DNA of 60,329 bases, the filler included. It is 7 parts of 7 records of this genome, joined end to end, with 100 filler letters (N's around TTAATTAATTAA, not from the genome) between each part and the next. Parts side by side here need not be neighbours in the genome. Positions count along the whole stretch, not along the records: positions 38,113 to 43,735 come from SRR31156797_10329; 6 more parts are not named here. One strand, given 5' to 3'. Below are positions 1-60,329 of the stretch, one piece after another. The number at the start of each line of letters is the position of its first letter. The first letter of the stretch is position 1. The translations under genes and the position numbers were made by a program. The notes under the pieces were generated by a model that saw only the letters and a program-made list of their open reading frames with translations, searched no databases and was not told the origin of the DNA.

Positions 1-32
1 CCCGCCTTTGTGATTAATCAGGGGGGATTTCT

Positions 33-251
33 TTATAGAGTCCCGGAATCTCTAAAGCCACAACCAAACTTATCACTGTGCAGTTCGCCGCCTGTCGCCC
101 AGTTCTCCCGATCAAATTCTTCGATTAATACTGAAACCCATTCCGGTTTCACCTCAAGAGATGATACCACCGAATCCGTTATTGATTTTACCAGAACACG
201 TTTTTGCTCAATTGAGCGTCCTTTTGCTATCTTAATCGTTATTACCGGCAT
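33..251 (-). CDS. 4-oxalocrotonate tautomerase family protein
   Basis: 72 aa; starts M-P (catalytic Pro1), 'GRSIEQKRVLVKSIT', 'NWATGG'. Confidence 0.9.
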   Translation of the reverse strand: MPVITIKIAKGRSIEQKRVLVKSITDSVVSSLEVKPEWVSVLIEEFDRENWATGGELHSDKFGCGFRDSGTL

Positions 252-360
252 TTTTCTTCCTTTTGTCTGGAATGTCGTTACTCACCTACAGGCATAACCT
301 GAGCCCGAATCCGTAAGGGTTTGAGGCCCAGGGAGAATGATTTTATTCAGTGCAAGGACC

Positions 361-822
361 TTATGATCCGGGACGCTGCATGATTACCGTGGGGACTCCG
401 GCCGGATTCATTTCTCCTTTTTTGTGGTCAGTAAATCCGAATTTGGCATAAAGTATCCTTGCGGGCTGTCCCTCGGCAACGGAACTGTCAAATGTCTGGA
501 CAACCATGGGGTCATGGATGTTGAGCCGGTTAATGGCAAAATCGAGCAATGCTTCGCCATACCCTTTTCCTCTGCTTGTGCCGGCCACCACAAACCATGC
601 AATCTCATTCGCTTCCCTGGAAATGACAATGCCTCCTTTTAGTTTCCGATCATGTTCATTCTTTTCCGATCGAACGCAGAAGGCTGTTCCGTCTGATATC
701 GCCTGTTTCAACGCCTCTTGGAATGAGCTGTCATCGGCCATGGGACCAAATAAATGTTCTACTTCCCTTGCCAGTGATATCCATGCATCGAAATCAGATG
801 CCGTGGCTTGACTTATCTTCAT
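361..822 (-). CDS. GNAT family N-acetyltransferase
   Basis: Acetyl-CoA motif A 'SRGKGYGEALL' and 'LYAKFGF'; likely start ATG 822 (MKISQ) rather than 870. Confidence 0.85.
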   Translation of the reverse strand: MKISQATASDFDAWISLAREVEHLFGPMADDSSFQEALKQAISDGTAFCVRSEKNEHDRKLKGGIVISREANEIAWFVVAGTSRGKGYGEALLDFAINRLNIHDPMVVQTFDSSVAEGQPARILYAKFGFTDHKKGEMNPAGVPTVIMQRPGS

Positions 823-882
823 GTTCTTCTCTCTTATCGTTTTGACTGCTTTCGTTCTTTCCGGGTACAATTCCGGTGTGCA

Positions 883-1542
883 TTATTCGAATTTCAGTGT
901 GCCAAATGACCGTGGGAGATGGAAATTTGGCTTTGGGAAATCAACCGGTGACCATGTCAGCCAGTGGGGATGTGAGCTCTTGTCCGCGCATTTGTAGAAA
1001 TTCGCCCGCCACTCCACCCGGCGTGCCGGCGTAATCACCTCACAGTATTTTTCCAGCAAGGCCAGGGGAATCCGGTACCCAACGGTCCATGTGACGGGGT
1101 CAGGGATCTCCGGATCAACAATGGGGGGCAATGAATGCGTCCGTTTTATCTTGTTGCATTCATCCTTCGGGATTACAATCCTTTCCTTGCCTGCCCCGGG
1201 CTGAAAATGGAACAGCATGGTGCCGCCGCAATTCATTTCAAGGTTGAAGTAGCCTTTGGACAGATCGGAATTCGGTGTAAAGAAGAATTCCACACAGCTG
1301 TCTTCCCAGACATTACCTTGGTGTTCCGGGGCGACAGCCCGAACGTATCTGTCCTCGACCCGAAAAATCAGGTGAATGGCCTTGTCATCATAGGCGATCT
1401 TCACCTCTGCCTTTGGAAAATGGTCGGGTTTCCGTCCCATGTAGTTTCCGATCAGCTCGGATGGAATCTTTTTCCAGTGGGAGGAATCCCAACCTGCATC
1501 ACCCTTTGGAGGGCTTGCTATTTTTGCTACCTTACAGATCAT
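883..1542 (-). CDS. Carbohydrate-binding family 9-like (DOMON-like) protein
   Basis: 'VWEDSCVEFFF', 'YFNLEMNCGG', 'WRANFYKCAD', 'PNFHLP..FG' typical of CBM9-like sugar-binding proteins. Confidence 0.8.
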   Translation of the reverse strand: MICKVAKIASPPKGDAGWDSSHWKKIPSELIGNYMGRKPDHFPKAEVKIAYDDKAIHLIFRVEDRYVRAVAPEHQGNVWEDSCVEFFFTPNSDLSKGYFNLEMNCGGTMLFHFQPGAGKERIVIPKDECNKIKRTHSLPPIVDPEIPDPVTWTVGYRIPLALLEKYCEVITPARRVEWRANFYKCADKSSHPHWLTWSPVDFPKPNFHLPRSFGTLKFE

Positions 1543-1569
1543 ATCTTGTTATCATCTTTATTTATGGAA

Positions 1570-1860
1570 TCAATCCTGCCGTAATGCTTCCAGCGCTTCT
1601 CCGACGGTCGGCGCCAGCTCAATGAAGGCTTTTAGCTTTTTGCATTTGTACTCGGCACATACGGCGCAGTTCGAGGTGCCCTTTTCAATATTGCATTTTC
1701 GGATCTCACAGACGTTTTCGGTGAAAAAGAATTTAGGGCCGTCCGACCGGCAACCATGGCAATTTATCTGCTCGGGCTTTATGTCAGCACTATATTCAGC
1801 AGACCATTTTTCCGCGACCTCCATGCGTTTCGTATCGTTATCCTCCATGGTTGCCGGACA
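1570..1860 (-). pseudogene. DUF3795-family Cys-rich protein, N-terminally truncated
   Basis: 'INCHGCRS...CEIRKC...[11 protein letters not shown]' present; the usual N-terminal CGxxCxxC segment is absent; in-frame stop at 1882-1884. Confidence 0.7.
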
Positions 1861-2465
1861 CGTGTCACTTGAGCAAGGAATTTAGCGGTTATACCTGTAT
1901 ACGCTAAGGTTTTTCTTGTCAGGTGTTGCCTGCTCCAGCCGACGTCATCACTGATTTGTTTGATTGAACATCTGCCTTGGGTTTTTCGGATAAGCGCCAG
2001 TGCCCTTGCCATCTTCGGATCAATGGTATTGATTGATGACAGCTTGTTGATAAATGTCTTGTTCAACAGCTCAATCTGCCGGTGTGTTGAATTCAGGTCG
2101 GTCAATTGATTGGAAAGATGCGTTGCTTCCCGGCCTGCAAATTCAAAATAGTCAACGAGCCGGTCCGTGATTTCATGCATTGGAACATTAAAGAACGGGT
2201 ACGCCATGCCAGGGTTGAATCTTACGCCAACAAGATGTGTCCTGTCGCTTTCCATGGGCTTTGTCATCGCTCCGACGACAAAGCTCTTCAATGCCGCAGG
2301 CGGGCTTAAATCGAAAATGATGTCAATACATCCATCTGGAATTATTCGATTCCGGTTTAATGAAATGGCGGCTGAATCCGTTGCATATGACCAGTAGCGG
2401 TCAATATACGGCTGCAGGCGGGCAGGGGGCTCATATTCATTGTAACCGGTAATAAGTGAAGGCAT
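1779..2465 (-). pseudogene. AraC-family regulator (DUF6597-type N-terminus), C-terminally truncated
   Basis: 'YEPPARLQPYIDRYW', 'IIPDGCIDIIF', first HTH 'SRQHLTRK..YTGITAK'; second HTH missing; the tail reads DUF3795 DNA out of frame. Confidence 0.75.
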
Positions 2466-2475
2466 CGGTAATCGT

Positions 2476-2598
2476 GTTGAATCGTATCTGTTGATTAATC
2501 CAAAATTCAGGTTTCATCCCGAAACATGCTCCAGTTCCTTGTGCCGTATCAGCCGTTCTCTTTCTTTCCGGTTGAAGAATATAGCCGATACGAGGGCT
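2476..2598 (-). pseudogene. Degenerate HigA-family antitoxin fragment
   Basis: My translation SPRIGYILQPERKRTADTAQGTGACFGMKPEFWINQQIRFN resembles the HigA C-terminal pattern (TADTA.rL...FG..PEFW.NlQ); no start codon for the fragment. Confidence 0.6.
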
Positions 2599-2777
2599 TT
2601 ACTCTATGACGTTTATGTTTATTCGTCAAGATGTGATGGTCAAGCGGTTTTTCCGGGGGATCGAGCAGGATTAGGCAACATTTTGAGAGAATTGTGCATT
2701 CCAATTTTTTCCGATCGAATCTATGATTGGTCGATCGCTAAAAAGACTCAAAACCAATCAATTAAAAGAGGTGTAAT

Positions 2778-3923
2778 ATGATGAATTTTGACTATTATAT
2801 TCCAACCAAAATATTGTTCGGAGCCGGTAAATTAAACCAGTTGGCCACGGAGAAACTGCCGGGACATAAGGCATTGATTGTCATTTCCTGCGGGACCTCC
2901 ATGCGTAAATATGGGTATCTCGATCGCCTGGAACGTCTGCTGAAACAGCAAAACATTGAATCGGTCGTGTTTGATAAGATCTTGCCCAATCCCATCAAGG
3001 ACCATGTGACCGAAGGCGCTTCCATGGCAAGGGAAAACCGGTGTGACTTTGTCATTGGCCTTGGCGGCGGTTCTTCCATTGACGCTGCAAAATCCATTGC
3101 CGTCATGGCCCGGAATCCGGGAGATTACTGGGATTACATCCATGGCGGAAGCGGTAAAGGCAAACCGGTTGAAAACGGCGCCTTACCCATTGTTGCCATC
3201 ACCACCACCGCCGGAACAGGTACGGAAGCCGATCCGTGGACGGTGATCACCCATGGGGAGGAAAAAATCGGATTCGGCGATCCCTCCTGCACCTTTCCCG
3301 TGCTGTCCGTGGTGGATCCGGAACTGATGACATCCGTTCCCCCCCATTTAACCGCGTACCAGGGCTTTGACGCTTTTTTCCATGCGGCTGAAGGCTTCAT
3401 CGCCAATATCGCAACCCCCGTCAGTGACCTGTATGCCCTGGAAAGCATCCGGCTGCTGACACAATACCTGCCCCGTGCGGTCGAGAACGGCAATGACATG
3501 GAAGCACGCGGGTATGTGGCCCTGGCCAACACCCTTTCCGGCATGGTGGAATCCACCTCCAGCTGCACCTCGGAACACTCACTGGAGCATGCCTTGAGTG
3601 CGTCCCACCATGAACTGCCCCACGGCGCAGGGCTGATCATGCTTTCCGAAGCCTATTTCAAGCATTTTGCGGATAAGGTGCCGGAGCGGTTTGAGCGGAT
3701 GGCTGCGGCCATGGGAGACACTGATTTTATCCGGGCGCTCATCAAACTTCAGGAAAAGTGCGGGGTCCGGGACTTGAAAATGTCGGATTACGGCATTACC
3801 GAAGGTGAACTGGGCGGTCTGGCCAAGAATGCACGCGAAACCATGGGGTTCCTGTACACCCTGGACCCGGTTCCACTTTCGGATGCCGATGCGGAAAGCA
3901 TTTTGCGCGCGTCATTTAAATAA
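2778..3923 (+). CDS. Iron-containing alcohol dehydrogenase
   Basis: 'GLGGGSSIDAAK', 'TTTAGTGTE', 'DAFFHAAE', 'HSLEH', 'HGAGL'; RBS GAGGTG. Confidence 0.95.
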   Translation: MMNFDYYIPTKILFGAGKLNQLATEKLPGHKALIVISCGTSMRKYGYLDRLERLLKQQNIESVVFDKILPNPIKDHVTEGASMARENRCDFVIGLGGGSSIDAAKSIAVMARNPGDYWDYIHGGSGKGKPVENGALPIVAITTTAGTGTEADPWTVITHGEEKIGFGDPSCTFPVLSVVDPELMTSVPPHLTAYQGFDAFFHAAEGFIANIATPVSDLYALESIRLLTQYLPRAVENGNDMEARGYVALANTLSGMVESTSSCTSEHSLEHALSASHHELPHGAGLIMLSEAYFKHFADKVPERFERMAAAMGDTDFIRALIKLQEKCGVRDLKMSDYGITEGELGGLAKNARETMGFLYTLDPVPLSDADAESILRASFK

Positions 3924-3937
3924 CACTATTTTAAAGA

Positions 3938-3969
3938 GGGTGAGGGCGGTAGGAAAAACGCCCTTACCC
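3938..3969. terminator. GC hairpin between convergent ADH and SDR genes
   Basis: GGGTGAGGGCG ... CGCCCTTACCC inverted repeat (one G-U pair). Confidence 0.55.
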
Positions 3970-4074
3970 GATTTCATAACTCATATTTTTAATTCTTATT
4001 CTTCAACATCCCTGTAGCCTGCGGATAGTCCCTCCCCAGTTTCCATACCGACCCCTCTGCCGCTTATTTCTCCA

Positions 4075-4899
4075 TTAAGCCAGGCCGAACTTCTTTTTCA
4101 GGATCTGGTCCAGGACCCTTGTCGGGAGCCATTTTTTCATCAGCGGCATGGTTGTGCTGATGTTGCCGATGCGGATGATTTCCGGCGGGTTTTCCACCAT
4201 GACGGCCCTGACAAGTTTTCGGGCAAACTCCCCGGTGGGGGTGGCGCCGACCTGGGAGGCTTCGGCCCTTGCGTGTATGGCGTTTTCCATGGATTGAAAC
4301 CAGGAGTCGGGGGGCAGAATACGGGCAATGATCTTTTTTGCCGATGTGCCAAAGTCTGATTCAATTTTCCCGGGCTGCACGGTAACCACCTTGATCCCAA
4401 AAATGCCGAGCTCCATGCGCAGGGCGTCGGAAAGGGCGTGGAGCGCCGCCTTGGAGGCGCAGTAGGCCCCGGAAAAGGGGGTGGTGGTAATGCCGGACAC
4501 GCTGCCGATGTTGACGATCATGCCGCTGTTCTGCTTTTTCATGGCCGGGGCCACCTGCCGGATCAGGAATAACGGTGCAAACACATTGGTCTGGAATTGG
4601 GCCATCAACTCATCCTCAGGCAGTTCCATGGCAGGACCCATGAGGGCATAGCCCGCATTGTTCACAAGGACATCGATGGTCTTTTCCTGGGCCAGGACTG
4701 TTTCGATGACCTGCTTTACCTGGTCTTTATCGTTCACGTCCAGGGCGTGGGTTGCCATGCCTTTTTCCTGAAGGGCGGAGAGGGCGTCAAGGTTGCGTGC
4801 CGTGGCTATGACCCGGTGGCCGGATTGATGGAATGTTTTTGCCAGGGCACGTCCGATGCCTGTGGAGCATCCGGTGATGAAAATGATTTTTTTCTTCAT
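4075..4899 (-). CDS. Short-chain dehydrogenase/reductase
   Basis: 'TGCSTGIG', 'NNAG', YxxxK 'YCASK'. Confidence 0.95.
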   Translation of the reverse strand: MKKKIIFITGCSTGIGRALAKTFHQSGHRVIATARNLDALSALQEKGMATHALDVNDKDQVKQVIETVLAQEKTIDVLVNNAGYALMGPAMELPEDELMAQFQTNVFAPLFLIRQVAPAMKKQNSGMIVNIGSVSGITTTPFSGAYCASKAALHALSDALRMELGIFGIKVVTVQPGKIESDFGTSAKKIIARILPPDSWFQSMENAIHARAEASQVGATPTGEFARKLVRAVMVENPPEIIRIGNISTTMPLMKKWLPTRVLDQILKKKFGLA

Positions 4900-4955
4900 G
4901 ATGGTCCTCGCTGAAATAGGGTTCGCTGATCCCGGTCTTTGGTGTCAGTCTCCGA

Positions 4956-5753
<798 letters not shown>

Positions 5754-5977
5754 GGGCGTGGTTTCTGTCCGTGAATCCGGTTTACTGGATTACCGTTAGC
5801 ACAGGTGTTCGCCGAAAACAAGGCGTAACATGCCGGGCTTGGGGCGGTGCTGGCAGGATGGCCGGGCATTCCCGTCTCCTGCGGTTCACAAAAGGGATTG
5901 ATCCCCCGGGGGGATTCGGGTAGGCTGCCAGGGATGGAGTATCATAACGCAACCATAGAAAAGCTAAGGAGTCACCC

Positions 5978-6760
5978 ATGTCTTTGTTCAAACGTATCCT
6001 GTCCAGCGTCGGGATCGGCGGTGCCAAGGTGGATACCATTTTACAGGCGGAACGTTTTGTCCCCGGGGAAGAGATCGACGCCATCGTGAAAATCAAGGGC
6101 GGAAGCACCGATCAGGAAATCGGCGGGCTCTACTTCTCCATTCTTTCCACCTACGAGGCCACCGAGACCGATGAGGACGGAGAGGAGGAAACCGTCACCC
6201 GTGTTGCCGAGCTTTCCAAATTCAAGGTAAAGGATAGCTTCACCCTCGGGCCGGGCCAGGAGGAGGAGGTTGAGATTTCCTTCGAGCTTCCCCTCTACAC
6301 CCCCCTTACCATGGGCAAGACCCGGGTGTGGGTCCGCACCGGACTCGACATCAAAAAAGCCATCGATTCGGGGGACGAGGACTATATCCAGGTGGTGCCG
6401 GATCATCTCCTGGCCGCTCTTTTCAGCGCCATGGAGGAGCTGGGCTTTGAACTGGCCGAGGTCGAGTGCGAGGAGGTTCCCTCAACCTTTCCCACGCCTC
6501 TGCCCTTTGTCCAGGAGCTGGAGTTCAAGCCCCGGACCGGCCCCTACCGCGGCCGCCTGGATGAGATAGAGCTGGTCTGCCTCCCCGGGGACAACGGGTG
6601 GGACGTACATATGGAGATCGATCGCAAGGCCCGGAATATCGCCGGCTTCTTCTCTGAGATGCTCGGCACCGACGAGAGCCGGGTTCGCTTTACCTTGACG
6701 GAGGAAGACCTTCCCGGTCTCACCGGCAGGCTCAACGAGTTCATCGACGCCTGGAGCTGA
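5978..6760 (+). CDS. spo0M: Spo0M-family (arrestin-like) protein
   Basis: N-terminus 'MSLFKRILSSVGIGGAKVDTIL', 'PFVQELEFKP..G.YRGRLDEIEL', 'EIDRKAR'; RBS AAGGAG. Confidence 0.85.
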   Translation: MSLFKRILSSVGIGGAKVDTILQAERFVPGEEIDAIVKIKGGSTDQEIGGLYFSILSTYEATETDEDGEEETVTRVAELSKFKVKDSFTLGPGQEEEVEISFELPLYTPLTMGKTRVWVRTGLDIKKAIDSGDEDYIQVVPDHLLAALFSAMEELGFELAEVECEEVPSTFPTPLPFVQELEFKPRTGPYRGRLDEIELVCLPGDNGWDVHMEIDRKARNIAGFFSEMLGTDESRVRFTLTEEDLPGLTGRLNEFIDAWS

Positions 6761-6994
6761 CGCCGGACAACGTCAACGCCCGGTCCCCCGCCTGCATCGG
6801 TCCGGGGGGCCGGGAACAAGAATATACTTGTTTTTTGCCCGCTTTAATAGGTATCATGATTTCAGGTGCATGGGGGCGGGTGCTGATAGTTGAATCTGTG
6901 ATGTGTACCGGCATTCTGTTTCAGATGTTTAAGATTGCGGACCATCGCCTCTTATTCGGCCATTGACGCAAGAAAAAATAAGGGGGGACAGATA

Positions 6995-7621
6995 ATGTCT
7001 GTTCGGGAAGCCATAGGAAGTGACCTGTATTTAATACACGGGGATGACGGAACATCGGATTTTTTACTCATTTCCGCACACGGCGCAACAAAAAACAGAA
7101 AATTTCGCGTACCGGAATGGACCCGGCTCCATTTCTACGCGCCGCGTAAACACTATCTTATTATGCCCATGGCCAAGTTTCAGCTGGGCTCACGGGTGGA
7201 AGAGGAAATTGAGCCGGGCAATTTTACTCCGGATTATTCCCTGAGCAAGTACCAGGGGCGCCACGGCAGTAAGGAGGAAACCTATGATACCCTTGGGGAC
7301 CTGGTTGACAGGACGCGGCAGGCCATTGAAGGCGGCCGGCCGGAAATGCCGCCCATACCCGACGGCGCGCCCCAGGGGATGATTGACAATGCCAGGGAGG
7401 GGCTGAAAGCCAAAATAAGGGAATACGAGAACCTGCTGCCCTTTGATTTCCTGACCGTTCGTAACCGCAGCCCCTTCAATCCGTTTACAGGGGGCACCAA
7501 CCTCAAGACCGTTCTGGAACAGCTGGATGAATCCGGTCACCGATATCCCTATATTTTCTGTAGTTTCTGTCGCGGTGTACTCTTTGGCAGTAAAGGAAGC
7601 CACAAGGTCCAGGCCTACTGA
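6995..7621 (+). CDS. Hypothetical protein, Stv-like ('putative adhesin') domain
   Basis: RBS AAGGGGG before ATG 6995; 'LLISAHG', 'VP..T.LHFYAP', 'DYSLSKY', 'LTVRNR', 'FCSFCR'. Confidence 0.6.
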   Translation: MSVREAIGSDLYLIHGDDGTSDFLLISAHGATKNRKFRVPEWTRLHFYAPRKHYLIMPMAKFQLGSRVEEEIEPGNFTPDYSLSKYQGRHGSKEETYDTLGDLVDRTRQAIEGGRPEMPPIPDGAPQGMIDNAREGLKAKIREYENLLPFDFLTVRNRSPFNPFTGGTNLKTVLEQLDESGHRYPYIFCSFCRGVLFGSKGSHKVQAY

Positions 7622-7667
7622 TAAGAATCAATACTTGAGGCATTCGATGCCCACTGGGGAGAGGAGG

Positions 7668-7697
7668 AAAAGGCGGGGAAGCTCCCCGCCTTTTTTT
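7668..7697. terminator. Bidirectional rho-independent terminator
   Basis: AAAAGGCGGGGA-AGC-TCCCCGCCTTTTTTT between convergent genes. Confidence 0.85.
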
Positions 7698-7718
7698 CAG
7701 GAGATTTGTCTATTCAGA

Positions 7719-8630
7719 TTATTTGCTCATTTCATAGGTGTCGACCAGGGAGTATACATGCTCCTTCAATACCTTCTCAAAGCGCTCTTCATTGGCAAAA
7801 GGCCGCATGATCATTTTCTGGCATGCTGCCTGCTGGGTCTCGGTGGTGGTGGGCATGCCGAGAAGCTCCACGCCGTATGCGGAAAAATCCCTGACCATGA
7901 AATCAAACATCTGGTCCAGGAGATCGTCGTCGATATTTTCCATTGCGGCGCTCTCGATGATGAGCTGGCCGTATGCGATCAGGGTAAAAATTTCACCCAC
8001 GCCAAGGAGGAAGGCAAAGTCGTTCATCATCTGGTCGGCCAGTTCCATGCCCGAGCCGATCAGGAATTCCTCATAGGCCGTGATCTGCTTCTTGAAAATC
8101 TCGATATTGGGAAGGTCCTTGGTTGCATATGTCTTGCGGAAGTCGTGGAACTGGATTTTGGCATATCCCCTTGTGGGGCCCTGGTCGAAGAGAAAATCGT
8201 CATTCTCGTCGCCGGTGAGCCTGGGAATTTCGGGATACTCTTTGGGGTTGAACATGTAGTTGGGGATCAGCTTGGCGATCAGGGCCATGTTTACATGTCT
8301 TGTACCTTCGAGTTTCGGGAAACCCTTGAGCTCGCATACCGCCTGGCTGAAGTAGGTGTCTTTTTCAAACCCCTTGGCCGCGATGATGTCCCAGAGAAGC
8401 TCATGGACGACTTCGCCCTGGATGGCGACCTTCATTTTCATGATCGGGTTAAAGAGGAGGTAGCGCTTGTCCTCCGCCGACGCGGCCCGCATGTAGTCGG
8501 TGGCCCTGAGGCCGAAAAGCTTCATGGCGCCCAGGCGGCAGAAGGAATCAACGAACAGCTGTTTTACATGGGGAAATTCGGTGACGTATTTTCCGTACAG
8601 GTTCCGCTTGGCGGCATGGTTCAGGGCTTC
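7719..8630 (-). CDS. Acyl-CoA dehydrogenase, 5'-partial (cut by contig end)
   Basis: Frame open to the linker: 'HAAKRNLYGKYVTEFPHVKQ', 'PKLEGT' (catalytic Glu region). Confidence 0.85.
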   Translation of the reverse strand, partial: EALNHAAKRNLYGKYVTEFPHVKQLFVDSFCRLGAMKLFGLRATDYMRAASAEDKRYLLFNPIMKMKVAIQGEVVHELLWDIIAAKGFEKDTYFSQAVCELKGFPKLEGTRHVNMALIAKLIPNYMFNPKEYPEIPRLTGDENDDFLFDQGPTRGYAKIQFHDFRKTYATKDLPNIEIFKKQITAYEEFLIGSGMELADQMMNDFAFLLGVGEIFTLIAYGQLIIESAAMENIDDDLLDQMFDFMVRDFSAYGVELLGMPTTTETQQAACQKMIMRPFANEERFEKVLKEHVYSLVDTYEMSK

Positions 8631-8631
8631 G

Positions 8632-8731
8632 NNNNNNNNNNNNNNNNNNNNNNNNNNNNNNNNNNNNNNNNNNNNTTAATTAATTAANNNNNNNNNNNNN
8701 NNNNNNNNNNNNNNNNNNNNNNNNNNNNNNN
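8632..8731. other. Artificial contig linker
   Basis: N44-TTAATTAATTAA-N44, stops in all six frames; abrupt GC change. Confidence 0.98.
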
Positions 8732-9107
8732 ATAAGAAACTAATTAAAATTTATATAATATTAATTCATAGATAAAGAGCTCTGCATATTTTAGTTAATA
8801 TTATTTTTCTGCAAAGCTCTAAATCATGTAAAGTGAAACAGAGTGTTGAGTGTTTTCTATAAACTTGATTATAAAGTTTATAGAAGTTTTTTAAGAGTTT
8901 GTAACTTCAAATACTTATTCCGGAATTTTTGTATTTTATTCGCCTCTTATGTTCGATATTCTACCTCTCTGTGCAATTAATTGTCAATTACGCAAAAAAT
9001 ATATTTATTTTTCCCACAAAATAAGTTATAATGTATTTAGAACGACTTTTATGATTTCATAAGTCGTCGTATGAGAAGGTACTTAGTTTATTACTCTAGG
9101 AGGTAGT

Positions 9108-9803
9108 ATGGATATTATTGATTTCCCATTAACAGAACCTGCTTTAAATAAAAACGAAAAAATCATTTTGGAATATCTTTTGAATGAATTTGAAATTTCG
9201 TCTAGCAGACATCTAAAAATTCCGTTAAATTTATTTAAAAATGATTTAGATTTAATAAATAATTTGCATGATAAATTATTTCAGTTATCAATCAAAAAAA
9301 TCGTATTCAAAGATAAAGAGACTCAGGTTAGAACATTTTGTTTTAACATTATTGATAGTTATTCTTTAGTTGATAATCATCTGTTAATTGTTTTTTCCGA
9401 ACAACTTCACAGTCTTTTGATTAATAGAGAGAGTATTTTTTATGTTTATTCTCTTTTATTTCAAAATAAATATACTCTAAAATTATTTCAGGAGTTTTCA
9501 AAGTATGAAGGTAGTTATCTAATTTCAGTAGATGAGTTAAAAGAAAAGATTAATTTAAGTGACAGCTATGAACGTTTATATGATTTTGAAAGGAAAATAT
9601 TAAAAAACGGAATACAGGAAATTAATTCATACACTAATTTACAAGTGAGTTATGAAAAAAAATATTCTAAAATTAAAAACGAACCAATTAAGATTCTTTT
9701 TACAATTGAAAAAACACAATATCGAAAACCCGGATATCATGAAAATTTTAAAAAAACCTATGATGAACTACTTGATCGTTTTAAATCAATTTATGATTTT
9801 TAA
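9108..9803 (+). CDS. Rep_3/RepB-like replication initiator (winged-helix) protein
   Basis: 'NKYTLKLFQ...ISVDELKEKINL.DSYERLYDFERKILK..IQEIN..TNLQVSYEK' matches the Rep_3 WH2 pattern; RBS AGGAGG. Confidence 0.75.
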   Translation: MDIIDFPLTEPALNKNEKIILEYLLNEFEISSSRHLKIPLNLFKNDLDLINNLHDKLFQLSIKKIVFKDKETQVRTFCFNIIDSYSLVDNHLLIVFSEQLHSLLINRESIFYVYSLLFQNKYTLKLFQEFSKYEGSYLISVDELKEKINLSDSYERLYDFERKILKNGIQEINSYTNLQVSYEKKYSKIKNEPIKILFTIEKTQYRKPGYHENFKKTYDELLDRFKSIYDF

Positions 9804-9805
9804 AC

Positions 9806-9843
9806 AAAAAACACTCTTAAGTTTTTAACCTAAGAGTGTTTTT
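9806..9843. terminator. Bidirectional terminator
   Basis: AAAAAACACTCTTA ... TAAGAGTGTTTTT between convergent genes. Confidence 0.8.
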
Positions 9844-9870
9844 ATATTTAGTCTGTAATTTATATATTTT

Positions 9871-11082
9871 CTAACATTCAGCATCAAAATTAAATTTCGC
9901 AAGTCCGGCTGTTGATGTTTCTTTATAACCACAGTTTAAGTCTCTACCTGTTTCCTTCATCGTTTCCACTACTTTATCAAATGATACTGTATGACGCCCA
10001 TCTGTATAAAGTGAATAGTTCGCTGCATCAAGTGCTCTAACAGCAGCAGTTGCATTTCTTTCAATACATGGAATCTGTACATAACCACCTACAGGATCAC
10101 ATGTAAGTCCAAGGTGATGCTCAAGAGCCATCTCCATCGCATACTCTATCTGAGCTAGAGAGCCTCCCAGTAGAAAAGCGGACATTCCTGCTGCCATCGA
10201 GCATGCAGCTCCGATCTCTGCCTGACATCCTCCCTCTGCACCGGAAATAGTTGCATTTACTTTGATTAAATTACCAACTAGTCCAGCTACAGCAAGCGCT
10301 TTCAAGACTTCATCTTTATCCAGATTATACTCTTCTCGGAGGGCAAATAATAATCCCGGAACAACTCCTGCCGCTCCGCATGTTGGAGAGGTTACAACTC
10401 TTCCTCCTCCACCGTTTTCTTCAGAAACTGCCAGAGTATAAGCAAATATTTTTCCTAAAAATCCGTTTCTTGAATTATCCCTTCTGGCTTTCCTATAAAA
10501 TGACTGAGCCTTTCTGGGATATTTAATAGTCCCCGGTAAAACACCACATTTATTAAGACCTGTATTCACAGATTCTTCCATTGCGTCCCAGATCTCTCCC
10601 AGAAAATCCCAAATTTCTTCTCCTTCACACTCTACTACATATTCCCACAACTCTCTTCTATTTTTCTCACACCAATCCATGATATCAAGCATAGTTGTAA
10701 GAGGATATATTTGTTGCTGTTCATTATTTTGCGTTTCTCCCAATGAAACAATAGTTCCTCCGCCTACAGAGAAAACTAACCAATCATTCAAAACATTTCC
10801 ATCTTTGGCTAATGCTTCAAATTTCATACCGTTTGTATGGAATTCATGAATAAAGTCAGCTCGCCAAATTATCTCAGTTTCCAGTGGTTTAAGAGTCTCT
10901 ATTATTACCCAGTCTGTTAAATGGCCTTTACCTGTTGCAGCCAAAGAGCCATATAGTTCAACTCTAAAACTTGCAGCATCAGGGTTTTCAGCCTTAAATT
11001 TTTTAGCTGCCCTCTCAGGCCCCATTGTATGTGAACTCGATGGTCCGTTTCCTATTTTAAATAATTCTCTTAAAGAATCCAT
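9871..11082 (-). CDS. sdaA: L-serine ammonia-lyase, Fe-S dependent, single chain
   Basis: 'IGNGPSSSHTMGP', 'YGSLAATGKGHLTD', 'GGCQAEIG', 'LGLTCDPVGGYVQIPCIERN'. Confidence 0.95.
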   Translation of the reverse strand: MDSLRELFKIGNGPSSSHTMGPERAAKKFKAENPDAASFRVELYGSLAATGKGHLTDWVIIETLKPLETEIIWRADFIHEFHTNGMKFEALAKDGNVLNDWLVFSVGGGTIVSLGETQNNEQQQIYPLTTMLDIMDWCEKNRRELWEYVVECEGEEIWDFLGEIWDAMEESVNTGLNKCGVLPGTIKYPRKAQSFYRKARRDNSRNGFLGKIFAYTLAVSEENGGGGRVVTSPTCGAAGVVPGLLFALREEYNLDKDEVLKALAVAGLVGNLIKVNATISGAEGGCQAEIGAACSMAAGMSAFLLGGSLAQIEYAMEMALEHHLGLTCDPVGGYVQIPCIERNATAAVRALDAANYSLYTDGRHTVSFDKVVETMKETGRDLNCGYKETSTAGLAKFNFDAEC

Positions 11083-11296
11083 TTTTTCCTCCTAATATAT
11101 AAATCGATATATATCCTCTGCTTTTTTGTATTAAAAAATCAACACTCTTTCAACAAAAAGACTTGTTTATCATACAAATATTGCTTTTTAATACTTTATA
11201 TTATAATATAATTTCCCAAATAACACCAGCTTATATTTACCTGTAATATAATAAAAGACCCTTTTAAATAAAGGATCTTTATATCTATCTATATAT

Positions 11297-12310
11297 TTAT
11301 TTATTTTTTACACTACTTCTTTTTACTAAATGCATTTTTAGTTTTTTTGCAATCTGAATTTTTGGATTTTTAATAATTTGCTCTAGCACTTCCATTAGTG
11401 AGTCTGTCATCTCTTCTAAAGGGTGCTCCATACTGGTAAGATCATAAGCTTTAAATCCTGAAAAGGGCAAATTATCAAAACCTGTAATTGAAAAATCTTT
11501 TGGAACCTCTAAACCAAACTCTATTCTGGCACAATCAATAACAGCCATTGCAATAATATCCGATGTACAAAATACAGCATCAGGAAGATCTTTTTTTGCC
11601 AAAATTGATTTAGCAAAATCATAGGCAATATCATAAGAGTTTTCGATTGTCTTTGATTCAACAGGATTCAAATTATGCTCTTTCATTTTTTTGAGAAAAC
11701 CATTTTTTCTCTCTACTTTGTCCTCACTAAATATCGAAACTATATTTGTATGTCCATTTTGAATTAAATAACTAACTAAATCCTGAGAAGCTTTATTCGC
11801 ATCACAATAAACCGAACTAATATTACTCTCTCCTATTGCTCTGTCTAATAAAATAATAGGAATCTGAATACTTGAATGATAATTAAATATCTCAGAATTA
11901 GTTGCTGAAGCCGTCAGAATAATTGCATCAACTCTCTGTTCACTTACTTGATTAATCGTATGCTCTATTCCTAATTTTTGATCAACAACGTAAAACAGTA
12001 CTTTTCTTCCGGAAGCTTGCACTTTTGCTGTTATTATTTTCAGAGCTTCCTCAAAAATATAACTCTTCCTCTCACCAAGCACAATAGCAACTGAGTTAGT
12101 TTTGTTTAAATTCAGACTTCTGGCTATACCATTAGGAAAATATCCTAACTCTTTTGCCGCTTCTTTTACCCTTCTCACTGTTTCCACTTTTACTTTGCCT
12201 TCCCATTTAGGGTTATAAACTCTCGAAACAGTTACCGGAGATACGTCTGCAAGGTCAGCTACATCTTTAAGCGTTGCGAATCTAATTTGTTTTTTTCTCT
12301 TTTTATTCAT
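11297..12310 (-). CDS. LacI-family transcriptional regulator
   Basis: HTH 'TLKDVADLADVSPVTVSRVYN', hinge 'IARSL', 'VPKDFSITGFD', 'LVKRSS'. Confidence 0.93.
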   Translation of the reverse strand: MNKKRKKQIRFATLKDVADLADVSPVTVSRVYNPKWEGKVKVETVRRVKEAAKELGYFPNGIARSLNLNKTNSVAIVLGERKSYIFEEALKIITAKVQASGRKVLFYVVDQKLGIEHTINQVSEQRVDAIILTASATNSEIFNYHSSIQIPIILLDRAIGESNISSVYCDANKASQDLVSYLIQNGHTNIVSIFSEDKVERKNGFLKKMKEHNLNPVESKTIENSYDIAYDFAKSILAKKDLPDAVFCTSDIIAMAVIDCARIEFGLEVPKDFSITGFDNLPFSGFKAYDLTSMEHPLEEMTDSLMEVLEQIIKNPKIQIAKKLKMHLVKRSSVKNK

Positions 12311-12517
12311 AATATCAAGTCCTCATCAATTAAAATGCTTAATCTATTATATCATAAAAGAGACTTAGCTTTCAAAATTAAAAATAAGCATCTCATTATC
12401 ATCGGTGAAAAATACCATACAATCAGTAATTTGTCCGTTCTTATATTTATGAGAGCACTGTATAATTATTATACGAAGAAAAGATAGTTATTAGCTTAAT
12501 TCACAGAGATAAAGAAA

Positions 12518-13048
12518 ATGAGTAGAAAAAATCTATTATGGGCAGATAAAGAAACATTATCAAAAAAACTAAAAGGAAAAACAGATATGAAGTTCATTTA
12601 GATGATTTGTCTTATAACAATAGAAAATTTAATGGTATATCTGCATATAGTGAAGCAAAAGTTGCAACAGTACTGTATGCAAAAGAATTAGCTGAAAGAT
12701 TAGAGGGAACTGGAGTCACAACTGCTTCGGTACATCCCGGATGGGCTAGATCTAACTTTGGAGGAAATGGTTTACTTTATGAAAGCTTCCAGAGTAATTT
12801 TGGCTCCCATAATGCCATTTGTTTCTGATAGTAGCTGGGAATCTGCACAAACTTCACTTCACTGCCTACTTTCTGATGATGCAACTAAACATTCTGGTGC
12901 TTACTTTAGTCAGAGTAGTGTTCTATATAGTGATAAAGAGTGTAAAAATGGAGGATGGCCAATGACATCACCAAATCCTAATGCAAAAAATATGGATACT
13001 GCTAGAAAATTAGTTGATAAGAGTTATAAAATAGTTGGTTTGAAATAA
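12518..13048 (+). pseudogene. SDR (retinol dehydrogenase-like) pseudogene
   Basis: 'MSRKNLLWADKETLSKKLKGKT' jumps (out of frame) to 'LDDLSYNNRKF..ISAYSEAK...VHPGW', so the Rossmann TGxxxGxG part is deleted; additional frameshift near 12780. Confidence 0.8.
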
Positions 13049-13182
13049 TAAGCTTTTAAAAACTAGCAAAATCTATATTTTCCCATATCAAATAAAAAAG
13101 AGCGAAAAGTTAGTTAAATCTGACCTTTCGCTTTTTTTGTCCAAATAAATAGGTCAATGCTTAGAAAATAAATAATAATATA

Positions 13183-13213
13183 TTGACTCTTCCTTTGGGG
13201 AATAGTTTATAAT
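13183..13213 (+). promoter_or_regulatory. MerR-type sigma70 promoter with 19-bp spacer and dyad
   Basis: TTGACT-19nt-TATAAT; dyad ACTCTTCC-n5-GGAATAGT (13186-13206). Confidence 0.8.
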
Positions 13214-13250
13214 GTATTTGTAAGTAAGTCTAGGAAGGGAGGATATACAT

Positions 13251-14228
13251 ATGAGTAAGCTAATTAAAATAAAAGAAGTAGCTGACAGATATGATATTAC
13301 AGCGCGCACATTACGATATTATGAAGACATGGGCTTAATTGAAAGTACTCGAGTTGAAGACTATGCCTATAGAATGTACGATAATGAAGCCATTCAACGA
13401 CTTGAGCAAATCTTAATTCTACGAAAAATGAATATTAAAATAAAAGATATAAAAAGAGTTTTTGACTCTTCTGATTCAGATGTAGTATTGGAAGTACTGG
13501 GTAAAAAGGTTGAAAAGATAGATGATGAAGTTTCTCTTTTACATGAATTAAGAGGAATTGTATTAGAGTTCATACAGGAAATAGAGCAAGTAAGTTTTAG
13601 TGATAACTCTGATATTAAACTACTGTATAACAAGGCTAAAGATATTGAGGCTCAATTGACAGGTAGTGAATATGAAGGTAAACCTGCCAAAATTAATCGG
13701 CTGGTTAAAGTTACTGAAAAACTAAATGATAAAATTCCTGACATAATGGTTGTTAAAATACCTAGCTTTAAAGCTATAACTAGTAAAGAGCAAGATTGGG
13801 AAGATATAATTAATTATAAAGAGCAATTATTTCAATATTCGCATTTGTATCAATCTGTAATCTTTGATTGCTTCGATTTCTTCCTACCTAAAAATAATAA
13901 TAAAAAAGCGGAATGGATATGTGCCTTGAAAGAAGATGTTACTGATTTTGATGTAAACCCATTAGGAGTGATGAATTTTCCTGGAGGTTTATATGCGATG
14001 GCAGTTAGTATGGATGAGGATACAGAAAGTTGGGTAAAAGTAGAGGATAAAGTTAAACGTTGGGTTGAAAATACAAATTTTGAGCTAGATAAAAGCAGGG
14101 GTACTTTATTCAATTTGCCTTATTTCTATGAAGACGGAAAAGATTCTGATTATTTAGAAATAAAAAAAGGACTTGGTTATACTCAGATGCAAATGTACTT
14201 CCCTATAAAACTAAAACCGGGTATTTAA
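13251..14228 (+). CDS. MerR-family regulator with C-terminal GyrI-like effector domain
   Basis: 'IKEVADRYDITARTLRYYEDMGLI', 'YRMY'; C-terminal 'FPGGLYAMA'. Confidence 0.9.
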   Translation: MSKLIKIKEVADRYDITARTLRYYEDMGLIESTRVEDYAYRMYDNEAIQRLEQILILRKMNIKIKDIKRVFDSSDSDVVLEVLGKKVEKIDDEVSLLHELRGIVLEFIQEIEQVSFSDNSDIKLLYNKAKDIEAQLTGSEYEGKPAKINRLVKVTEKLNDKIPDIMVVKIPSFKAITSKEQDWEDIINYKEQLFQYSHLYQSVIFDCFDFFLPKNNNKKAEWICALKEDVTDFDVNPLGVMNFPGGLYAMAVSMDEDTESWVKVEDKVKRWVENTNFELDKSRGTLFNLPYFYEDGKDSDYLEIKKGLGYTQMQMYFPIKLKPGI

Positions 14229-14259
14229 ACTAAAAGCAAAAATATATAGGAGGATTTAA

Positions 14260-15144
14260 ATGAAAAACAAAATTTTAGGAGCTATTCTTCTAGTAAGTTT
14301 TAGCTTAATGGCTTGTAATAAAGCAGATACACAATCACAGAACACATTAGACAAATCAATTCAAAAAGAAAAAATGCAGGAGGAGAAAATGGAACTTTCA
14401 CAAAAAGAAATCGCTTTAATGAATCAGAGAGCGCTTGAAACAGGAGATAAAGAGATTCTGAAATATATGGCGGAGGATTATAGAATACACAGACCAGAAT
14501 ACCCTACAGGAAGAGCAACATTTGAGCCATATTTTTCAGGCAAGGAAACAGGTTTTAAAACAAAAACAATAAGAATATTCGAAGATGATAATATAGTTGT
14601 TACTCATAACTATTCAACAGGTTTTGCTGAATATCCAATTGTTTCTATAGATATTTATGGTTTTAAAAATGGCGTGATGGTAGATTATTGGGATAATATG
14701 ACTTTTGAACTTGATAGTAATAATACTTCTCAATATGATGGAGAAACAACTGTTACAGATTTAGATAAAACTGATTCGAATAAAGCATTAGTACAAGAGT
14801 ATATGGAAAAAGTATATGTTAATAAAGAAATTGAAACTGTTAATCAATTTGTAAACAAAGAAACTCTTATTCAACATAGTCCCAACTTTACAGATGGTAT
14901 AGATGCACTTAAAAATTCATTAAAAGAATCTAATGCAGTACATAACAATCTTGTCAAAGTATTAGGAGAAGGAAACTTCGTACTTGCTATATTAGATGGA
15001 AACATTGATGAAAAAGCAACGACATTTTATTATCTTTATAGATTAGATAATGGAAACATTGTTGAGCAATGGGAAATTATTGAAGAGATTGCTCCTGAAG
15101 AAAAGTGGGCTAATAAACTAGGAAGAACAAATTTTAATTATTAA
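14260..15144 (+). CDS. Lipoprotein with tandem SnoaL/NTF2-like domains
   Basis: Lipobox 'LMAC'; two repeats ending 'GVMVDYWD' and 'GNIVEQWE'; 'IQHSPNFTDG'. Confidence 0.8.
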   Translation: MKNKILGAILLVSFSLMACNKADTQSQNTLDKSIQKEKMQEEKMELSQKEIALMNQRALETGDKEILKYMAEDYRIHRPEYPTGRATFEPYFSGKETGFKTKTIRIFEDDNIVVTHNYSTGFAEYPIVSIDIYGFKNGVMVDYWDNMTFELDSNNTSQYDGETTVTDLDKTDSNKALVQEYMEKVYVNKEIETVNQFVNKETLIQHSPNFTDGIDALKNSLKESNAVHNNLVKVLGEGNFVLAILDGNIDEKATTFYYLYRLDNGNIVEQWEIIEEIAPEEKWANKLGRTNFNY

Positions 15145-15352
15145 ATCAATAAAAAATACTTTTATAAGAGAGTGACCGAAAAGGACAACTGAATAATAAA
15201 TTTTTAAAGCGACTTCTTGATTTTAAAGGAGTCGTTTTAAATTTATTTGGATAAAGATAACTAAACAAAATTTTTATACTCACTTCCTATTTTAATATCA
15301 AGTTAAAGTTTCTACCTCTAATTGATAAAAATAAGGAATTTAACTATCGCAT

Positions 15353-15394
15353 AAAAAAAGAGTCTTTGGAAAAATGTGCAAAAGACTCTTTTTT
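15353..15394. terminator. Terminator-like inverted repeat
   Basis: AAAAAAAGAGTCTTT ... AAAGACTCTTTTTT downstream of the HD-GYP gene. Confidence 0.7.
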
Positions 15395-15497
15395 CGCCTC
15401 ATAAATAAACAATGTTTATGTTAAATGTGTACTACTTTTTTGTAAATATCAAATTATTCTTTTTATTCAACAGAAAAATGCTCAAGACAGTTACAAG

Positions 15498-16610
15498 TTA
15501 AAAAATACTTTTGGCTAAATAAAATATTTTTTGATCTAAACTCACTCCTACCATAGTTCTTTCCATTATATTAAAAGCATGTTCAAAAGTAATCGGTTTT
15601 CTATATGGTCTATTTGAAGTTAATGCATCTAAAACATCTGCTATCGCTATTATTTTAGCCTCTTCTGGAATTTCATCTCCCTTTAACCCAAATGGATAGC
15701 CTTTCCCATCTATTCGTTCATGATGGAGAGCACCATAAGAAATATTTTTCAAAGTTGGAGAATCTTCTAGTATTTTATAGGAATATTCCGCATGCCTTTT
15801 TATTTTCTCAAACTCTTCTAGGCTTAACTGACTTGGCTTATCCAAAATCTTTGATGTTACAGCTAACTTCCCAATATCATGTAAGTAAGATGCATATCTT
15901 AATTCCCTTAGCCTTTTTTCGTTGTATCCAAGATGTTCCCCTATAACATAACTATAATTTGCAACTCGTTTTGTATGTCCTGCTGTATACTCATGTTGAG
16001 CGTCAATTATAGATGCAATGGTATTTAAAAATTGCTCTTCAACAACTCCTTCTACATCAAGTAAATATACATTACTTTTTCTTAATACTCTATAAAATAA
16101 ATTATCTAAATACTCTGTTTTTTCATTGAGCATAAGCTTCATATAATTCTTATTTAATAATTTTTCTAATTCATTAATGATTTTCTGGTTGTAGCACATT
16201 TTTTCTCTCAATATATTAAAATTTTTAACTTTTAGAAATTCCTCTACAACACATATAATCTCTACTTCTGGTTTAAGCTGTTTAAGTTCATAGGAGCAAC
16301 TGTCATTTAAACATTCACTAAGTTGAAGAATTATATCCGCTATCTCATACTGCATTGGTATTATTTCCGGCATAGTTCTGATAATTTCTGTTGATTTATA
16401 ATAATCATTTGCTGATTCAGATAAGCCTATTTTACCAATATCTTTGATTAAAGTAGCGGTTGTTGCAGTAAAAATGTAATTTCCTTTTAATTTATGAGTT
16501 AGTTTATTTACAAGGACTACTGATTTTTTAAGTTTATTATATCTTTCTATATTTGCAAATTTTATAGAATTTATAATTGCAGATATGATATCTAAAGTAG
16601 TAAGCTTCAT
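15498..16610 (-). CDS. HD-GYP cyclic dinucleotide phosphodiesterase with degenerate N-terminal HD-like domain
   Basis: C-terminal 'YTAGHTKRV', 'YLHDIGK', 'HHERIDGKGYP', 'ADVLDALTSNRPYR'; N-terminal 'LIKDIGK'. Confidence 0.9.
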   Translation of the reverse strand: MKLTTLDIISAIINSIKFANIERYNKLKKSVVLVNKLTHKLKGNYIFTATTATLIKDIGKIGLSESANDYYKSTEIIRTMPEIIPMQYEIADIILQLSECLNDSCSYELKQLKPEVEIICVVEEFLKVKNFNILREKMCYNQKIINELEKLLNKNYMKLMLNEKTEYLDNLFYRVLRKSNVYLLDVEGVVEEQFLNTIASIIDAQHEYTAGHTKRVANYSYVIGEHLGYNEKRLRELRYASYLHDIGKLAVTSKILDKPSQLSLEEFEKIKRHAEYSYKILEDSPTLKNISYGALHHERIDGKGYPFGLKGDEIPEEAKIIAIADVLDALTSNRPYRKPITFEHAFNIMERTMVGVSLDQKIFYLAKSIF

Positions 16611-16699
16611 TTGAACACCCCTAAAAAAATTTTATAGTACTCCTTTTTACTAATTATCCTCAAGAGATTTTTTTGAAGAAAAATTAAAGGCAATAAATT

Positions 16700-16879
16700 T
16701 TATGAAGCTCTTTTTTCCTTAACTTGCTCTCTCTTCTCTTTTGCTTCTTTTCTTTTATAACCTTTACATTTTGAAATTTCTATCCCTTCTGGACATACAT
16801 GTAAATTTTTACCTGTCATTAAGCAATATTTGATATATTTGGCAGCTTTATACGCACAATCATTACATTCTGATTTCAT
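16700..16879 (-). CDS. Small Cys-rich basic protein (59 aa), not in the ORF track
   Basis: RBS AAGGTGA; MKSECNDCAYKAAKYIKYCLMTGKNLHVCPEGIEISKCKGYKRKEAKEKREQVKEKRAS. Confidence 0.65.
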   Translation of the reverse strand: MKSECNDCAYKAAKYIKYCLMTGKNLHVCPEGIEISKCKGYKRKEAKEKREQVKEKRAS

Positions 16880-16904
16880 CTAAATCACCTTTCTTTTTTT
16901 TAAT

Positions 16905-17396
16905 TTATTTAATATTACTGTAATCAAGTTTAAAGTAACTAATGTCTCTTTCCAGCTTAAAGGATGCTTCAAATAAATTGTTTATTTTTTCAATTTTTTT
17001 ATTTAGTACAAAAGAAACACTTTCGCTTAATTTTGCTGCTTCAGTTGTCCTGCCTTCTATCTCTATAGAATTTTCCATGATCTGTTTAGCTGCACTCATT
17101 ATTTCAGATGTTGCTATAGCTTCTTCTCTAATTTCATTTGTTATCACAGCCATATCTCTATCATTTGTTTTAACATTATCAATCACATCAGAAATTAAAG
17201 TTTGCACATTATTCATAATTTCCATCCCATGATTTACATTCCCGAAACATTGTCATTTGCACCTTTTACAACTTTAATATTCTCTTGGACTGTTTCGATT
17301 ATGTTTTCTATTTTTATTGTTTCCTGATTTGTTTCTTCAGCTAATTTTCTAATCTCACTTGCTACAACTGCAAATCCTTTTCCTGCTTCTCCTGCT
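16905..17396 (-). CDS. Methyl-accepting chemotaxis protein, 5'-partial, with frameshift near 17243
   Basis: '[22 protein letters not shown]' at the contig edge; the frame shifts after 'ANDNVS' into the 16905-17225 ORF. Confidence 0.85.
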
Positions 17397-17496
17397 NNNN
17401 NNNNNNNNNNNNNNNNNNNNNNNNNNNNNNNNNNNNNNNNTTAATTAATTAANNNNNNNNNNNNNNNNNNNNNNNNNNNNNNNNNNNNNNNNNNNN
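17397..17496. other. Artificial contig linker
   Basis: N44-TTAATTAATTAA-N44. Confidence 0.98.
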
Positions 17497-17526
17497 CTAA
17501 CAGCTAACAGCTAACAGCTAACAGCT
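17497..17526 (+). repeat. Heptamer tandem repeat (CTAACAG)x4 at contig start
   Basis: ctaacag ctaacag ctaacag ctaacag ct. Confidence 0.95.
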
Positions 17527-17545
17527 GGATGCAAAGGTTGAACAA

Positions 17546-18295
17546 ATGTCGAATTCACTATCCCCCGAAGAAGCCCTTCGATACCATCGTCAGATGATAC
17601 TTCCCCGGATCGGCGAGGAAGGTCAGGAGAAGCTTCAAAGATCCCGGATCTTTGTGGCGGGCCTGGGAGGGTTGGGGTCTATTTCGGCATATTATCTCGC
17701 CGCGGCGGGTGTGGGGCAACTTCGGGCGGTGGATAAGGACCGGGTGGAATTGGGGAACCTGAACCGGCAGTTGCTGCACTTCACAGGTGATATTGGTGAA
17801 TCCAAGGCGGAATCCGCAAAGAGAAAACTGCAAAGTTTAAACCCCCATTGCAGGGTTGAAGCGCTCCATGAGGCGCTTAGCGAGGATAACGGGGATCCGC
17901 TGGTTGGAGATGCCCATCTGATTGTGGATGGAACGGATAATCTGCGGACGCGAAAGATTTTAAACCGTGTGTCCCTCAAGAAAAGGATTCCGTTTTTTTT
18001 GGGTGGTGTGGATGGATTAACGGGCATGACCACCACATTTATTCCGGGTAAAACCCCATGCCTTGAATGCCTTTTTCCGGAAGGGACCCCCGATAGGGGC
18101 CCTCCGGGGGTTTTAGGCCCCTTGCCGGGTATCATCGGCGCTCTTCAGGCCCTGTCGGCCATTAACTTTCTGGTGGGAATACCGGATGGTTTGTTAATGG
18201 GCAGAATGCTTTATGTGGATGGTGAAACCATGAATTTTAAAATGATTGAAATGGGAAAAAATCCCCGATGCCGTGTGTGCGGCGCCGATTTATGA
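17546..18295 (+). CDS. ThiF/MoeB-family E1-like adenylyltransferase
   Basis: 'RYHRQMIL', 'GLGGLGS', 'NLNRQ', 'DGTDN', Zn pairs 'CLEC' and 'CRVC'. Confidence 0.93.
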   Translation: MSNSLSPEEALRYHRQMILPRIGEEGQEKLQRSRIFVAGLGGLGSISAYYLAAAGVGQLRAVDKDRVELGNLNRQLLHFTGDIGESKAESAKRKLQSLNPHCRVEALHEALSEDNGDPLVGDAHLIVDGTDNLRTRKILNRVSLKKRIPFFLGGVDGLTGMTTTFIPGKTPCLECLFPEGTPDRGPPGVLGPLPGIIGALQALSAINFLVGIPDGLLMGRMLYVDGETMNFKMIEMGKNPRCRVCGADL

Positions 18296-18312
18296 TAAGG
18301 AGGGACGGTCCC

Positions 18313-18534
18313 ATGAATAAAGACGCCGAAAAAATCGAAGTGACCATTAATGGTTTTAAAGAAAAGGTGGCCAAAGGATCCTCCATCACCCGATTGATTC
18401 TGGAATATGACGAAATGGAGTCCGCCATGATGGTGGAGCGGAACGGGCGCTATGTTTATCCCCAGGATTATGATACGACCCGGCCCGAGGCCGGGGATGT
18501 TCTGGAATTTATCCATCCTGATTTTGGCGGTTGA
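18313..18534 (+). CDS. ThiS/MoaD-like sulfur carrier protein
   Basis: 73 aa, 'VTING', 'VERNG', 'GDVLEFI', C-terminal GG; RBS AGGAGG. Confidence 0.85.
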   Translation: MNKDAEKIEVTINGFKEKVAKGSSITRLILEYDEMESAMMVERNGRYVYPQDYDTTRPEAGDVLEFIHPDFGG

Positions 18535-18741
18535 TCCCGCCCACCATTTTGATTCCTGAAAGAATTTTGTTGTTTTCCTTTGTATTTTCTTCTCTAAACA
18601 GCCCTTCAATGTTTCTTTGACAAACCATTCTGACTTTTTTATATAATAAATCTCAGCATTTTTTAAAAAAAAAGCGGCAATGCGTTTCGATTGGAATATT
18701 CTAATCCAATCCCTTGGTTTGAAATTGCGGCGGGAAAGCGG

Positions 18742-19869
18742 ATGTCAGAGAGGAAAAACGTGGCTGAGCGGATTGCATTTGTAGATGACGAGGAACTCGT
18801 TCTGGGGACCTTGAGCCGGATTTTTGAGAATGAACCCTATGAGGTTTATACCTTTGATACACCCTCAAAAGCGGTCGAGGCCATGGAGAAGCATTCCTTT
18901 TGCGTGGTGGTCTCCGACCAGATGATGCCGGAAATGGATGGCACTGAATTTCTTGGCCAAGTGGGTGAAAGATGGCCGGATACGGTGCGCATTCTGATGA
19001 CCGGATATGCGGAGACGGAGACGGTCATCAGGGCCATAAATCAGGGCCGCGTTTTTCGTTTTATCAGCAAACCATGGGAAGTTCAAGAGCTGAAACAGAT
19101 TGTGAAGGACGCAATGGATCAGTACCGCCTTGTCAATGAGCACCGGGAGTTGACACGGCTTACGGAAGAGCAGAACCGGAAACTGGTTGAACTGAACCAG
19201 GGCCTTGAAAAAAGGGTTCAGGATAGAACCCGACAGTTGAGGCAAAATGAAGAAGAACTGAATAATACCCTGGCCCAATTACGGAAATCCCTGGAGGCAA
19301 CCATTCAAGCGCTGGCCTTGACGGCGGAAGCGAGAGATCCGTATACGGCCGGCCATCAGCGTCGGGTTGCCGATTTGTCAAGATCCATTGCCCGGAAAAT
19401 GGGTCTTCCCCGGGATCAAGTGGATGGCGTTCGTATGGCGGGGTCAATACATGATCTGGGAAAGATCTATGTGCCTTCGGAAATTCTGAATAAGCCGGGT
19501 AAAATCAGGGCAAATGAATTTGAACTGGTGAAGTCGCATCCGCAGGTGGGGTATGAGATATTAAAAACCATTGCTTTTCCCTGGCCCGTGGCCGAGATCG
19601 AAATTCAACATCACGAACGCTTGGATGGTTCCGGGTATCCAAACGGGCTTAAAGGGGATGAAATCCTGCTGGAGGCCAGAATCGTAGCGGTTGCCGACGT
19701 GGTGGAGAGCATGTCTTCCCACCGTCCCTACCGTCCCGCCCTTGGCATTGAAAAGGCTTTGGAAGAAATCAGGGCCGGTCGTGGAACGCTTTTTGATGAA
19801 AGGGTGGTGGATGCCTGCCTGCTGCTTTTCGAGGAGGACGGCTATACCCTTGACCTCACTGCTCCATGA
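18742..19869 (+). CDS. Response regulator with REC + coiled coil + HD-GYP domain
   Basis: 'FVDDEE', 'SDQMMPEMDG', 'ISKPW'; 'HDLGK', 'HHERLDGSGYP', 'HRPYRP'. Confidence 0.93.
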   Translation: MSERKNVAERIAFVDDEELVLGTLSRIFENEPYEVYTFDTPSKAVEAMEKHSFCVVVSDQMMPEMDGTEFLGQVGERWPDTVRILMTGYAETETVIRAINQGRVFRFISKPWEVQELKQIVKDAMDQYRLVNEHRELTRLTEEQNRKLVELNQGLEKRVQDRTRQLRQNEEELNNTLAQLRKSLEATIQALALTAEARDPYTAGHQRRVADLSRSIARKMGLPRDQVDGVRMAGSIHDLGKIYVPSEILNKPGKIRANEFELVKSHPQVGYEILKTIAFPWPVAEIEIQHHERLDGSGYPNGLKGDEILLEARIVAVADVVESMSSHRPYRPALGIEKALEEIRAGRGTLFDERVVDACLLLFEEDGYTLDLTAP

Positions 19870-20881
19870 AATAGGTACACACATCCCGAGATACATTCCG
19901 AATAAAAGAACCTTTGTATTTCCCCGTAATGAAAACCGTCAGGACGAATTTCTCCCCGTTTGGCAGTACCACGATGCCGGCGTCGTGAAATGTGTCGGAG
20001 GTGGTGCCGGTTTTTGAAAAGACCTCTGCTCCCTTGGGTGCTCCACCTGCGATCCTCATGCGCTGATAGTTCTGCTTCCTAACGTCTCGAACCATCAGCT
20101 CGCACATGGCGTCACAGCTGTCGGGGTCCACCAGGGCCTCAGCGGCCAGGATCTGCAGAAACCTGGCGGCGGCCACGGCCGTCATGGAATTTCGATTAAC
20201 CCAGGGGCCCGAAGCCTTACCATTTCTCAAAAACTGCTTTTCACCCGGCGGTATGGGGGAGCCCCAGGTTTTCTGGCAGGCGTTGATATGCTCAATCCCC
20301 AGGGATCGTAACCAGTTGTTGCACCCATTCCGTTTAACAGCAAATTCTTTATAGGTTTTGGGCGATCTGAGCTCACCCCCTGATGTTCCGCTCCACAAAT
20401 CGACAATCCAGGCCGTGGCCGTGTTACTGGAAGGGTGTATCATTTGATAGAGTTTCCTGTGAACCTGAGGCGTGATTTTGCACGCGCCTTCTTTGGCCAG
20501 GTGATAGACATAGCCCATATATATCATTTTGATGACGCTTGAGGGATAAAGGGGTTCACGGCCGTTATATTGGGCCAGGTGGGGTTTTCCGGGGTTTTTC
20601 AGATCAATGAGCGCCAAGTGCACCTGACCGGAAGCAAGACCCGGTTGTTTTTTGAGGTTCCGGGTTACGATTTGCTCCAATACATCCTGAAGTTGTTTTG
20701 AAACGACGGGTTGCGGAGGGAGAGGGATGCTTTGCGCCGCGCTGCAATATTCAGTCAGACAGGTCGACGACAATGGGAAAATGAACAAAATGATTCCCAT
20801 GACCATTTGGTTGCTGCGGAGGCGGTATTGAATGATTTTGGATGCCGCGAGCGTCAGTGAAAATGTTGAGATATTCCACAT
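19856..20881 (-). CDS. Class A beta-lactamase-like serine hydrolase (PBP-A-like)
   Basis: SxxK 'SVIK', SxN 'SSN', 'KTG', 'HDAGIV'; hydrophobic N-terminus; exact start uncertain. Confidence 0.8.
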   Translation of the reverse strand: MWNISTFSLTLAASKIIQYRLRSNQMVMGIILFIFPLSSTCLTEYCSAAQSIPLPPQPVVSKQLQDVLEQIVTRNLKKQPGLASGQVHLALIDLKNPGKPHLAQYNGREPLYPSSVIKMIYMGYVYHLAKEGACKITPQVHRKLYQMIHPSSNTATAWIVDLWSGTSGGELRSPKTYKEFAVKRNGCNNWLRSLGIEHINACQKTWGSPIPPGEKQFLRNGKASGPWVNRNSMTAVAAARFLQILAAEALVDPDSCDAMCELMVRDVRKQNYQRMRIAGGAPKGAEVFSKTGTTSDTFHDAGIVVLPNGEKFVLTVFITGKYKGSFIRNVSRDVCTYFMEQ

Positions 20882-21070
20882 GGAGTGCTTCCTTAATTTT
20901 GTATTTTTGCCTTTTTAACATCTCTTATCACTAAATTCAAGTAAGGGTACAATGTATCTTGTCTTTTGATACATCCCCTTACTTATGGATTGTAAAAAAA
21001 TGGATTGACCTGAAGCTTGGAAAATGGTTAATCTTTCGTGAAAATAAACCCGCTGGGAAAGGAATCATAG

Positions 21071-21532
21071 ATGAAGAAATGCCTTGGCATGTTTTGCAGT
21101 ATCCTGGTCGTTGTCATTTTTGTTGGAGGTCTGTTTGGCTGTTCAGACGAAAAAGTGTCCAGTGACGTCAGTTCGATTAAATCAAGGCTTGAGAAAATAG
21201 AGGACAGGCTTGGAAATATTGAAAAATCCGCGAAGAGGGTAGGGCTTCTGGAGGTGGAGTTTCAAAAGCTCCAGCAGTCCATGGAAGCCTGGGAGCGCGC
21301 TATTACCGCGCGTCTGGCGCCGGTTTCAAAGAAGAAAACCGTATCCCGGACCGCGGCGGCGGGGAACCAAAAGAAAAAGAATGGCAAACGAAAAATCTAT
21401 GTTGTCAAACGGGGGGACAGCCTGTTCGGTATCGCACAGAAACACCATATGACCATTGATGAGTTGTGTCGGTTGAACAAAGTTACCGCAAAAACAATCC
21501 TGCATCCCGGGGGAAAACTCCTGGTTTATTAG
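21071..21532 (+). CDS. LysM-domain lipoprotein
   Basis: Lipobox 'LFGC', coiled coil, C-terminal LysM 'YVVKRGDSLFGIA...LCRLN....LHPG'. Confidence 0.88.
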   Translation: MKKCLGMFCSILVVVIFVGGLFGCSDEKVSSDVSSIKSRLEKIEDRLGNIEKSAKRVGLLEVEFQKLQQSMEAWERAITARLAPVSKKKTVSRTAAAGNQKKKNGKRKIYVVKRGDSLFGIAQKHHMTIDELCRLNKVTAKTILHPGGKLLVY

Positions 21533-21580
21533 AGGATTCTCCGAATCATTTGAAGCGTTTTTGCAAGGGGGGACAATAAT

Positions 21581-22198
21581 ATGGATAAGGTCGACGTCAA
21601 GTTTGGTGAGTGGATTGAGAAGGGGTTTAACCTATACAAGGAAAATTTCGGTATCCTCGTGCTGGTCTCCCTCATTGCCGTAATTGTAAGCGCCATTACG
21701 GTGGGCGTCCTTGCCGGGCCCTTGGCGGCGGGTGTTCTTTTCATCATCTTTCAATTGCATGACCGTAAGGAATCTCAGCCGGAGGTCGGTACCCTGCTCA
21801 GGGGGTTTGATTTTTTTCTGCACAGTTTTCTGTTTTTTGTCATCTGGGGCATTGCCGTATTTATTGCGAGCCTGATCCTGGGTCTCGTCCCCTGCATCGG
21901 TCAACTGGCCTCCCTGTTTGTTGTTTTCGTGGCCCATGCGCTGCTGATGTTCGGCCTTTTTTTGATTGTGGACAGAAAAATGGAGTTCTGGCCCGCTTCC
22001 GTTGAGAGCTTCAATATGGTGAAACGCAACTTCTGGCCTTTCTTAGGTTTTTCCATTGTATCCAACCTTATCGGCAGCGTCGGCGCGGTCGCCTGCGGTA
22101 TCGGTATCGTTTTTACCCTGCCCATTCAGCTTTGTATCCTGACCGTGGCATACCGGGAGATTTTTGACGGCAGGACAATCGATTCCCGGGAGTCTTGA
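21581..22198 (+). CDS. Integral membrane protein of unknown function
   Basis: Several hydrophobic helices; 'MEFWPASVESF', 'ACGIGIVFTLP'. Confidence 0.75.
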   Translation: MDKVDVKFGEWIEKGFNLYKENFGILVLVSLIAVIVSAITVGVLAGPLAAGVLFIIFQLHDRKESQPEVGTLLRGFDFFLHSFLFFVIWGIAVFIASLILGLVPCIGQLASLFVVFVAHALLMFGLFLIVDRKMEFWPASVESFNMVKRNFWPFLGFSIVSNLIGSVGAVACGIGIVFTLPIQLCILTVAYREIFDGRTIDSRES

Positions 22199-22207
22199 TG
22201 GGCTGAA

Positions 22208-22675
22208 ATGAACATCAGCGCCGGGCGTTTCGGCCCCATAAGAAAAGCATATCCGTTTCCGGTATGGACCAGACCCCATTCCTATTGGGATGTGGTGGTG
22301 GTGCATCTACCCATGGCCTTGCCGGCCGGCTTGGGATTGTTTCTGCCCCTCTGGGTTTCCCGTAATTCCCTTCCCCTTATGAAATGCACCTTTTTGTATG
22401 TGACCGGTCTTCCATGCCCCTTTTGTGGTTTCACCCGGTCTCTCTGGTCCATTTCAGCGGGTGACTGGTATTTTGCGGTGGTAAATTACCCTCTTTCACT
22501 GGGGATTTATGGTTTGATGGCTCTCTTTTTTGCCTGGCATTCCACCGCGCTTTTATTGGGGCTCAGGATGGAATCCGGACTCTACCGGATTTGTAAATCG
22601 GCGTATACCTGGTGGATGATGGGTGCCCTGTTCTTTCTAAATTGGGTGTATCGAATCGGTTTCGGGCTGACGTAG
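22208..22675 (+). CDS. DUF2752-family membrane protein
   Basis: 'CTFLYVTGLPCPFCGFTRS' motif. Confidence 0.85.
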   Translation: MNISAGRFGPIRKAYPFPVWTRPHSYWDVVVVHLPMALPAGLGLFLPLWVSRNSLPLMKCTFLYVTGLPCPFCGFTRSLWSISAGDWYFAVVNYPLSLGIYGLMALFFAWHSTALLLGLRMESGLYRICKSAYTWWMMGALFFLNWVYRIGFGLT

Positions 22676-22709
22676 CAAGACTTTTGAAAAAATTGGAGAT
22701 TTTATATCG

Positions 22710-23945
22710 ATGACCGAAGAAGAAAATCAGAAAAATGCATTACCTCGCCCCTTGGAGGGGATACGTGTGGTGGAATACGGCCTTTTTCATGCGGGGCCGG
22801 GGGCTGGTGCCATCCTGGGGGATCTTGGCGCGGAAGTGATCAAGATTGAGCCGAAAGACGGAGACCCTGAACGTTACTGGACCCGGTTGGGGCAGTTGGA
22901 CCTTGCCCTTCCAAATGGCGAGAGCGCCATGTTTCAGGCCTCCAACCGCAACAAAAAGGGGATTGGCGTGGATATCCTGGACCCCATGGGTCGGGATGTA
23001 TTCAATCGGCTTATCCAAAAAACCGATGTTTTTCTGACCAATATCAGGAAGAGCACCAAAGCCAAATTGAAAATCGATCATGCCTCTTTGTCTTCCGTGA
23101 ACCCCAAACTGATTCATGCCAACGTGTCCGGATATGGACCCAATGGCCCCATGAGCGATCTGGGCGCCTTTGATCCCCTGGGGTTGGCCCGTTCGGGTAT
23201 GATGTTTGTGGCAGGTACCGATGAACCGCTCCTGATGCATATCGGTATCCTGGATCAGGCCACCTCCATTGCCTTGAGCCACGCCATTATTACGGCGCTC
23301 TTTGTGCGCGAGCGAAGGGGTGTGGGGCAGGAAGTTCACGTTTCGCTCTTTGGAACGGCACAATGGCTCATGCATCCGACCCTTATGATCGGGAATATCC
23401 TCTCCGTGGAACCCGTCATACATATGGACCGGAAAAAACATTCCCCCCTGCGCAATTTTTTCCGTTGCAGGGACGGGGAATGGATTATCGGCACCCATCA
23501 CCCGGAAGAAAAATATTGGGCTGATTTTTGTGAGGCCACCGGGCAACCGCAACTGATTTCCGATTCCCGTTATGCAACCCTTGAGGCAAGGGCTGCCAAC
23601 AGCGCAGCACTGATTGAGCACTTTGACCCGATCTTTGCTTCCAAGACCCGGGATGAATGGATGGATATATTTCTCGTTCGAGGCCTCATGTTCTGCTCGA
23701 TCCAACACGCAAGCGAGGTCAAAAACGATCCCCAGGCCCGGGCCAATGATTATGTGATGGACTTTGAGCATCCGTCACTGGGAAAGATTCAGATTCCCGG
23801 ATATCCGATTCATTTCAGTGCATGCGCAGCCGAAACCCGAGCCCCGGCACCCGGGCTGGGTGAACATACGAAAATTGTTCTTTCGGAAAACGGGTATACG
23901 GAATCTGAAATCAAAGCGTTCATGTCCTCTGGTGCCGTCTTCTAA
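22710..23945 (+). CDS. Family III CoA-transferase (CaiB/BaiF)
   Basis: 'PLEGIRVVE', 'LGDLGAEVIKIEP..GDPER', 'NRNKKGI', 'SGYGPNGP', 'APGLGEHT'. Confidence 0.95.
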   Translation: MTEEENQKNALPRPLEGIRVVEYGLFHAGPGAGAILGDLGAEVIKIEPKDGDPERYWTRLGQLDLALPNGESAMFQASNRNKKGIGVDILDPMGRDVFNRLIQKTDVFLTNIRKSTKAKLKIDHASLSSVNPKLIHANVSGYGPNGPMSDLGAFDPLGLARSGMMFVAGTDEPLLMHIGILDQATSIALSHAIITALFVRERRGVGQEVHVSLFGTAQWLMHPTLMIGNILSVEPVIHMDRKKHSPLRNFFRCRDGEWIIGTHHPEEKYWADFCEATGQPQLISDSRYATLEARAANSAALIEHFDPIFASKTRDEWMDIFLVRGLMFCSIQHASEVKNDPQARANDYVMDFEHPSLGKIQIPGYPIHFSACAAETRAPAPGLGEHTKIVLSENGYTESEIKAFMSSGAVF

Positions 23946-24012
23946 CCGGCATCCTTATTGTCAAGATTCATATCCTGAAAGTTATCACCCTATTTTGTAA
24001 GGTAAAAAACAA

Positions 24013-24047
24013 TTGACATTAAAACATTTGTTTGATACATATGTTTG
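24013..24047 (+). promoter_or_regulatory. Promoter -35 followed by tandem palindromic TetR-like operators
   Basis: TTGACA 24013-24018; AAACATTTGTTTG (24022-24034) and ATACATATGTTTG (24035-24047). Confidence 0.6.
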
Positions 24048-24070
24048 TATTAAATGGAGGTTTGAATCGT

Positions 24071-24724
24071 ATGGCTGGGACCTCAAAGGTCAAGATTTCA
24101 AAAGAACGGATTCTCTATGAAGCGGAAGCCCTGTTTGCGGAGCGAGGCTTTTATGCGGTGACCATTCGAGAAATAACGCAGGCGGCCCGTTGCAATCTGG
24201 CCGCTGTGAACTACCATTTCGGAAATAAGCAAAACCTTTATATGGAGGTTTTCAAATGTCTCTGGAAACCCAGGGCCAAGCGCATTTTTGCCCGTTTCGA
24301 GAGTGTTCTCGGGGTCCAAAGGGAGATCACCCTGCAGGGCATTGTTCATGCCGTGGCGGAAGCATTTATCAAAGGACCCCTTTCAGATGATGAACGGTTA
24401 CGGCACTTCCGATTGATGGTTCGTGAAATGGCCAGGCCCACGGAGGCTCTTGAAATGGTTATCGGAGATGTGATCGGGCCGTTTCAGAGAAAGCTGGCGG
24501 AATTGATTCGCCCTTTCATGGCCCGGGAAATGGGGCAAGTGGCTTTGCTCCTTTATATTCAGAGTATTATCAGCATGGTAATCCATTTCAACTTCTCCAG
24601 AAGTCCGGTGATGCGGGTTACCGGTAGGGAATATGATGACGCGTTTAAAGATGAACTGGTGAAACATGTGGTTCAATTCAGTCTCAGCGGATTGAACGGT
24701 GCCGGGGAAGGGGTTGTTCCATGA
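24071..24724 (+). CDS. TetR-family regulator (CecR/DUF1956-type C-terminus)
   Basis: 'LFAERGF..VTIREIT.AA.CNLAAVNYHFGNKQNLY'; RBS GGAGG. Confidence 0.92.
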   Translation: MAGTSKVKISKERILYEAEALFAERGFYAVTIREITQAARCNLAAVNYHFGNKQNLYMEVFKCLWKPRAKRIFARFESVLGVQREITLQGIVHAVAEAFIKGPLSDDERLRHFRLMVREMARPTEALEMVIGDVIGPFQRKLAELIRPFMAREMGQVALLLYIQSIISMVIHFNFSRSPVMRVTGREYDDAFKDELVKHVVQFSLSGLNGAGEGVVP

Positions 24725-26187
24725 GGCCGTCTAGGGCGCTTTTCTGGGTACTGGGGGTCTTCTGTTTATGGACGGTTGGGTGCATGAAAATGGGTCCGGA
24801 TTTCAAGAAACCCGACCTTCAACTGGCCCAGCCGGAGAAATTCCAGTATCGGCCCAGGAAAGGGACAGCCGTTATTCCTGAAGACCGATGGTGGGAGGTG
24901 TTCGGCGACCCGGAAATCAATGGACTGGTGGAAAAGGTGCTGAAGAATAATCCGGATCTTCAGCAGGCCGCGGCACGCATTCTCGAATTGCAGTACCAGG
25001 TGATCCAGACACGGGCGGACCGGTTTCCGACTTTGGGTTTGCAGGCCGGTGCGCAACGGCAACATGAACCGGAATCCACCTTCGGTCCGGGCGTTCCCAT
25101 GGGCGGAACCGTCAGCCAGTATGGTTTTTCCCTGCCGGCATCCTATGAGATGGACTTGTGGGGGAAATATGCGAGGGCCGAGGAAGCGTCCCGTGCGCAA
25201 TTGCTGCAGGAAGAAGAGAATCGTTTGACCCTGTCCCAGGGTCTGGTGGCGGAAGCCATCAGCCTTTATCTACAGATGCAATCCCTTGAAAGACGGATCC
25301 AGATTACCCTTCAGAGTTTGAACAATTATCAGGAAAGCGTCACATTTGTGGAGCGTCGTTATAAAAGAGGATTGACCAGCATCCTGGACCTGAGGCAGGC
25401 CAGAAGGACCCTGAACCAGGCAAAGGGGAATCTGCCGCAGCTCAGGCAGGAACTGGGTGCAGCCCAGCAGGCCCTTGCGGTAATTATGGGGGAATATCCC
25501 AAAACCCGAAAGCCTTATTCGCAGCCCGAGGATTACTATAAAAAGCTCAGGCCCGTACCGCCCGGCCTCCCCAGTGAACTTCTGTTGCGCAGACCGGATA
25601 TCCGGGCCGCCGAAGCCCAGTTGAAGTCTTTGAACGCGCAGGTTGGGGTGGCCAAGGCCAGCCGCTTTCCCAGCATCAGCCTGACGGGGAGTTACGGCTA
25701 TTCCAGCGAAGAATTGTTCAACCTTTTTACGCCCGGAGCCGCCTGGAGTATGGCCGCTTCCCTGGCGCAGCCGCTGTTCGATGCGGGCCGATTAAAGGCC
25801 AATCAACGGGCCGCTGAAGCACGGTACACCCAAGGGGTTGCGGGATACCGGAAAAAAGTTCTGGACGCTTTCAGAGAGGTGGAAAATGCGCTTTTAACCC
25901 GAAAAAAACAGATTGAACGTCGTGAGGATGTTTTGAGCTTTGTGGTGGAAGCCCGTGCCACCCAACGGGTGGCGGAAACCCGTTATACGCGTGGCCTGGT
26001 GGATTATTTGACCGTACTGAATGCCCAACAGACCCGATTTCAGGCGGAGGATCAACTGCTGCTGGTGGAGTTGACCATCCTGGCAAATCGCGTGACCCTG
26101 CATCGGGCCCTGGGCGGCGGATGGGCCGTGTTGCCTCCGGTAAAAGGGAAGGAAACCGAAGGGGGGTCATCTTATACCATCTGGTGA
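24721..26187 (+). CDS. RND efflux outer-membrane factor lipoprotein (NodT/OprM family)
   Basis: Lipobox 'TVGC', 'WWEVFGDPEIN', 'PSELLLRRPDI', 'LHRALGGGW'. Confidence 0.93.
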   Translation: MRPSRALFWVLGVFCLWTVGCMKMGPDFKKPDLQLAQPEKFQYRPRKGTAVIPEDRWWEVFGDPEINGLVEKVLKNNPDLQQAAARILELQYQVIQTRADRFPTLGLQAGAQRQHEPESTFGPGVPMGGTVSQYGFSLPASYEMDLWGKYARAEEASRAQLLQEEENRLTLSQGLVAEAISLYLQMQSLERRIQITLQSLNNYQESVTFVERRYKRGLTSILDLRQARRTLNQAKGNLPQLRQELGAAQQALAVIMGEYPKTRKPYSQPEDYYKKLRPVPPGLPSELLLRRPDIRAAEAQLKSLNAQVGVAKASRFPSISLTGSYGYSSEELFNLFTPGAAWSMAASLAQPLFDAGRLKANQRAAEARYTQGVAGYRKKVLDAFREVENALLTRKKQIERREDVLSFVVEARATQRVAETRYTRGLVDYLTVLNAQQTRFQAEDQLLLVELTILANRVTLHRALGGGWAVLPPVKGKETEGGSSYTIW

Positions 26188-26280
26188 TGGGGCATTGGTT
26201 AAAGGTGTAGAGCGAAATGAGTGACATTGATCGGTTTTCCGCAACCGTGAACGGTTAAGGAAAGAGGCGGATAGTATATT

Positions 26281-27468
26281 ATGAGCAAGACGAAAAAACG
26301 ACTCATTCAGGTTTTTTTTACGATCATCCTGATCGCTTTGGGTGCTTTTGGAATGATAAAGCTCACCGAAAGTAAACCGCAGATGAAAAAGCGGAAAATC
26401 GTAGCGCCTGTTCCCATGGCCCGAACCATGGTGGTTGAAACCGCTGCAAAAGCCATGGTCATTCGCGGGGAGGGCACGGTCACACCGCTTAATGAGATTG
26501 ATCTGGCGCCCGAGGTGGACGGTAAAGTGGTTTTTCTCTCTCCGTCCATGATCAATGGCGGCGCCTTCAAGAAAGGGGAGCCCCTGTTGCGCATCGAGCC
26601 CGAGGATTACCGGTTGGCGGTGACCCTTCAGGAATCCAAAGTCAAGAATGCCCAGAGTCTGCTACGCCTGGCGGAGGAAGAGACCGCGGCGGCAAAGGAA
26701 GAATGGCAACAGCTCTATGTGGATGATAATGCAACTGGAAAAGAGGCACCGGCCCTAGTGCTCAAAAAACCCCAGCTGGCGGCGGCAAAGGCCAAGCTGG
26801 CGGCTGACAAAGCTGAGCTGCGAAGCGCACAGCTATCCCTTGAACGGACGGAGATCAAGGCGCCGTTCAATGGTCGGGTGGAAGTGGAAGACGTGGGGTT
26901 GGGGCAGTATGTGAAGGTTGGTGAAGAGTTGGCCACCCTTTTTTCCACCGATGTGGCGGAAATTGTGGTTCCCCTTGAAGACGAGAGCCTTTTCTGGTTT
27001 CATGTTCCCGGTTTTACGCCGGGGAACGGCCCCGGTGCGCCCGCAACCGTTCGGGTGCGGCTTGCGGGGCGTTCATGTACCTGGGAAGGCCGCGTGGTTC
27101 GTGCCGAAGGGAAAATGGATGACCGGACCCGAATGGTCCGTGTGGTGGTCAGGGTGGACAAGCCCTATGCCGCCAAGCCTCCCCTGGCGGTGGGGCTTTT
27201 TGTCAGGGTCGAAATCAAAGGGCGCCAAATACCGGATCTGGCGATTATTCCCCGTAGCGCTCTTCACCAGGGAGATACGGTATGGGTGGTGGACTCTGAT
27301 GATCGGCTCCATTACCGAAAAGTCCGGGTGGCCAGGATTGACGGGGAAGAGGTGCAGGTTGAAAAGGGTCTCAAAACGGGGGATCGGGTGGTGGTAAGCC
27401 CCCTCAAAACGGTTGTGGACGGTATGACCATTCGGCCCGTGCCCCAAAAGGAGGAAAAGCAGGGATGA
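26281..27468 (+). CDS. RND efflux periplasmic adaptor (membrane fusion protein)
   Basis: N-terminal TM, 'PEVDGKV', 'RTEIKAPFNGRV', 'GLKTGDRVV'. Confidence 0.93.
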   Translation: MSKTKKRLIQVFFTIILIALGAFGMIKLTESKPQMKKRKIVAPVPMARTMVVETAAKAMVIRGEGTVTPLNEIDLAPEVDGKVVFLSPSMINGGAFKKGEPLLRIEPEDYRLAVTLQESKVKNAQSLLRLAEEETAAAKEEWQQLYVDDNATGKEAPALVLKKPQLAAAKAKLAADKAELRSAQLSLERTEIKAPFNGRVEVEDVGLGQYVKVGEELATLFSTDVAEIVVPLEDESLFWFHVPGFTPGNGPGAPATVRVRLAGRSCTWEGRVVRAEGKMDDRTRMVRVVVRVDKPYAAKPPLAVGLFVRVEIKGRQIPDLAIIPRSALHQGDTVWVVDSDDRLHYRKVRVARIDGEEVQVEKGLKTGDRVVVSPLKTVVDGMTIRPVPQKEEKQG

Positions 27469-30400
27469 AAGGGATGATCGCCTGGTTTGCGAAAAACCAC
27501 GTCGCCGCCAATCTGCTCATGCTGTTTCTCCTGCTGGCAGGTGCCGTCACCGGCCTTACCATGAAGGTGGAGGTTTTCCCCGAATTTTCCCTGGACATGA
27601 TCACCGTGACCACTCAGTATTCCGGTGCTTCTCCCTCGGAGGTGGAAGAGGCCATTATCCGGCGGATCGAGGAGCGGGTGGCGGGTCTGTCCGGCATCAA
27701 ACGGATCGACTCAACGGCCCGTGAAGGGTTGGGAACCGTCACCATCGAGGTCATGAAGGACTGGTCCCTCAAGAAACTGTTGGACGAAGTCAAATCCGAG
27801 GTGGACAGTATCACCACTTTTCCCAATGAGGCGGAACGGCCCATTGTTCGGGAAGTGACCCGCCGGAACCGTGTCATCAGCCTGGCCGTGTACGGAGATG
27901 CTTCCGAGGCCACCATCAAGAACCTGGCGGAGACCATCAAGGACGAAATCATCAACCTTCCCGGCATTACCCAGGCGGATCTTTCCGGGATCAAGACCGG
28001 TGAAACCCATATCGAAATCTCCGAGGAAACCCTCCGACGGTATGGGTTGACCCTCGGGAAGGTTGCGGATGCCGTTCGAAAAGGGAGTCTGGATCTGCCG
28101 GCGGGCCGCATCAAAACAACCGGTGGAGAGATTCTGATCCGCACCAAAGGGCGGCGGTATTATGCCGATGAATATCGGGATTTGCCCATTCTCACCAATC
28201 CCGACGGCACCAAGGTCACCCTGGGGCAGATCGCCGTTTTGAGCGACGGATTTGAAGACGTTGATCTGGCGGCCCGGTTTCAGGGAAAGCCCACGGCCTT
28301 GATTGAAGTCTTTCGCGTGGCGGACCAGAATGCCTTGACCGTAGCGGAAACCATCAAAAAATTTACGGAAAAAATCAAACCGACCCTTCCCCAGGGTATC
28401 CAGATCGACATCTACAATGACCGGTCGGTCATGCTTAAAAGCCGCATTGAGCTTCTGATGAAAAATATGGCCCTGGGCCTGATCCTGGTCAGTTTGCTGC
28501 TGAGCATTTTTCTGGATTTGAAGCTGGCCTTCTGGGTAACCCTGGGTATTCCCATTTCCTTTCTGGCGGGACTCTGGATGCTGCCGCGCTTTGATGTGTC
28601 CATCAATATGATTTCCCTGTTCGGTTTTATCATGGTCCTGGGTATCGTGGTGGACGATGCCATTATTGTGGGGGAAAACGTTTTTCGGAAATATGAAGAG
28701 GGGATGGATCCGGAATCGGGGTCCATTGACGGCGCGGTGGAAGTGGGCAGACCCGTGGTCTTTGCGGTTCTGACCACCGTTGCGGCCTTCTGGCCCCTTT
28801 TGTCGGGAACCGGCAACATGGGTAAGATCATGCGCAATATCCCCATTGTGGTCATACTGGTAATTTTGGGTTCACTGGTGGAATCCCTGGTGATCCTTCC
28901 GGCCCATCTCAGCCGAAGCCGTGAGCGCAATGCCCGGCGTTCTTCAAAGCCCAAAAAAGAGAAGTGGGTGTCAAGGGGCCTCAAACGGTTCATTGGAGGG
29001 CCCTATACCCGCCTGGTGACCTTTTGTGTGCGATGGCGTTACGTCACCGTGGCGGTGGGTATTGCCGTGCTTCTGTTGTCCGTGGGTGTCTGGAAAGGCG
29101 GGTGGATCCGCTTCACTTTTTTCCCGAAAGTGGAAGGGGATACCCTCACCTGTTCGGTGACCATGCCGGCGGGTACCTCCGTTTCCCGAACGGAAAGTGT
29201 TGTCAAACGCCTTGAAGAAACGGCCCGGGAAACCATTCGTGAAGTTGAAAAGGAACGGCCCGGCAGCGGTGAGCCGTTGTTGGAGTACATGATCTCCCTT
29301 GTGGGCATGCATACGGGAGGGCGCGGCCCCCATCGGGGAGCGGGGCAATCGGGGAGCCACCTGGCCCAGGTGTTCGTGCAGCTCCTGGAAGGTGAAAAGC
29401 GGAATGTGAGCGCCATGGAGTTGGTGAAATTGTGGCGCAAAAAAGTAGGTACCATTCCGGACGCCGAATCCATTACCTTTCAAAGCGATCTTTTCAGTGC
29501 AGGAAACCCGGTGGAGGTCCATCTTTCCCTGGATGATCATGAGGGTTTAATGGCGGCGGCCGACGATTTGAAAGAGGAGTTGGCGAAATATCCGGGTGTT
29601 TTTGATGTGAGCGACAGTTTTCTCCCCGGGAAGGGGGAGATGCAGCTCAAACTCAAGCCCGCGGCCCGGAGTCTGGGGTTGACGTTGAATGACCTGGCCC
29701 AGCAGGTGCGGCACGCCTTTTACGGGGCCGAGGCCCTCAGGCTTCAACGGGACCAGGATGAGGTCAAGGTGCTGGTCCGCTACCCGGATGAGGAACGGAG
29801 GTCCCTGGGTCATGTGGAGGAGATGCGTATTCGGACTCCCGAGGGGTTGGAAGTCCCTTTCCGGCAGGTGGCGGAAGTGAAAATGGAACAGGGATATGCT
29901 TCCATCGAGCGTGCCCAGCGCCTTCGCGTCATAAAAGTCACCGCGGATGTGGATGAATCCGTGGCCAATGCCAATGAGGTGCGCATGGACCTGGAAACCC
30001 GCCTTCTGCCGGAAATGAAATTTAAATATGCGGGACTGAGATACACCATCGAGGGTGAAGGCAAAGAACAGAAGGAATCCCTGTCGGACGTGGTGCAGGG
30101 GTTTGCCATAGCCCTTTTCTGTATTTATGCCCTTCTGGCCATCCCCTTTAAATCTTTCAGCCAACCATTCATCGTCATGGCCGCAATCCCCTTCGGCATC
30201 GTGGGGGCCATTGCCGGACATCTCATTATGGGGTTAAACCTGAGTCTATTGAGTCTATTCGGCATGGTGGGCCTGGCCGGCGTGGTGGTCAATGACTCCC
30301 TGGTGTTGATCGATGCGGCCAACAGGATTCGAGGGCGAGGGGCAAATGCCCGGGAATCGGTGATTCGCGCTGGCGGGCTCCGTTTTCGCGCCATTATCCT

Positions 30401-30485
30401 CACGTCCTTAACCACCTTTGCGGGACTGACACCCATGATTCTGGAAAAAAGCATTCAGGCCCAGTTCCTCATCCCCATGGCGGTG
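27465..30485 (+). CDS. RND efflux transporter (AcrB/AcrD/AcrF family), 3'-partial
   Basis: 'GIVVDDAIIVGEN', 'GVVVNDSLVL', 'RFRAIILTSLTT'; runs into linker. Confidence 0.95.
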
Positions 30486-30585
30486 NNNNNNNNNNNNNNN
30501 NNNNNNNNNNNNNNNNNNNNNNNNNNNNNTTAATTAATTAANNNNNNNNNNNNNNNNNNNNNNNNNNNNNNNNNNNNNNNNNNNN
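30486..30585. other. Artificial contig linker
   Basis: N44-TTAATTAATTAA-N44. Confidence 0.98.
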
Positions 30586-30586
30586 G

Positions 30587-31183
30587 AACCTTAAGGTAAA
30601 GCAGGGCGAGTTTGTTGCCATCATGGGTCCGTCCGGCTCAGGAAAAAGCACATTGATGAATATGATCGGGTGCCTTGACAAACCAAATTGTGGTCAGGTA
30701 CTTGTCATGGGCAGGGATGTGAATGCACTTCCTGACCCGGAGATTGCAAAACTCAGGGGATTTGAGATAGGTTTTGTATTCCAGAATTTTAATCTTGTTC
30801 CAAGACTCACAACCCTTCAGAATGTCGAGCTTCCGACCTATGCAAACAAGAAGCCAGGCATGGATGCCCGTGCAAGAGCAAAGGAACTGGTGGAAATGGT
30901 TGGACTCAGTGATCGCATGAACTACAAACCATCTGAAATGTCAGGTGGACAACAGCAGAGAGTTGCAATTGCAAGGGCGCTGATAAATGATCCTTCACTT
31001 ATCCTGGCAGATGAGCCCACAGGCAACCTTGATTCTGTAACAGGAACTGAGATTATGCAGATGTTCTCAGACCTTCACAAAAAAGGAAGGACTATAGTTA
31101 TGATCACGCATGACCCGGAGCTTGCAGAGTATGCAGACCGGGTTGTAAACTTAAAAGACGGAAATATCGTTGATATGAATTAG
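30587..31183 (+). CDS. ABC transporter ATP-binding protein (LolD/MacB type), 5'-partial
   Basis: Walker A 'GPSGSGKS', 'MSGGQQQRV', '[11 protein letters not shown]', 'ITHD'. Confidence 0.95.
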
Positions 31184-31222
31184 TTTGATAGCTTGATAAT
31201 TAGAGGGAAAAGAGGAAAGAAC

Positions 31223-32455
31223 ATGTTGGGAAAAAGCCGGACTCTGTCAATAATGGTTTTTGTGTTGTTATTATCGTTTATTGTAGCTTCAAATGCAGCT
31301 GCTACAGAGGGTGCTGACCTTAAAGTGAGTATCCTTAAGTACGAACCCATTCCCGCAGAGATTGGGGAATATGTGACTGTCTCGGTCAAAGTTGAGAACC
31401 TGGGGTATGCAAAGGCAGAGGACCTTTCAATAAAAATGGTTCCTGACTATCCATTTTCAATAGATAGCAGTGACAACGAAGTAGTTAATGTCGGAATACT
31501 ATCTCCTGACAATGCTGCAGTTGAGGATTTCAGACTCTACACCGATCCGGGTGCAAAGCAGGGTACTTCCACTATTGAAGTCTGGTATCAGGCAGATTCA
31601 GGTGGTACATGGTACAAGAAAGAGTTCGATATCAGGGTCGGTTCTGATACTTTTGACAGCAAGGGAACAATACAGCTTGCAGAAGAACCCGAAAAGACTC
31701 CTGAGTACTTTATGCCAGGGGACACAGGCACAATATCATTTACACTACAGAACAGTGCTACAGAGTACTCGATAACCATTGACGATGAACAATATGATAC
31801 TAATGCCAGAATACAGTCAGCATCCCTGACAGGTGTGGAAGGGATCAAAGTTACAACAGAAACCTACTATGGAAATGGTGTTATAGGTCCAGGGGAATCT
31901 TTGGATCTGACATATAATATAGAGGTGGATGAGGATACTCCTGACGGCACATACTATCTTGATTTTTCCATAGTTGGCAGTTCCCACTCCTACAACAACA
32001 ACTGGAGAATACCTGTAATGGTTGATTCGTCATCTGTACGTGTAATTCCTTCCAAACCTCTCGCACTTGAAAATGGAGAGGGAACACTTGAATTTGATGT
32101 TGCTAACATCCATCCGAATGCACTTTCCTCTGTCAGTGTTAAACTGGAAGCAGAAGGAGTAGAGTTCTCCCCATCCGAGTATTTCATAGGATCTATGGAC
32201 TCTGATGAACTTTTCACAATAGAGGTAACTGCAAAGGCAGAATCAGATGACATATCCTTCCCTCTTGACATGGTAATCTATGCTGATTACAGGAACGGAC
32301 TGAATGAGCACGCAGGGCAGGTCGATGTTCGTCAGCTTCAGCATCATGTGGTAGAAGATGGTGGCGGGGCGGGTACTTATGTTGGATTACTGCTTTTGAT
32401 TGTGATAGTAGCAGGTGGCTATCTCTACTATAAGCGCAGGGCGGGTAAAGAGTAA
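31223..32455 (+). CDS. COG1361-type S-layer-domain surface protein
   Basis: Signal peptide, acidic beta-rich repeats ('YEPIPAEIGEY', 'YFIGSMDSDE'), C-terminal TM anchor + KRR; between ATPase and permeases. Confidence 0.75.
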   Translation: MLGKSRTLSIMVFVLLLSFIVASNAAATEGADLKVSILKYEPIPAEIGEYVTVSVKVENLGYAKAEDLSIKMVPDYPFSIDSSDNEVVNVGILSPDNAAVEDFRLYTDPGAKQGTSTIEVWYQADSGGTWYKKEFDIRVGSDTFDSKGTIQLAEEPEKTPEYFMPGDTGTISFTLQNSATEYSITIDDEQYDTNARIQSASLTGVEGIKVTTETYYGNGVIGPGESLDLTYNIEVDEDTPDGTYYLDFSIVGSSHSYNNNWRIPVMVDSSSVRVIPSKPLALENGEGTLEFDVANIHPNALSSVSVKLEAEGVEFSPSEYFIGSMDSDELFTIEVTAKAESDDISFPLDMVIYADYRNGLNEHAGQVDVRQLQHHVVEDGGGAGTYVGLLLLIVIVAGGYLYYKRRAGKE

Positions 32456-32470
32456 GAAGGGACACTTCTG

Positions 32471-33685
32471 ATGTTAAGTCTGACTCAGGCTATCAGGATC
32501 TCACTGGGTAGTATTGGCAGTTCTAAAATGAGGTCTGCCCTTACAACTCTTGGAATTATCATTGGTGTAGCAGCAGTTATAGCCAATGTATCCCTTGGAG
32601 CCAGTTTCAACCAGTATTTCAATGATGAGATCGGCGCAGTTGGATCTAATTTTATTGTAATTTACAGCCAGAATATAGATGTTTTTTTTGAGAACGACCT
32701 GGAGCTGATTAAAAACACACCGGGGGTGGATGGTGCATCGCCAATAAACCAGCAAATGGCGAAGGTTACTTTCATGTCTACGTCCCGGCAGATAGATATC
32801 CAGGGGGTTACGGAGGACTATGATGAGGTTGCAAACCTTAAGATGGACTCTGGTACCTTCCTTACGGACAAGGATCGTTATGTTGCGATAATTGGTGCTG
32901 ATGTTGCATATGAGAAATTTGATAAGAAAATTTCCATTAAAAATCCAATTGATATCACTTTCAGGCTGGATGACGGTGGTGTAGTTACAAAGACATTCAT
33001 CGTAAAGGGTGTGATCCAGGATCCAAATACGACTTTTGCACAAACAGGTGTGGAACCGGACATACGTGTTTTTATCCCGATTGAAACTATGAATGAGATA
33101 CTTGACAGGGATGATTATGGTGGCTTTTTCATAAAAGCCCAGAGTCTTGAAGTTGTAAGAGAAACTGCTGATGAACTGGATAAGCGCCTTGCCCGTAGTC
33201 TTGGAGTTCCGAGCAGGGACCTGGATAATGATGATGCTAAGCCTTACGTGGTATTTGACCAGATCGAAATACTGGAAGATACAAACCAGCTTTCAGCAGC
33301 CCTTACCACTCTTCTGACATCAGTTGCCCTGATTTCATTAGTAGTAGGTTCCATAGGTATCATGAACATAATGCTTGTAACAGTTGCTGAAAGGACCCGT
33401 GAGATAGGTCTTTTAAAGTCACTTGGTTACAGTGAAAAGGATATTCTTTCCCTTTTCATAATAGAATCGATCCTTGTAGGTCTGATAGGTGGTATACTGG
33501 GAACTTTCCTTGGAATTGGAATTGCTCTGATAGCAAATGATTTCCTGGGTGTTCCTGATGTTTTCCCCACCAGTTTGATATTTATGGGATTCTTTGTGTC
33601 TGTTGTTGTAGGTCTTGCTGCAGGCGTTTATCCTGCCCGGAAAGCTGCACGTATGAATCCGGTTGAAGCTTTGAGGAAGGAGTGA
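32471..33685 (+). CDS. ABC transporter permease (MacB/FtsX family), paralog 1
   Basis: '[16 protein letters not shown]', '[18 protein letters not shown]', '[15 protein letters not shown]'. Confidence 0.95.
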
Positions 33686-34902
33686 GCATGATAGACTTAA
33701 AACAGGCATTTGTTATCGCTCTTGGAAGTATAGGCAGTGCGAAAATGCGCTCAACCCTCACAGCTCTGGGTATTATCATAGGTGTTGCTGCAGTTGTGGC
33801 AAATGTCTCACTCGGTGCAAGTTTTAATCAGTATTTCACTGATGAACTTGGTTCCCTTGGTTCCAATTTCATAATAATTTACAGTCAGGATATTAACATA
33901 TTTTATGACGCTGAACTGGAGCTCATAAGAAACACACCTGGTATTGACGGTGCTTCTGCCTTCAATCAGCAAACGGCTGCTGTAACCTATCTGTCTTTAA
34001 CCCGGCAGATAGATGTTCAGGGGGTGACTGAGGATGCCCGGTATATCTCAAATCTGGAGGTTGCAGAAGGCACTTTTTTCACTGACAAGGACAGATATGT
34101 AGCTGTTATCGGAAACGAAGTATCAAAAGAAAAGTTTGATAAGGATATTTCCGTCAAGAACTATGTTGATATAACGGTCAAACGTGATGATGGTACCAGC
34201 GTTACCCGGAAGTTTCGGGTCAAAGGCATACTTACAAGTGAAGACAATACTTTTGTGACCGGTGGTCCTGATCGTGATGTTACTATTTATGTTCCGATAA
34301 ATACTCTTAATGAAATGCTCAATGTCACAGATTATGTTGGCTTTTCTGCAAATACAGGCAGTGCCGAATCTGTCAGAGAGGTTTCCGATGAGGTTGATAA
34401 GCGTCTTGCACGTTCACTCGGGGTGCCTACAAGGGACCTGGATAACGATGATGCAAAACCCTATCGTATATTTAACCAGGCAGAAATAATCGAGCAACTG
34501 GATGCACTTGCAAATTCGTTGACAGTACTAATTACTCTGGTAGCTGTTGTTGCATTAATAGTGGGTTCCATTGGAATTATGAATATTATGCTGGTCACTG
34601 TTACCGAAAGAACCCGTGAAATAGGTCTTTTGAAATCCCTTGGATTTACAAGATCAGATATACTTGTGCTTTTTATTTTTGAATCAATTATTGTAGGTGT
34701 GATAGGGGGAATACTCGGAACACTATTGGGTCTGGTAGGTTCATATGTTGTTGAAGTATCCCTGAATATACCTCCTGTTTTTCCCGGATATCTGATATTC
34801 CTTGGTTTTTTCATATCAGTATTTGTTGGTCTGATAGCAGGTGTCTATCCCGCTAATAAAGCTGCGAACCTTGATCCTGTAGAAGCATTAAGGCATGAAT
34901 GA
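33682..34902 (+). CDS. ABC transporter permease (MacB/FtsX family), paralog 2
   Basis: Same motifs; shares '[22 protein letters not shown]' with paralog 1. Confidence 0.95.
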
Positions 34903-35064
34903 GTTTTTTGTTCCTGCTTGATATGTTTTTTTAATCAATTGACAATATAATATAACAAACATATCGGCAAACCTGTCGATTAATGGAAATGTTTAAGTAT
35001 GTATGGTGCATTCTTAGACTCGGCGATAAATCGTCAAGTTGGAATATACAAGGTGCGTACAAAA

Positions 35065-35575
35065 ATGGCAGCTTACAATTGGGGTGCCTCCCACAATGGC
35101 AACGTAACTAATATCACAGGACTAAAAACGAGCTATACTTCTGGTGATTTGGAAGTGGCCATTTTCCAGGGGATTGACCTGTGTATAAAAAACGGTAAAT
35201 TCGTTGCCATTATGGGTCCAAATGGATCCGAAAAAAGCACACTCATACATATGATAGGATGCCTGGAGCAACCGAGGGCAAGGTCACTCTAAAGGAGAGA
35301 GATGCTAGCGTCATAGCGGATGATGAGCTTGAAGAGCTCATAAATATTGAAATTGGGTTTGTGTTCCAGAACTTTGACCTCATCCAGGCAACTATGAATA
35401 TGTAATGCTGCCTGTATATTCCAGCACAAAGAAGGGAGTGGTTTCCTCCATCAGGGCACGAGGCCTGCTAAACATTGTAGGTCTCGGTGACCACATTGCT
35501 GAAAAAGTATCTGAGATGGAACAGCATGTGGGCAGAGTTATTTGCATAAGGGACTGTTCCCTGAATTATAATTGA
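35065..35575 (+). pseudogene. Decayed LolD/MacB-type ABC ATPase
   Basis: Mutated Walker A 'GPNGSEKS'; frameshifts near 35275 and 35395; 'IGFVFQNF' retained; signature, Walker B and H-loop deleted. Confidence 0.85.
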
Positions 35576-35804
35576 TTATCAGATGGTCTTGTTGAGGGAC
35601 ATCGGTGAATGAGGAAACAAGACAAAAGTCAAAAATGCGGGGTGTGGTCAGACAGACATTTAATCCATAAATATGGATCAAAAATGTTCTGTTTCATGCA
35701 ATTACCAGAGTAACACCAGTAGAATTCATGGGCATCTTTCTCCTGATAATGTGCTGTAAATGAATTCCACATATATGTAATAAATGCAAAAAAGGGATGG
35801 CTGA

Positions 35805-36446
35805 GTGGTTAAAATTGAGAATATTGTATGGGGCTTTGTAAAAGTCGCTTTTGAAAAGCAGACGTATAGGAACATACTTTATCTGTTGTTCTCATTCCCT
35901 CTTGGCGCAGCTTATTTTATTTTTCTGTTGACAGTTTTTTCACTGGGATTTGATTTCCTGCTGGTATGGGTAGGCATTCCACTGTTTGTACTTGTTCTTA
36001 TGGCATGGGATGATTTGATCTCCTTTGAGAAACAGATGGCAATATGGTTACTAAATACTGATATTACTGAGTTTTCTCTTAACTCTGCTACTGATTCAGA
36101 TATTTTTGAAAGGTTCATTCAGGTGCTTAAGAATCCTGCTATGTGGAAATCTCTGGCATTCCTTTTGTTAAAGTTCCCACTTGGATTTTTTTCTCTTACA
36201 ATAGTTGTATTTCTTGTAACCCTGACATTTGGAATGCTAATAAGTCCGTTTCTTTATATCCTTGGTAGTGGTCTTGCAGATTCTTTCCTGGGTTCGTTAA
36301 TGATATCAATTTCCGGGATGTTCATGGTAATCGCATCAATGCATTTTCTGAATCTGCTGGCATATATTGAGGGACTCATTGCAGAAAAAATGCTAAGCTC
36401 AGGGGAAAGTGGACTTATGGAAAAACATTTTATTGCAGATGTCTAG
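35805..36446 (+). CDS. Stand-alone putative 'Sensor' membrane domain protein
   Basis: 'YRNILYLLFSFPLG', 'VWVGIP', 'WKSLAFLLLKFPLG'; about 4 TM; no kinase domain. Confidence 0.65.
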   Translation: MVKIENIVWGFVKVAFEKQTYRNILYLLFSFPLGAAYFIFLLTVFSLGFDFLLVWVGIPLFVLVLMAWDDLISFEKQMAIWLLNTDITEFSLNSATDSDIFERFIQVLKNPAMWKSLAFLLLKFPLGFFSLTIVVFLVTLTFGMLISPFLYILGSGLADSFLGSLMISISGMFMVIASMHFLNLLAYIEGLIAEKMLSSGESGLMEKHFIADV

Positions 36447-36450
36447 ATTT

Positions 36451-36735
36451 TCACTGCCCATCTATATTATTGATCTTTATATAAAACTCGACTATGAGTC
36501 TTGTCTTCTCATTTTCAAGATTCAACCTGAAAGTTCTTATTTGTTTGCCAAGAGGTTTTTCGATAACTATATCACTCTTAATAAGTGGAGTAATTACCCT
36601 TGCAACACTGGAATGTGATAATCCTGTCTCGTCTGCTATGCCTGAAAGATAGGTCGACTCATCCTTGTGCTCAATAAGGTTTTTCAGAACAGTCATCTGG
36701 GCGGTTTTTCCAAAAATCTCTTCCAGCGCATCCAT
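36451..36735 (-). CDS. Archaeal winged-helix DNA-binding protein
   Basis: 'LEEIFGKTAQMTVL', HTH 'YLSGIADETGLSHSSVARVITPL', wing 'GKQIRTFRLN'. Confidence 0.85.
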   Translation of the reverse strand: MDALEEIFGKTAQMTVLKNLIEHKDESTYLSGIADETGLSHSSVARVITPLIKSDIVIEKPLGKQIRTFRLNLENEKTRLIVEFYIKINNIDGQ

Positions 36736-36746
36736 TTGTATCTATG

Positions 36747-36761
36747 TAACATATTATGTTA
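36747..36761. promoter_or_regulatory. Perfect palindrome just upstream of the wHTH gene (candidate operator)
   Basis: TAACATA-T-TATGTTA, between a TATA-like CTTATAAG and the start codon at 36735. Confidence 0.5.
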
Positions 36762-36885
36762 TGTCTTATAAGATTTTCTTTTATAGGGAGGCTGTTAAAC
36801 AAAAACAGGGACCTTCTCATTTTTGGAAAGGTTTTAATAATATCGTTCGTCTATACTTCATAAGCTTGTTTCAGGTAGAATTATC

Positions 36886-37398
36886 ATGCAAAAGGAAAAT
36901 ATTCGCGTGAAGGTTCTTTCTCTAATGGAGGAAAACCCCGGTATAACTATAAAGGAGATCTCCGAGCAATTATCGATTTCTGAATCCATCGTCAAAGAAA
37001 CTCTGGGGGCTATGTCAGACACGAGACAGAAGATTCTCATTGTTGATGATGAAATGGATGCTTTATTATCCCTGAAGATTGCGCTGGAGGCGGAAGGGTA
37101 CAATATCTCAGAAGCAAAGGATGGCTACGAGGCTATCGAAAAGGCCTATTCGGAGAATCCTGATGTAATACTGCTTGATCTTATGATTCCTGGAATGGAT
37201 GGTTTTGAAGTATGCAGGCATCTGAAACTGGATCCAATGTATAGTCATATTCCTATCATTATGCTGACTGCACGTGGTGAGGTTGATGACAAAGTGGAAG
37301 GTCTTGAATTGGGTGCAGATGATTACGTTACCAAGCCTTTTAATCTGAAAGAACTAAAGGCACGTGTAAAAAGGGTCATGAAAAGGACTCAGGATTAA
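36886..37398 (+). CDS. Response regulator with N-terminal HTH (wHTH-REC)
   Basis: HTH 'ITIKEISEQLSISESIV' then REC 'LIVDDE', 'LLDLMIPGMDG', 'YVTKPF'. Confidence 0.9.
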   Translation: MQKENIRVKVLSLMEENPGITIKEISEQLSISESIVKETLGAMSDTRQKILIVDDEMDALLSLKIALEAEGYNISEAKDGYEAIEKAYSENPDVILLDLMIPGMDGFEVCRHLKLDPMYSHIPIIMLTARGEVDDKVEGLELGADDYVTKPFNLKELKARVKRVMKRTQD

Positions 37399-37416
37399 GA
37401 TTTTTTCTTTTTTACT

Positions 37417-38012
37417 ATGTGGAACCGGAAAAGCAACTGGAATCTTATCCTTCTTGCTGTAGTTGTCCTGCTTTTAATAGGCTCTATATTTTTTCTGTGG
37501 CTTAAGACAAATATAGATGTAAGGGCTGTTGTAGAAGAGCAGTACCAGAAGCAGCAACTCCTTTTAACGCGCCAGATTACTACTAGTATGGAGCGTTCCC
37601 TTAATGAAAAAGTGCTGTTGCTTCAGATCATTGCAAAGGCAGATGCAGGTATTCCTCCTGACAAGTTCCAGTCGGACCTTCAAAGTGCCTACGAGATTGG
37701 GGACATGTTTTATGTTTTGGAATATGTAGCAGAGAATGGTACAATTGTTTCGGGATATCCGGAAGAGAATGTTCCCGTAGGTCTTAATCTGTACGAAACC
37801 AATCAGTACAAGGCTTTTGAATGGGTGAAGGATACAGGTGAAGTATATATTACAGACCCGCTAAGGCTTACCGAGGGAAATTACGGATCTTTTATATGGG
37901 TTCCTGTTTATGAGGAAGATGAGTTTAAAGGTATCTTTATTGCTATAATTCAGGAGTCAGAACTCAGGAACAGGTACGTCGTTTCTCAGAACTCATCTAG
38001 TTATGCATATAT
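37417..38012 (+). CDS. Probable sensor histidine kinase N-terminus (TM + Cache-like domain), 3'-partial
   Basis: N-terminal TM, 'YITDP', 'IWVPVY...FKGIFIAII'; follows a response regulator; the kinase core is not in the window. Confidence 0.65.
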
Positions 38013-38112
38013 NNNNNNNNNNNNNNNNNNNNNNNNNNNNNNNNNNNNNNNNNNNNTTAATTAATTAANNNNNNNNNNNNNNNNNNNNNNNNNNNNNNNN
38101 NNNNNNNNNNNN
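38013..38112. other. Artificial contig linker
   Basis: N44-TTAATTAATTAA-N44. Confidence 0.98.
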
Positions 38113-38361
38113 TTTGACTACAACTTTTTTAATGGAGAGCTTGAAGAAATGGGGCTTTATTCACAGATAAAAGCTTCTGAAAACGCTCTGACCCCTCTTC
38201 CAAAATTCACCTATGTCGGAGAATATAAATATGAAAGTAAAGAAGAGCTTAAGAACCTTCTTTATACTGAAGTGAAAAAACTGTTTCAGGCTCACGGAAT
38301 GAACGCCACTCTTTTTATTGGAGTTGCTGAAAAAATAACCTTAGGCATTGAGAGTTTTTAA
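38113..38361 (+). CDS. Hypothetical protein, 5'-partial
   Basis: Frame open from the contig edge (FDYNFFNGELEEMG...); stop 2 nt before the next gene. Confidence 0.6.
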   Translation, partial: FDYNFFNGELEEMGLYSQIKASENALTPLPKFTYVGEYKYESKEELKNLLYTEVKKLFQAHGMNATLFIGVAEKITLGIESF

Positions 38362-38363
38362 TA

Positions 38364-38600
38364 TTGAAAAAAGGTGTTCTAAGCATAAAAGGAACTTTTT
38401 GCGGAGCTTGTTCATACGCAATTGAAAAAGCTGGTCGCAAACTAAAAGATGTTGAAGATATCACCGTAAATGTCGGTCTTAAAACAATAACCGTTCATTA
38501 TATCAAAGACGACTCGACACTTGATAAAATAGTTGATATTGTTGACAAACTTGGTCATAGTTCACAGATTGAAAGATCACGCGGAGAAATAGGTGGCTGA
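38364..38600 (+). CDS. Heavy-metal-associated (HMA/CopZ-like) domain protein
   Basis: 'IKGTFCGACSYAIEK', 'IVDKLGH'; TTG start; overlaps the next gene. Confidence 0.8.
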   Translation: MKKGVLSIKGTFCGACSYAIEKAGRKLKDVEDITVNVGLKTITVHYIKDDSTLDKIVDIVDKLGHSSQIERSRGEIGG

Positions 38601-39543
38601 CAAAAAGAAAAAACTGATCGCGTGGCTGCTTCCAATGAAGCGAGTCTTATACGCATTGATACCGGCATCCATCGCTTCAATTTACTTTTTTGGATGGCGT
38701 GCACTTGCAATGATAATTATTGTAAACATTTTCGGCTTTCTTTCTGAATATGTTTTTGCCCGTCATTACAAAGAACCGGTTAATTCCAGTGTGTTTGTTA
38801 CAAATCTGCTGTTTGCACTCACACTTCCGCCCTCTCTTCCGTTCTGGATGGCTGCAGTAGGAATTATTTTTGCAGTTGTGTTTGGAAAGATGGTCTTTGG
38901 CGGTTTTGGCAAGAACATCTTCAATCCTGCACTTGTTGGAAGAGCATTTATCTATGTAACTTTTGCAGGGTTTATGACAGGTGAATGGGTCGTTCCTTCA
39001 AAATCTCTTTTCGGAGGACTTTTAAGCTGGCAACCGGATGCTGTTACTTCTGCAACGATCTTAACATCCGGAACAATTGACAGCAGCTTTTATCTGATGT
39101 CTTTCTTAGGAAATATTCCCGGAAGTCTCGGTGAAACGAGTGCTCTTGCAATTTTAATTGGAGGTCTTTATCTATACCAGAAAAAGATCGCCAACAGATC
39201 AATAATAAACTGGACCTTTGTGAGTATGGTCTCACTTCAATCAATATTCTACTACACTGGGATAAGTCGCATTGATGCTGCAACTTCTGTTTTTGCCGGC
39301 GGATTTTTACTGGGTCTCTTTTTTATGGCGACAGATCCTGTTTCTGCACCTAAAAAAAAGGAAGCTCAGGTAATATACGGCATATTGATCGGCTCATTGA
39401 CCTCGCTTATCAGAACTTTTTCCGTCTGGCCTGAAGGCATGATGTTCGCCATCTTGCTTGCAAATATGTTCGCACCGGCAACTGACCTTGGAGTTACTGA
39501 ATATCTAAAACGAAAAAAACAAAAAGCGGCGGCAGGATCATGA
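38593..39543 (+). CDS. RnfD/NqrB-family membrane subunit
   Basis: 'GKMVFGGFGKNIFNPALVGRAF', FMN site 'DAVTSAT', 'GSLGETS', 'FFMATDPVSAP', 'EGMMFAILLAN'. Confidence 0.93.
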   Translation: MADKKKKLIAWLLPMKRVLYALIPASIASIYFFGWRALAMIIIVNIFGFLSEYVFARHYKEPVNSSVFVTNLLFALTLPPSLPFWMAAVGIIFAVVFGKMVFGGFGKNIFNPALVGRAFIYVTFAGFMTGEWVVPSKSLFGGLLSWQPDAVTSATILTSGTIDSSFYLMSFLGNIPGSLGETSALAILIGGLYLYQKKIANRSIINWTFVSMVSLQSIFYYTGISRIDAATSVFAGGFLLGLFFMATDPVSAPKKKEAQVIYGILIGSLTSLIRTFSVWPEGMMFAILLANMFAPATDLGVTEYLKRKKQKAAAGS

Positions 39544-40106
39544 GCAGAAAAAGCAAAACAAAAGAACGCATCATGATGGTCGCCTTCATGTTTGGGCTTA
39601 CGACTTTCTTTGTTACAGTCATATCTATTGCGCACATATCAACAAAAAAGACCGTAAAAAGAAATGAATCCTTATTTTTGAAAAGATCTATCCTTTATAC
39701 AGCGCAAATTCAAATTCCTGAAACTCCGGAAAAAGTTGAACAGCTTTTTATGGATACTGTAAAAATATTAAAAAGCGACCCTCCTGCAACTTATGAAGTA
39801 AGTGAAAACAATGAAAAAATTACCATTTATACTGTTTCAGGATCAGGTCTTTGGGGAGAGATAATTGCACATGTCGGATTTAAGAACGATAAGACCATAT
39901 CAGGGATCAGTTTTATAAAGCAGTCTGAAACTCCCGGACTTGGAGCAAGAATTGATGAAACCTGGTTTAAGGAACAGTTTCGAGGCAAAAAAGCTCCTCT
40001 TAAATTTGTGCCTGAAGGAAAAAGCAGTTCTAACGATGAGTTTGACGCTATTACAGGCGCCACAGTAACAACCACAGCTGTCAAAAATATGGTGAACGGA
40101 ATATGA
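39540..40106 (+). CDS. RnfG/NqrC-family FMN-binding subunit
   Basis: 'GSGLWGEI', 'ETPGLGARI', FMN site 'DAITGAT'. Confidence 0.92.
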   Translation: MSRKSKTKERIMMVAFMFGLTTFFVTVISIAHISTKKTVKRNESLFLKRSILYTAQIQIPETPEKVEQLFMDTVKILKSDPPATYEVSENNEKITIYTVSGSGLWGEIIAHVGFKNDKTISGISFIKQSETPGLGARIDETWFKEQFRGKKAPLKFVPEGKSSSNDEFDAITGATVTTTAVKNMVNGI

Positions 40107-40708
40107 AAAAAATTAAAAAACTAACCATTGCCAATCTTGGTAGAGACAATCCTGTTTTTGTACAGATCCTGGGGATATGCTCGACTCTTGCTGTGACAAA
40201 TGTTCTTGAAAATACCGTTGTAATGTCTTTGGGACTTATCTTTGTGACTGCACTTTCAAACACGACCGTTTCAATGCTTAGAAAGTGGATCCCTTCCAGG
40301 ATCAGAATGATGGTCTCTACTTTGATCATTGCTTCTTACGTAATATTTGTTGATATTGTTCTTAAGGCTTATGTTCCCGATGTTTCAAGACAACTTGGAC
40401 CTTACGTTGGACTGATCATAACAAACTGTATAATCATGGGAAGATCGGAAGCTTTTGCACTTAACAATAAGCCCGGCATTTCTTTTGTAGACGGTCTCAC
40501 TTCCGGGATTGGATACTCCTATGTGCTCTTAATTATTGCATTTTTCAGAGAATTAATGGGCAGTGGAACGATCTGGGGAACTCCAGTTCTAGGAGACTGG
40601 TGGGTCAACTGGTCGATCATGGTAATGGCTCCCGGGGCATTTTTCATGCTTGCGATCTTTATTTGGATAGTTAAGGGAAAATTGATCAAAGAGGAGGCAA
40701 CGTCATGA
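40103..40708 (+). CDS. NqrD/RnfE-family membrane subunit
   Basis: 'NPVFVQILGICSTLAVT', 'VGLIITNCIIMGR'. Confidence 0.93.
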   Translation: MKKIKKLTIANLGRDNPVFVQILGICSTLAVTNVLENTVVMSLGLIFVTALSNTTVSMLRKWIPSRIRMMVSTLIIASYVIFVDIVLKAYVPDVSRQLGPYVGLIITNCIIMGRSEAFALNNKPGISFVDGLTSGIGYSYVLLIIAFFRELMGSGTIWGTPVLGDWWVNWSIMVMAPGAFFMLAIFIWIVKGKLIKEEATS

Positions 40709-41304
40709 GTGAATATTCAGGTCTCGGTGTTTTTGCCATCTTCTTTGCTGCGGCTTTTACAAGCAACATTCTTCTTACACTTTATCTTGGAATGTGCAGT
40801 TTCCTTGCGGTTTCAAGAAAAGTAGAAACTGCTTTTGGTCTGGGAATGGCCGTTATTTTTGTCATGACCGCTACAAGTGCGATCAATTGGCTTATACACA
40901 CATTTCTGCTTGTTCCATACAATCTTGAGCACTTCAAATACATTGTTTTTATCATAGTTATCGCCGCTTTTGTTCAACTTGTTGAAATGGTGATAGAAAG
41001 GATAAGCGAACCTCTTTATAACGCTCTTGGGATCTTTCTTCCACTTATCACTGTAAATTGCGCTATTTTAGGTGTGAGCCTTTTTATGATAATTAGAAGC
41101 TATACACTTGCGCAGTCAGTTGCATTTGGAGCAGGAAGTGGCGTTGGATGGCTTATTGCAATAATTGCAATGGCAGGAATCAGACAGAAGATCGAAAAAA
41201 GCAGAATTCCAAAAGGTCTTGAAGGCGCCGGCATCACTCTTATAATTGCAGGGATCATGTCAATGGCTTTTATGGGTTTTACAGGAATGATAGGGTTAAA
41301 TTAA
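40705..41304 (+). CDS. NqrE/RnfA-family membrane subunit
   Basis: 'YLGMCSFLAVS', 'LGIFLPLITVNCAILG'. Confidence 0.93.
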   Translation: MSEYSGLGVFAIFFAAAFTSNILLTLYLGMCSFLAVSRKVETAFGLGMAVIFVMTATSAINWLIHTFLLVPYNLEHFKYIVFIIVIAAFVQLVEMVIERISEPLYNALGIFLPLITVNCAILGVSLFMIIRSYTLAQSVAFGAGSGVGWLIAIIAMAGIRQKIEKSRIPKGLEGAGITLIIAGIMSMAFMGFTGMIGLN

Positions 41305-42410
41305 TGGATTTTCAGTGGATCGAACTTTTTCAAAGCATTCTAATAATTTCAGGCATTGCTGTCTTTCTTGCAATACTCATGGTCATTGCAGATGCAACTG
41401 TTGGGAATTATGGAGAAAAGAAGCTGCTCATCAACAAAGACAAAGAACTTGTTGTTGATGGTGGCACGCCTCTTTTAAATGCTCTTAAAAGCGAAGGTAT
41501 TTTCATTCCTTCTGCCTGTGGAGGTCGCGGTTCTTGCGGACTTTGCAAGATCCAAATCGATTCAGGTGGCGGTGATTTTCTGCCGACTGAACTTCCCTGG
41601 CTAAGTGATGATGAACAAAAGAAAAATATCAGGCTTAGTTGTCAGCTTAAAGTAAAGAATGATATGGAATTGACAGTACCTGAAGAACTTTTTAACATCA
41701 AGGAATTTCAGGCACAAGTGACTGGATTAACTGAACTTACTCACGACATCAAAGAACTTGAGATGACTTTGAAAGACCCTACAGATATCGAATTTAAAGC
41801 TGGACAGTTCATACAGCTTGAAGTTCCTGAATATGAGCTGACAGATGAGCCTGTTTACCGTGCATATTCAGTCTGTTCTCAACCTTCACTCAAAAACAAA
41901 GTGAAACTTCAGATCAAACTTGTACCAAACGGAATATGCACAACTTATGTTCACAAGCACATGAAAGTTGGTGATAAAGCAACAATAAATGGTCCTTACG
42001 GGGATTTTTATTTAAGAGATACCGATAGAGATATTGTTATGATGGCGACCGGTTCAGGAATGGCTCCCATGTGCTCAATACTTCTTGATATGGCTGAAAA
42101 AGCTAATAATAGAAAGGTTACTTTTCTCTTTGGATGTAAGGAAAAATGCGATCTCTTTCTTATTCGAGAAATGGCTGAACTTGAAAAAAGACTCCCTAAC
42201 TTTAAATTTGTTCCATCTTTAAGTCGTCCTGATGATGACTGGGAAGGATCTACCGGCAGATTGAACACTCTTGTAAAAGAACACATCGATGATCCGGAAA
42301 ATACAGAAGCTTATCTATGCGCAGGCACACGAGTTCTTGAATCTTATGGTGAAGCTTTAAAAGAAGCGGGAATTCCCGAAGATCAGGTCTTTTTTGATGA
42401 TTTTGGATAG
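41304..42410 (+). CDS. NqrF-like subunit (TM + 2Fe-2S + FAD/NAD(P)H reductase)
   Basis: 'IPSACGGRGSCGLC', 'RLSCQ', 'RAYS', 'GPYGDF', 'ATGSGMAP', C-terminal 'FDDFG'. Confidence 0.92.
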   Translation: MDFQWIELFQSILIISGIAVFLAILMVIADATVGNYGEKKLLINKDKELVVDGGTPLLNALKSEGIFIPSACGGRGSCGLCKIQIDSGGGDFLPTELPWLSDDEQKKNIRLSCQLKVKNDMELTVPEELFNIKEFQAQVTGLTELTHDIKELEMTLKDPTDIEFKAGQFIQLEVPEYELTDEPVYRAYSVCSQPSLKNKVKLQIKLVPNGICTTYVHKHMKVGDKATINGPYGDFYLRDTDRDIVMMATGSGMAPMCSILLDMAEKANNRKVTFLFGCKEKCDLFLIREMAELEKRLPNFKFVPSLSRPDDDWEGSTGRLNTLVKEHIDDPENTEAYLCAGTRVLESYGEALKEAGIPEDQVFFDDFG

Positions 42411-42419
42411 GAGAAAGCG

Positions 42420-42872
42420 ATGAAACAGTCTCCCGAACTAAAGAAAATTCAGGATCAACTTAAACGCGGCGCTATAACGCCTGAAGGATTTCTGGGAACT
42501 GACAAAAGGAATCTTATCGATATTCTAACCGATGATGATGCGCAAGTTAACAGACTTGGACTCTCGCATGAAGATATCGCCAAAAAAATGAAGTTTTTCA
42601 GAGATGAGGGCTTAAAAGTTGTTGAAGACTGGACTCAGCTAGATCATTTTGAAGTCCTCACTGAAAGCATGAGAGGAAAGTTCCCATGTCCCTTTGGTCA
42701 TCCGGGCATGGTCGATAAGACAAACATCACAGTCGTGAATAAAAAACTCAATAAAAAGATCTTCTTCACCGATCTACAAATTCACTTGATCGAACACCAT
42801 GGTTTTTATCAGGGAAAAGGGTCAAGTTACAGACTTGAACCGAAAGAAATTGCGGAGATCTTGGAAGTTTAG
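42420..42872 (+). CDS. Hypothetical protein with Cys/His motifs
   Basis: 9 nt after the NqrF-like stop, RBS AGGAG; 'GFLGTDKR', 'CPFGHPG', 'HLIEHHGFYQGKGSSYRLEP'. Confidence 0.8.
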   Translation: MKQSPELKKIQDQLKRGAITPEGFLGTDKRNLIDILTDDDAQVNRLGLSHEDIAKKMKFFRDEGLKVVEDWTQLDHFEVLTESMRGKFPCPFGHPGMVDKTNITVVNKKLNKKIFFTDLQIHLIEHHGFYQGKGSSYRLEPKEIAEILEV

Positions 42873-42971
42873 CCACGAATACGCCTTCTGTTTATAAAAC
42901 TATCCATTTTGTTTGACAAAACACCCATTCGCATTTAGATTTAAATATTAAAAATCCTCCATGAGGCTTAA

Positions 42972-43735
42972 ATGAACAAAGGATCTCATTCTGAATTAGA
43001 TAAAAGTTCATACAGCTCACTGCTTAACGAACTAAAAAGCATTCTCAGCAAAGGTCAGGCAAAAGCATATAAAGCCGTTGACAACATCAAAGTTCAAACT
43101 TACTGGCAGATCGGAGAAAGAATTGTTCGGGAAGAATTGAATAATAAAGATCGTGCTGATTACGGAAAACAGCTTGTAAGCCACCTATCTCAAGATCTAG
43201 CTATTTCAAAGAAAAGAATGTATGAAATCGTAAAGTTTTTCAGATGTTACCCAATTGTCCGGACAGTGTCAGGACAATTGAGCTGGAACCATTACATTGA
43301 ACTTATTAAAATACGAACCAATGATGAAAGATTGTTTTATCAATCAAATGCAGCTAACCAAAACTGGAGCATTCGGGAACTCCGCAGACAGATCAAAAAC
43401 AATCTTTTTGACAACACAGCATCAGAAAAAAAGCTCCCCGAAACTATAAAAATGGAACCAGTTAAAACATCTGAAATTTTCAAAGCTCAGTACGACCTAG
43501 GCTTTATTGGAAACTATTCTAATGAAGATGAGCTTGAAACAAAAATATCGAAAAACATCGATAACTTCTTAGTTGAACTTGGCTCTGAAATTTATTATGG
43601 TGGAAGACAAATTCCTATCAAAATCGATGGAAAAAATCATTACATTGATATTCTTCTCTACCATAAAGGAATTCCCTGCAACATTATTGTTGAACTAAAA
43701 ACTCACAAGCTTGATAGCAGAGATATTGGACAGAT
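42972..43735 (+). CDS. DUF1016/YhcG-family PD-(D/E)XK nuclease domain protein, 3'-partial
   Basis: 'YWQIGERIV', 'LSWNHY', 'WSIRELRRQI', 'YIDILLYH...VELK...DIGQ'. Confidence 0.92.
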
Positions 43736-43835
43736 NNNNNNNNNNNNNNNNNNNNNNNNNNNNNNNNNNNNNNNNNNNNTTAATTAATTAANNNNNNNNN
43801 NNNNNNNNNNNNNNNNNNNNNNNNNNNNNNNNNNN
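43736..43835. other. Artificial contig linker
   Basis: N44-TTAATTAATTAA-N44. Confidence 0.98.
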
Positions 43836-43965
43836 GACCGACCGAAGGTCTAATGAAGCGTGTTGATGCGCCGCAACAAACTGCGGTTTATATGGCAAGT
43901 TTCAGTTTGATGCGCCTTAGCTTGCTGCGGGGAGCTTCATCAATATAGCTGCGGGCGATACGGGG

Positions 43966-44655
43966 ATGAAGAGAATACTGTTAAAAATGGTCAAGGCGGC
44001 CGGTTTGCTTGTCCTGATCCTGGTTGTTTTTTCATGCCTCCAGGTTTTGGCCCTGAAATACGTCAATCCGCCTTTCAGCGCATATATGCTGCGGGACTGG
44101 TTTGCATCGGGCCGGAATTTTAAGCTGACTCTTGAATGGGCGCCCCGGGAAAAGCTTTCAGTCCATTTGGCCAAAGCGGTTATTGCTTCCGAAGATCAAA
44201 GGTTTTACGAGCATAACGGGTTTGACTGGATTGAGGTGGAAAAGGCTGTCAAACAGGCTCAAAAAAAGGGGAAAAAGCCAAGAGGCGCCAGCACGATTTC
44301 CATGCAGGTGGCCCGGAACATGTTTCTGTGGTCGGATCGTTCCTGGATCAGAAAAGGCTTGGAAGCATATTATACCGTTCTACTGGAATTGTTTTTATCT
44401 AAAAACAGGATTTTGGAAATTTATCTGAATATTGCGGAAATGGGGCCCTGCGTGTACGGCGCGCCCGCGGCTTCGTCCAAATATTACAAACAGCCGGCTT
44501 CACGCCTTAGCCCGGAACGCGCCGCACGTCTGGCCATTGTGCTGCCTTCGCCCAAAAAGCGATCTCCAAACAGGCAAACCGCCTGGTTGACCAAAAGAAA
44601 ACAATCCATACTCAGACAAATGAGATATATTTATCTTGAGGATTGGCCCGGCTAA
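43966..44655 (+). CDS. mtgA: Monofunctional peptidoglycan transglycosylase
   Basis: GT51 motifs 'SEDQRFYEHNGFD', 'RGASTISMQVARN', 'RKGLEA', 'RILEIYLN'. Confidence 0.93.
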   Translation: MKRILLKMVKAAGLLVLILVVFSCLQVLALKYVNPPFSAYMLRDWFASGRNFKLTLEWAPREKLSVHLAKAVIASEDQRFYEHNGFDWIEVEKAVKQAQKKGKKPRGASTISMQVARNMFLWSDRSWIRKGLEAYYTVLLELFLSKNRILEIYLNIAEMGPCVYGAPAASSKYYKQPASRLSPERAARLAIVLPSPKKRSPNRQTAWLTKRKQSILRQMRYIYLEDWPG

Positions 44656-44729
44656 ACCAGAATAATGCAGTTGGATTCGGCGCTGCTGCAAAGTGCATCT
44701 GGTTATTTCGAGTTTAATATTTGACAAAA

Positions 44730-44769
44730 AATCCGGTTATTCGGAATAAATAACCTGAATAACCGGATT
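44730..44769. terminator. 13-bp inverted repeat between convergent genes
   Basis: AATCCGGTTATTC ... GAATAACCGGATT. Confidence 0.6.
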
Positions 44770-44806
44770 AAAGTTTTATTGTAAATATTCAATAAATAGA
44801 AAAAAA

Positions 44807-46171
44807 TTACTTCAACTTCTTCATGGCGATTTCGCTGGATATCAAAACCGGGTCCCAGACGGGAGAATAGGGCGGGGCATAGGCCAGGTCAAGGCCGTGT
44901 ATCTGTTCCAGGCTCATGCCTGCGGCCAGGGCGGTCGCCCAGGTGTTGATTCTGTGGGCCACGCCGTCAACGCCGGTCATCTGGGCGCCCCAGAGCTTTT
45001 TACTGCCGCGCTCCACAACCAGGACTGTTTTTATTGGAGCGGATCCAGGGTAGTAATGAGGCCGCGATCTGGCCGTGATATCAATGGTTATGGCATCATA
45101 GCCTTCATCCCTGGCTTCTTTTAATCCCAGTCCTGTTCTGGCCACGGTCAGGTCAAAGACCTTACAGATTGTGGTTCCCAGAACGCCGGGGAATTCGACC
45201 GGGGAACCGGAAATATTATGACCCACAATTCTACCCTGTCGGTTTGCTCCAAGAGCCAAGGGTATGTAAGCGTTCCGCTTGAGCAGACTGTGATAAACTT
45301 CGCAGCAGTCGCCCGCCGACCAGATGTTGTCATGGGAAGTTCTTTGGGTGCGGTCGACGCTGACTGCTTTTTTTACACCGACTTTTATACCTGCGCCCAC
45401 GGCCAGGCTGCTGCGCGGCTTGACGCCTGCTCCCACAACTATCAGGTCGGTGGATATCGTGCGTCCGTCCGAAAGTGAAAGAAGTAGACGACTTCCTTGC
45501 CTTTCAACTCCGGCGGCTTCCACTCCATTAATCAAATTCACATTCTTGCGCAACAGTTCCTTTTCAACTTCGTCCCTGATTTCATCCTCAAAAAGAGGCA
45601 TGACCTTGGGGCGCCGCCCGACGACTGTTACTTCAAGGCCGGCCTGGGCCAGGGCTTCGGCCATTTCCATGCCGATGTACCCGGTTCCTACGACCAGGCC
45701 TTCTTTTATCGAATTTTCCTGAATGTATTTTTTAATACCGTCCGCGTCGTGAAGGGTCCTCAAATGATAAACGCCGGGTAGATTAATATCCAGTCCGGGG
45801 GGTATCACGGGTTCGGCCCCGGTGGCGATCAAAAGATCGTCATAACCGGCTTCTTTAAGCTCATCCGTTTCCAGATTCCGGACTTCAATGGCTTTGGCGG
45901 AAGGATCTATTTTTTCAACCCGGTGGCGCATAAAAACATTGATGCCGCGCTTTTCCCTGAATTCTTCGGGCGTCACCACTACCAGATCTTCCAACTTGCC
46001 GACTTCTCCGGAAACGTAATAAGGCATACCGCAGGCGCCGTAGGAAGTGAAATCCCCCATTTCATAAGCTTCTATTTCCAGGTCGGGCATGCGCCTTTTG
46101 GCCAGGCTGGCGGCGCTCATGCCGGCCGCATCCCCGCCTATCACCACGAATCTTCTCTTATTCATTTTCAC
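44807..46171 (-). CDS. CoA-disulfide reductase / NADH oxidase family flavoprotein
   Basis: 'GGDAAGMSAA', redox Cys 'SYGACGMPY', 'ATGA', 'GTGYIGMEMAE', 'YAPPYSPVWDP'. Confidence 0.92.
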   Translation of the reverse strand: MKMNKRRFVVIGGDAAGMSAASLAKRRMPDLEIEAYEMGDFTSYGACGMPYYVSGEVGKLEDLVVVTPEEFREKRGINVFMRHRVEKIDPSAKAIEVRNLETDELKEAGYDDLLIATGAEPVIPPGLDINLPGVYHLRTLHDADGIKKYIQENSIKEGLVVGTGYIGMEMAEALAQAGLEVTVVGRRPKVMPLFEDEIRDEVEKELLRKNVNLINGVEAAGVERQGSRLLLSLSDGRTISTDLIVVGAGVKPRSSLAVGAGIKVGVKKAVSVDRTQRTSHDNIWSAGDCCEVYHSLLKRNAYIPLALGANRQGRIVGHNISGSPVEFPGVLGTTICKVFDLTVARTGLGLKEARDEGYDAITIDITARSRPHYYPGSAPIKTVLVVERGSKKLWGAQMTGVDGVAHRINTWATALAAGMSLEQIHGLDLAYAPPYSPVWDPVLISSEIAMKKLK

Positions 46172-46236
46172 AATCCCTTTTTGCTTATCAATTCACACTG
46201 ATTAATAAAATGCGCCAAATCCAATATGATTTATAA

Positions 46237-48156
46237 TTACTTTATGTTACCTAGTTTCTGCCATGATTCGGAGATAATTCTCCAATACCCGCCTCTGTTT
46301 GCAAATACCAGCCGCTTCAAACCATAATCCTTGTATTGATCGGCCCTGAAAGCCTGCATAAAAACAGCTTCCGCCTTATCGCCCTTGATATCTATTTCCA
46401 GGTTTGAAGCTGTGACTGAAATCCCTGAATACTTACGGAAAGTGTCTATTTTATATTTTTTAAAGGCCTTAAGATCCATATCTCTGAATCTGAAATCAGG
46501 ATCGTAAAAACCGATAAAAGCCTCCAGGTCCTTTTTTTCCCAGGCCTTTATCCAGGAGTCGATGATATTTTTAATTTCCTTTTTCCGGTCGGTCAATACC
46601 GGGGCGGCGCCGGTTTTTATTCCTGGTTTCTTATACTTCCCGCTTGTTTTACCCGAAGACTTTAGCGGCCTGTTGTCAAGGTCCACTATTTTGGGCGGCG
46701 CCCCGCCCGCCCGGGGAGCGGGATAAAACTCCATGGCCCTTTTTCTGACTGTATCCGCGTCCTTGCGGATCTCGGCGGCTTCGCTCCCGGAACGATTTGC
46801 AGCTATTGTTTCCAGGGCTTGGGCGATAGTCAGCAAAATGCTCTCACTATCCACGGTTTTTATTCCAAGTTTCTCGTCGCTCGAAGTATAAAACCTGGGA
46901 TTGTTGGCCGATTTTCTTAGAAATTCAAGATCCTTATCCGAACCGGACCTGCCCAGGGCCGTAATAGCCGCTTCCGTGTATTCTTTCTTGTTTACCAGGC
47001 CGTAGATTAAGGCCAGGGCTTTTTTATCAGGTTTGCAGCCCAGCGCTTTTATTATTTCCTGCCTGACTTCAGTGGATTTTTCAATGCTGAAGGCATTATA
47101 AAGAGTTGAGGACGTTTCCGGATTGCAGAAAGAGGCCAGGGCCATGGCGCAGGATTTTCTGACATCCGCCGAAGGGTCTTTTCTTAGGGAATTGCTCAAC
47201 GCCCTTATGGCTGCTTCCGTATTATAGGCGCCAAGCTTCAGCGCGGCGTCGGACCTGACCTGGATCATGGCGGCTTCCCGGGCCGCTCCCGCGTCGGCGT
47301 CGGAAAATTCGAATTGCTTGACGTGACTTCTGAGTTTTAATTCAAAAGTTTTAGCCAGACCGCTCAGGTTGCCGCCGGCATCCATTAATTCCGCGGAATA
47401 GTCCCTTAGGGCCAGGGCTTCTTCACTCCGGCCTTCGTCAAGCATTTTCAAGGCTTCTCTGCCCAAACGCTTGCCCAGGCTGTTGGTCAGGACGCTCAAA
47501 CCGTATGCTTCCCGAAGTAATGACTGGGGATATTGGGGTTTGGGGTTTTTCAGATTGTCGTATAGCACGTCAAACAACTTTGTCAGGTCGCTGATGAGTT
47601 GTTCCTGTATGCGCGCCAGCAAGTCCGGTGTGTCATAGGCATGAAAAGCGGCCCAATAAAGCCGGGAGTCCTTTTTGAATGCTTCGGCGTATTGCTTTCT
47701 CGCAGCCTCGGTTTTGCCTGATACTTCGTAATTAACGGCCCGGGCCAGAATGGATTCCAGCGGGGCCTGGTTTTTTAACCAAGAACCAAAAAGACTTTTA
47801 TAGGCTTTGGGATTTCCCTTTGCCAGGGCGATCAGCGCTTCCCGGGATCTTCTGCGGACTTCAATATTTCTGTCAGCCAGGCGCTTCATCAGGTATGGCG
47901 CCGCCTCTATGCGGCCCGATTGTCCAAGATCGCGGGCGGCAAGCCAGCGCTCCCTCGAATCGGTTGACTCAAGTTTTAACAAAAGCGATGGATAGGACGG
48001 CGGGACGGGAAGGGCGGCAAGCCGCCTTATGAGCATGGCCTGCTTGTCGGGGTCGAACTGGCCGGACTCATCCGCAATAGCCGGACATATGTTCAGGCCG
48101 ACGATTATAAATAATATGAAGACCGATGTTACGGCCTTTAAGAATCCGGAATGCAT
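46237..48156 (-). CDS. Secreted HEAT-repeat protein with C-terminal NTF2-like (Csd6 C-terminal-like) domain
   Basis: Start ATG 48156 (MHSGF...) gives a signal peptide; HEAT units 'DRNIEVRRRS', 'DPSADVRKSCAMAL'; C-terminal 'WIKAWEKKD...FYDPDF...WRIISESW'. Confidence 0.75.
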   Translation of the reverse strand: MHSGFLKAVTSVFILFIIVGLNICPAIADESGQFDPDKQAMLIRRLAALPVPPSYPSLLLKLESTDSRERWLAARDLGQSGRIEAAPYLMKRLADRNIEVRRRSREALIALAKGNPKAYKSLFGSWLKNQAPLESILARAVNYEVSGKTEAARKQYAEAFKKDSRLYWAAFHAYDTPDLLARIQEQLISDLTKLFDVLYDNLKNPKPQYPQSLLREAYGLSVLTNSLGKRLGREALKMLDEGRSEEALALRDYSAELMDAGGNLSGLAKTFELKLRSHVKQFEFSDADAGAAREAAMIQVRSDAALKLGAYNTEAAIRALSNSLRKDPSADVRKSCAMALASFCNPETSSTLYNAFSIEKSTEVRQEIIKALGCKPDKKALALIYGLVNKKEYTEAAITALGRSGSDKDLEFLRKSANNPRFYTSSDEKLGIKTVDSESILLTIAQALETIAANRSGSEAAEIRKDADTVRKRAMEFYPAPRAGGAPPKIVDLDNRPLKSSGKTSGKYKKPGIKTGAAPVLTDRKKEIKNIIDSWIKAWEKKDLEAFIGFYDPDFRFRDMDLKAFKKYKIDTFRKYSGISVTASNLEIDIKGDKAEAVFMQAFRADQYKDYGLKRLVFANRGGYWRIISESWQKLGNIK

Positions 48157-48175
48157 CGGATAACGGCCCTGAGGC

Positions 48176-49114
48176 CTAAAGTTCGATTTCCATGGCCTCG
48201 CGAAGAAAAAATACTTCCGGGACAGGGTTTTTAAGACGGCGATTGTAACGGCGGGCTCTGCTTTCCATGCCCGACAAATGTTTGTCGTCGTGGGCCGGGT
48301 CGTGATGGGTGATTCCCAGGCGTTTGGCGCCCGCTTCGGCCGCCTCGCGAATACAGGCCCTGGGCGTGCTGTGCCCCCAGCCTTTTCTGCTGTCGGCCCG
48401 GGTTGGGGACTTGCCCACGTACTCATCATCTTCATACTGGCCGTCCAGAATCACCAGGTCCGCGTTTTTGGCCAATTGCTGCACCTTGGGATTGGTCCCG
48501 TCATAGTGTTCCGTATCCGTGGCCACAGCTATGGCCGGCCCGGTGTACGAACCGTCCGCGGCTCGCTCCTGAAACCGCCATCCCGCGCATCCCTGGGGAT
48601 GATTCAGTTCGACCACGCTTATTTGAACGGTGTCGAATTCCAGGGTTTCCCAGAATTTGACATCATAAAAGGCTTCCCGGTTGTCCTTTTCGCCGCCGAT
48701 AGCAGGCATCTGGTCCAAATGCCTTGGAAACTGGATGCCGTCGTACAGACCGGTCAATTGTCTGTTAAGATTGTTTATTGTTGTCGGCATCTGCAAGGTG
48801 AAAAAATCGATGTGGTGGCCGGTCATGAAAATGGGGGCGAAAAAACCCATGCCGAACGTGTGGTCCAGGTGAATGTGGGTGATGAATATACGGGCCCGGA
48901 TTTTATCTATTTTTCCTGAAAAATAATCCTTGAGTAAACTGTTGCCCAGTCCGTACAAACCCGTTCCCATGTCGACAATGAACAGTTCTTCCTGATCCTT
49001 GTACCGGGTCCGGATTTCAAAACAAGTAGTGTTGCCGCCGAACTTTCTGGTATCAAAAATCATTGTCGCCGGGGAAGGAAGACTGCCGCGACAACCCCAG
49101 ACCTTGAAATACAT
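48176..49114 (-). CDS. MBL-fold metallo-hydrolase (RNase Z / phosphodiesterase-like)
   Basis: 'WGCRGS', 'FGGNTTC', 'THIHLDH', 'HPQG', 'TDTEH', 'WGHST', 'THHDP'; RBS AAGGAGG. Confidence 0.9.
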   Translation of the reverse strand: MYFKVWGCRGSLPSPATMIFDTRKFGGNTTCFEIRTRYKDQEELFIVDMGTGLYGLGNSLLKDYFSGKIDKIRARIFITHIHLDHTFGMGFFAPIFMTGHHIDFFTLQMPTTINNLNRQLTGLYDGIQFPRHLDQMPAIGGEKDNREAFYDVKFWETLEFDTVQISVVELNHPQGCAGWRFQERAADGSYTGPAIAVATDTEHYDGTNPKVQQLAKNADLVILDGQYEDDEYVGKSPTRADSRKGWGHSTPRACIREAAEAGAKRLGITHHDPAHDDKHLSGMESRARRYNRRLKNPVPEVFFLREAMEIEL

Positions 49115-49277
49115 AGGGCCTCCTTAGCGTGTCCGGAACATTCACCAGGAACACTCAGTCTGAATAATACCTAAAGCATTCTGACAACAACGGGTCAAGT
49201 GCTTTATTAGACTCAGGATAGCACAAAATGGCCTGACGGTCAAGTACCGGTCGGTCTAAATAAGCTTTATATTGAGT

Positions 49278-50039
49278 TCAATTTGACCGGTGGAGTAGTG
49301 ACACTACGCCCGATAGGGTCTGACCGGCAATAGAATTGATGACAAGATGTGCATTGTCATCATAAGGGGTGGATGTGTTGTTTATGATTATCAGTCTGGC
49401 GCCGTTATCAAGGGCCAAACCAGGCATGGCGGCGGCCGGATGCACTGTCAGTGAAGAGCCTATGGCCAGGAAAACGTCGGATTGCCTGGAAAGGCTAATG
49501 GCTTTTTCCAACTTGTCCGCCGGCAGTTCCTGGCCAAAGCTTATGGTGGCCGGCTTAAGCAGTCCCTGGCACTTTTCACAAACGGGAACCGCCTCGCCGC
49601 TGTTGACACGGTCGATTACCAATCCCGTATCCAGTCTTGCCCCGCAATCAATGCATACGGTAATGTCTATTCGCCCGTGCAATTCGACAACATTGTCTTC
49701 CGAATTGCCGGCCGCCTGGTGAAGCCCGTCAACATTTTGGGTTATGAGACCTTTTAACAAGCCCATATTTTCCAGTTCGGCCAGGGCGAAGTGGGCCGGG
49801 TTGGGTTTAACCCGGCAGAATGGAGGATACATTTCCTGGTAACGGCGCCAATATTCATGGCGGGCCCGGGAAGAAGAAAGAAATTCCGAATATGTGACCG
49901 GACGATATTTGGACCAGATTCCGCCCGGACTGCGGAAGTCGGGTATGCCCGATTCCGTGCTGACGCCGGCGCCGGTAAAGGCGACCAAAAAGCGGCTGTC
50001 GGCTATTATCTTGGCCAAATTCTCCATTTGTTCTTGCAT
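49278..50039 (-). CDS. cobB: NAD-dependent deacylase (sirtuin, CobB/NpdA family)
   Basis: 'TGAGVSTESGIPDFRS', 'TQNVDGLH', 'ELHG', two CxxC, 'GSSLTVHPAA'. Confidence 0.93.
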   Translation of the reverse strand: MQEQMENLAKIIADSRFLVAFTGAGVSTESGIPDFRSPGGIWSKYRPVTYSEFLSSSRARHEYWRRYQEMYPPFCRVKPNPAHFALAELENMGLLKGLITQNVDGLHQAAGNSEDNVVELHGRIDITVCIDCGARLDTGLVIDRVNSGEAVPVCEKCQGLLKPATISFGQELPADKLEKAISLSRQSDVFLAIGSSLTVHPAAAMPGLALDNGARLIIINNTSTPYDDNAHLVINSIAGQTLSGVVSLLHRSN

Positions 50040-50166
50040 GTTCTCTTAAATAACATGAAAATGAATAATTGGCAAAAATTAATGAACCATAAAAAAAGTC
50101 GGGGGACGATGCTTTGACATTCTCGGCCTGTACTGATAACTATTTGGCACTATATGAATAACAGGA

Positions 50167-51459
50167 GTGATGTTTCCAATGGAAAATCCTTACAACATTT
50201 TAAGCGAACGCGGCTTTATCTACCAATGCACGGATGATGAAGGACTGGAAAAGATATTTGATCAGGAAAAGATTACCGCTTATATCGGCTTTGACGCAAC
50301 AGCCGACAGCCTTCATGTGGGCAGCCTCGTGCCCATCATGGCCCTGGCCTGGCTGCAAAAATGCGGGCACCGTCCCATAGGACTGGTCGGCGGCGGCACA
50401 ACCATGGTCGGAGACCCCAGCGGCAAGACCGAGGTTCGTAAAATGCTAAGCCGTGACGATATCCGGCATAACATGGAAGGCCTCAAGGCGCAACTGAGCC
50501 GGTACATAGATTTCAGCCCTGAAAAAGCCATCATGATCGATAACGGGGACTGGCTTCTCGCTTTGAATTATATTGAGTTTTTAAGGGATATCGGCAAGCA
50601 TTTTTCAGTTAACAGGATGCTGGCCGCGGAATCTTATAAAATGCGTCTGGAAACCGGTTTAACCTTTATAGAATTCAACTACATGCTGTTGCAGGCCTAC
50701 GACTACCTGGTGTTATACAAGGAACATGGAAATAAACTCCAGATGGGCGGCCAGGACCAGTGGGGCAACATCGTGGCAGGTATAGACCTTATCAGGCGGG
50801 TCACGGGCGGTCAGGCTTATGGATTGACCTTCCCGCTGCTCCAGGATCCCAAAACAGGAGCCAAATTCGGCAAGACCCACGCCGGCGCGGTCTGGCTGGA
50901 CAAGGAAAAGACGTCGCCGTACGACTTCTATCAATTCTGGAGGAATTCGGACGACCCGGAAGTGGGCAAATATCTGGGGCTTTTCACTTTCCTGCCCATG
51001 GATGAAGTAAAGTATCTTGGCAGCCTTGAAGGCGACCTTGTCAACCGGGCCAAGGAAATCCTGGCCTATGAAGCCACCGCTAATAATCACGGCCATGAAG
51101 AAGCGGAAAAGGCCTATCTTGCTTCTATCAGGGCATTCGGCAGCGCCGATCCTGAAGGTCAAGTTAAAACGTCTTCCCGCATTGCCGACATATCGGCCGA
51201 CTCGGTCAACGACCTGCCCACCACCGAACTGCCCGGAGATCAGTTGGAAAACGGGCTTTCCGCGCCCGATATTTTCACCTCGGCCGGGCTGGCCAAAAGT
51301 AAAGGCGAAGCACGGAGACTTATTCGTCAGGGCGGGGCTTACATTAATGATGTCCGGATTACAGATGAGGACCTTACTGTAACTGCCGCGGACGCCAAAG
51401 ACGGTGAATTTATTCTCAGAGCCGGAAAAAAACGGTATCATCGTCTCATAATAAAATAA
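50167..51459 (+). CDS. tyrS: Tyrosine--tRNA ligase
   Basis: 'YIGFDATADSLHVGS', 'MLLQAYDY', 'GGQDQWGNI', 'KFGKT', C-terminal S4 domain; start may be 50170 or 50179. Confidence 0.97.
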   Translation: MMFPMENPYNILSERGFIYQCTDDEGLEKIFDQEKITAYIGFDATADSLHVGSLVPIMALAWLQKCGHRPIGLVGGGTTMVGDPSGKTEVRKMLSRDDIRHNMEGLKAQLSRYIDFSPEKAIMIDNGDWLLALNYIEFLRDIGKHFSVNRMLAAESYKMRLETGLTFIEFNYMLLQAYDYLVLYKEHGNKLQMGGQDQWGNIVAGIDLIRRVTGGQAYGLTFPLLQDPKTGAKFGKTHAGAVWLDKEKTSPYDFYQFWRNSDDPEVGKYLGLFTFLPMDEVKYLGSLEGDLVNRAKEILAYEATANNHGHEEAEKAYLASIRAFGSADPEGQVKTSSRIADISADSVNDLPTTELPGDQLENGLSAPDIFTSAGLAKSKGEARRLIRQGGAYINDVRITDEDLTVTAADAKDGEFILRAGKKRYHRLIIK

Positions 51460-51553
51460 TCGTTTTTTAAACGTATCTTTGTAAAATAAAGCCGGTCATG
51501 CACTCGTTGCAGGACCGGCGAATCTAAATAGCGCCCGTCCATAAATGGTTATT

Positions 51554-51653
51554 NNNNNNNNNNNNNNNNNNNNNNNNNNNNNNNNNNNNNNNNNNNNTTA
51601 ATTAATTAANNNNNNNNNNNNNNNNNNNNNNNNNNNNNNNNNNNNNNNNNNNN
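51554..51653. other. Artificial contig linker
   Basis: N44-TTAATTAATTAA-N44. Confidence 0.98.
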
Positions 51654-51701
51654 ATAAAAAAAGCCTGCTCCTAAGAACAGGCTTGTATAAGCTTGATTTT
51701 A

Positions 51702-51868
51702 TTATATTTCTAAAAAATTACATCTTAAAAAATCCGAAAAGACATAATCCTTTAGAAGATGGGTTCTTAGAAAACTCGTTTCCACATAGTATCTTCATGG
51801 ATTACATATTCAGTTGGTTTAAGATATTCGTTTGTTCTCCACCAGCTATTAAAAGATACTACTCTCAT
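51702..51868 (-). CDS. Small ORF (33 aa, or about 55 aa if one T is missing at ~51771)
   Basis: RBS AAGGAG; MRVVSFNSWWRTNEYLKPTEYVIHEDTMWKRVF* then shifted frame LRTHLLKDYVFSDFLRCNFLEI*; terminator-like hairpin at ~51657-51684. Confidence 0.45.
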
Positions 51869-52063
51869 CTTCAAAGCACTCCTTTGTTTTTTAATTGTAC
51901 TTATAATACCATACAATTAAGTTAAATTCAAGAATTTTTATGAAATAAATTCTAGTTGTTTTAAGTATACATAAAATTAATATAAATATCAAATTTATTT
52001 TTGCAGATTAATCTCTAAATCTGTTATGATATAAGAAAATCAAAGTTTTGGAGATGAAAAAAA

Positions 52064-53092
52064 ATGAAACAAATCGATGAAAGAACTATTATGTTTTCTC
52101 GAATGAAACTTCGAAAAGGAATGAAAGAGTATGATGAATATTATAATGAACATCCGGAGCATAAAGAGATTGATGATAAATTAAGAACAAAACCAAATCT
52201 TTGTGAGCCTGAAACACCTCTATATGATGAGATAGAAGCACCGCTGGTAAATGCAAATTTTCAAATTATCGAGCATTTGCAGCAAATGTGTGAGGGGGAT
52301 GTTAGCCTTAATAAAAAATACATGAGTCCCGAAAAAGCAACGGAAATAGTTAAAAAATTAGCTCTTCATTTTGGAGCGGATATAGTTGGAATAACTGAAA
52401 TAAAGCCAGAGCACTATTATAGTCATAGAGGGCGAAGAGAGTATGGTAAAAAAATAGAGAATCATCATAAATATGCTATTGTTTTCGCAATGGAGATGAA
52501 AAAAGAGTTAGTTAATAGAGCTCCCAAAATGCCAAGTGTAATAGAAACATCTAATATATATTTGAAATTGGGAGTAATAGGAGTGCAACTTGCGGAGTAT
52601 ATTAGGAAATTAGGTTATCCGGCCAGAGCACATATGGATGGGAATTATCAAATAATAGCTCCCTTAGTAGCTCATGATGCCGGTTTAGGTGAGATGGGAA
52701 GACACGGCTTAGTTCTTACAGAGGAGTTTGGTGGACGAGTACGTTTAACTGCTGTAACGACGGATTTACCTTTAGTTGCAGATAAAGTTGATAATCTATA
52801 TCTGACTGAATTTTGCGATGCTTGCGGAATCTGCGCTGATATGTGCCCGGGACAGGCAATAGCACAGGAAAAAAAAGAGATAGATGGATTGCTTAGATAT
52901 CAATCTAGTCAGGAAAAGTGCTATGATAGATGGAGAACATTTGGAACTGACTGTGGGATTTGCTTAGCTGGTTGCCCACTGAGTCAAGGCGTAGATTTAG
53001 AATTACTTAAAAATAAAGAGTTTGATAAAATATTAGATGAGTATAAAGAAAAATATGGTGCCAGACCTTTTATAAGGGAGAGGTATTTGTAG
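52064..53092 (+). CDS. Reductive dehalogenase-like corrinoid/2x[4Fe-4S] protein
   Basis: 'FGADIVGI', 'YIRKLGYPARAH', 'AGLGEMGRHG', 'RVRLTAVTTDLPL', 'FCDACGICADMCP', 'C..RW....DCGICLAGCP'. Confidence 0.8.
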   Translation: MKQIDERTIMFSRMKLRKGMKEYDEYYNEHPEHKEIDDKLRTKPNLCEPETPLYDEIEAPLVNANFQIIEHLQQMCEGDVSLNKKYMSPEKATEIVKKLALHFGADIVGITEIKPEHYYSHRGRREYGKKIENHHKYAIVFAMEMKKELVNRAPKMPSVIETSNIYLKLGVIGVQLAEYIRKLGYPARAHMDGNYQIIAPLVAHDAGLGEMGRHGLVLTEEFGGRVRLTAVTTDLPLVADKVDNLYLTEFCDACGICADMCPGQAIAQEKKEIDGLLRYQSSQEKCYDRWRTFGTDCGICLAGCPLSQGVDLELLKNKEFDKILDEYKEKYGARPFIRERYL

Positions 53093-53099
53093 ATAAAAA

Positions 53100-53127
53100 T
53101 AGTCTGACTATGAATTTAGTCAGACTA
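53100..53127. terminator. Inverted repeat between convergent genes
   Basis: TAGTCTGACTA-TGAATT-TAGTCAGACTA. Confidence 0.65.
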
Positions 53128-53139
53128 AGTATTTTAATG

Positions 53140-53802
53140 TTATTTTTTTAATTCAGTTTCAATCTCTTCAATCCATTCTCTAAAAAGAGGACATTCTGAA
53201 AGCATTAATTCTATTCCAATAGCTTCAGCTACTAATATTCCATCACTAGTTTTTCCAAACGAAGGATACCAACTTAAAAGTCTCTTTGAAGGAGCAGTAA
53301 TTTTGCTATTATTGATATGTTCCGGAGTTTCAAAATCTTTAATTTCTGATTTAATATTTGCTATTTTTTCATCATCATCTTCAATCCATGAAAAAGAATC
53401 GACATTAGAAAATAATAGACCTTCAAATTCATGCATTTGAATATAAGGAAAAAAATTATTATCAGGAATTTCGACTTTTAAAGCACTTTCTATACACTCT
53501 TTTTTATCCTTAATATCTTGAAGTGACAAACTTGCCTGATATCCTAAAAAACTCTCATCAATGCCATAGTAATCTATAAAAGTTGTAACTGATGCAGAAT
53601 GAAGTAAAAGATTTGAGTACTTAATAATTTTTTTACTAGTAACAAATCCACCTTTGAATCTTTTTCCTGATGCCAGTGTTTTTGATGGTAAGATAGTGAC
53701 ATCTATATTATATAGTTTTTTGCTATAGAAGTATGGGAAAACAATGTTTTTAAGAAATTTTTCTTCTGTTTGACCTTCTGCAATAATTAAGACTCTACCC
53801 AT
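53140..53802 (-). CDS. DUF4276-family protein (TOPRIM/RloB-like putative nuclease)
   Basis: 'IIAEGQTEE', 'TTFIDYYG', 'YIQMHEFEGLLFS', 'PEHINN', 'APSKRL', 'CPLFREW'. Confidence 0.85.
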   Translation of the reverse strand: MGRVLIIAEGQTEEKFLKNIVFPYFYSKKLYNIDVTILPSKTLASGKRFKGGFVTSKKIIKYSNLLLHSASVTTFIDYYGIDESFLGYQASLSLQDIKDKKECIESALKVEIPDNNFFPYIQMHEFEGLLFSNVDSFSWIEDDDEKIANIKSEIKDFETPEHINNSKITAPSKRLLSWYPSFGKTSDGILVAEAIGIELMLSECPLFREWIEEIETELKK

Positions 53803-54899
53803 TATGGTCTACCTCCTAAGAGGTTCATTTCCCATAATTCACCAAGAGTATATTCGTCTAGCCAATTTTTTAAAAATTCTAAATCAGGTCTTTTAAAGAT
53901 AGACCCTTTACCCTCTTTTTCAACAATAATAATATCATCAATTGTAAAATTCTCTATTAATGGAACTGATTGAGTCGAGATAATAACTTGGGTTCCTTTG
54001 GCTGCAATACTTTTGATTAAATCTGCAAGCACTGTAAGAGCAAAAGGGTGTAGTCCAAGTTCCGGTTCATCAAGTAGAATAATTTTTGGAGGATTTGGTT
54101 GGAGGAATAAAGTGATTAAGCAAATCATTCTTAAGGTTCCATCAGACAGGTGACTTGCATTAAAAAGCATGTCAGAATTTTTTTCTCGCCAGCCTAGACG
54201 AATTTCTTCTTCATTTAAAATACTTGGTTTTAAAATAAAAGTATCAAAATAAGGAGCAATTAGTCTAATAGTTTTCTCAATTTTTTCTAATAATTTAGGT
54301 TCTTTAATACTAAGCTTAAATAAAAACGAAGCTAAATTTCTAGCATCTTCATATAGGTATTCATTATCATGAATATTAAAAGATTGTTTAACTAATGCAG
54401 TTTTACTTGTGTCGTGAAAATGATACAAACGGAACTCATTTAATATTTCTTTAAGAAAATCATTATTATTATTTTTAAATGTAAAAAGGTTTGTTTCAAG
54501 ATTTCCAGATGAAATATTTCCAGTATCTTTTTCATTATTTTTTTTAGTGGAGAAATTATTGTAATATGTAGGGATTTCTTTCTCGAAATAAACGCCTCCA
54601 TTGTTTGAAGGTTTTAGTTCAAAGTCATATATATTGTGATGTCCCGCGTTTTGAAAATCAAATTTTCCAGACATTTGCTCAGATGATTTTATACCGTGGT
54701 GAAATATGTTATTTGCTCCACCTTCTTCTGCAATATGATTTTGAAGTCTTTGCTTAATGATTGAATTTATTAATTTGAAAAATGATATAAAGTTACTTTT
54801 ACCTGCTCCATTTGAGCCGATTAGAATATTAATATCTTTGATATCAATTTCAGTATTTTTTATGGATTTATAATTTTTTATGGAAAGTTGTTTTAACAT
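53802..54899 (-). CDS. AAA_21/AAA_15-type ABC-family ATPase
   Basis: Walker A 'GSNGAGKSN', 'YHFHDTS', 'LSDGTLR', Walker B 'LLDEPELGLHP', 'STQS'; stop overlaps the DUF4276 start (TAATG). Confidence 0.92.
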   Translation of the reverse strand: MLKQLSIKNYKSIKNTEIDIKDINILIGSNGAGKSNFISFFKLINSIIKQRLQNHIAEEGGANNIFHHGIKSSEQMSGKFDFQNAGHHNIYDFELKPSNNGGVYFEKEIPTYYNNFSTKKNNEKDTGNISSGNLETNLFTFKNNNNDFLKEILNEFRLYHFHDTSKTALVKQSFNIHDNEYLYEDARNLASFLFKLSIKEPKLLEKIEKTIRLIAPYFDTFILKPSILNEEEIRLGWREKNSDMLFNASHLSDGTLRMICLITLFLQPNPPKIILLDEPELGLHPFALTVLADLIKSIAAKGTQVIISTQSVPLIENFTIDDIIIVEKEGKGSIFKRPDLEFLKNWLDEYTLGELWEMNLLGGRP

Positions 54900-54969
54900 T
54901 TTTCCTCCAATGATAATATTGTCTTTAAAATATTATAAACGATTTTAAAATTTTAGTCCATAGAATGTA

Positions 54970-55857
54970 TTAATCAATATTTAGTTCACTTTTATACTCT
55001 TCAATTTTTTCTAAGCAGATTCTTTCAGTTAAATTTTTCAAAACTTCAACTCTCATAGCTATTCGTTCCACATCTCTCTTTTCAACGCTATAATTTTTCT
55101 TATATCTGGAATCTATATATGCATCTTTCAGAAGCTTAAATAGTCTTTTATCTTCCTCCCCGATTATAGGAAAGAACATATCGAAGTTTCTTTCTTCTCT
55201 TTTCACTTGATTATAGAGTTTACTTAAATCATGTGTTTTAGGTTTGTATGCAGTGAAGACTAGTAAAGTTGTCATAAATAATCTTTCGCAAGTTTGATGT
55301 AAATCAAACATAGCGATAGCTAAATCGTTATCATTTACAGCATGTTCGTATTGTCTAAAAAAACCAACAGAACGATCATACCATTGCTCGTAGGAATCAA
55401 CTGCTCTTCTATATCTAGCTTTTGGAGTTTGTGGTATTGGTGAAGATAATTCATAGTTACCACTGTCATAGAGCATGATTCCTTGATCATAAATATCAGC
55501 AAAGAAATACTGCCTGTCTTCGATTTGATCATTCAAATAATCAATGCCGTGATATATTATATTTAATGATTTTTCTAAATCACTTATTTTTTTAATTCTC
55601 CTCTTGATTTGTTTAGTAAAAATTTTATGTTGAGCTTTTTCTTCACTCCTCATTACACAGAGTAGGTCAATATCGCTCTCATATGAATATGCTATCCCAT
55701 CCTCATTATATCTGTCGCTAACCCAGTCCCCTCTGGCATAACTTCCAAATAGTATAAGCATTTCTACTTCCATTTCAGGATGATTTTTTACAAACCCAGC
55801 TATTTCTTTAAGTTCTTCTTGCGTTTTCCAATCTAAATGATCTAATGATGTTTTCAT
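54970..55857 (-). CDS. Fused minimal nucleotidyltransferase (MNT) + HEPN domain protein
   Basis: 'ILFGSYARGDW...SDIDLL' then 'FDLHQTCER', 'KPKTHDL', 'AYIDSRY'. Confidence 0.9.
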   Translation of the reverse strand: MKTSLDHLDWKTQEELKEIAGFVKNHPEMEVEMLILFGSYARGDWVSDRYNEDGIAYSYESDIDLLCVMRSEEKAQHKIFTKQIKRRIKKISDLEKSLNIIYHGIDYLNDQIEDRQYFFADIYDQGIMLYDSGNYELSSPIPQTPKARYRRAVDSYEQWYDRSVGFFRQYEHAVNDNDLAIAMFDLHQTCERLFMTTLLVFTAYKPKTHDLSKLYNQVKREERNFDMFFPIIGEEDKRLFKLLKDAYIDSRYKKNYSVEKRDVERIAMRVEVLKNLTERICLEKIEEYKSELNID

Positions 55858-55905
55858 AGTAAATACCCCTTGAAAAATTTTATAGACTTCAATTAATTAT
55901 AGCAT

Positions 55906-56076
55906 GAAAATATGAGATTAAACAGAATAGAAGCAGTTATTTATCCTGAAAATACAGTTTCACATAAATCTCTTGAGAGACTTGGTTTTGAAAGAGAAGG
56001 TTTGCTGAGAGGATATGCATACTTTAGGGATAAACAGCAGGATTTATATATGTATTCAAGATTATGTGAGGAATAA
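55906..56076 (+). pseudogene. C-terminal remnant of a RimJ/RimL-type GNAT acetyltransferase
   Basis: ENMRLNRIEAVIYPENTVSHKSLERLGFEREGLLRGYAYFRDKQQDLYMYSRLCEE*; the N-terminal part is absent. Confidence 0.8.
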
Positions 56077-56079
56077 AAT

Positions 56080-56113
56080 AAGAGGAGTTGGATTTGAAGC
56101 CGACTCCTCTTTT
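56080..56113. terminator. Terminator between convergent remnants
   Basis: AAGAGGAGTTGG ... CCGACTCCTCTTTT. Confidence 0.75.
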
Positions 56114-56114
56114 G

Positions 56115-56402
56115 CTATTTTATTTGAATTCCTTCACCAGAAATATAAACAAGTGGAATATCTAAAATGAGACTCCATTTTTCAGCTATATTATATGACC
56201 TGTTCCAATTGTTTACTTCGATAGTTGCTTTGGTATCAGTCATTTTACTGAGGATATTAACTATATCCACCATGATTCCAATGAATTTTTCATTTTCTGT
56301 ATAATTTGTAGGTGCTTCTTCGGATGAGACAATTCTGATATTGTTATTTGCAAAAACTTCAATGGAAAATAAAAATAAAATCATTATAAAATTTTTTCTC
56401 AT
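56115..56402 (-). pseudogene. Internally deleted family-3 solute-binding protein
   Basis: RBS GAGGAG; signal peptide, 'EAPTNY...GIMVDIV...NWNRSY', then an abrupt jump to a C-terminal-like 'KWSLILD'; only 95 aa. Confidence 0.6.
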
Positions 56403-56556
56403 CTTATCACTCCTCAACTTTAAATTATACTTTTTAATATTATACTTCAAAATAAATCTTAATAAAAAGAAGTAATTTAAGGTGATGCAAATCACAGTTT
56501 TTTCTTATTCACTTTGATACAATTTAGAAGCAAATTATTTACTATTGGGAGGAAAA

Positions 56557-58293
56557 ATGAAAATTGGTGTAAGAGAGAAGATCTTGTTGGTGTTAGGAAT
56601 GTTCATATCCTTAATTATGATAAACATTTTTGCTGTTTTTTATACTTTAAAACTACAAAAATTTGATGCTTTATTGGTTAATGTTGCCGGAAGACAGAGA
56701 ATGTTAAGCCAAAAAATAGCTAAAAATAGTTTTTTATTACTAACAAACAATGCAGATATTAATGAACAGCAAGTAATAACTGAACTAGGAGAAAGTATGA
56801 AATTATATGACATAACACTTAATAGTTTTCTTGAAGGAGGAGAAATAGTTGGTCCGTCAGGAAATAATGAAGTTATTCCTGCGCTCACAAAACAGAGGAC
56901 AAAAGTTGAAGAAAGTATGAAATTATGGAATGATTTTAAAACTAATTTAATTGGGTTAATTGAAAGTGAAAGTAAAGAAGCAGAAAAATTTATTTATTCT
57001 AAAAATAATGAATTGTTAAAATTATCAAACATGATAGTTATAGAACTTCAAAATTCAGCAGAAAAAAAGATAAATACATTAAAGAGTGTGCAAATATTAC
57101 TATTAATTATTTCATTAGTTATTTTTGTGATAATGATTTTTATTTTGAATAAGACAATCATAAAACCTCTAAAGATGCTTGCGGAAAAATTTAAAATTGG
57201 AGCATCAGGAAATCTAAAAATAAAATCAGAAATAAATTCTAATGATGAAATCGGAGTAATTGGAAAAGAGTTTGATAATCTAATAAATGTTTTGAATAAT
57301 ATGATTTGTAGAGTAAAGAAGTTATCTGAAGATGTTGTGAATGAGAATTTAGAGATTAGCTGGATGGTTGATAATGTAATAAATGGTAGTTCAAGTCAAT
57401 ACATAGGAAAGTTAGAGGAAAAAATCGAAAATGGTATGAGTGACTTGGAAGAAGGTATGGGCGAAATATCAGATAATGTGAGAGATCAAACAGCCAGTTC
57501 GGAGCAATCACTAGCTGCGATAGAGGAGATTAGTGCAACTCAAAATGATATTACGCATAAAATTGATGATGCTCTTTTGGTTTTAAAGGAAACGGTTGAT
57601 ATTTCCCATGAAGGATTTAGTAAAACCCAGGAAATGACTAAGCATATTGAAAGCATTAATGAAAGTGTCCAAAATACAGACTGTCAGATAGCTAATTTAG
57701 TTAATCTTTCGGGGAATATAGGAGGAATGGTAAATTCAATTAATAATATAGCTGAACAGACTAATCTTCTTGCCCTTAATGCCGCTATTGAAGCAGCTAG
57801 AGCCGGAGAAGCAGGTAAAGGTTTTGCTGTAGTTTCAGGTGAAATTAGGAAGTTAGCGGAGCAAACAAACGATGAAACTGCAAAAATAGAGAGTATTATT
57901 TCAACAATTCAAAATAATATAAGCGTTGTGAAAAATGCAAATGATCAAGTAAACTCTGATGTTGCAAATGGGATAAAGCTTATGACAGATGTTAAGGAAT
58001 TGATAAATAATATTATTAAGAATATAGAAATAAACGATCGGGATATATCGATCATTACAACATCAGTTAAAGAGGAAGTAAATGCTACCGGTGAGATAAT
58101 GATCGCAGCTCAGTCAGTTGCGGAAAACTCAGTAGAGATTGAAGAATTGACGATTAGAACGAATGAGATAAGTAAGGCAGTGTGTAAAATGCTTGAAAGT
58201 AAACTAGAAAAAATAAATAAACTCCTTTTGGCATCAAAAAAACTAGAAAAAGATATCAATTATTTCATTATTGATGATAGTTGTATTATTTAG
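56557..58293 (+). CDS. Methyl-accepting chemotaxis protein with PilJ/NarX-like sensor and HAMP
   Basis: TM1, '[17 protein letters not shown]', TM2, HAMP 'NDEIG', '[29 protein letters not shown]'. Confidence 0.93.
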
Positions 58294-58511
58294 ATGAATT
58301 GATACAAATAAATGGTTTACTTATGAAAACGTCATTGAAATCTTAGTTTAGGGGCAAAAAACCAGCAGAAAAGCTGTTACACGTAATATTTTACACGATT
58401 ATTAACATACGATATGTTTACTTTTAACATGTTAGTGTGCTATAATTGAGTGTAATGCGATTTCGGTTTTTATAACCGAAGATACAACAAATTACTTTAA
58501 GGAGGCAGCAC

Positions 58512-59447
58512 ATGTTTTTTAGAAAAAAAAGAGATGAAGAAATGGTACAAGAAATTGTTGTAGAAAAAAATAACAATAATGAGAAACTAGAGACTTTACT
58601 TAAAGCGACTGACGAACTAAAAGCTAAATTAACGAAAGCAGTGCAAAAAAACTCATCATTAACTAAAAATTCTATGAACGAAGTTCAAAGAATAGCAGAT
58701 ATGATTATGGATTTCAACTCAGATTTTGATAGTGTTTTAGGAGAAGCTTCTTCACTTTCAGATGGAGATCAAGAGATAGATAACGATATTGCTAATATGA
58801 AAGAAGGAATTAAAACAATTGATGATGTTATGAGTCAAGTTGGAGGATTAATGTCTAATCTTGATAAGCAAGTTAATAGAGCATCGAACGTTTATCAGGA
58901 AGCAACAGGAACAATCGAAACTCTAAGTACTAATTCTGGAAAAATGAGAAGCCTGATTGATAAAATCAACGACATCTCTTCTCAAACAAATCTATTAGCA
59001 CTTAATGCCGCAATCGAAGCAGCTAGAGCTGGAGAAGCCGGTAAAGGATTCTCAATCGTTGCACAAGAAGTAAAAAACTTATCTCAAATGACACAAGATG
59101 CTGCTACAGAAATTGGAGAAGAACTTGCGAAATTTGGTACAGCTATTGATTTAGTAATGAATACTACAACAAGTGGAGCAAAAGAACTTGAAACAGCTAA
59201 AGGTTTAGCTGCTGAAACAAGTGAGAAAATTCAACACATGAGAGAGTCAAGTCCTTCAGAACCAGTTAATGCTTTCTTTGAAAAATTAGCTGCAAACAGA
59301 GGAACAGGAAACTTATTAGGAGCTCTTGGGGATATGAAAAACAGATTGGAAGATACTGTTGCAGATGTTGAGAATTTACAACAACATTTAAATGAAAAAG
59401 AAGATGTATTTAGTGAAGTATTAGATACAGCTAGAAGAATCAGATAA
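58512..59447 (+). CDS. Soluble methyl-accepting chemotaxis protein (no TM)
   Basis: '[33 protein letters not shown]'; no hydrophobic helix; RBS AAGGAGG. Confidence 0.9.
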
Positions 59448-59462
59448 TTGAAGTATTAATAT

Positions 59463-59495
59463 AAAAAAGAACAGGAGATTGCTCCTGTTCTTTTT
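59463..59495. terminator. Bidirectional terminator
   Basis: AAAAAAGAACAGGAG-ATTG-CTCCTGTTCTTTTT. Confidence 0.85.
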
Positions 59496-59508
59496 ATTTT
59501 GTTTTATA

Positions 59509-60279
59509 TTATTTGTTATATTTATAAAGTGAATATAAGCCGTCAACTGCTAAATTTTCCATATACTCGTCAATAGCATCGATCTCTTCTGTAATTATTT
59601 TTCCTAATCCTCCTGTACTTATTACATAAGGATTCTCTAAATGTTTAGAATAATTTTTTATTAATTCTTTAACCTGTCCGAGAGTACCGAAATATATACC
59701 GGCATTTATTTGTTCTGATGTAGTAAGACCAATTGCTGAGTCAGTCTTTTGGAATCGAACTCTTGGTAATTTTGATGTTCTGGTAAACAGGGCCTCAACT
59801 GACATATTGATACCAGGTAAGATGCAACCACCCAGATATTCTTTATTTTTAACTACTTCAAATGTAGTAGCTGTTCCAAAATCTATTATGATCATATCTT
59901 TGTCAGGGTAAGTGAATAGGGCTTCTGAGATATCGACTATTCTGTCTGCACCCATAGTGTAAGGAGCGTCTATATTATCAGCAAAAGTAAATGGCAGTTT
60001 TGATTTTGCTGTGATAATTAGAGGTTCACAGTTAAAGTATTTTCTTGATAACCAAACAAATGTTGTAGTTAATGTAGGAACAACAGATGAGATAACAACA
60101 CCTGTTACTGCGTTTAGTTTTATTTCGTTAAAATCTGAGATATTTTTTATGTATGAAAAAAACTGATCTTCTGTTAAGTTTGATTCACTTGCAGCACGAA
60201 AGCTAAGTAATCTTTCTCCCTCTTCGGAATAAAGTCCTGTTACAACGTGCGTATTACCAATATCAAATGCTAATATCAT
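59509..60279 (-). CDS. coaX: Type III pantothenate kinase
   Basis: 'DIGNTH', 'SSVVP', 'GADR', 'IDFGTATT', 'STGG'. Confidence 0.95.
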   Translation of the reverse strand: MILAFDIGNTHVVTGLYSEEGERLLSFRAASESNLTEDQFFSYIKNISDFNEIKLNAVTGVVISSVVPTLTTTFVWLSRKYFNCEPLIITAKSKLPFTFADNIDAPYTMGADRIVDISEALFTYPDKDMIIIDFGTATTFEVVKNKEYLGGCILPGINMSVEALFTRTSKLPRVRFQKTDSAIGLTTSEQINAGIYFGTLGQVKELIKNYSKHLENPYVISTGGLGKIITEEIDAIDEYMENLAVDGLYSLYKYNK

Positions 60280-60329
60280 GACGTCCTCCTATATATTTTT
60301 TAAAGTCAAATTGGTTCTTTTTGACTTTG

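Follow-up and report, generated by a model that had tools for sequence, protein, structure and literature searches.

The window analysed here, a stretch of DNA of 60,329 nucleotides, carries an operon that, judging from the encoded proteins, specifies a membrane redox pump that falls into the Nqr branch of the Rnf/Nqr family, and whose conserved core consists of six genes in the order B-C-D-E-F-150. We propose that the complex could be a Na+-pumping, membrane-bound NADH:rubredoxin-type oxidoreductase, and we give this reading a probability of roughly 40%. According to this proposal, electrons would pass from F to the D/E pair, on to C at the outer face and then through B to the cytoplasmic face again, and the export of a cation, probably Na+, would be coupled to this path as in Nqr. 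The 150-aa protein would serve as a cytoplasmic output or docking (adaptor) subunit in place of NqrA/RnfC, the most likely acceptor being a one-electron carrier of the rubredoxin type in the cytoplasm, or else rubrerythrin or desulfoferrodoxin through their rubredoxin-like domains.

The window is composed of seven concatenated contigs with N linkers between them (GC 0.30-0.53). Contig SRR31156797_10329, at window positions 38113-43735, holds one tightly packed operon comprising a 70-aa ORF, an HMA gene, B, C, D, E, F and the 150-aa gene (Table 1). Successive overlaps among the five ORFs B to F are 4, 4, 4 and 1 nt. The original prediction had described these five genes, and its gene order, sizes, coordinates and cofactor motifs agree with the ORFs, Pfam matches and translations; the end it gave, 42410, leaves out the conserved sixth gene. 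A DUF1016/YhcG nuclease gene is located downstream, and neither an rnfB gene 3' of F nor any oxygen-defence gene was found on this contig.

Table 1. Features of the operon contig and its upstream boundary in the window.
Feature	Position	Strand	Remarks
Artificial contig junction, N44-TTAATTAATTAA-N44	38013..38112	.	next contig, with the operon, from 38113
70-aa ORF, no family	38149..38361	+	GGAG ribosome-binding site
HMA (CopZ-like) protein, 78 aa, FCGAC motif	38364..38600	+	PF00403, 2.1e-09
B subunit, NqrB/RnfD family, 316 aa	38593..39543	+	Pfam NQR2_RnfD_RnfE 2e-87
C subunit, NqrC/RnfG family, 188 aa, RnfG-sized	39540..40106	+	Pfam FMN_bind 1e-18
D subunit, NqrD-like, 201 aa	40103..40708	+	Pfam Rnf-Nqr 2.6e-58
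E subunit, NqrE-like, 199 aa	40705..41304	+	Pfam Rnf-Nqr 8.2e-57
F subunit, compact NqrF, 368 aa	41304..42410	+	Pfam Fer2 + FAD_binding_6 + NAD_binding_1
Sixth gene, 150 aa, soluble, no Pfam family	42420..42872	+	9 nt 3' of F; own GGAG site

The F subunit has a hydrophobic TM helix at its N-terminus and combines a ferredoxin domain (2Fe-2S) with an FNR domain (FAD/NAD(P)H); its motifs are CGGRGSCGLC...C113, RAYS, ATGSGMAP and YLCAG, and it is predicted to accept hydride from NAD(P)H via FAD and then to employ its 2Fe-2S cluster. It scores 231.6 bits against V. cholerae NqrF and 113.7 bits against benzoate dioxygenase reductase, and it lacks two insertions present in V. cholerae NqrF. The motifs ATGSGMAP and YLCAG had been singled out as departures from V. 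cholerae NqrF (GGGAGMAP and YMCGPP); they are indeed present, but they are confined to this lineage, the consensus of the clade being GGSGMAP / YLCGSPGM. Cys26 and Cys109 of D and Cys31 and Cys119 of E match the four Cys in alignments with V. cholerae NqrD/NqrE, and the pair thus keeps the residues predicted to hold an intramembrane 2Fe-2S cluster. The scores of D are 200.6 bits for NqrD vs 143.6 bits for RnfE, and those of E are 197.8 bits for NqrE vs 178.8 bits for RnfA; of the Nqr models in NCBIfam, only that of NqrD (PRK09292) reaches its cut-off (239.8 bits, cut-off 235). The putative covalent-FMN motifs, which like the four membrane Cys had been foreseen, are kept both in C (DAITGAT, in a protein with an N-terminal membrane anchor) and in B (DAVTSAT, where D149, A154 and T155 are invariant among relatives). 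The alignment of B with V. cholerae NqrB starts near residue 133 of the latter, the N-terminal ~100 residues being missing from B, in agreement with the predicted lack of the long NqrB extension; B passes the rnfD subfamily cut-off (237.6 vs 207.05 bits). Its acidic residues E52, D248 and D298 align to V. cholerae NqrB E144, D346 and D397, which we take to act in Na+ uptake, and a Phe occupies the position of Gly141, which together with Gly140 presumably matters for the binding of quinone and inhibitors.

Of 550 confirmed matches, the 80 nearest public loci served as relatives; their hosts belong to Spirochaetota, Victivallales/Lentisphaerae, Delongbacteria, Kiritimatiellae, Krumholzibacteria, Myxococcota and Bacillota. 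Throughout these loci the genes keep the order B-C-D-E-F-150, and NqrA, RnfC and RnfB are present in none of the 80; a BLAST search of their ORFs with seven NqrA, five RnfC and four RnfB sequences, which recover each other, returned only 12 weak partial matches (≤56 bits). Since the contig begins 480 nt before B, the absence of nqrA cannot be demonstrated from the window by itself. These 480 nt hold the hypothetical ORF, which starts 36 nt into the contig, and the HMA gene, both as originally reported. The former has a homologue only in the closest relative with flanking sequence (L001, 83% identity in B; 1/80 loci), and the latter, whose last 8 nt are also the first of B, precedes B in 7/80 loci, only the seven closest, with the CxxC kept. 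The coupling of the HMA gene to B in the window and in these seven loci counts against the rubredoxin reading, which does not explain its role. The 3.1 kb 5' of the L001 cassette contain a DJ-1/PfpI gene, a gene for a 416-aa protein (weak RelA_SpoT match only) and a Na+/H+ exchanger, and neither nqrA nor rnfC was found there. Likewise, no NqrA was found in the genomes of five relatives, where PF05896 (NqrA_N) matched RnfC-type genes only; full RnfC occurs in all five, distant from the cassette and as part of a separate, complete canonical Rnf, with RnfB visible at 4/5 loci fetched. The prediction of a complex of the Nqr/Rnf family that has the NAD(P)H site of NqrF and no NqrA, RnfC or RnfB is borne out by 80 loci and five whole genomes. 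Neither MenA above its cut-off nor MqnA/D (PF02621) was detected in these five relatives' genomes (four of them chromosome-level assemblies), while the control genomes matched. The lack of NqrA/RnfC, a B subunit without the NqrA-binding N-terminus and the lack of recognisable menaquinone synthesis in relatives together suggest that the acceptor would be neither quinone nor NAD+.

The complex had been described as a 'minimal' one of five genes, which is contradicted by the conservation of the sixth gene: it is found immediately 3' of F in 59 of the 62 loci with at least 480 nt visible downstream, mostly with gaps of <60 nt. It is missing in Fusibacter and in another Bacillota locus (L078, L080), and it is thus not indispensable. 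The 150-aa protein has no signal peptide, no TM segment and no obvious redox cofactor motif; a search for PDB relatives found none, and the confidently predicted alpha/beta fold is without structural match. Its single Cys is kept in only 60-90% of homologues, and little or no variation is seen at His50, His122, His127 and Asp118. Among the best 150 representatives of the family (1791 clusters at E≤1e-3), five fusions were found, in which the 150-aa domain is joined to rubredoxin (P0195; three member sequences on three contigs), a partial rubredoxin (P0205), rubrerythrin (P0140), AhpC/TSA peroxiredoxin (P0219, with the 150-aa domain second) and nitroreductase (P0197); four of the five are singletons, each on a short metagenome contig, and may be artefacts of gene calling. 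The pump could also be real while the 150-aa protein acts in assembly, maturation or regulation, with a role like that of NqrM/ApbE or as a small HTH-like regulator, and the acceptor something else. Such a role would fit the missing cofactor motif, the weak HTH_50 matches in 5/36 homologues (best E 0.031), the two loci that manage without the gene, and the family members that are multi-copy, apparently secreted and unrelated to the cassette (P0121, P0136, P0264). We nevertheless consider it unlikely, because the fusion partners fit an electron-output partner and not a chaperone or regulator, and because of the position of the gene right behind F.

A rubredoxin-type acceptor is also suggested by the gene neighbourhoods of the 80 loci, in which the commonest families are rubrerythrin (13 loci), desulfoferrodoxin (11), Fur/PerR (11), rubrerythrin-like (8) and ferritin (7). 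A rubredoxin, rubrerythrin, desulfoferrodoxin, PerR/Fur or ferritin gene lies ≤5 kb away at 23/80 loci, mostly of Spirochaetota, so that these events are not all independent, and no oxygen-defence gene was found within 5 kb at 57/80. There are 24 rubredoxin ORFs, spread over 20 loci; in five loci a same-strand rubredoxin gene follows the sixth gene by 70-170 nt, and six loci have a downstream Fur-(rubrerythrin)-desulfoferrodoxin-rubredoxin arrangement, with rubrerythrin missing in two of the six. The oxygen-defence genes are upstream of the cassette at one locus and convergent with it in Delongbacteria and two other loci, the Delongbacteria island also including a flavodiiron-type (ODP) protein and a flavin reductase. 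In whole-genome Pfam scans of five genomes picked for having an adjacent rubredoxin, the sole rubredoxin of G002 sits 78 nt after the sixth gene, and the cassette locus holds 2/2 rubredoxins in G004, 2/3 in G156, 1/1 in G157 and 1/2 in G158; rubredoxin was also found in 7/14 control genomes and is common among anaerobes in any case. Beside the cassette in the 80 loci, no recurring extracytoplasmic redox protein and no recurring ferredoxin or flavodoxin gene was observed.

Electrons might instead exit at the outer face, B being confined to ion handling, and the absence of an output module for quinone or NAD+ would agree with this. Two-subunit 'Nqr/Rnf-like' flavinylation-associated complexes have reportedly been described by Meheust et al. 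in 2021. For systems of this type, one-way transfer from NAD(P)H to the outside is proposed in PMC10979944. However, the flavinylation motif and the conserved cytoplasmic-half residues of B would be needless if the exit were at C, the sole conserved extra gene encodes a soluble protein that has neither a signal peptide nor a TM segment, cytoplasmic proteins make up the recurrent neighbours and the fusion partners, and an extracytoplasmic partner does not recur; we regard such an exit as improbable. Equally doubtful is a second, differently wired Rnf, in which a Na+ gradient would drive NADH electrons onto ferredoxin or flavodoxin, or in which the oxidation of these carriers would make NADH. 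In its favour, the hosts live by anaerobic fermentation and have a ferredoxin metabolism, the complex shares a homologous membrane core with Rnf, and an acceptor potential below that of quinone is speculated upon in PMC5924567; yet canonical Rnf is already present in 5/5 genomes, genes for such carriers do not recur next to the cassette, and both the gene neighbourhoods and the fusions indicate partners of high potential, of the rubredoxin type.

The terms 'hybrid' and 'intermediate', used in the original prediction, are not sustained by the reciprocally rooted tree of NqrD/RnfE vs NqrE/RnfA, which recovers a monophyletic clade as the sister group of the canonical Nqr sampled and places Rnf outside the two (support 100/100 for cD+NqrD and 93/85 for cE+NqrE); Nqr is represented there by eight operons of one phylum, which leaves room for a placement inside wider Nqr diversity. 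The simplest history consistent with this topology is an Nqr-type ancestor with NqrF, from which the A/C subunit was lost later. A surviving Rnf-to-Nqr intermediate, older than the fixation of NqrA, would account for the Rnf sizes of B and C, for the rnfD cut-off passed by B and for an unrooted tree in which B stands as a separate clade between NqrB and RnfD, but we give it little probability in view of the rooted trees and because a C/A subunit is present in both Rnf and Nqr, so that a loss is the simplest account of its absence here. That B by itself reduces menaquinone or another lipid quinone is very improbable: although Nqr reduces quinone at NqrB and NqrA has no cofactor (PMC12174285, PMC4014512), the relatives' genomes lack the quinone genes searched for, and B lacks both the N-terminal residues and Gly141.

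The complex thus resembles Na+-NQR (NqrABCDEF; V. cholerae structures such as 7xk3 and 8a1u) in its NqrF input module, in its D and E subunits with four Cys, in the covalent-FMN motifs of B and C and as its sister in the D/E trees, and differs from it in the absence of NqrA, in the truncated B, in the shorter C (188 aa vs about 257), in the compact F, in the extra conserved 150-aa protein and in carrier genomes (n=5) without menaquinone synthesis genes. With Rnf (RnfCDGEAB; structures 7zc6, 9eri, 8ahx) it shares the homologous membrane core, the RnfD/RnfG sizes of B and C and the subfamily assignment of B, whereas RnfC and RnfB are absent, NqrF is the input module in RnfB's place, D and E group with Nqr, and the same genomes have a separate canonical Rnf. 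As anticipated, related clusters were already catalogued: the NqrA-less nqrBCDEF layout has been published since 2014, for Thermotoga (Pseudothermotoga) thermarum and lettingae (PMC4148951, 2014), Clostridium ultunense (PMC5924567, 2018) and 'Ca. Izimaplasma' ZiA1 (PMC6256511, 2018). By description, not by sequence alignment, these clusters have the identical gene order minus nqrA; the passages on them mention neither a sixth gene nor a link to rubredoxin or oxygen defence. The two-subunit complexes of PMC10979944 are described as having NqrB/RnfD-like and NqrC/RnfG-like subunits and an NAD-binding module without a quinone module; unlike here, B is fused to the NAD-binding domain and has lost its flavinylation site, and D, E and F subunits are lacking.

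If the proposed NADH:rubredoxin activity is correct, the pump would supply superoxide reductase, rubrerythrin peroxidase and flavodiiron O2 reductase with electrons. The soluble NAD(P)H:rubredoxin oxidoreductases (NROR) of clostridia, Desulfovibrio and Pyrococcus likewise transfer electrons from NADH through rubredoxin to superoxide reductase, rubrerythrin and flavodiiron proteins, but they are soluble flavoproteins of unrelated sequence and conserve no energy, whereas a membrane ion pump is proposed here. With NADH at about -320 mV and rubredoxins at about -60 to +30 mV, the span is similar to that from NADH to menaquinone, the reaction assigned to Prevotella NQR. The detoxification of O2 and peroxide in fermentative anaerobes would then export cations too.

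The window is split into seven contigs (GC 0.30-0.53) by six linkers of the form N44-TTAATTAATTAA-N44. Since the linkers join contigs, genes on either side of them are not truly adjacent, and more than one organism may be represented among the contigs. The operon lies on the fifth contig (5,623 bp, GC 0.386), where eight open reading frames on the plus strand are spaced by overlaps or by gaps of at most 9 nt. Open reading frames, Pfam matches and translations agree with the original prediction of five overlapping genes in the order B-C-D-E-F, with the families and motifs claimed for them. The feature had been ended at 42410, which is one gene short, as a sixth gene encoding a 150-aa protein and preceded by its own GGAG site belongs to the operon; the operon of the window therefore has the six-gene form B-C-D-E-F-150. 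A scan of the operon contig for promoters and terminators gave nothing beyond the shuffled expectation. One DNA sequencing run contains 0.97 of the sampled words, and no RNA run was listed as containing them. On the other contigs of the window neither a second Nqr/Rnf gene nor a rubredoxin, rubrerythrin, desulfoferrodoxin or Fur gene was found. An open reading frame at the end of the preceding contig, included in the table, has no link to the operon.

Features of the operon contig, the linkers, and the frame that ends the preceding contig
Feature	Position	Strand	Size and family	Remarks
Linkers	8632-8731, 17397-17496, 30486-30585, 38013-38112, 43736-43835, 51554-51653
ORF on preceding contig	37417-38012		weak dCache_1/CHASE matches	truncated at contig end
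Operon contig	38113-43735
70-aa ORF	38149-38361	+	70 aa	contig starts 36 nt before
HMA protein	38364-38600	+	78 aa, HMA (Pfam)	overlaps B by 8 nt
B	38593-39543	+	316 aa, NQR2_RnfD_RnfE (Pfam)
C	39540-40106	+	188 aa, FMN_bind (Pfam)
D	40103-40708	+	201 aa, Rnf-Nqr (Pfam)
E	40705-41304	+	199 aa, Rnf-Nqr (Pfam)
F	41304-42410	+	368 aa, Fer2 + FAD_binding_6 + NAD_binding_1 (Pfam)
Sixth gene	42420-42872	+	150 aa	starts 9 nt after F
Nuclease gene	42972-43735		DUF1016_N + YhcG PDDEXK nuclease (Pfam)	100 nt past operon, truncated by contig end

The five subunits carry the redox sites of an Nqr-type pump. Flavinylation motifs for covalent FMN are present in B (DAVTSAT) and C (DAITGAT), and Cys26/Cys109 of D and Cys31/Cys119 of E align with the cluster-binding cysteines of Vibrio cholerae NqrD and NqrE. 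Subunit F has the sequence features of an NqrF-type input module, namely a transmembrane helix and 2Fe-2S, FAD and NADH sites, and its best PDB match is NqrF; the four cluster cysteines (C72, C78, C81 and C113), RAYS and GSGMAP are invariant within the clade. The variant motifs ATGSGMAP and YLCAG, singled out earlier in this reductase, are real but peculiar to the lineage, the clade consensus being GGSGMAP and YLCGSPGM. B is shorter than NqrB (316 aa against about 400-415 aa), and its alignment with the V. cholerae protein begins at residue ~133 of 415 (model position 121 of 406), so that the N-terminal ~100 residues are missing, in agreement with the absence of the NqrB extension noted from the sequence. 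As shown in the following table, NCBIfam cut-offs were reached for two models alone, PRK09292 (NqrD) and that of the rnfD subfamily.

Bit scores of the five subunits against solved structures and NCBIfam models (cut-offs in brackets)
Subunit	Solved structures	NCBIfam models
B	NqrB 176; RnfD 157	Nqr 239.5 (414); rnfD subfamily 237.6 (207.05, passed)
C	NqrC 53 and 48; RnfG 55	Nqr 82.3 (144); RnfG 73.4 (102)
D	NqrD 200.6; RnfE 143.6	PRK09292 239.8 (235, passed); TIGR01939 234.4 (244.85); RnfE 169.8 (213.4)
E	NqrE 197.8; RnfA 178.8	Nqr 234.9 (247.55); RnfA 220.3 (229.3)
F	NqrF 231.6; benzoate dioxygenase reductase 113.7	TIGR01941 282 (295, slightly short)

B has relatives of about 315 aa in the thousands (7,967 of the 8,000 candidates scored). 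One genome per species was scanned, which gave 550 confirmed matches, and the best 80 loci were kept (given here by L numbers). These belong to Spirochaetota, Victivallales/Lentisphaerae, Delongbacteria, Kiritimatiellae, Krumholzibacteria, Myxococcota and Bacillota, and the order B-C-D-E-F is kept in nearly all of them. Two Victivallales loci depart from the usual layout: in L021, B-C-D is followed by an unrelated 485-aa ORF in place of E-F, and in L034 a second F-like reductase gene lies upstream on the opposite strand; both have a rubredoxin gene just upstream of B.

A six-gene Nqr-type operon without NqrA, RnfC or RnfB is conserved. On the operon contig there is no nqrA in the 480 nt upstream of B, where the contig ends, and neither RnfC nor RnfB is encoded in the operon. 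BLAST searches of the 80 loci with 7 NqrA, 5 RnfC and 4 RnfB queries returned no full homologue and 12 weak partial matches of at most 56 bits, while the reference sequences detected each other; the claim that no such gene stands beside the operon holds across the related loci. The gene upstream of B is on the opposite strand in 38 of the 80 loci, and in 8 it shares the strand of B but is separated from it by more than 150 nt; close same-strand genes of varied families occupy this place in 22, an HMA gene in 7, and no ORF is visible in 5. In L001, the closest relative with flanking sequence (83% identity in B, same 70-aa-HMA-B...150 order), neither nqrA nor rnfC is found in the 3.1 kb upstream. 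The 70-aa ORF is directly preceded there by a same-strand DJ-1/PfpI gene (2568-3122); further upstream are the gene of a 416-aa protein, which matches RelA_SpoT weakly, and, on the opposite strand, a Na+/H+ exchanger. An HMA (CopZ-like) gene with a conserved CxxC directly before B is shared by the window and the seven closest loci; its product could be a metal chaperone for the iron centre of the pump, or an alternative partner.

The genomes of five relatives (four chromosome-level assemblies and one isolate draft) all encode a full RnfC, which belongs to a canonical rnf locus of its own at a distance from the cassette, and PF05896, the model of the NqrA N-terminus, matched only RnfC-type genes in them. 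The rnfCDGEAB set was complete in four of the five rnf loci fetched, the locus of genome G001 showing no RnfA or RnfB. These five loci, from cassette-carrying genomes, and eight canonical nqrABCDEF loci of a single phylum served as references for phylogenetic trees. One canonical nqr operon, L105 (G009:C11, 189-2810), has nqrA and nqrB in one 873-aa open frame, which may represent either a genuine NqrA-NqrB fusion or an artefact of assembly.

Since NqrD/RnfE and NqrE/RnfA are paralogues, each half of a joint D/E tree (IQ-TREE, 67 rows, 213 columns) roots the other. Cassette D forms one clade (91/91) that is sister to NqrD (joint support 100/100), cassette E forms one clade (96/89) that is sister to NqrE (93/85), and in neither half does Rnf fall within these groups. 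The B tree, which cannot be rooted, shows three clean clades, with cassette B in its own. The D/E trees therefore place the complex on the Nqr branch, with which it shares NqrF, and as the C/A subunit (RnfC/NqrA) is present in both Rnf and Nqr, its absence here is most simply explained by loss. The cassette D and E subunits are not nested inside the sampled Nqr (eight operons, one phylum); because the Nqr sample comes from one phylum, the clade may yet fall inside a wider Nqr diversity. The original prediction had read the operon as an Rnf/Nqr hybrid or intermediate. The observation itself is confirmed, and of the interpretation one part is borne out, namely that of a complex of the Nqr/Rnf family lacking NqrA, RnfC and RnfB, as the 80 loci attest; the hybrid or intermediate nature is not supported by the D/E trees, in which the cassette is sister to the sampled Nqr.

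Compared with Na+-NQR, the operon has no nqrA on its contig, has a short B and mostly misses the equivalog cut-offs, whereas the FMN motifs, the D/E cysteines and NqrF are shared. Compared with Rnf, it is without RnfC and RnfB, and its D and E subunits fall with their Nqr counterparts. The two-subunit Nqr/Rnf-like complexes of Meheust et al., as defined in PMC10979944, are a different system with a B-NAD-binding-domain fusion and without D, E or F, whereas the cassette has a free-standing B together with D, E and F. The cassette matches the nqrA-less nqrBCDEF class, which in passages of two genome papers has the same B-C-D-E-F order with NqrF (PMC4148951, PMC5924567). According to such passages, this gene set occurs in Thermotoga thermarum and T. 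lettingae (2014, PMC4148951), in Clostridium ultunense (2018, PMC5924567) and in 'Ca. Izimaplasma' (2018, PMC6256511), the acceptor being left open in each case. The corresponding passages of a 2014 evolution study (PMC4014512) and a 2025 Rnf/Nqr review (PMC12174285) do not treat the NqrA-less form. In open-access full texts (PMC and bioRxiv) we found no biochemical study of this form, no mention of a sixth gene and no link to rubredoxin.

Of the 62 loci in which 480 nt or more are visible beyond F, 59 have a homologue of the 150-aa protein next to F, the three others being L013, L078 and L080. In L013 the gene after F encodes an unrelated protein of 153 aa, and the long NqrF ORFs of L023, L040 and L057, considered as fusions with the sixth gene, were rejected as upstream over-extensions of the ORF in GC-rich DNA. 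The 150-aa protein matches no Pfam family at E<=0.01, and a profile search of PDB sequences gave no match. Its AlphaFold2 model is confident (pLDDT 93.9) and consists of three N-terminal helices, a four-stranded sheet and two helices; Foldseek found no match to it in the PDB at E<=0.001, nor did VIA-align among 48,161 chains (best Z 2.8). Matches in the ESM Atlas were to unnamed clusters only, one of them with DUF7919 on 13% of its members. Among 36 homologues the invariant residues include G17, G23, R30, R85, G86, P91, K100, D118, H122 and G128-F129-x-x-G132, and H50 and H127 are nearly invariant; the single Cys of the protein is conserved in just 60-90% of homologues. A complex prediction of B with the 150-aa protein, run without controls or custom alignments, scored 0.00 and has no bearing either way.

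An exhaustive profile search extended the family to 1,791 clusters at E<=1e-3 (825 at E<=1e-10) and also revealed longer fused forms, which a word-index search had failed to detect. The 150 best family representatives were screened for fusions, and among 20 of the longer ones scanned with Pfam, five combine the domain with a redox protein. In P0195, with three member sequences on three contigs, it is followed by a rubredoxin. The other four are singletons, which may be gene-calling artefacts: P0205 (domain and partial rubredoxin), P0140 (domain and rubrerythrin), P0219 (AhpC/TSA and domain) and P0197 (domain and nitroreductase). Divergent proteins with two to four copies of the domain and no Pfam family were also observed (P0121, P0136, P0199, P0222, P0247 and P0264), and some multi-copy proteins of this kind have a signal-peptide-like N-terminus; they indicate that the domain also occurs outside the pump context.

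The genes around the 80 loci (660 ORFs, clustered) were also analyzed. The commonest neighbour families are rubrerythrin (13 loci), desulfoferrodoxin (11) and Fur/PerR (11), followed by a second rubrerythrin-like family (8), disulfide oxidoreductase (8), ferritin (7), MutY (7) and a PNPOx-like family (7). A search with seeds and a rubredoxin motif showed that 23 of the 80 loci contain, within 5 kb, one or more genes for rubrerythrin, desulfoferrodoxin, Fur, ferritin or rubredoxin, and 24 rubredoxin ORFs were counted across 20 loci. In L016, L017, L029, L064 and L069 a same-strand rubredoxin gene, followed by a rubrerythrin-like one, starts 70-170 nt past the sixth gene. Downstream genes for Fur, rubrerythrin, desulfoferrodoxin and rubredoxin are found in L035, L047, L048, L063, L067 and L071, L048 and L071 having Fur-desulfoferrodoxin-rubredoxin without the rubrerythrin; in L047, which is Marispirochaeta associata JC231, a cultivable carrier, the set comes directly after the cassette; rubrerythrin, desulfoferrodoxin and rubredoxin are downstream in L052 and L060 and upstream in L065. 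A convergent oxygen-defence island is present in Delongbacteria and two other loci (L002, L003, L055 and L061), and in L002 it also contains a flavodiiron-type protein, a ferritin and a flavin reductase. The operon contig of the window, which is short, has no oxygen-defence gene.

Pfam scans of whole genomes showed that the single rubredoxin of G002 is encoded 78 nt after the sixth gene, and that the cassette locus holds two of two rubredoxins in G004, two of three in G156, one of one in G157 and one of two in G158; as these five genomes were picked for rubredoxin adjacency, the counts speak for the rarity of rubredoxins and not for the frequency of the linkage. Five further carrier genomes have rubredoxin elsewhere.

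Two other neighbours recur in Spirochaetota. Seven loci (L025, L036, L039, L041, L042, L053 and L075) have a MutY-type gene (HhH-GPD and NUDIX_4), another gene connected with oxidative damage, downstream of the sixth gene and in opposite orientation to it; in five of the seven the distance is 15-72 nt (L036 has two matches, hence eight in total). In one Spirochaetota group (L037, L046, L047, L048, L058, L071 and L072) B is preceded, at a distance of about 120-230 nt (3.4 kb in L046), by an opposite-strand gene for a PNPOx-like flavoprotein, with a pyridine nucleotide-disulfide oxidoreductase gene a few kb beyond it in all except L037.

These data suggest that the complex may be a cation-pumping NADH:rubredoxin-type oxidoreductase, a mechanism to which, judging from sequence, we give a probability of about 0.4. 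Electrons would pass from NADH through F, D/E and C to B, as in Nqr, and from there to rubredoxin-type acceptors in the cytoplasm, for which the 150-aa protein would be the docking subunit; cation export would be coupled to the transfer. The potential span from NADH to rubredoxin, ~260-350 mV, is comparable with that from NADH to menaquinone. Slightly more tentatively, the class could form a third functional branch of the Rnf/Nqr family, in which a 150-aa output module of undescribed fold replaces NqrA/RnfC.

The main rival, in which the 150-aa protein is an assembly or regulatory factor and electrons go to another acceptor, is less likely; by neighbourhood and fusion the protein is tied to rubredoxin and to peroxide-, superoxide- and oxygen-detoxifying enzymes. 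Direct quinone reduction is less likely still: the carriers tested are without menaquinone synthesis genes, MenA above the cut-off and MqnA/D each being found in none of the five relatives' genomes while the control genomes matched. A ferredoxin or flavodoxin link, in carriers that keep a separate Rnf, and an electron exit on the outer face are likewise less likely, next to the rubredoxin genes and fusions described for the family.

Taken by itself the operon of the window is unremarkable: the variant of the Nqr pump to which it belongs is widespread, and the interest lies in the class and not in this copy. Both Rnf and Nqr have a central place in the energy conservation of anaerobes, and Nqr serves as a drug target; to our knowledge the two are the only characterised members of this family of redox-driven cation pumps. 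A third form has stood in genome papers since 2014 with 'acceptor unknown'. The sixth gene, its fusions and the neighbourhood with PerR, rubrerythrin, desulfoferrodoxin and rubredoxin make the question of the acceptor testable as NADH:rubredoxin activity with Na+ transport, and so provide a testable hypothesis for the long-sought acceptor of the class. If it is true, strict anaerobes would have a small 'oxidative-stress respiration' that needs neither quinones nor cytochromes: flavodiiron proteins, superoxide reductase and rubrerythrin would reduce O2, superoxide and peroxide, and the membrane would be energised in the process. Its confirmation would mean that quinone-free fermenters can power their oxygen defence, and even gain energy from it, and would explain the role of the cofactor-less NqrA position.
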